A stretch of 26,832 nucleotides of DNA from positions 1 to 26,832 of the IMG/VR virus record IMGVR_UViG_3300037541_000969; one strand, given 5' to 3'. Of the stretch, positions 1 to 26,832 are shown piece after piece. The notes beneath the pieces are model-generated. The model saw only the letters and a list, made by a program, of their open reading frames with translations. It searched no databases and was not told the DNA's origin. Numbering within the stretch: position 1 is the stretch's first letter; each line of letters opens with the position of its first letter. This stretch comes from a virus. Taxonomy: Duplodnaviria > Caudoviricetes. The translations under genes and the position numbers were made by a program.

Positions 1-343
1 CGCATCCGATGGTGTCAATGCAAAGTTCGACATGCTGAAGGACTACACAAAAACCGACGGTTCACCCTTATTTACCAAAGAAACCATCGATAAATTCGAC
101 ACCATGCCGCTTGGCAAACGGCAAGGCATGGTCTCAACGGCTGAATCTCTCATGGATCACGACCTCAAGCGCTGGATGTATCAGACCCAATACAACGCCC
201 AAGCCAACCGCGCCAACGCTAACATGCTCGCCCAGCAACCGGCTCCGAATCAGCAGCCCTACACCGGAGTGCCAGCAGCCGCCCCCACAGCCCAGCCGCA
301 GGCCAATCCCGCCGGCGGGATCAACATGAACTTCGTCAAATAA
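1..343 (+). CDS. Putative internal virion/ejection protein, 3' part (5'-truncated by the window)
   Basis: The frame of ORF 32..343 is open back to position 2. It has a Q/P/A-rich C-terminus and lies directly upstream of two other ejection-type genes. Function is inferred from position. Confidence 0.55.
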   Translation, partial: ASDGVNAKFDMLKDYTKTDGSPLFTKETIDKFDTMPLGKRQGMVSTAESLMDHDLKRWMYQTQYNAQANRANANMLAQQPAPNQQPYTGVPAAAPTAQPQANPAGGINMNFVK

Positions 344-346
344 CAT

Positions 347-1210
347 ATGGACGACCCCCTCCCCTCCGACCTAGACGCCTTCGCCCAGAACTACAATATG
401 CCCGGCGCCGTGCCTCCCCCGCCGGCCAAGGCATCCAAAGGCAACAGCTTTGACTTTGGCAGCATCGTCGTGCAATCCCACGAAGATTTCGCCCGCCTGC
501 CAGAGTCCCAAAAGCAACTCCTGCGAAACATGAAGCAAGGCATCCAATACACCCCGCAAGCCGCAGCCGAATTCGTCGAGACCTTCAACACCCGCGCCAT
601 GGAGCAGTCCACGCCAAAAGCCCAAGCGGAGATGAAAGCGGCCCAACTCTCCGCAGAAAAATCCGCTCTAGAAAAAGCCAAGCTCGAGCAGGAGGCCATC
701 GCCAAGGCCAAGGAGCAAGCCGAGATCGCGACCCGCAAGCAGCTCGTCCTTGAAAAGATCAACAAATACACAACCCCAACAGGCCCAAACTCAACGCTTT
801 TGACAGACCTTGTGGGCAAGTGGGACGGCACGGCCGGCGCTGCGATAGATTCTGCTGGCTGGGATGACCAACGCGCCGCCCAACGCGCCGAGCTTGAGCG
901 CCTCGTCAACAACGATGTCCTGGAGCTCACCAAATTCCTCAAGCCCGTTTCGCAGGACGAATTGAAATTCCTCAAAGGCATGAGCCCCCGCCTGCACCAG
1001 AACGATACCATTTGGAGGGAATACCTCCTCGACGCCAAGTCCCGCATCGAAGGCATGGGCGGATCTGCTTCTGCTCCCCAAGCCGCTCCACAAGCCGCCC
1101 CCGCACAACCCCAGCAACCCGCCCCGCAAAACATTCGCAAAACTCCCGCAGGCGACCTGATCCAACTTCCCAATGGTAAATATTATCCCGCCCAATTCTA
1201 CCGCCCTTGA
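347..1210 (+). CDS. Putative internal virion (DNA ejection) protein, 287 aa
   Basis: ATG 3 nt after the previous stop. Coiled-coil A/E/K/Q-rich middle and P/A/Q-rich ends. Overlaps the start of the giant gene, as podovirus ejection genes typically do. Confidence 0.6.
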   Translation: MDDPLPSDLDAFAQNYNMPGAVPPPPAKASKGNSFDFGSIVVQSHEDFARLPESQKQLLRNMKQGIQYTPQAAAEFVETFNTRAMEQSTPKAQAEMKAAQLSAEKSALEKAKLEQEAIAKAKEQAEIATRKQLVLEKINKYTTPTGPNSTLLTDLVGKWDGTAGAAIDSAGWDDQRAAQRAELERLVNNDVLELTKFLKPVSQDELKFLKGMSPRLHQNDTIWREYLLDAKSRIEGMGGSASAPQAAPQAAPAQPQQPAPQNIRKTPAGDLIQLPNGKYYPAQFYRP

Positions 1211-4200
1211 GGACAGGGAATATTCCCAAGATGAAGTTGACGCTCTAGCAGCCGCCGAGCTGCCGGTGCAGGACGCCCCTATTCCCCCAAACGCCTCTAC
1301 GGCCTCAGCCGCCGCAAGCGGAGCACCTGAACCGACAGGATCTGCCGGGCTGATCACCGGCGAGGGGGCACTTCCTGCCCGCGGACCCGCCATAGGCCCC
1401 GTTGCCCAGCTTGAGGCCCGTGAATACACCACCGAGGAAATCGACCTACTTGAGCGAGCCAACCGACCCAAAGGTTACACTCAAGACGAGGTGGACAAAA
1501 TGGTCATGGAAGCCCTCGAAGATCCAAACTACATCCCGACACGCGACGAGTATTTCGAGCAAAAGGCCACCAAGGAGCGCCTCAAGGCCCAAGGCAAAAT
1601 CCCTGGCAATGGCGAACTCGCAGCCAAGGCCGTCGGCGGGTTGTTCGTCACCGCAGCGGATGTTTTTTACACACTGGCGGTAGACCCAGAGGGAAGCGTG
1701 ACACGCATCCCAGAGACATGGGACCGAATCAAAGCAGACACCCTCAAGGAGCCAAAATCAGAGGCTCTTGCCAAAGCCCCCGCCACACTCCAGACCGGCA
1801 TCGGCCGCGCTGCCTTGAGCGCCATGCAGCTCGGAGGCTGGGCCAAGCAGGCTCTGGAAGGCCAACCTAAATATATCAACGAGGCCACGGGAGAGTTTTT
1901 GTTTGCCGAGGCGCAAAACCCAATGATCCTCGCCGGGTTCCAAGAGCGATATCCAAATCAACCGATCCGCCCAACCAACGAGGAGGATCTGAAGGACTAC
2001 GAATTCAAAAACCATCTTTGGGAAAAAGGCATCGACGCCCAATATCAAGAGCTCGGGCAAAAGACCGCGCCCACCGAGCTACTCACCCGCGTGCTCACCG
2101 GCCGCAACCAGCAAGAGACGCCCATCGAGTCCCAGGCTCAGGTGCTCGAGATCGCCACCGACCCGACCAACATCATCCCTTTCAGCGCCGGTGCAAAACC
2201 CCTCGGCCTCTCCCGAGGCATGAAGATTGTTAGTTCCAAGACCGCCAGCGGCATTGAAAAACTCGCAGGCGGCCTCGTCAAAGGCAACGACGCCCTCGCT
2301 GAACGCTTCGCCAGAGTCGTCACCGAAAAGACCGGCGTCAGCCCGCAAAACATCTCTGCCGCGGCAAACGCCATGACCTTTGGCCGGAATGTCGGCATCG
2401 GCGGCGGTATCGCCATGGGTGCCACAGCCCTCGGAGCCCCGCCAGAAGTCAGCGCCACCATTGCCGGGTTCTACCCCGCCTACAAAGCAGGGCTCGGCGT
2501 GCTCCGCAAGATCGAGACCGGAGCAGGCACCGCTAAAATCATCCTCCGCGAATCCGCCGACGCCACCAATGGCCTGGACCAAGCCGCCCGAGCCGCCGTG
2601 TTGGCCAATCCCGCCGTGCCCTCCATTTTCAAAGAAGTCCTCGAGCGTCCAAGCCAGTTCGTGAGCATCGAGTCCACGCCCGCCCGCCTCGCCGCGAATC
2701 AAGCCCTCTCCCCGCAGATGCGAGCCTTCATGGGCAAGCTCTCGAATCCCGCCATCGTCCAAGCCGTCCGCGGATCCAGCGCCCTCGCTACAGGTGCCGT
2801 GAAAGGTGCCGCAGCCAATGTTCCCTTCGCCCTCCTCGCCGCCAATGCCGGTCAGGATGAAGACGCCGCCGCCATGCTCGCCATGGGCGGCACCTTTGGC
2901 GCCCTCGGTGGGGGCGTGGACCGCTTCACCGGCCTCGCCCAGCGTCGCCAGCAAGCCGCCCTCAGCGATGTGTCCCGCATGCTCGTCGATGTCGAACTCA
3001 ACGGTGGAGATGTCGGAAAAATGATGTCCACGCAGACGCCCGACAACCTCGTCAGGCTCGCCGCCATGCAGGGCACCTTCCGCAACGGTCTCGACTTCGT
3101 TCCCCTTAGCGCCGAGGACTACGACGCCAATGTCGCCGCCCAAGGCGGAGCCGGAACCGCCGGCATGTTTGTGCAGGCCCCACTCGGCGAACGCGCCAAG
3201 GTATTCATCAACCTCGACGCCCGCCGTGGAGGAGTCGAGCCCCACGAATTTGGCCACGCCCTCCTCGCCAGCGGTGCCCTCGACGGCCAGCAGAAATACG
3301 CCGCCCGCGCCTGGGTGGATAAAACCTACGGCCCCGAAGGCGTCCAAGCCCGCGCCACCGAATACGCCAGCAACATCATCCGAGGCAAAAACGCCAGCGC
3401 CTTCCCCGACGGCAACTTCGAGATCAGCCCCGGCACACTCACCGCCGAGATGGAGAACCTCAGTCAAGGCGGACTCGCCCGAGGAGACATGGACGGCCTC
3501 GATTGGGCCCGCGACGAGATTTTCGCCGAGACCTTCGCCAAGGCCAGCAACACCATGGATTTCGCCGCCATCCGCCGAGGAGCCCCCGCCGGCGGCAATA
3601 TGCTCACCTTCGCCGAGAGCGTCCTCGGTGCCCAAGCCCGCGCCCTCAGCGCCAGCGGTGTGCGCATCGACCCCCAGACCGGCCAAGCCCTCGACACCCC
3701 CGGCAGCCTCTTTAAAGAAAACCCCATCCTCGCCACCGACAAGGCCCTCCTCAACCAGCTCGGCACCTACATCAACAACTACCGCCAGTGGGCCAACGAC
3801 CCCACCCACGAAAAGCCCCGCCCAAACCGCATCGCCCCCAGCGGCCGCGCCAGCGACATCGCCAACAATCCCCAGGTCACATTCTACGACCGAGGTGACG
3901 GCGTGCAGGCCACCACCTTCGCCACGCAAGACCCCGCCACCGGCCAAGCCATCCTCCGCGACCAGCGCGACCTCAACCAAGAACACGCCAAGGTCAAAGA
4001 GCAGATCCGAAACATCGTCGGCTCCAAACTCATTCCAGACTCCAACCCCGTCCTCGGCCCCAAGAAGACCGCAGACGGCCGCGTCACCGTGCGAGGCCGA
4101 GTCCTCCCGCCCAGCTTTGATTTCCTCAACGGCTTCATGCCCCACATCCGCGCCTTCGCCCGTCAGTTCGAGGCCCTCGGAGCCGCTGGCGAGAGCATGC

Positions 4201-7103
4201 AGGTCCGCTACCACGCCATCGGCAGCGGAGACACCGGCGCCTTCCGAGTCAACCGCCTCGGCAACCTCGAAGCCATCACCCGCGAAGTCATTCCCTGGGG
4301 ATGGGAACTCACCAAAGCAGGCAACCTCAACGCCACCGTGCTCGACCTCTCGCAATTCCGCAACCGCGCCATGCGAGGCATCGCCGAGCGCAACCCCGCC
4401 CTCGCCCCCTTCGACTACGACATGGGCAAGATCGAAGCCGACCTCAAGACCTACATGGAGAACCACCGGCAGGAACTCCCCGGCAACACCAAGATAGGCG
4501 ACGAGAAGCGAGACGCCATCAACGCAATCCTCGGCATCGCCACCACCAAAAACCGCGAGCGCAACGCCCTCTCCGGCAGCTTCGGCCCCGGCAGCGCCAT
4601 CAAACAATTCCGCCTCGACCGCGTAGACGCCGCCGTAGGCACTGGCCGCACCGGCTTCCACTTCGACTACGACCGCGCCAACCGCAACTTCATGCCCGAC
4701 AAGCCAGCCCCCATGCCGGACTTGTCTCGGGATGTGCCAACGCCTAAAGGTCAGGCGATACCGGATGCTGTTGATATGCCCGTAAAATTAGGCAACCAAA
4801 ATTTTATGCTCCGCCCCGCAGGCATAGTATCGATGCCTGGCCAAGCCTTTCCAGCCTACCACGGCACGCCGCACAAGGTGGACCGCTTCAGCACCGAGAA
4901 GATCGGCACCGGCGAAGGAGCGCAGGCTTATGGCTGGGGGCTTTATTTTGCGGAGAATAAAGGGGTAGCAGAAGACTACCAACGCACGCTCGCAAAGAGA
5001 GCGGGAACGACAGATGCATGGTTTTTACGACCAGTCGATTCAGCTACGGCAAAATACCGTGAGGCAATTAATTATGCCGATGCTGCTCCAATGGCTATCA
5101 GTCAGACAATATCGGCCATGAACGCCACCGAGGCCGACGCGCCTCGCATTGCCAGAGAACTTGCCGCATCTGCACGCAAGCCAGAATACATCAAAGCCTA
5201 CAACGACATTGCCGACATGATTGATTCTGGAGAGGTTGTCGTTTCAATCCCTTCTGGCAACCTCTACACCGTCGATCTTGATGTCAAACTAGAAGACCTG
5301 CTTGACTGGGACAAACCATTCTCCGAGCAGAGTCCGAAGGTGCAGGCGGCGTTGAAAGCGGTGCAATCCGACCACCCGCTTTGGAATGATACCATTTCTG
5401 GGAAAAATGGGAAACCAGTCGGCGGGGCAATATACAAAACACTTACCGCAACTTGGCCAGATGCGGAATTTTCCCGCGATGGAATTGACCCCAAGAAAAA
5501 AGCCTCCGAAGCCCTCCTCGCCGCAGGCATCCCCGGCATCCGCTACCTCGACGGCGGCAGCCGCTCGGTCAATGCTACAGACGACCGGCTTTTAGAACTT
5601 GCCGAGAAAAACAACGGCAACAAGGAAGCCGCCGTCGATGAATTCATGCGAAGTGTCTATGACACTCCCAAGGCCAAGGAAAAAATGCGAAACGACCTTC
5701 TTCGCAATTTTCCAGAGCGCACATACAACTATGTCGCCTTCGACGAAAACCTCATTCGCATCACCGAGGAGAACGGCAACCGCATCCCCGCAGCGGAAGC
5801 TCTCGCCGCGAGAGGCCAAGCCATGCCGGATGCGGTGCATTCTGCGGGATATGCCCTTCCAAAAAAAGTTCCGCAACGAGGCTATTTTTCTATTGGAACA
5901 CTGCCAACAACCGACGGACGCGTGCTGGAGTATCATGTAGACCCAACCACGACAATTCAGCCAAGAGTCGCTGGAATAAACAGCATACGCGGAGAACAAG
6001 TCGCCATGTTAGAGGCCGACAGGCACAATACTCGCGGTGACAACATGGGCGGCCCATTGCATCCTTTTTTAATTAGCAACCAAACCGTCGCTAGATTGCC
6101 TGATGGGCGAGGCTACAAAGCAGTGTGGGCAAATATGAATAGTGCCTTTGTCACACGAGCAAAAAACATCGTTAAAACCACGACTGCAGGCCATGCGCTG
6201 ATTCAGATAATGAAAGAGAATGCACACCGCAGTAATCGCAAGTTCGTAATGGATGTAACTTCAGAAATTGACAAGCGCAGTTCCACTATGTCGAAAGACC
6301 AAGTCGATTTCTTGCATGTAGTGCTGGAACTTGGCGCAATCAATCCTAAAGGCCGAATGAACCAAGCCGCCAGTAAGTTGGAAAGAACAGCCAAGGCGGC
6401 ACTCAATAAGGAAGTGCCAATGCAAGAATTGGCTGACGCGCAAAAAGAATATGATGCGACACTCAATAAGTATCAGCCCATGGTTGAGTTTCTCTCGCGT
6501 TTAAGCCCCTTAAAATCTCACGCAACACGCGGAAGAATGCCTGCGTTTGACAACGAGTTTGCATCTATTCTTTCCAATTACCGAAACCAACCGTGGTTTG
6601 AGTCTATGGCTTCAAAATACCGCAACACAAAATTTGTCGATGAGGCTGCAAGATTTTCGTTCAATCAGCGTGGGGCTGCAATGGATCGCATCACCGGCAT
6701 CCCATTTGCCCCTAATGTAAAGTCTATGCTGAAAAGTTCGATGGACTTTGTAAATGGCCAAAACCTCGATGTTGTCGGAGTGGTGCAATTGTCAAAAGAC
6801 GCAGATGCATTTGCCGTTTACTTTGGGAAAAATTCAAAAGAAGAAGGAAAAATGAGCCCGAATGAAAGATTGCTTCGAAATCAACTTTTGGCCTCTGGTT
6901 CGTTCAAGCCACACCCTTCCTATGATTGGGTCATGCTTGGCCCAGAAAACGCGGACAGCTTTATCCTGGATACACCTGCTGACCCGCTAAAATTGTTTCC
7001 CGATTACGCCAAGAACCACCCAAACAAAAATGTGCGCAAAGGCAGTAAAGAAACAGTTGTCGGGACGATGAAAAAGAGTAAGATTCCTTTAGTTCTCAAA
7101 TGA
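1173..7103 (+). CDS. Large polyvalent virion protein, 1976 aa: zincin metallopeptidase domain, ART-PolyVal-like ADP-ribosyltransferase domain and unknown C-terminal domain
   Basis: HEFGH at 3243-3257 with downstream DEIFAE (3513 on). A/G-rich hydrophobic helices in the N-terminal third. YHGTPH...KIGTGEGAQAYGWGLYFAE...GIPGIRYLDGGSR...NYVAFD (about 4854-5760) matches the ART-like domain of phage polyvalent proteins. Confidence 0.8.
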   Translation: MVNIIPPNSTALEDREYSQDEVDALAAAELPVQDAPIPPNASTASAAASGAPEPTGSAGLITGEGALPARGPAIGPVAQLEAREYTTEEIDLLERANRPKGYTQDEVDKMVMEALEDPNYIPTRDEYFEQKATKERLKAQGKIPGNGELAAKAVGGLFVTAADVFYTLAVDPEGSVTRIPETWDRIKADTLKEPKSEALAKAPATLQTGIGRAALSAMQLGGWAKQALEGQPKYINEATGEFLFAEAQNPMILAGFQERYPNQPIRPTNEEDLKDYEFKNHLWEKGIDAQYQELGQKTAPTELLTRVLTGRNQQETPIESQAQVLEIATDPTNIIPFSAGAKPLGLSRGMKIVSSKTASGIEKLAGGLVKGNDALAERFARVVTEKTGVSPQNISAAANAMTFGRNVGIGGGIAMGATALGAPPEVSATIAGFYPAYKAGLGVLRKIETGAGTAKIILRESADATNGLDQAARAAVLANPAVPSIFKEVLERPSQFVSIESTPARLAANQALSPQMRAFMGKLSNPAIVQAVRGSSALATGAVKGAAANVPFALLAANAGQDEDAAAMLAMGGTFGALGGGVDRFTGLAQRRQQAALSDVSRMLVDVELNGGDVGKMMSTQTPDNLVRLAAMQGTFRNGLDFVPLSAEDYDANVAAQGGAGTAGMFVQAPLGERAKVFINLDARRGGVEPHEFGHALLASGALDGQQKYAARAWVDKTYGPEGVQARATEYASNIIRGKNASAFPDGNFEISPGTLTAEMENLSQGGLARGDMDGLDWARDEIFAETFAKASNTMDFAAIRRGAPAGGNMLTFAESVLGAQARALSASGVRIDPQTGQALDTPGSLFKENPILATDKALLNQLGTYINNYRQWANDPTHEKPRPNRIAPSGRASDIANNPQVTFYDRGDGVQATTFATQDPATGQAILRDQRDLNQEHAKVKEQIRNIVGSKLIPDSNPVLGPKKTADGRVTVRGRVLPPSFDFLNGFMPHIRAFARQFEALGAAGESMQVRYHAIGSGDTGAFRVNRLGNLEAITREVIPWGWELTKAGNLNATVLDLSQFRNRAMRGIAERNPALAPFDYDMGKIEADLKTYMENHRQELPGNTKIGDEKRDAINAILGIATTKNRERNALSGSFGPGSAIKQFRLDRVDAAVGTGRTGFHFDYDRANRNFMPDKPAPMPDLSRDVPTPKGQAIPDAVDMPVKLGNQNFMLRPAGIVSMPGQAFPAYHGTPHKVDRFSTEKIGTGEGAQAYGWGLYFAENKGVAEDYQRTLAKRAGTTDAWFLRPVDSATAKYREAINYADAAPMAISQTISAMNATEADAPRIARELAASARKPEYIKAYNDIADMIDSGEVVVSIPSGNLYTVDLDVKLEDLLDWDKPFSEQSPKVQAALKAVQSDHPLWNDTISGKNGKPVGGAIYKTLTATWPDAEFSRDGIDPKKKASEALLAAGIPGIRYLDGGSRSVNATDDRLLELAEKNNGNKEAAVDEFMRSVYDTPKAKEKMRNDLLRNFPERTYNYVAFDENLIRITEENGNRIPAAEALAARGQAMPDAVHSAGYALPKKVPQRGYFSIGTLPTTDGRVLEYHVDPTTTIQPRVAGINSIRGEQVAMLEADRHNTRGDNMGGPLHPFLISNQTVARLPDGRGYKAVWANMNSAFVTRAKNIVKTTTAGHALIQIMKENAHRSNRKFVMDVTSEIDKRSSTMSKDQVDFLHVVLELGAINPKGRMNQAASKLERTAKAALNKEVPMQELADAQKEYDATLNKYQPMVEFLSRLSPLKSHATRGRMPAFDNEFASILSNYRNQPWFESMASKYRNTKFVDEAARFSFNQRGAAMDRITGIPFAPNVKSMLKSSMDFVNGQNLDVVGVVQLSKDADAFAVYFGKNSKEEGKMSPNERLLRNQLLASGSFKPHPSYDWVMLGPENADSFILDTPADPLKLFPDYAKNHPNKNVRKGSKETVVGTMKKSKIPLVLK

Positions 7104-7333
7104 TGAAGTTCAACCCAAAAGTAGATCATGTGCTAGTGACCGACAACGACGCTGGTCCCGAAGGTTGGGAGCTTGTGCCTGTGCAAGATTTAAATGTTTT
7201 CTACAATCCATCCAAAATGGATGAGGCAGAAATGGCCAACATCATTGAGGACTTTGAGAGTGGCGATGGCAAGCTCATGGATAAAGTAGCTCACTTCGAC
7301 ACCGCTTTAGACCGCGAGTTGGCGGCAATTTAA
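7100..7333 (+). CDS. Small acidic protein, 77 aa; candidate immunity partner of the giant protein's C-terminal domain
   Basis: ATGA overlap with the giant gene's stop, the same lower-GC composition as 5832-7103, and D/E-rich sequence. Confidence 0.6.
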   Translation: MMKFNPKVDHVLVTDNDAGPEGWELVPVQDLNVFYNPSKMDEAEMANIIEDFESGDGKLMDKVAHFDTALDRELAAI

Positions 7334-7378
7334 TCCGCGAAAGTCACACCGCCCACCACTGCTCCGCCTCGCGGCGGG

Positions 7379-8383
7379 TCACAACCCCCAAAACCTCTCC
7401 GCTTCCGCCTGCCGGACTGCACGGGCATAGGTTTTATTGACCATCTGCGGCGACGAGTGCCCGAGGAAAAATGCGGTCTTCCCCGCATCCTGCCACATCG
7501 CCAAGTGCATTGAGGCCGCCGTGTGTCTCAAACAATTTTGCGGCCATTCCTCCCACTTCATTTTCTCTGCCAGCGCCGTCCGCCCGCGCTTGATGAAATC
7601 CTCCTCCAAGCAGTCCCAATCCGCCGGCAGATGCCGCCGCAGGGCAGGCAGAATCGGCACATAGCGCTTCCGAGGCACCGGATCCGTGGACTTGATCTGC
7701 GGCACCAAAATCTCCGCCTCCTCCACATGCTCCGGCTTCGCCCGCCACACCTCGCTCGTCCGCATCCCCCCAAAAACTCCCAGCACCAACCACGCCCGTA
7801 GCCGGTCATTCTGCGCCGTCAAGTCCAGCAGCCGATTCACATTTTTCACCGAGAGCAAATGGTGCTCGGTCGTCCGCGCAGGCACATCAATCTTCAGCAC
7901 CGGATTCCGCTCCGCCAAATCGTAACGCACCGCCCAGTTCCAAACCAGCCGCAAGTAATCGAAGCCCTGCTTCGCCGTCGTTCCGGTCCACTCTGGGCGG
8001 GTAAGGAACCTGTCGATGTGCCCCGGCTTGATGTCGCACAGATCCATCGGCCCATACTCCGCCACAAATTTTCCCCACCACCAAAGCAAAAGCCGCTTGT
8101 GATTTCCCTCCTTTAGCTTCGGCATGCGAACCAGATTAAACTCCCGCCAAACTTGCGCCACGGTCATCCCCGCCGCCTGCTCAAAAGCCTCCGTCCCTCG
8201 GGCCTGTAGCTTCGTCAAAAGAGCATCCCGGTGCAACGACGCCTCCAAGCGAGTCTGAAAAAAAGTCCGTTTCTCAATGCCATTGATTCGTGAAAAAACC
8301 ACATGCTTGGCCTCCCCCCGCACCGTGGCCTCCCGAAGAGTGATCAAGGGCGTGTTGCGTCCTGTTGCGTCCGTTGCGTCCAT
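7379..8383 (-). CDS. int: Tyrosine recombinase (phage integrase), 334 aa
   Basis: Catalytic motifs GMRTSE (R), QIKS (K), NCLRHT (xxxR box), LGHSS (H) and KTYAR (Y). Adjacent to a tRNA-derived att core. Confidence 0.93.
   Translation of the reverse strand: MDATDATGRNTPLITLREATVRGEAKHVVFSRINGIEKRTFFQTRLEASLHRDALLTKLQARGTEAFEQAAGMTVAQVWREFNLVRMPKLKEGNHKRLLLWWWGKFVAEYGPMDLCDIKPGHIDRFLTRPEWTGTTAKQGFDYLRLVWNWAVRYDLAERNPVLKIDVPARTTEHHLLSVKNVNRLLDLTAQNDRLRAWLVLGVFGGMRTSEVWRAKPEHVEEAEILVPQIKSTDPVPRKRYVPILPALRRHLPADWDCLEEDFIKRGRTALAEKMKWEEWPQNCLRHTAASMHLAMWQDAGKTAFFLGHSSPQMVNKTYARAVRQAEAERFWGL
8353..8381. repeat. Three tandem (T)GTTGCGTCC repeats; putative integrase arm-type sites
   Basis: TGTTGCGTCC at 8353-8362 and 8363-8372, GTTGCGTCC at 8373-8381. 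The same motif recurs on the other side of the att core (8571-8589). Confidence 0.7.
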
Positions 8384-8438
8384 TTACCCATTTTCGCCCC
8401 TTTGAACCCATTTGCAACCAGAATCACCCAGAATGAAG

Positions 8439-8481
8439 AAAAGCCCGCCGAACCAGTCTCCATGGGGTTCAGCGGGCTTTT
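8439..8481 (-). terminator. Hairpin downstream of the tRNA fragment; likely terminator for the reconstituted host tRNA (possibly bidirectional)
   Basis: AAAAGCCCGC-CGAACC...GGTTC-AGCGGGCTTTT inverted repeat flanked by A and T runs. Confidence 0.65.
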
Positions 8482-8487
8482 AGAAGG

Positions 8488-8534
8488 GGAGCCGACGACG
8501 AGATTTGAACTCGTGACCTATCGATTACGAATCG
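8488..8534 (-). mobile_element. attP: attP core: 3' half of tRNA-Thr(CGT)
   Basis: The reverse complement reads CGA TTCGTAA TCGAT AGGTC ACGAG TTCAAAT CTCGT CGTCGGC T CC. That gives an anticodon loop with CGT, variable loop, T-arm, 3' acceptor strand and discriminator. No D-arm or 5' acceptor strand is present upstream. Confidence 0.88.
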
Positions 8535-8570
8535 CAGATGGAGGATTGGTTTTCATTGTTTTGCGAGGGC

Positions 8571-8589
8571 GTTGCGCTCATGTTGCGTC
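8571..8589. repeat. Second cluster of putative integrase arm-type sites
   Basis: GTTGCG at 8571-8576 and TGTTGCGTC at 8581-8589 match the 8353-8381 repeat unit. Confidence 0.6.
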
Positions 8590-8595
8590 AAGGGC

Positions 8596-8997
8596 TTAGT
8601 TTTGGCTGAGGGTGGGAAGGGCTTGGCGCATGTAGTGCTGGGCGTGGGGGTGGAGGTAGGCGACTTGCTTGGGCGGGGTGGCGACGGTGTGGAAGTGCTG
8701 CTCTTGCACGGTGCCGTCGAGCCAGCGGGCTCGGAGGATTTGGACATACAGGCCGTTGGCGGGCCAGCTGTCGCGGTAGCAGCGCTTGAGCTCGAGCACG
8801 CAGGGGGTGACGCCGACGACATCGCCGTTGAGATCGATCATGGCGCCGCTGGGGGCGCTGTGGATGGTGACGGTGCGGTCAGTAAATTTGGCTTCCCACT
8901 CGCGTTTGCTGGCTTCGGGGTCGATGGTGCTTTTGGGACCGGCGCAGGCAGTGAGGAACAGGGCCGCGAGGGCGATGAGGAGGAGTGATGTTTTCAT
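8596..8997 (-). CDS. Lipoprotein with PEGA-like domain, 133 aa
   Basis: Signal peptide MKTSLLLIALAALFLTA-C with a lipobox. VTIHSAPSGAMIDLNGDVVGVTP is a PEGA-type motif. Confidence 0.75.
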   Translation of the reverse strand: MKTSLLLIALAALFLTACAGPKSTIDPEASKREWEAKFTDRTVTIHSAPSGAMIDLNGDVVGVTPCVLELKRCYRDSWPANGLYVQILRARWLDGTVQEQHFHTVATPPKQVAYLHPHAQHYMRQALPTLSQN

Positions 8998-9272
8998 TTT
9001 TGGGGTGTCTGAAATTTTTTGAGCTCTGCTTGGCTGGCTTGAAATTCATGGACTCGGTAGGCGCGGCCGGGGGCGATTTTTTCAAAAGCGGATTTGATAT
9101 TTTCGGCTTCGACTTGGTTGTCCATAAAACCAAAAACCAAGATGACATTGTGCCATTCGTTCATGGCCGGGCTGTATTGTTGGACAATGCTGACTTCTTT
9201 TTTTTCGACGGGATAAAACAAATACACAAGCAGGACGATGCCTGCGGCGATCCAAAGAAAATCATTTTTCAT
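8994..9272 (-). CDS. Small membrane-anchored protein, 92 aa
   Basis: ATG at 9272 (MKNDFLWIAAGIVLLVYLF...) gives an N-terminal TM helix. Its stop overlaps the lipoprotein start by 4 nt. Confidence 0.65.
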   Translation of the reverse strand: MKNDFLWIAAGIVLLVYLFYPVEKKEVSIVQQYSPAMNEWHNVILVFGFMDNQVEAENIKSAFEKIAPGRAYRVHEFQASQAELKKFQTPQK

Positions 9273-9282
9273 AGCGGGGTGG

Positions 9283-9627
9283 TCAGGTCGTGGATTTGCG
9301 CCGTCCACCCTTCTGGTAGCGTGCGGTCTTGGGAGTTGAGGATCCACCACCGGAGGTCTCGGTAGAGGGACGGATCAATTTGCCCTGGGGCGTGGCGTTT
9401 CCCGGCTCGTTCATCATCCAGTGGGGGCTGTCGGGCATGGCTTGGCCGTGCATGGGGGGTGCGGCGCGGCGGGCGCGGTATTCGCGGATGGCTTCTTGAA
9501 CGATGCGGCTGGCGCTCCAGTTTTCACCGAGCGTTTGGGTGCGTGATTGGGCTTCTTTTTTTAGCCATTCGGAGACTTCGGGCGGCAGCGAAACGCTGAC
9601 TTTTTCGAAGTTTGGTTTTTTCTTCAT
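9283..9627 (-). CDS. Ribbon-helix-helix regulator with a long disordered C-terminal tail; putative immunity repressor, 114 aa
   Basis: FEKVSVSLPPEVSEWLKKEA...SASRIVQEAIREY is an RHH (Arc/CopG-like) pattern. It occupies the CI position, heading the leftward lysogeny operon. Confidence 0.72.
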   Translation of the reverse strand: MKKKPNFEKVSVSLPPEVSEWLKKEAQSRTQTLGENWSASRIVQEAIREYRARRAAPPMHGQAMPDSPHWMMNEPGNATPQGKLIRPSTETSGGGSSTPKTARYQKGGRRKSTT

Positions 9628-9795
9628 GCCTCCTTGGTAGCACTTCTTGCTACCGAGTGCAAAAAATATTTTGGCCCGCAGATCCTTTGTTTATGCGGGA
9701 GTCAAGTGTTTTTTTTGTATGGAGTGATCACCCCATTTATTTTTTCTCACATTTTTTGTTGCTACTTTTTGCCACTCGGTAGTAACAACTGCGCC
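9628..9795. promoter_or_regulatory. AT-rich divergent control region with TGCTAC(C)-type operator half-sites
   Basis: Inverted repeat GGTAGCA-N5-TGCTACC (9636-9654). TGTTGCTAC (9757-9765) pairs with GTAGTAACA (9779-9787). CTACCGAGTG (9650-9659) is the reverse complement of CACTCGGTAG (9773-9782). Confidence 0.7.
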
Positions 9796-9972
9796 ATGCA
9801 AATCGCATATGTAAAAACAAGCATCTCGATGCCGGCGGAGATGCTGGCTTGGGCGAAGGCCGAGTCGGTTGAGCAGGGCCACTTACCTCTGTCCCGCATT
9901 ATCGCCCAAGCGGTGAGGGAGAAGATGGAGAGGGCGGCCAAAGCCAAAACCAAAGGGGGGGCGAGGAAATGA
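9796..9972 (+). CDS. Ribbon-helix-helix protein in the Cro position, 58 aa
   Basis: ATG 9796; YVKTSISMPAEMLAWAKAES...LSRIIAQAVREKM is an RHH pattern similar to the divergent gene. First gene of the rightward early operon. Confidence 0.72.
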   Translation: MQIAYVKTSISMPAEMLAWAKAESVEQGHLPLSRIIAQAVREKMERAAKAKTKGGARK

Positions 9973-10157
9973 AATCTGCGGGGGAGATCGCAAGTGCTTT
10001 GGGTGTGGCGAAGGAGACGATTGAGTCGTGGGCTCGGGACTCAAAGATTCCGGCGTTTAAGGTGGGGCGGAGTTGGAAGTTTATCGAGGCGGATGTGCTG
10101 AAGGCTCTGCGGCTGTCGGGGAATGACCTGTCTCGAGCCATGGGGAGGGCGGCCTGA
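9969..10157 (+). CDS. Excisionase-like winged HTH protein (HTH_17 type), 62 aa
   Basis: SAGEIASALGVAKETIESWARDSKIPAFKVGRSWKF is a classic Xis/MerR-like pattern. ATGA-coupled to the previous gene. Confidence 0.82.
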   Translation: MKSAGEIASALGVAKETIESWARDSKIPAFKVGRSWKFIEADVLKALRLSGNDLSRAMGRAA

Positions 10158-10297
10158 TGAAACTCTGGCACTGCATGGCTAATGGGATCTTCGGGCCTTT
10201 TGGCGACTACATCTTGGCGGCGACCCCTGCGGAGGCGCGGCTGAAATTTTACAGGGAACACAAGTGCACCCCCACTCGGGTGGTGCTGGAGAGATAA
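10157..10297 (+). CDS. Hypothetical protein, 46 aa (not in the ORF track)
   Basis: TGATG coupling; translates as MKLWHCMANGIFGPFGDYILAATPAEARLKFYREHKCTPTRVVLER. Confidence 0.6.
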   Translation: MKLWHCMANGIFGPFGDYILAATPAEARLKFYREHKCTPTRVVLER

Positions 10298-10300
10298 TTT

Positions 10301-10423
10301 ATGGAACACGAAGTCATAGTGCGTCAGTTGCAGTTCGCGTGGGAATTTGCCCTCGCTGTCGGCCCAGCCGTTGTTTTGGGGGTCGCAACCTACTGGGTCA
10401 CCACATGGGGGGAGGCACGATGA
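10301..10423 (+). CDS. Small membrane peptide, 40 aa (not in the ORF track)
   Basis: MEHEVIVRQLQFAWEFALAVGPAVVLGVATYWVTTWGEAR has one hydrophobic helix and an ATGA overlap with the next gene. Confidence 0.55.
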   Translation: MEHEVIVRQLQFAWEFALAVGPAVVLGVATYWVTTWGEAR

Positions 10424-10683
10424 GCGCTTTCTGGGTGATCGATGTGGAGTCTCACCGCGAGAGCATCGGAACGAAAACGGTTTTCGGGCCGTTTGAGACG
10501 AGGAAACACGCCGAGAGTTTCATTGCCAACGACTTCGAGGGGTGGTGGAAGTCCACTGACCTGCCGCTCATGGACCGAGATGAGAATTCGAGCGGGACTT
10601 ACTTCATTCTGGAGCAAAAGGCCGAGGTGCGGCCGGTGGCCAAGATGACACTCAAAACCGTGCTGGTGGAGGAGTCTAAATGA
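10420..10683 (+). CDS. Hypothetical protein, 87 aa
   Basis: ATG 10420 preceded by GGAGG (MSAFWVIDVESH...); ATGA-coupled at both ends. Confidence 0.65.
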   Translation: MSAFWVIDVESHRESIGTKTVFGPFETRKHAESFIANDFEGWWKSTDLPLMDRDENSSGTYFILEQKAEVRPVAKMTLKTVLVEESK

Positions 10684-10832
10684 GCGCGGCGATGGGAATC
10701 CTGTTGGCGGTGCTGACGCTGGGGAGCTGCTACGCGAGCTACATGCTGGGGCGGGAGTCGATGTGGAAGGAACTCAAGAATCGCCGGGAAGAGGGCCGCC
10801 GGCGTTGGGAAGAATTTGATGACGAGGATTAA
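10680..10832 (+). CDS. Small membrane protein, 50 aa (not in the ORF track)
   Basis: MSAAMGILLAVLTLGSCYASYMLGRESMWKELKNRREEGRRRWEEFDDED: TM helix plus charged tail, with GGAG upstream. Confidence 0.6.
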   Translation: MSAAMGILLAVLTLGSCYASYMLGRESMWKELKNRREEGRRRWEEFDDED

Positions 10833-10836
10833 AATT

Positions 10837-11766
10837 ATGAAACTGAACATAGTAACAGGAAAACTACAGCGGGCGCAGCGCGTCTGCTTTTATGGGGTGG
10901 AGTCCGTGGGCAAAACCACGCTGGCCGCCAAAATGCCACAGCCGGTCTTTCTCGATGTGGAGAAGGGGACGGCGCACCTGGATGTGCCTCGGCAGGAGAT
11001 CGGGTCTTGGGCGGAGTTGCTGGAGGTGGTGCGGGAGCTGGCCTCGGGGAGCTACGGCTACAAGACGGTGGTGCTGGATTCCATCGATTGGGCAGAGCGC
11101 CTGTGTATCGAGGACTTGAAGGCGGAAAAGAAGATCAAGTCGCTGGAGGAGATTCCGTATGGCAAGGGCTTTACGATGGCCTCGGAGCGCATGGCTCGTT
11201 TTCTCAACGATCTGGATCGGCTGATCGATGCGGGGATCCATGTGGTTTTAATCGGGCATGCTCAGGTCAAGCGGGTGGAGCCGCCGGATCAAGTGCAAGC
11301 CTACGACCGATATGAGCTGAAGCTGATCAAGCAGGCTTCTCCGCTGGTGAAGGAATGGGTGGATCACCTGTTCTTTCTGAACTTCAAGACGCGCATCGTG
11401 GAGAGCGAATCTGGCAAGGCGAAGGGCCGAGGTGGCAAGGAGCGGGTGCTCTTTACGACCCATGCGGCGGCTTACGATGCGAAGACTCGCTCGGAGCTGG
11501 CGGATGAGTTGCCGCTGGAGTTTGCGAGCATTTCGTCCCTTTTCGGGGGGGTGAAGGCTCCGGTGGCGGCTGCGGCGCAGGCTTATGCGGCGGCGGAACC
11601 TCTGGAGGCCTTTCTCGAGCCGCATGCGGAGGTCGTGAATGCCTGGTTGCTCGCTAAGGGCAAAATCTCGGAGGGCCAGACTTGGCGGGACATGCCGCCG
11701 GCGCTTCGGGACCAAGTCTCGGCGAGGCCGGAGGATTTCCTCAAGGCGGTAACGAAGGCCGCATAG
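10837..11766 (+). CDS. Sak4-like AAA_24 ATPase (phage single-strand annealing recombinase)
   Basis: Walker A YGVESVGKTT, FLDVEKG, Walker B TVVLDSIDWAE and VVLIGH. Located with a Cas4-like nuclease and an SSB. Confidence 0.85.
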   Translation: MKLNIVTGKLQRAQRVCFYGVESVGKTTLAAKMPQPVFLDVEKGTAHLDVPRQEIGSWAELLEVVRELASGSYGYKTVVLDSIDWAERLCIEDLKAEKKIKSLEEIPYGKGFTMASERMARFLNDLDRLIDAGIHVVLIGHAQVKRVEPPDQVQAYDRYELKLIKQASPLVKEWVDHLFFLNFKTRIVESESGKAKGRGGKERVLFTTHAAAYDAKTRSELADELPLEFASISSLFGGVKAPVAAAAQAYAAAEPLEAFLEPHAEVVNAWLLAKGKISEGQTWRDMPPALRDQVSARPEDFLKAVTKAA

Positions 11767-11768
11767 CT

Positions 11769-12029
11769 ATGACACTCGAGAGGGCATGCAGGGAGGTTTT
11801 GGGGGAGGCGGGTGGATTGTATCACACCAAAACCTCCCCCGAGGGTGGTCTCGAACGAAGACTGCGGTTGGAGACCTACTCGCCAGGCGACATCCGAGCG
11901 CTGCCTCCCTACCTCTCGCCGCGGATCTGCGATGAGATCAACGCCGCCTGCGACCAGTGGCTGGCTGCCCGGGGAAAACTGACAGGAAGAGAATACGCAA
12001 AATTTATCAATAGCAATCATCATGAATAA
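11769..12029 (+). CDS. Hypothetical protein, 86 aa
   Basis: ATG 11769, 2 nt after the upstream stop. Fills the gap and overlaps the next start. Confidence 0.55.
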   Translation: MTLERACREVLGEAGGLYHTKTSPEGGLERRLRLETYSPGDIRALPPYLSPRICDEINAACDQWLAARGKLTGREYAKFINSNHHE

Positions 12030-13053
12030 TATACGACACAGCATGCTGCCGAAGCTGGCGGCTTGCCCGAAATACACACCGAAGCCTGGCGATGCGGGGT
12101 CAGCGGCGCAGCGGGGGACGGTGATGGATGAGGCTTTTCGTTTGGGGTTGCAGGGCGACCGCACCAAGATCGACGCGCTGCCGGCGGAGGACCGCCCAGC
12201 CGTGGAGTGGGCGGTCGCCCTCATGGAGGACTACAAGCGAACCGGCACCATCGAGACTCGGGAGGAGTATCTGGCGATGCATACGCCGGGAATTGCGCAC
12301 ATCGGCACGGCAGATGCGCTGTGCGAGAAGTTGGGCTGGGTGGCAGACCTCAAGACGGGGCAGTTACGCGGGTATGCCGAGCAGGTCGCGGCCTATTGTT
12401 ACGCCATGATGCACATGACTTTCGAGCAGGAATATACTGCTCATGTGCTTTACTGCGACCACCAAGTGGTGAAGAGCTACCGCTTCACCTTGGAGCAGGC
12501 GAAGGGGATCGTGGAACGCATTATTGCCGAAGTGAATGACCCCGCAGCGGAGCCTCGGGCGTCGGAATATTGCGGCTGGTGTGCCAATTACGATTCGTGC
12601 CCTGCCGTTGTGAAGCCTGTCGAGGAGGGCTTGGCCGTGATTGCCTCGGAGTCCCCTACCCTGTCTTCGATGCTGGAGCGGGTGATGGAGTCGCCGGAAA
12701 AGCTCGGGCAATTTGTGTCGCAGTGGAAGGCCGTGGAAAAAGCCATCGCCGAACCGGCTCTGGAGGCGCTCAAATCAATGCTCGAGGACGGCCGCGAGGT
12801 GGATGGCTGGAAGCTGACCGAGGTCAAGGGCCGCGAATACTTTGATGTCGAGGGGATTCTGTGGGTGGCGCGTGAGACGAATGCGCCGGTGGAATCCATC
12901 ATCCTGGCACTCGGCGGAAAAATGTCCGGCAAAGCCTACCGCGAGTGGGCGGCTCAACTGGGCAAAGAACCGCTGAATGCGCATGTGCGCACCGGATCTA
13001 CAACAAAACAACTCAGACAAGTGAAAACCAAACAAACCAAACAACTAAACTAA
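12022..13053 (+). CDS. Cas4-like PD-(D/E)XK exonuclease (DUF2800 type), 343 aa
   Basis: GTAD...VADLKTG and QVAAY motifs, N-terminal ACP plus CGWC...CP (four-Cys cluster staple), and C-terminal VDGWKL. Confidence 0.8.
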   Translation: MNNIRHSMLPKLAACPKYTPKPGDAGSAAQRGTVMDEAFRLGLQGDRTKIDALPAEDRPAVEWAVALMEDYKRTGTIETREEYLAMHTPGIAHIGTADALCEKLGWVADLKTGQLRGYAEQVAAYCYAMMHMTFEQEYTAHVLYCDHQVVKSYRFTLEQAKGIVERIIAEVNDPAAEPRASEYCGWCANYDSCPAVVKPVEEGLAVIASESPTLSSMLERVMESPEKLGQFVSQWKAVEKAIAEPALEALKSMLEDGREVDGWKLTEVKGREYFDVEGILWVARETNAPVESIILALGGKMSGKAYREWAAQLGKEPLNAHVRTGSTTKQLRQVKTKQTKQLN

Positions 13054-13054
13054 T

Positions 13055-13549
13055 ATGGACAACGAAAATAGATATGTGAACGAGTCGGGCCGATACCTGT
13101 GCAAGGTCAAGGCACCGGGCAATGGCTGGATCGGGGTGTCGGGGAGCGGGAGCGAATTCATTCGTGTGCCGTTGCTTGTGACCGATTCGGGCTCGCAAGA
13201 AGGACGCGAGATCGTGTGGCGGGGCTACCTGACGGAGGCCGCGGCGCGGCGGACGATCCAGACTCTAGACGATTGCTTCGGCAAGCAATGGGACATCAAG
13301 TCTTTGGCCAGCGGGTTGTCGAGCTTCGCCGGTCAGATGGCACGCATCACCGTGGACTCCGAGGAATACAACAACGAGACCCGGCACAAGGTGAAGTGGC
13401 TGAACCCTGCGGAGATGGCTCCGAAGAACGAGGTGGATGCCACGGTGATCGAGGCGCTGGCCGAGCGGGTGGCGAAGATCGACCGGGGCGATGATGTGAA
13501 GGTGCCAACGAAACCTGCACCCAAAACCTCGGACGACATTCCGTTTTAA
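13055..13549 (+). CDS. Phage single-stranded DNA-binding protein (DUF669-like)
   Basis: GRYLCKV at the N-terminus, EEYN...KVKWLN, and an acidic SSB tail DDIPF. Confidence 0.8.
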   Translation: MDNENRYVNESGRYLCKVKAPGNGWIGVSGSGSEFIRVPLLVTDSGSQEGREIVWRGYLTEAAARRTIQTLDDCFGKQWDIKSLASGLSSFAGQMARITVDSEEYNNETRHKVKWLNPAEMAPKNEVDATVIEALAERVAKIDRGDDVKVPTKPAPKTSDDIPF

Positions 13550-13551
13550 CC

Positions 13552-13779
13552 ATGAAAGGGATTCTGGAATACGACTTGCCGGAGGACGAGGCCGAGATGC
13601 GCTACGCTCAGTCGGGGCTGGATGCCTTGCTGGTGCTGAACGATCTGGACCAAGAGTGCCGGAGCCGTCTCAAGCACGGCGCCGGCGCGTTTGCCGACCT
13701 CGACGACAAGACCATCGAGGCCGTGCGGGATTGGGTGAGAGGCGCCTCGCAGCGTCGGAATTTGCCGGAGCTTATATGA
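13552..13779 (+). CDS. Hypothetical phage protein, 75 aa
   Basis: Tightly packed ORF (MKGILEYDLPEDE...) with an ATGA overlap to the next gene. Confidence 0.7.
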   Translation: MKGILEYDLPEDEAEMRYAQSGLDALLVLNDLDQECRSRLKHGAGAFADLDDKTIEAVRDWVRGASQRRNLPELI

Positions 13780-14216
13780 CCATCCTTGCCCTCGACCCCG
13801 GCACTACCGAGACGGCGTTTGTCCTTTGGGACGGGCGCCGGATCCTTGAGGCCGACCACCTGCCGAATGCGGAGATCCGCCAAATCCTCATCGGCCGCGA
13901 ATATGACAAGTGCGCCTGTGAGATGATCGCCTCCTACGGCATGGCGGTGGGAAAGGAGGTCTTCGAGACCTGTGTGTGGATTGGGCGGTTCGTGGAAGTG
14001 GCTCGGGTGGAGCCGCGCTTGGTCTACCGGCGCGATGCGAAACTCCACCTCTGCCACTCCCCCAGGGCGAAGGATGCCAATGTGCGGCAGGCGCTGATCG
14101 ACCGCCTTGGGCCGCAGGGCACGAAGAAACAACCCGGCCCGACCTACGGCATGCGCTCCCACCTGTGGGCGGCGCTGGCTGTGGCGGTGTATGCGGGGGA
14201 TGTGAAGGAAAACTAA
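13776..14216 (+). CDS. RuvC-like Holliday junction resolvase, 146 aa
   Basis: ATG 13776; ILALDPG, CACE, and a C-terminal HLWAALAVAV helix (the usual final Asp residues are not conserved). Confidence 0.75.
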   Translation: MTILALDPGTTETAFVLWDGRRILEADHLPNAEIRQILIGREYDKCACEMIASYGMAVGKEVFETCVWIGRFVEVARVEPRLVYRRDAKLHLCHSPRAKDANVRQALIDRLGPQGTKKQPGPTYGMRSHLWAALAVAVYAGDVKEN

Positions 14217-15373
14217 TGTGGATACTACCAAAGAATTTACAGCTATCGAGTGGTGCGCCGGATACGGCGGGATTCATCTCGGACTTAAACGAGCAATCCC
14301 AAATCTGCGCGTCATCGCTTATGGCGAGATCGAAGGCTTCGCCTGCGCGAACTTGGTTGCAAAAATGGAAGCGGGACTCTTGGACCCAGCACCTCTCTGG
14401 ACGGATATTAAGACCTTCCCATGCGAGGACTTTCGTGACCGAGTGGACCTCCTTGTGGCCGGTTACCCCTGCCAGCCATTTTCCGCAGCCGGAAAGCGCC
14501 TCGGCACAGACGACCCTCGCCACCTCTGGCCACACATCGCCAGATCAATACGAGTTATTCGACCTCGACTATGCTTCTTTGAGAATGTCGAAGGACACAT
14601 CAGCCTCGGACTCCGAGAAGTCATTGGAGAGCTGGAATCAATCGGTTACAAAGCGGCGTGGGGAATATTCAGCGCGGCTGAAGTCGGCGCACCGCACCAG
14701 AGGAAGCGGGTCTTCATCTTGGCCTACGACCAACGCACGAGATTGGAAGGATTCTGTCAATTCAGTTCCGCCATCAGTAGGTCAGACTCGAGGTCACAGC
14801 CTTGGAATGGCTGTAGCGGAGAAGAATTGGCCTACGACAGCAGCGCGGGATTACAAAGGAACATCTCCCAATTACTTAATGCGCAAGGATGGGAAGAGTC
14901 GAGCGGATCAGTTAGCTGTTGCGGTGGATTTGGAAGAACAGGTGAATTGGCCCACCCCAACGGTGCAGGAAGCGGGCAAGATTGGCAATCAAGCCAATCA
15001 TGGCCAATTAGCTTTAAGCAATCACCCCGCGATTCGCGGAGAAGTGAATCGGGACAAATACGACAAGGGCAAGCATGGCCTTCCCGCCCCGGCCAACCCC
15101 AGCACGGATGGGAGCCGCCAAGAGTCGTGGGCAACGCCAGAGTGCAAGAACCATGTAGGCTATCAAGTGGATCGGACAGGAGCGATGTGGCCACGGCTTG
15201 GGAGTCAAGTGGCAGGCAAGCTCAACCCCAGATGGGTCGAGACGCTGATGGGCCTTCCGGTGGGCTGGGTTATGCCGAGCTGCAAGTCTCCTGTGACAAT
15301 CGCACTGACGAGCTGCGACTCCTCGGAAACGGAGTCGTCCCTGCAACAGCCGAAAGAGCTTTTCGCGTTTTAA
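14216..15373 (+). CDS. Overlapping-frame methyltransferase partner polypeptide carrying motif IX and repeated WPT modules, 385 aa
   Basis: ATG 14216 is TAATG-coupled to the resolvase stop and the frame stays open for 1158 nt inside the MTase gene. LNPRWVETLMGLPVGW (15221 on) is a C5-MTase motif IX-like sequence absent from the other frame. Confidence 0.72.
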   Translation: MWILPKNLQLSSGAPDTAGFISDLNEQSQICASSLMARSKASPARTWLQKWKRDSWTQHLSGRILRPSHARTFVTEWTSLWPVTPASHFPQPESASAQTTLATSGHTSPDQYELFDLDYASLRMSKDTSASDSEKSLESWNQSVTKRRGEYSARLKSAHRTRGSGSSSWPTTNARDWKDSVNSVPPSVGQTRGHSLGMAVAEKNWPTTAARDYKGTSPNYLMRKDGKSRADQLAVAVDLEEQVNWPTPTVQEAGKIGNQANHGQLALSNHPAIRGEVNRDKYDKGKHGLPAPANPSTDGSRQESWATPECKNHVGYQVDRTGAMWPRLGSQVAGKLNPRWVETLMGLPVGWVMPSCKSPVTIALTSCDSSETESSLQQPKELFAF

Positions 15374-15390
15374 TAGAAGAACTTATTTAA
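14218..15390 (+). CDS. DNA (cytosine-5) methyltransferase, catalytic polypeptide, 390 aa
   Basis: Motif I EWCAGYGG, IV AGYPCQPFS, VI FFENVEG, VIII PHQRKRVF, X LRLLGNGVVP. GTG start; the stop is TAATG-coupled to the helicase. Confidence 0.9.
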   Translation: MDTTKEFTAIEWCAGYGGIHLGLKRAIPNLRVIAYGEIEGFACANLVAKMEAGLLDPAPLWTDIKTFPCEDFRDRVDLLVAGYPCQPFSAAGKRLGTDDPRHLWPHIARSIRVIRPRLCFFENVEGHISLGLREVIGELESIGYKAAWGIFSAAEVGAPHQRKRVFILAYDQRTRLEGFCQFSSAISRSDSRSQPWNGCSGEELAYDSSAGLQRNISQLLNAQGWEESSGSVSCCGGFGRTGELAHPNGAGSGQDWQSSQSWPISFKQSPRDSRRSESGQIRQGQAWPSRPGQPQHGWEPPRVVGNARVQEPCRLSSGSDRSDVATAWESSGRQAQPQMGRDADGPSGGLGYAELQVSCDNRTDELRLLGNGVVPATAERAFRVLIEELI

Positions 15391-16898
15391 TGCAATATCC
15401 TGAGAAAGAGAGCGCCGTCGTCGGCTACATTAGCGTCGCTGGCTTCGCCGGCGTGCCGAGGTCGGCGATTGTTGACCCCGATAGTTTTGTCTCGGTGCTG
15501 AATGGCGTTTACTACGCGGCGGCGCACCGGCTGCACTATGCCAAGAAGGCGACGACGGGCACGACGATCCTCGAGGCGATTGAGAGGGATCCGTTTTTGC
15601 TGAAGGTGGCAGAGCGGACAGCGCAGGAGTCGGGGATGGTGTGCTGGCGGGATGGCTTGGTCATGGCGGACAGCTCGCTGGCTTACAACCCGGCGGGTGG
15701 CGCGGTCGTGTCGGAATACCTGGCTGACATCGCCTCGGCGGCCGCGCAGCGCAAGGCGACCAAGATCGGTCAGCGGTTGGCCTCTGGGGATATGCCTGTG
15801 GCGGAGGCGCTGGAGGAGCTCAAGACACTGGCAAAGCCTCGGGCGTCGATGGTGGGCGTGGAGATGCACACTTTTGAGGAGCTGTGGAGTTACAAGGCGG
15901 AGGATGATTCGAGCACGCTGGTGGGGAACCGCTGGCTGTGCCGTGGCGGGCAGCTCCTGCTGCTGGGGCAGTCGGGCATTGGCAAATCCTCTTACACTCT
16001 CCAGCAGGCGATGACCTGGGCGCTGGGGATGCCGTTTTTTGGGATGAAGCCCAAGCAGAAGCTCAAGTGCTTAATCGTGCAGGCGGAAAATGATATGGGG
16101 GATATGGCCGAGGTTGTCCAAGGCGTGATGTCGTATGTGGTGGCGCAGAGCAAGATGACGCAGCGCGATGCGGTGGATATCCTGCGGGAAAATGTGATCG
16201 TGGCTCGGGTGACGGCTCAGACGGGCGAGGCATTCTGCGAGGTGATCCGGGAGCTGATTGCAAAGCACGGGCCGTTCGATTTGGTGTATGGGGATCCGTT
16301 GCTGTCATTCATCGGCGACGATATTTCCCAGCAGGCGGTGGCCTCGCACTTTCTGCGCGAGCTGTGCAACCCGTTGGCGTTCGAGCATGGCTTCGCATGG
16401 GTGTGGAGTCACCACACCGGCAAGCCGCAATCGGACAGCAAGAGCCGGGCGCACTGGAATGCGAATGACTATGCCTACATCGGGCTGGGATCGAGTGAGC
16501 TAACGAACTGGGCTCGGGCGATCTGTGTGCTCCAGACCACGAAACACGAAGGAATCTTCAAGGTTCTCCTAGCGAAGCGGGGCAATCGTGCCGCCGTAGT
16601 CGATAACCACGGCCACCCGACCACAGACATCGTGATCAAGCATGCCGACAAGGGATTGCATTGGGAACCGGCAGAACTCCCCGAGGAGACCCAAGAAGAG
16701 GGCAAGTCGCAGGGCAAGTCCGGCAGGCCGTCCGCACTCAACGAGGTGCAAGAATTTGAGATCGTGACCATGCACGCCAATTGGCCAGACAACACTCGAG
16801 GTTTTTATTCTGCCGCCATGAGCAAATACAAGGTCTCTCACGACACCATCAAGCGGGTCCTAGACAAAAACACTCACCCTCAAAAAATAGCCGCCTGA
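15390..16898 (+). CDS. SF4 (RepA/AAA_25-type) replicative helicase with DnaB-like N-terminus and C-terminal HTH-like tail, 502 aa
   Basis: Walker A GQSGIGKSS, VQAEND, Walker B LVYGDPL, SHHTGK and GSSELTNWAR. Confidence 0.82.
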   Translation: MQYPEKESAVVGYISVAGFAGVPRSAIVDPDSFVSVLNGVYYAAAHRLHYAKKATTGTTILEAIERDPFLLKVAERTAQESGMVCWRDGLVMADSSLAYNPAGGAVVSEYLADIASAAAQRKATKIGQRLASGDMPVAEALEELKTLAKPRASMVGVEMHTFEELWSYKAEDDSSTLVGNRWLCRGGQLLLLGQSGIGKSSYTLQQAMTWALGMPFFGMKPKQKLKCLIVQAENDMGDMAEVVQGVMSYVVAQSKMTQRDAVDILRENVIVARVTAQTGEAFCEVIRELIAKHGPFDLVYGDPLLSFIGDDISQQAVASHFLRELCNPLAFEHGFAWVWSHHTGKPQSDSKSRAHWNANDYAYIGLGSSELTNWARAICVLQTTKHEGIFKVLLAKRGNRAAVVDNHGHPTTDIVIKHADKGLHWEPAELPEETQEEGKSQGKSGRPSALNEVQEFEIVTMHANWPDNTRGFYSAAMSKYKVSHDTIKRVLDKNTHPQKIAA

Positions 16899-16912
16899 CT
16901 ATGTTTTTACTG

Positions 16913-17088
16913 CCTCCGCAAAACCTCCGCAAAACCTCCGCAATACTCCAATTCTGCGGAGCATGGATGACCTCCGCAAAATTACCTCCGCAAAATCCCC
17001 CTAAGAAGGGGGGATTGTTTTGCGGAGGAGTAATTTTTCGGAGGGGTCATTTCCAACCATCAAAATCCGCAAAATAGATTATGCGGAG
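16913..17088. repeat. CCTCCGCAAAA iteron array with a long imperfect inverted repeat; putative replication origin
   Basis: Direct copies at 16913, 16924, 16935 (partial), 16971, 16985 and 17066 (partial). Inverted copies near 16952, 17018, 17034 and 17080. Non-coding and directly after the helicase. Confidence 0.75.
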
Positions 17089-17095
17089 CAATAAT

Positions 17096-17350
17096 ATGAA
17101 CCACCCCAAAAAACCCATCGACCCATACATCGGGTGCCAAGCCTGCGGGAAGGAATGGCAAGACCACCCAGGCATCTCCCACACCTGCCAAATGGCCTCG
17201 GACCTCGCCGACTATCTCCGCTGGGCACTCAACCACATCGAGCCGCCCGAATACAACCGCGATATCGGGGAGCAGGAGGTCTACTTCCACTCCCTCGAGG
17301 AAGCCCGGCGCCTCGTCGTCGAGGCCAGTAACTGGAAGGCTCGCTTATGA
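17096..17350 (+). CDS. Hypothetical protein with CxxC...H...C motif
   Basis: CQACGKEWQDHPGISHTC; ATGA overlap with the next gene. The start could be 17081 or 17096. Confidence 0.6.
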   Translation: MNHPKKPIDPYIGCQACGKEWQDHPGISHTCQMASDLADYLRWALNHIEPPEYNRDIGEQEVYFHSLEEARRLVVEASNWKARL

Positions 17351-18135
17351 AACCCAAACGCCCAGCCAAACCCGAGACAAAGCACAGCATCGCCACCAAG
17401 CTGGCTGCTGAATTCCATGTCAGCGTCCAGACCGCCACCCAGTGGTTCGACGCCGGTTGCCCCATGGATTACGAGGAGGCCAAGGAATGGAAGCTCCAGA
17501 GGCGCGCACAGGCCGCGATTAAGTCCGAGATGGGGTCTAAGCCTAATAAGCTCGAGAAAGCCCTAGAACAGGCCGCAGCGTGCGAAGAAACGGTCAACTG
17601 GGATGCCATGTCAACCCAGTTTCGCCAGATGTGCGACATCGTCGCCGACTTCTACCTCATGGGCATGACGGTCTCCGCCATCAACACCAAGCTGGGCGTC
17701 AAGCCCGCGGTGATCTCTCGCATCATCGCTAACCACCCCGATACCAAAGACAAGGAATCCCAAGTCGCCGCTTCAAGCTGGAAAGATGTCCGACGCCTGG
17801 CAGTCGATGCCCTCCGCGACAAGCTCAACGACCCCACCCAAGTCAGCAAGATGAAAGCCGCCGAGCTCAACTTCGTAGCCGGAACCGCTCAAGACAAGAT
17901 CCGCGACTCCGAAGGTGGCGCACAGCTCACCATCAACATCAACCAGAAGATCAATGCGTTGTCGTTCGAGGAACTCATCAACAGCATCCCGAAGAAGGCC
18001 GATGACATCGATGGTGAGTATGAGATCGAGACCCCCTCGGGAACCAGTAGCGAGGTGGAGAAGCCCTTGGCAAACACCCCGCTCAGTCTCAATAACAAGG
18101 CTAAAAACGAGGAGGATAATGGATCGAATGAGTAA
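17347..18135 (+). CDS. Candidate terminase small subunit / HTH DNA-binding protein, 262 aa
   Basis: N-terminal HTH (LAAEFHVSVQTATQWFDAGCP), a second HTH-like segment, a helical core, a LTININ strand and an acidic tail. Upstream of TerL. Confidence 0.55.
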   Translation: MKPKRPAKPETKHSIATKLAAEFHVSVQTATQWFDAGCPMDYEEAKEWKLQRRAQAAIKSEMGSKPNKLEKALEQAAACEETVNWDAMSTQFRQMCDIVADFYLMGMTVSAINTKLGVKPAVISRIIANHPDTKDKESQVAASSWKDVRRLAVDALRDKLNDPTQVSKMKAAELNFVAGTAQDKIRDSEGGAQLTININQKINALSFEELINSIPKKADDIDGEYEIETPSGTSSEVEKPLANTPLSLNNKAKNEEDNGSNE

Positions 18136-18270
18136 GTCATTGAACATCAACAACCGCCCAGTATCTACAAGAGTGGTTATTGGAAGTTATGGCCTCGACA
18201 GGGGGGGGAGGGGGGTCGGTCCGCTGGCTCCGCAAAATTACCCCCACTCGTCCAGCCCCCGAAAAATTTT

Positions 18271-18549
18271 ATGAAAAAAGCCCAACCTAACAAGCAAGAA
18301 ACGAAGCAAGATCAACCCCCTACCCCGCCCGAGTGGCCGAGGATGGGAAAGACCGCGCCAGGGAGACAGCCGCAGAATCCGAGGATTTTGCGGGTCGTCC
18401 TCGAGGAAGAGGTCGTCAATGTGCAGGTCCGCAGCAATTCCTTCTACCGGGCGAACGAGCCGGTCTTGGTGGGAGTGGACGCCGGCGGAGCGTTGGTGGC
18501 TGTGAAGCCGAAAACGAACCCGCTGCTGCACGGGGGGTATGAGGTATGA
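18271..18549 (+). CDS. Hypothetical protein, 92 aa
   Basis: ATG after an AT-rich tract; ATGA overlap with the next gene. Confidence 0.6.
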   Translation: MKKAQPNKQETKQDQPPTPPEWPRMGKTAPGRQPQNPRILRVVLEEEVVNVQVRSNSFYRANEPVLVGVDAGGALVAVKPKTNPLLHGGYEV

Positions 18550-18725
18550 GTGCGGAAAAGCACAGCCAGATGCTGGGGCAGATCGCGTGTCTGGTTGAGG
18601 AATTCTGCACCGATGAAGAGACCACGCTCCAAGGCGTGGCGCATCTCTTGGCAAGGTATCATGACCTGCGAGCCAAGCAGGCGTGGGACTTCGTAGATCA
18701 ACTCAAAGAGGAGGCCACCCAATGA
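18546..18725 (+). CDS. Hypothetical protein, 59 aa (not in the ORF track)
   Basis: MSAEKHSQMLGQIACLVEEFCTDEETTLQGVAHLLARYHDLRAKQAWDFVDQLKEEATQ; ATGA-coupled at both ends. Confidence 0.6.
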   Translation: MSAEKHSQMLGQIACLVEEFCTDEETTLQGVAHLLARYHDLRAKQAWDFVDQLKEEATQ

Positions 18726-18973
18726 CCTGCCCGACCTGCCAATCCCCCACCCGCGTCGTCTATTGCCGCTCGGTCGGCGAGGAGTTTTTCCGGCGCCGCC
18801 GGTGCGAGAACGGCCATCGCTCTAATACCGCCGAGGTCTTGCACCTCGGCCCCTTCCCCTGGGCGAAGAAACCCGCTCCCAAACCCACCAAGCGCCCCAA
18901 ACCCGCCCCCAAGGCCAAGCCCGAGTCCACCGATTGGCTCACCCGCATCAACGACAAGCTCGCCACCCTATGA
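18722..18973 (+). CDS. NrdR-N-like zinc-ribbon protein, 83 aa
   Basis: MTCPTCQSPTRVVYCR...RRRRCENGHRSNTAE; GAGGAGG upstream. Confidence 0.72.
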   Translation: MTCPTCQSPTRVVYCRSVGEEFFRRRRCENGHRSNTAEVLHLGPFPWAKKPAPKPTKRPKPAPKAKPESTDWLTRINDKLATL

Positions 18974-20580
18974 CATTCACGCAAACCGCCCACCCGCTGC
19001 TTCCATTTATCCCGCCCGAGCTTTTCGTTTCCGACTTCGAGTCGGCGAAGACCCTCTTGGCCGAGAGGGAACGCCGCATTGGGTTGGAAAAAGAGGATCC
19101 GATCCGCTACGGCTACGAGCCCGAGCACTGGACCAAGGCCGAAAAAATCGCCAAACGCTACCGCGACCTCTTGGTGCTCGGCGGCAACCGCTCCGGCAAG
19201 TCCACTTGGGCGGGAAAAATGGTCGTGCGCACCCTGCTGGAGAAACCCGCAAGCCGCGTGTGGTGCTTCCAGACCACAAACGACAACTCCATCTCCATGC
19301 AGCAGCCCATCGTGTGGAATTTCATGCCCGCCGAGCTGCGAACGGCCAAGCGCAGCAAGATCACCAACATTTCCTACACGCAAAAAAACGGATTTTCCGA
19401 AAATACCGCCGTCCTTCCGAACAAATCGCAGGTCTGGTTCCGCAATTACGCCCAGGACATCACCACCATCGAAGGCGGCGAGATCGATCTCGCCTGGTGC
19501 GACGAATTGGTGCCCCTCGACTGGCTCGAGACCATCCGATTCCGCTTGTTGGACCGAAATGGCATCCTCCTCGTCACCTTTACCCCCATCGAAGGCTACT
19601 CGCCCACGGTAAAAAACTATCTCCAGGGCGCAAAGACGCTCGAGGAGTGCGATGCCGAGCTTTTGCCGCGAAAAAGCGGCAAGGGATTTGAAAAAGTCCC
19701 TGTCGTGCAGGAATGCACCACCCGGCACGCCGGCATCATTTACTTCCAGACAAAAAACAACCCATGGGCAGGCTACGGCCGCATGAAGACCGAGCTCGCC
19801 AAGCAACCCCGCGAAAAAATCCTCTGCCGCGCCTACGGCGTCCCCGTCAAGGCCGCCGCCACACGCTTTCCCCGCTTCCGAGAGTCGGTGCATGTCGTCA
19901 AAGCCGACCAGATTCCCCAGGAAGGCACGAACTACCTCTTCTGCGACCCGGCGGGCGGGAAAAACTGGTTCATGCTCTGGATCCGAGTGGACGCCGCCGA
20001 GCGAGCGTGGGTCTACCGCGAGTGGCCGCAGACCGACACCTACATCGAAGGCGTCGGCTACGCCGGACCGTGGGCGATCAGCAGCGGCAAGAAAGCCGAC
20101 GGCGAAGCCGGTGAGGGGCAGAAATCCTTCGGCTTCGGTCTGCTCGCCTACAAGGCCGAAATCGAGCGCATGGAAGCCCACGACAAGGTCAAGATTTTTG
20201 AGAGATGGATAGACTCAAGGTATGCGAACACCACCGTCGCCGGCACCCGCGAGCAATCCACCACCCTCCTCGAGGAACTCGAAGATGTCGGCATGTCCTT
20301 CCGATCCTGCCCAGGCGAGAACATCGAGGAAGGCGTCGGCCTCATCAACAACGCATTGTTTTATGACGAAGAAAACCCAATCGACCACACCAACGCGCCT
20401 CGGCTCTATATCTCCGAGTTCTGCACCAACACCATCTGGGCCCTCAAGGAGTGGACCGGATCCGACGGCCAGAAAGGCGCCAGCAAAGACCCCATCGACT
20501 GCCTCCGCTACCTCCTCACTTCTGGAGTCGGCAATGTGGAAGGAGGTCGGCTCCATGTTACCGGAGGAGGTGCCTATTAA
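18970..20580 (+). CDS. terL: Terminase large subunit
   Basis: Walker A GGNRSGKS, Walker B AWCDE, coupling motif TFTP, nuclease CDPAG and C-terminal KDPIDCLRY. Confidence 0.92.
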   Translation: MTFTQTAHPLLPFIPPELFVSDFESAKTLLAERERRIGLEKEDPIRYGYEPEHWTKAEKIAKRYRDLLVLGGNRSGKSTWAGKMVVRTLLEKPASRVWCFQTTNDNSISMQQPIVWNFMPAELRTAKRSKITNISYTQKNGFSENTAVLPNKSQVWFRNYAQDITTIEGGEIDLAWCDELVPLDWLETIRFRLLDRNGILLVTFTPIEGYSPTVKNYLQGAKTLEECDAELLPRKSGKGFEKVPVVQECTTRHAGIIYFQTKNNPWAGYGRMKTELAKQPREKILCRAYGVPVKAAATRFPRFRESVHVVKADQIPQEGTNYLFCDPAGGKNWFMLWIRVDAAERAWVYREWPQTDTYIEGVGYAGPWAISSGKKADGEAGEGQKSFGFGLLAYKAEIERMEAHDKVKIFERWIDSRYANTTVAGTREQSTTLLEELEDVGMSFRSCPGENIEEGVGLINNALFYDEENPIDHTNAPRLYISEFCTNTIWALKEWTGSDGQKGASKDPIDCLRYLLTSGVGNVEGGRLHVTGGGAY

Positions 20581-20746
20581 ACGCCGCACCCTGCGCAAGC
20601 GCGATGTCATGGACCTCCTCGGCATTTCGGAGCGCACCTACAAGACCTACCTCGAAGTCGGCCTCCTGCACCCGATCCCCGCGCCCAGGCAGAAACGCCA
20701 CACCTTCTCTCTCGCAGCCATCATCAAAAAATTCCAACTCGCCTGA
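20570..20746 (+). CDS. Small Xis/AlpA-like HTH protein, 58 aa
   Basis: GTG 20570 after GGAGG; LRKRDVMDLLGISERTYKTYLEVGLLHP is a winged-HTH pattern. Confidence 0.7.
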   Translation: MPIKRRTLRKRDVMDLLGISERTYKTYLEVGLLHPIPAPRQKRHTFSLAAIIKKFQLA

Positions 20747-20750
20747 CCTT

Positions 20751-21035
20751 ATGTTCAACCTAAAAAAACCCACCACCCGCTACATCCTCCCAGACCACCT
20801 TGACGAAGACGACATGACGACCGCGCTCTGCATGCCCGGCAGCAAACCACTCGTCGTGCAGGCCGTCCTGCAAGTCCTCCGCGACCATATCGATGACGCC
20901 ACCGAATTGGTCGGCAGCATCAAGGTCGCCACCGAGCACGGCCAGCTCGCCCACTGCGCCGGCGCCCTCGACGCCCTGCGCGGCCTTGAGTCCGACCTCC
21001 TCCAGCGCATCGACGAAGCCAGCAAGAAGATGTGA
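20751..21035 (+). CDS. Hypothetical head-region protein, 94 aa
   Basis: ATG 20751; helical protein ending AHCAGALDALRGLESDLLQR; codon bias matches neighbouring genes. Confidence 0.65.
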   Translation: MFNLKKPTTRYILPDHLDEDDMTTALCMPGSKPLVVQAVLQVLRDHIDDATELVGSIKVATEHGQLAHCAGALDALRGLESDLLQRIDEASKKM

Positions 21036-21138
21036 AAAATACTTTTCCGGCGGTCACTGAGGGCATGCCGTTTCGCCGTTCCCAAGGGGTAAGCGAGGCG
21101 ACCATGAGCGACCTGAGCCGTCGGACCTTTTTCAGCCC

Positions 21139-21176
21139 AGCGAACCGTCAAGTAATCCTTGGCGGTTCGCTTTTTT
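21139..21176 (+). terminator. Rho-independent terminator
   Basis: AGCGAACCGTCAAG-TAATC-CTTGGCGGTTCGCT stem (one G-U pair) followed by a T run. Confidence 0.85.
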
Positions 21177-21319
21177 CTGCCGTTATAGGTCGGTCGATGC
21201 CTGTTTCTGCCGCTCTGGGTGCGGCTCTATAGATTTCCAGAATTCTGTCGTCATTCTGAATTTCAACGAGCCCCTGTGCCGCTCGCCCCAGAAGGCACTG
21301 ACCCACTTGGTTGGAAACC

Positions 21320-22342
21320 ATGACGCCAGACACAAACGACACCCCAATGACGCTCACCGACATTGCAGCCGAAATCGGCTTCGATCTCGAGGAGATAACC
21401 CCGCAGGAACAACCCGCCGCCGAGGAGACCGAAGCCGCGCCAGAAGCGCAGCCAGAGGCCACCGAGACGGAGGACGCCTCAGCGGAAACTGATCTTTCAC
21501 AGGATACCGACGAAAAGTCTGAAGACGACAGCGACGCCGAGTCCGAAGAGGACAAAGACGACGCCGAGCCCGAAGAGGAAAAGAACCCCGTCCCCGAGAA
21601 GCTCCTCAAGCGCATCGACAAAATCACGGCCAAGCGCCGCGAGGCTGAAGAACGCGCCGAGACCCTCGAGAGCGAGGTCAGCGAGCTGCGAGCCAAACTC
21701 GACGCCACCGTTCCCATCCAGATCACGCCCACCGCGAGCGACCCGCTCGCCGATGTGGAAACGCCCGAGCAACTCGAAGACCGGGTTGCCACCGCGAAAA
21801 AAATCCGCGCTTGGGCCATCAAAAATTTGGAGGGCGGCACCGTCCAGAATGCCGCCGGCGAGGATGTCTACTACGAGCCCTCCCAGGTTCGTGAATACCT
21901 CGCCACCGCCGACGAGCTCCTCACCGAGCACGCCCCCAAGCGCAAAGAATGGATCTCGCAGCGCGGTGCCGTCATGCACGAAGCCAAGGCCGTCTACCCG
22001 GCCCTCTTCAAGTCCGGCACCCCCGAGCACGAAAGCCTCGTAGCCACGCTCAAAGCCCATCCCTACCTCAAAGGTCTCCCTCAACTCGAGATGATCGTAG
22101 GCGACGCCATCGAGGGCCAGAAGCTCCGCTTCGCCCGAGCCGAGGCCATGGCCAAAAAGTCCGCAGCGTCCAAGACCGAGTCGAAATCCCCCGTGAAAGC
22201 CAGCAACCCGCCCAGCCCTGCAAAAGGTGCCCGAGTGCCCGCCCAAACCATAGCGACCCGCGAAGGAGCAAAAAACCTGTTCTCTCGAGGATCCGCTTTG
22301 AAGACCGACGACATCGCCGCGTTCCTCGAAGGAGCGCTCTAA
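21320..22342 (+). CDS. Capsid scaffolding protein
   Basis: Very acidic N-terminus, KRIDKITAKRREAEE coiled coil and P-rich basic C-terminus; directly upstream of the capsid gene. Confidence 0.78.
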   Translation: MTPDTNDTPMTLTDIAAEIGFDLEEITPQEQPAAEETEAAPEAQPEATETEDASAETDLSQDTDEKSEDDSDAESEEDKDDAEPEEEKNPVPEKLLKRIDKITAKRREAEERAETLESEVSELRAKLDATVPIQITPTASDPLADVETPEQLEDRVATAKKIRAWAIKNLEGGTVQNAAGEDVYYEPSQVREYLATADELLTEHAPKRKEWISQRGAVMHEAKAVYPALFKSGTPEHESLVATLKAHPYLKGLPQLEMIVGDAIEGQKLRFARAEAMAKKSAASKTESKSPVKASNPPSPAKGARVPAQTIATREGAKNLFSRGSALKTDDIAAFLEGAL

Positions 22343-22377
22343 CCCCCCAAATCCAAACCAACACCCCCCTTAACACA

Positions 22378-23397
22378 ATGGCCGCTACACTCATCACCTC
22401 CCAAACTGGCATCCGCCAGGACCTCTCCGACCTCATCGCGGTCGTAGACGCTAAAACCTGCCCCGTCATCTCGATGGCGAAAAAAGGCGCAGAGCCCATC
22501 AACCCCCTCACACAATGGCAAGCCGACGCATTCAATGCGGCAACGGTTCCCGCCGGCGTCCTCTCGAACACCGATGTTTCCTCATCTGATTTCGTGGACA
22601 ACGCCGCAAACCGCGTGCTCCTCTCGGCCCGCATCCAGAAGTTCCGCGAAGTCCCATCCGTGGACGACCTCGCGCAGCATGTCTCCGAAGTTGCCGGCAT
22701 CGGCAAGAAAAAGGAGATGGCCCGCGCCGTCAGCAAATCCCTCGAGCAAATGAAGCGCTCGATGGAAGCCGCATTCTGCTCCGACCAAGAAGGCGTCGAG
22801 CAATCCGGCGCGACCCCTTACAAGACCCGCGGTCTTGGCAAGTGGATCCAGAACGGCGCTCAGTCCGACCTCCCCGTCAACTCGGCCTACCGCACACCGA
22901 CCGCGTCGATCAACACGACCGCCACAGCCTCGCTCACCGAGAACAACATCCAGGATATGTTGCAGTCCCTCTACGAGCAGACCGGCAAAGCACAGACCTA
23001 CAGCCTCGTCTGCGGGCCTGCCCTCAAGCGCCAATTCACCTCGTTCACACGCACCCAGTTCGCTTCGACGAATGTCGCCAGCGCCATCCGCGTGTTGAAT
23101 CAAAAAGACAGCTCCAAAATCGTCAGCTCTGTTGACATTTTCGAGGGCGACTTCGGCACACTCGAGCTCATCCCATCGCTCTTCCTGGCGAAGGACGCGA
23201 CCGTCAACCCAGCCGCCGTGCAGAACGGCCGTGGCTATGTCCTCGATATGGACATGGTCGAGCTCCGCTACAACCGCAAGCCCCGTTTCCAAGAGTTGGA
23301 AGACCGTGGCGGTGGACCACGCGGCATCGTGGACGCGATCTGCGCCCTCTGCGTCAAGAGCCCTCTGGCTCTCGGCAAGTTCGCACCGACTGCCTAA
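22378..23397 (+). CDS. Major capsid protein (DUF5309/SU10-like), 339 aa
   Basis: ATG 22378; RQDLSDLIAVVDAKTCPVISM, QWQAD, MKRSMEAAF and FEGDFGTLELIPSLF are characteristic of this HK97-fold family. Confidence 0.85.
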   Translation: MAATLITSQTGIRQDLSDLIAVVDAKTCPVISMAKKGAEPINPLTQWQADAFNAATVPAGVLSNTDVSSSDFVDNAANRVLLSARIQKFREVPSVDDLAQHVSEVAGIGKKKEMARAVSKSLEQMKRSMEAAFCSDQEGVEQSGATPYKTRGLGKWIQNGAQSDLPVNSAYRTPTASINTTATASLTENNIQDMLQSLYEQTGKAQTYSLVCGPALKRQFTSFTRTQFASTNVASAIRVLNQKDSSKIVSSVDIFEGDFGTLELIPSLFLAKDATVNPAAVQNGRGYVLDMDMVELRYNRKPRFQELEDRGGGPRGIVDAICALCVKSPLALGKFAPTA

Positions 23398-23492
23398 TAC
23401 CGCCTCCCCCGCATAGGCCCATCGGAGGGGCGCTCACACCCTCCAGATAAACCCCGAGCGCCCCTCCCAATGCGGGACACTTTCCAAAAAAA

Positions 23493-23825
23493 ATGTCCGA
23501 CCTCGCAGTAGAACTCGAAGCCGATCTTGGTGACCTTGCTCCTCTGGTCACCGAGGAACTCCGCACCGGCTGGCACGCCTCCATGGTGAATGCCGAGATG
23601 CGGCAACAACGCATCAAAGCCGCCGGCGACCGCATCGCCGCAGCCCGCAGCACGGTCGAAGGAATCGGCCAGCACACCATGAGCGTCGATTTTGATTCCT
23701 ACATCTACTGGAACAACCTCCTGCCCGGTTGTTGGAAGGACAAAGGATTCCGCGAGGAATTCAAAAAAGCCAACCCCCACACCGTCGTCACCACCACCGC
23801 CAAGCCGACCATCGTCGTCCAATGA
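23493..23825 (+). CDS. Hypothetical virion-associated protein, 110 aa
   Basis: Lies between capsid and portal genes; ATGA overlap with the portal. Confidence 0.65.
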   Translation: MSDLAVELEADLGDLAPLVTEELRTGWHASMVNAEMRQQRIKAAGDRIAAARSTVEGIGQHTMSVDFDSYIYWNNLLPGCWKDKGFREEFKKANPHTVVTTTAKPTIVVQ

Positions 23826-25903
23826 AATCCTCGGACATCTCAGAAATCATCGGCCTGGTCGAAGAAGCAGAGACCGACGCAGCCAACTACTGGTCGCGCA
23901 AAAATCTCAACTACAACCAGAGGTTTTGTCTCTGGCCAGGACAAGACGACACCGGCCGCAAATACTCGTCAAACCTCGGCAAAAACGCATTCCCCTGGGA
24001 TGGCGCCTCCGACTCCCGAATCCGCCTTTCCGACATGCTCATTAATGAGCGTGTCCGTCTTCTCAAAAATTCCTTCGGCCGCGCCCGTCTCGCTGTGATG
24101 CCCACCGAGACCACTGACATCCAAGCCGGTCGCAAAGTTGAGACCGTCATCCAGTGGATCCTCAATTCGCACTGCGCCGCCATGACCAAGCGCGAGATCG
24201 AACTCGCCGCAAACATCCGCGAGACCTACGGCCTCGCCGTGATGGGCGTCTTCTGGCGCCGCACTACTCGCAACGAAAAGCTCACCTTCACGCTCGAGTC
24301 CCTCCAGATGCAATACATGGAGACCGGCGACCCCCAGCTCGCCCTCATCATCGAGGCCATCCTCGACCCCACGCAGGAAGAAGCAGTCGCCCGCGAGATG
24401 GATCTCCTGCTCCCCGGCCAAGGCACCGCAGCCAATGTCCGCAAGCTCCGCGAGACCGGTGCGTTTGAATACGACTCGCCCTACATCTTCGAGAACCTCC
24501 CCGATTGGCAAGCCTACGAGCCGTGGGAGGACATTATTTTCCCGCCCTCCACCTACGACCTCCAGCGGGCCCCTTTCATTGCCTGCCGCGAACTTCTCCG
24601 CGAGGACGAGCTCCGCGAGCGCGAGGTCACCGAGGACTACGACCCCCGCTGGATCGAAGAGGCCGTGAAGCACAAAGGCATCTCCCGCCGCACCGGCCGC
24701 AACATGTATCGCATCACCGACACATTCCTGCTCTCCGACGACCGCGACATGATCGAGGTGTGGCGCGTCTATCAGAAGAAGTGGAACGAAAAGATCGGCG
24801 CCATGGAGGTCATCTGCACCCACATCCAGCCCAGCGTCGTGGACCGCGTCGCCAAGTCCGAGGCGATGGGCTACGAGCACGGGCAGTATCCCTTCATCGA
24901 GCTACCCCTCGAGCGCACCAGCCGCCCCCTCATCGAGGCCCGAGGCGTGCCCGAGCTCGTCGCCACCCAGCAGAGCGAGATCAAGGTGCAGCGCGACTAC
25001 CGCAGCGACCGCGCCTCGCTCACCATTCTCCCCCCGCTCAAAGTCCCCGCCAACCGAGGCAAGATGGAAATCGTCCTCGGACCCGCCAAGCAGCTCCCAG
25101 AGCGTCGCCCCGGTGAATTCCAATGGATGGCCCCGCCTGTGAATGACATGGGCACCATCGAAATCGAAGCCGCCACCCGTCGCGATGTGGATGAATATTT
25201 CGGCATTCCCCGCGCCGACATGGCCCCGCAGCGGGCACTGCTCGCCCAGCAGGATCTGGTCGATACCTGGCTCGCCGACATGGCCCTCATCCTCGGCCAG
25301 ACCTTCCAGCTCTGCCAACAATACCTCGACGACATCCAATTCGTGCGAGTCGCCGGCGGCCTACCCACCCCCTTCCGCGCCAGCCGCCAGGATATCCAAG
25401 GCAAATACGACCTCCGCCTCGACTTCGACGCCCGCACGCTCGACTCCGAAGCGCTCAAGATCAAGCTGCAAGGGCTCACGCAGCTCATCCCTCTCGACAC
25501 GCAAGGCGTCATCGACCGCGCCGGTCTCGTCAAATTCCTCTTCGGCTCCATCGACCCCAATCTCTCCGAGCTCCTCATCCGCGACGCTGAGGCCGCCAGC
25601 CAGCAAGAGATCGACGACGAGCAAGTCCAGTTCACGAAAATCGCCGCCGGCACCGAGCCGCCGCTCAAAGGCGAAGGCCAAAACTTCCAGCTCCGCCTGC
25701 AAACCCTGCAAAACATCATCCAGAGCAACCCGGCCATCCAGCAGCGCCTGCAACAAGACCAAATCTTCGCCGCCATGCTCAACGCCCGCATGGAAAGTTT
25801 CGCCTTCCAAGTCCAACAACAACAAAACGCCCAGATCGGCCGCGTCGGCGCCCAGCCTGGTCTCCAGAAAGTCGCCGAAGAAATGCAAGGAGGCCCGCAG
25901 TGA
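23822..25903 (+). CDS. Portal protein, 693 aa
   Basis: ATG 23822; FPWDGASD, HGQYPFIE and RGVPELV...QSEIK motifs, a Q-rich C-terminal barrel, and a size typical of P22-like portals. Confidence 0.8.
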   Translation: MKSSDISEIIGLVEEAETDAANYWSRKNLNYNQRFCLWPGQDDTGRKYSSNLGKNAFPWDGASDSRIRLSDMLINERVRLLKNSFGRARLAVMPTETTDIQAGRKVETVIQWILNSHCAAMTKREIELAANIRETYGLAVMGVFWRRTTRNEKLTFTLESLQMQYMETGDPQLALIIEAILDPTQEEAVAREMDLLLPGQGTAANVRKLRETGAFEYDSPYIFENLPDWQAYEPWEDIIFPPSTYDLQRAPFIACRELLREDELREREVTEDYDPRWIEEAVKHKGISRRTGRNMYRITDTFLLSDDRDMIEVWRVYQKKWNEKIGAMEVICTHIQPSVVDRVAKSEAMGYEHGQYPFIELPLERTSRPLIEARGVPELVATQQSEIKVQRDYRSDRASLTILPPLKVPANRGKMEIVLGPAKQLPERRPGEFQWMAPPVNDMGTIEIEAATRRDVDEYFGIPRADMAPQRALLAQQDLVDTWLADMALILGQTFQLCQQYLDDIQFVRVAGGLPTPFRASRQDIQGKYDLRLDFDARTLDSEALKIKLQGLTQLIPLDTQGVIDRAGLVKFLFGSIDPNLSELLIRDAEAASQQEIDDEQVQFTKIAAGTEPPLKGEGQNFQLRLQTLQNIIQSNPAIQQRLQQDQIFAAMLNARMESFAFQVQQQQNAQIGRVGAQPGLQKVAEEMQGGPQ

Positions 25904-26832
25904 AATCCATCCCCTACAAAAAAGTCCGCGATGGCGTGATCTCCCGCATGGGCATTGATCCCGACCAGCCGCTCATGGCCTCGCAGGCCACGGCGTTGGC
26001 GGAGTATCTCACCACCGCCGCCGCGACCGCTTGGACCTTCTTCGACTGGCCCGAGGTTTACTTGACCGAAGAGCGCACTCCGAATGGCTCGGCTTGGTTT
26101 GCTACTGGCTATGTTTACCAATCGGAAGTCGTCGGCACCATTGCCTACTTTGGCCGCGCCCCGTCTGGTTCTGAGACCAGTGACCTCGTTTGGCGCGTCA
26201 AGAAAATAACAACCACCGACAGCGGCGATGTGGTCGCGGTCGAAACGGCTGTGGATATCGCGTGGGATGCCCGTGCCTCGGCGACCTATGCCGTTTCCAC
26301 TAATAACGACGCCGAGATTCCCTACATTCTTTTTGACCAGGATAACCTTTCTCCCATCGGCGAAATCATGGCCATCTGGGACGCCGACCCGACGAGCGGA
26401 GCCTATGCCCGCAAGGTGCGGTATTTACTCAACGAGGACCGTGTGCTGCTCATCGATGCAACAGGCGAGACCGGCAATGTGTGGGTGCAGTTCCTGCTCC
26501 CGCAACCTCGCTTCACGACAGACGATTTTTCCGTAGCCACCGCCTACGCAGCCGGAGATATCGTGTTCTACAACACCACCGGCGATTGCTACATCGCCCG
26601 CCAATCCACCACCGGCAACCTCCCCACCGATTCGGAATACTGGCGTCGCTACCGCATCCCCGCGTTCTTGGCCGATTACCTTAAATTTTACGCACTCGCT
26701 GAAACGCTCTCCGAGGACGGCCAGATGGACAAAGCCAACTACCAGTTCGCCCGCGCCGAAGGCATCCTCCAGCAAAGAATGGACGACGCCTGGCTGCGCA
26801 AAGGCGAGGTCCGCCGCTACTCCGCCAGCTTC
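25900..26832 (+). CDS. Putative head-tail adaptor/tail tubular protein with inserted domains (3'-truncated; not in the ORF track)
   Basis: GTGA overlap with the portal stop and open to the window end: VKSIPYKKVRDGVISRMG...AWTFFDWPE...RIPAFLADYLKFYALAETLSEDGQMDKA. This is the helical start/end pattern of podovirus adaptors. Confidence 0.65.
   Translation, partial: MKSIPYKKVRDGVISRMGIDPDQPLMASQATALAEYLTTAAATAWTFFDWPEVYLTEERTPNGSAWFATGYVYQSEVVGTIAYFGRAPSGSETSDLVWRVKKITTTDSGDVVAVETAVDIAWDARASATYAVSTNNDAEIPYILFDQDNLSPIGEIMAIWDADPTSGAYARKVRYLLNEDRVLLIDATGETGNVWVQFLLPQPRFTTDDFSVATAYAAGDIVFYNTTGDCYIARQSTTGNLPTDSEYWRRYRIPAFLADYLKFYALAETLSEDGQMDKANYQFARAEGILQQRMDDAWLRKGEVRRYSASF

Follow-up and report, generated by a model that had tools for sequence, protein, structure and literature searches.

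The window, that is, the whole stretch of 26,832 nucleotides that was analyzed, comes from an uncultured temperate phage and encodes a polyvalent giant protein, a tyrosine integrase and an RHH regulator facing a smaller divergent gene (Table 1). The giant protein is large, with variable, swappable effector domains and a polyvalent-type domain (ART-PolyVal), as expected of polyvalent proteins. This domain, located directly after GQAFP, scored 35.9 bits against a Pfam cut-off of 31.2, in agreement with the ART-like domain proposed in an earlier note on this DNA. Its gene closes the virion gene block, which, together with its protein class, makes it likely that the giant protein is packaged and injected. 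No cultured relative was found among 50,697 phage records. A membrane-channel role considered for the chassis N-terminus was unsupported, with a single window at a hydropathy of 1.38.

Table 1. Coordinates of the features of the giant protein gene and of the switch region
Feature	Position	Strand	Basis or remark
Polyvalent giant protein, 1976 aa	1173..7103	+	Conserved chassis of ~1170 aa plus swappable cargo modules
Predicted zincin-like metallopeptidase region	2943..3602	+	HEFGH at 3243-3257, followed by glutamates at 3516-3530
Chassis-terminal site, NFMPD (4686-4700) then PMPD (4710-4721)	4686..4721	+	Sequence; module-less chassis
Junction motif GQAIPD	4749..4766	+	Sequence and relatives
Junction motif GQAFPA, preceding the ART module	4839..4856	+	GQAFP itself at 4839-4853
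Cargo module 1, ART-PolyVal-like	4854..5813	+	PF18760, E 1.5e-8
Junction motif GQAMPD	5814..5831	+	Last-module homology begins at residues 1536-1547
Cargo module 2, without family match	5832..7103	+	Counterparts at 77-99% in otherwise distant chassis
Tyrosine integrase	7379..8383	-	Same strand as the regulator
Candidate attP, like 3' half of a tRNA, CGT anticodon	8486..8540	-	Read by eye
Predicted -1 frame extension, 42 codons	9269..9396	-	W-rich conserved core at 9278-9382; stop overlaps ATG of next gene
RHH regulator and putative repressor, 114 aa in frame 0	9283..9627	-	RHH at about residues 6-55
Candidate site of -1 frameshifting, slippery heptamer G GGA AAC in phase	9397..9403	-	Homologue comparison
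GQAMPD in regulator linker, residues 61-66	9430..9447	-	Sequence, homologues, model
Candidate operator at regulator start, one arm of inverted pair	9640..9666		Paired inverted repeats
Candidate operator at start of divergent gene, other arm	9766..9792		Paired inverted repeats
Divergent 57-aa RHH-like protein in Cro/Arc-like position, without motif	9799..9972	+	Sequence

All of the motifs listed in the earlier note (NFMPD, PMPD, GQAIPD, GQAFP, GQAMPD, HEFGH and the regulator GQAMPD) were recovered exactly where they had been claimed. The note had allowed that a single hexapeptide match might be due to chance. GQAMPD was the sole 6-mer common to the giant protein and the 24 other genes of the window, for which (5,926 residues) the number of exact copies expected by chance is 1.6e-4, and chance was ruled out because the motif is also conserved in homologues. 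GQAxP[DE] was located no more than 15 residues from the module start in 113 of 155 module starts, compared to 14% at random, and the sequence data support its assignment as a real junction tag tied to protease-bearing chassis.

The junction motif was found to vary with the lineage of the HExxH domain of the giant protein and not with the cargo. The ART module of cargo module 1 also occurs in NYSI-type chassis, where it is preceded by NYSIG, and among 146 distant chassis MPD drifts to [FY]SP[ED], FRPE or FSAPR. The N and P of the chassis-terminal site are invariant in the distant FSPE lineage, and module-less chassis terminate a few residues past this site. The giant protein copies vary at synonymous sites and carry M, I, L, F, V or T at position 4; the variants without Met at this position rule out an internal translation start at the motif Met of the giant protein, while such a start is conceivable in the regulator. 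The idea that chassis lacking HExxH had lost motifs and cargo proved wrong, as most of them carry a HExxxH or HExxE variant and terminate at the motif. The only clearly degenerate chassis, P0128 and P0129, lack both HExxH and the chassis-terminal site, which favors a link between protease and motif. P0129 retains one SQAMPD. This SQAMPD without HExxH, together with the terminal position of the site in module-less chassis, speaks against reading the motif as a cleavage site.

The H, E, H and downstream E of the predicted metallopeptidase were invariant in 12 chassis and were retained in most of the 146 distant chassis, the variants being HExxE, EExxH, HExxxH and one degenerate lineage. A structure model of the region (pLDDT 68) placed three strands before the HExxH helix; the zincin fold comprises a three-stranded sheet and two C-terminal helices. 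Fold comparison gave weak matches to YbeY (Z 5.0-6.0, rmsd 3.2-4.2, 107-115 aligned) amid unrelated rows. Foldseek returned no match at E 0.001 or below, no solved structure was matched, and no Pfam family, including M78/COG2856, was matched in any of the 12 regions searched. An Atlas search led to unnamed clusters, with LPD23 covering 18% of one of them. The predicted complex of the protease region, zinc and the regulator linker scored 0.18, with the mark at 0.32, and is weighed neither for nor against a cut. The HExxH domain is presumed to be active as a peptidase.

The provisional assignment of the regulator to the RHH class is based on PF07878 (E 0.003-0.02, under the cut-off), on helices at residues 16-33 and 39-55 of the structure model, and on source annotations of Arc/MetJ type. 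The match to RHH_5 was weak, and no HTH family matched the regulator. The motif site falls in a low-confidence linker of the model, which suggests that the motif lies in a flexible linker. In contrast to the autocleaving repressors CI and LexA, the regulator has no S24 peptidase domain, as the earlier note had stated for it; searches of frame 0 and of the -1 frame found none. Three RHH (DNA-binding) types share the motif as xQAMPD, which 34 of the 45 near homologues retain, with flanks of 15% mean identity in 21 clusters (one cluster being a chance non-regulator row). In one branch of the family it comes as an insertion of ~12-17 residues that follows the RHH. Among 67 more distant homologues it was present in 11 and absent from 56. 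The motif is optional in the regulator family. Because the regulator trees omitted 17 regulator rows and were built on the frame-0 tail, later found to be a shadow frame, no firm sequence of gains and losses was derived from them.

The reading of the regulator as a 114-aa ORF held for the ORF and for the position of the motif, but the conserved C-terminal part is read in the -1 frame. This W-rich domain was conserved in 45 of 47 homologues and is retained by motif-bearing and motif-less regulators alike. An in-phase heptamer was observed in 36 of 45 homologues and in zero control windows, the background being 1 per 4,409 codons in other genes; 9 of the 45 showed no clear slippery heptamer with the -1 domain still present. 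For 31 of 44 homologues, no ATG, GTG or TTG was found within 150 nt for the -1 frame, and frame 0 was open in 14 of 33 blocks versus the 16.2 expected by chance. By this comparison, the annotated frame-0 tail is a shadow frame, and a -1 ribosomal frameshift probably appends the C-terminal domain, giving a predicted transframe product of 119 aa. Programmed -1 frameshifts are known from phage tail chaperones and dnaX. The in-phase G GGA AAN heptamer and the conserved, start-less -1 frame are shared with those systems, whereas here a lysogeny regulator would be extended and the stimulatory element is represented only by candidate hairpins (-11 to -24 kcal/mol in 7 loci, with no shared structure and with energies given without a shuffle control). 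Homology searches gave no convincing match to the W-rich domain; among 401 genomes from the host phylum, only 2 had a match, one being weak and containing a stop, and no published description of the -1 frame domain was found in the literature searched. Since the conserved domain is in the -1 frame, gene calls for this repressor family would miss the real C-terminal domain. It also follows that GQAMPD is placed between the DNA-binding domain and the likely C-terminal domain, which would be where a cut site in a repressor is expected.

The divergent layout, the integrase on the same strand and the paired inverted repeats point to the regulator as a putative repressor of the lytic promoter. In one relative, the integration point was a tRNA-like 3' end. 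Near the switch, searches for Rfam families and tRNA genes gave no match. The regulator motif was present in 17 of 24 contigs with a GQAxP giant protein and in 0 of 4 with an NYSI giant protein (Fisher p 0.016, with kin that are not independent). The motif was also missing from unrelated regulators in at least 11 temperate group-D loci and in L200, the giant proteins of which carry GQAMPD. Across 38 loci of other polyvalent families (only about one-third with an integrase), 7 loci of the FSPE lineage (mostly lytic-like or truncated) and the 67 more distant homologues, no regulator was seen to carry a different cognate motif. The regulator copy was found only beside a same-tag chassis; no true co-variation, with a second motif shared by both proteins, was observed. 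Homologues without the cognate motif, which the earlier note had named as evidence against its proposal, were indeed found for part of the family: 7 of the 24 GQA-chassis contigs, where HExxH and the GQAxP junctions are kept, and the 56 distant homologues noted above. The claim that virion input takes the place of RecA as a general route had to be abandoned; because many regulators lack the motif, there is no general replacement for RecA-dependent induction, and the input is at most an added one.

The motif at the junctions and in the regulator linker makes it likely, on sequence grounds, that both would be cut by the predicted zinc protease of the giant protein. GQAxP[DE] would then be the recognition and cut site of the giant's own predicted zinc peptidase, and the cargo modules would be freed by self-cutting once the giant protein has been injected. 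The putative repressor would be cut between its DNA-binding domain and the frameshift-added C-terminal domain. The bond cut is presumably A-M, with a hydrophobic residue after the cut; zincins prefer a hydrophobic residue in this position. Repression would probably be weakened by the loss of the W-rich domain. As a late gene, the giant gene would be silent in a lysogen, and the protease acting on the resident repressor would hence be supplied by an incoming virion. Prophage induction or a break of immunity could then be brought about by any relative that has a GQAxP chassis, irrespective of the RHH type, and motif-less regulators would be insensitive variants. A universal input would probably work via the W-rich domain, with the motif route as an accessory. 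Our best reading, held tentatively and at somewhat less than an even chance, is an accessory input to the switch from a virion-delivered protease, for which we infer the cleavage, the virion location and the outcome.

Among the alternatives, it is improbable that the motif is a by-product or hitch-hiker of a DNA crossover tag, the shared 14-nt core being the recombination point for swaps of modules and RHH domains. The core is identical at 14/14 nt between 5814 and 9447, RHH types exchange just upstream of the motif, the giant copies use the less common CCG (56/59) and GAT (54/59), a sign of DNA homogenization, and CAA and GCC in the regulator are invariant (28/28). However, these regulator codons are the preferred choice, other positions of the tail show the same invariance, the giant copies occur in two or more synonymous spellings, the motif drifts as a peptide pattern across the 146 chassis, and no RHH-cargo or giant-tail fusion was found. 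A shade less probable is binding without a switch, in which the regulator GQAMPD would be a decoy slowing the release of cargo by superinfectors, or a virion-loading tag. A docking or auto-inhibitory peptide would fit the motif at the extreme end of module-less chassis, and Rir is described as binding its repressor without cutting (PMC12828697), but modules already fused in one chain need no tag and a position between two domains of the regulator is more in keeping with a cut. Slightly less probable again is a late lock-in, in which newly made chassis protease would cut the regulator late in the lytic cycle and make lysis irreversible, injection being irrelevant. The sequence evidence is identical to that for the best reading, in which the virion location is suggested by gene position and protein class; the benefit would nevertheless be small with the switch already flipped by the time of late expression, and 7 of 24 phages lack the motif. 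Least probable is recognition of GQAxP in both proteins by a host protease or another phage protein, with a different role for the HExxH domain: its activity is only predicted, with weak fold support, but the same cargo and regulator family carry different motifs according to chassis lineage, which is unexpected for a shared host enzyme, and no host gene of two host assemblies contained the CAA spelling of the pattern (the one match, judged by coordinates, was on the contig bearing the phage gene). A DNA-pattern search gave 122 matches, a minority of which were inspected individually.

The preferred reading, a protease input to the switch, was compared to known systems. In P22 Arc/Mnt/Ant and SaPI Stl, where the repressors are of the RHH class, an incoming phage protein derepresses the resident element by binding and needs new expression; here, proteolysis by a packaged protein is proposed instead of binding. 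Precedent for the cutting of repressors by zincins is provided by ImmA/ImmR, IrrE/DdrO and Rir/Crh (PMC12828697), in which a zinc peptidase likewise inactivates the repressor in trans, bypassing RecA autocleavage, although for phage Rir the motif is present and no activity was detected. Those systems pair small M78 proteases with XRE helix-turn-helix repressors (PMC12828697), whereas neither an M78/COG2856 domain nor an XRE helix-turn-helix was found here; the predicted protease would form one domain of a giant protein expressed late, its substrate would be an RHH protein, and the site is shared with the giant's own junctions.

The polyvalent proteins of Iyer et al. 2017 (PMC5512222) are similarly large mosaics with ART-PolyVal and HExxH plus a downstream glutamate, and for those with a zincin-like MPTase autoproteolysis before or after injection was proposed. 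They differ in that neither a junction motif nor a regulator substrate is described in the main text, where "linker" and "repressor" have 0 matches; the same source notes that N4 vRNAP, although it has an HExxH domain, is packaged without being cut. The C1 domain of N4 vRNAP (PMC13434306) and phi24B gp47 (bioRxiv 10.64898/2026.04.10.717836), the latter proposed by its authors to degrade peptidoglycan, are likewise cases of giant virion proteins that bear an HExxH or metallopeptidase domain and are ejected, or are proposed to be, but the relevant portions of those reports show no substrate. No named substrate for polyvalent-protein peptidases was found in the literature searched, and no route of superinfection-triggered induction by a packaged protein was found in print.

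A small, soluble regulator that carries these six residues would lend itself to easy cutting in trans, and the self-processing proposal of 2017 thereby becomes directly testable. A wider reading, which we regard as doubtful, is that temperate phages of this family would sense incoming relatives via the virion-delivered protease, with the injected chassis freeing its own cargo and, by the same motif, severing the resident frameshift-built repressor, the prophage being induced or immunity broken across immunity groups; motif-less repressors would be escape variants of an arms race of superinfectors with prophages. Should the cut prove real, a structural protein packaged in the virion would signal directly to the lysogeny switch without new gene expression.

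The motif link between the giant polyvalent protein and the RHH regulator is, on comparative sequence evidence, real, conserved and limited to certain lineages, and it is accompanied by a putative frameshift domain that had escaped annotation. The motif positions claimed for both proteins in the earlier note were all correct in the window. Its caveat that a six-residue match can be chance is answered by an expectation of 1.6e-4 exact copies in the other window proteins and by conservation of the regulator copy; GQAMPD is the sole 6-mer common to the giant and other window proteins. The giant, which fits the description of polyvalent proteins in PMC5512222 (the supplements of that paper could hold linker motifs), consists of a conserved chassis of ~1170 residues followed by swappable modules, and its similarity to homologues stops at residues 1198-1207 and resumes near 1546. 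Of 79 giant homologues examined, 73 had the motif, and across the whole set 113/155 module starts lay within 15 residues of it, against 14% at random.

The junction tag was deduced to belong to the chassis because other chassis families place the same ART cargo module behind different tags, such as NYSIG or RFQP. In a set of 146 distant chassis, most of which retain HExxH and a downstream glutamate, the tag shifts from MPD to [FY]SP[ED], FRPE or FSAPR. One lineage (P0128, P0129) lacks both HExxH and the chassis-terminal site and still carries cargo; SQAMPD is retained before a module in one of these two proteins. Module-less chassis were also found (see table), and in one such contig, L208, the regulator nonetheless keeps GQAMPD. 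The structure model and fold searches gave weak support for a zincin fold in the HExxH region.

The regulator gene is oriented divergently to a second small RHH gene, and the gap between them holds paired inverted repeats whose sequence, read by eye, varies with RHH type. The form xQAMPD is kept in 34 of 45 near homologues, spanning three RHH types, and 10 of the 11 without it resemble clean deletions. A wider profile search added 67 homologues, only 11 of which have xQAMPD, so the regulator motif is an insert in one branch of the family, a reading also drawn from the alignment. By contig, the regulator motif occurs in 17/24 GQA-chassis phages versus 0/4 NYSI-chassis phages (18/24 and 0/2 in an earlier locus set). 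No regulator with another lineage's tag was found among the few surveyed loci that could show one. Temperate group-D phages with GQAMPD junctions have an unrelated regulator lacking the motif.

Attention turned to the -1 frame because substitutions in the regulator tail followed an unusual pattern. A conserved W-rich block in this frame is present in 45/47 regulator homologues; across 17 diverse sequences its R, R, N, S, P and W residues do not vary. Identity and synonymous share were highest in the -1 frame, at 60% (2336:1973) versus 51% (1814:2545) for frame 0, which is open across the block in 14/33 cases against 16.2 expected by chance; the annotated tail is deduced to be a shadow frame. 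An in-phase heptamer, G GGA AAN or [CG] GAA AAG, lies <=60 nt upstream of the block in 36/45 homologues and in none of the control windows; the other nine retain the domain without a clear heptamer. The same layout recurs in three very distant regulators, and in the window the -1 frame stop overlaps the ATG of the next gene. Searches matched the W-rich domain to no family. The regulator motif lies between the RHH and this start-less conserved domain, in a linker that is flexible in the structure model.

Locations of the features discussed and of neighboring observations
Feature	Location	Strand	Remarks
-1 frame domain	window 9269-9403; 44 homologous loci	-	conserved, start-less, behind slippery heptamer
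Slippery heptamer	window 9397-9403	-	in phase, upstream of -1 domain
-1 domain without clear G GGA AAN	L014, L005, L047, L048, L050, L011, L017, L019, L053		most with C run only
Module-less chassis	L208:8018-11881; L202:7880-11881; L229; L210; L206; L207		end a few residues past junction motif
Second chassis family	L026-L032, L249-L265		NYSI[GA] junctions, EEIHH/EEINH active-site variants; has cargo modules and integrase type, and in some cases the regulator family, in common with the window's chassis family
Different switch	L200:16332-16698; L026; L252		two overlapping same-strand RHH-like ORFs instead of divergent pair; in GQA- and NYSI-chassis phages
Candidate attP	window 8486-8540		tRNA-3'-half-like, upstream of integrase
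Two small genes	window 8596-8997; 8994-9272	-	downstream of regulator; one PEGA-like with lipoprotein-type start; superinfection-exclusion candidates
Overlapping long ORFs	window 13976-15390	+ (two frames)	each matches DNA methyltransferase families

The virus record is linear, 26.8 kb and about 66% complete, and encodes an SU10-type capsid, terminase, replication genes and an integrase. The family is deduced to be temperate since, in the related contig L246, host-like genes follow the giant gene, and the point where its sequence departs from that of L202, the free-phage copy, is a tRNA-like 3' end. Two relatives were found in assemblies titled Terrimicrobiaceae, which we take to belong to the verrucomicrobial phylum, and a verrucomicrobial host is likely.

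The earlier note proposed that the giant's zincin cuts both its own junctions and the regulator. In the present version of this reading, the giant would be injected into the host cell, its HExxH domain would be an active protease, a -1 frameshift would yield short and long regulator forms, and cleavage of the regulator, presumed to be a repressor, would cause derepression. We hold this reading tentatively, at somewhat short of an even chance. Alternatively, the motif could be a DNA crossover tag; its copies at the giant's junctions are homogenized at the DNA level, as expected where modules recombine. However, selection on the peptide is indicated by the synonymous variants, by position 4 accepting hydrophobic substitutions, by ordinary motif codons in the regulator and by the failure to find fusion products, and a crossover tag is unlikely. 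That the regulator copy is a decoy or loading tag is more doubtful still, a late lock-in is a shade less credible again, and recognition of the tag by another protease is the least probable.

The virion-delivered protease would work like ImmA/ImmR and IrrE/DdrO, in which, according to PMC12828697, a zinc protease acts on a repressor; the window system, in contrast, matched neither an M78 protease nor an XRE domain and so is not a member of that group. Giant virion proteins with an HExxH/metallopeptidase-type domain (PMC13434306) or a metallopeptidase-type domain (phi24B preprint, bioRxiv 10.64898/2026.04.10.717836) are described with no substrate given. A literature search covering few subscription papers found neither an account of a virion protease and a repressor sharing one site nor a frameshifted phage RHH repressor. 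Since the tag is missing from many regulators, it would be an added input to the switch rather than a general inducer.
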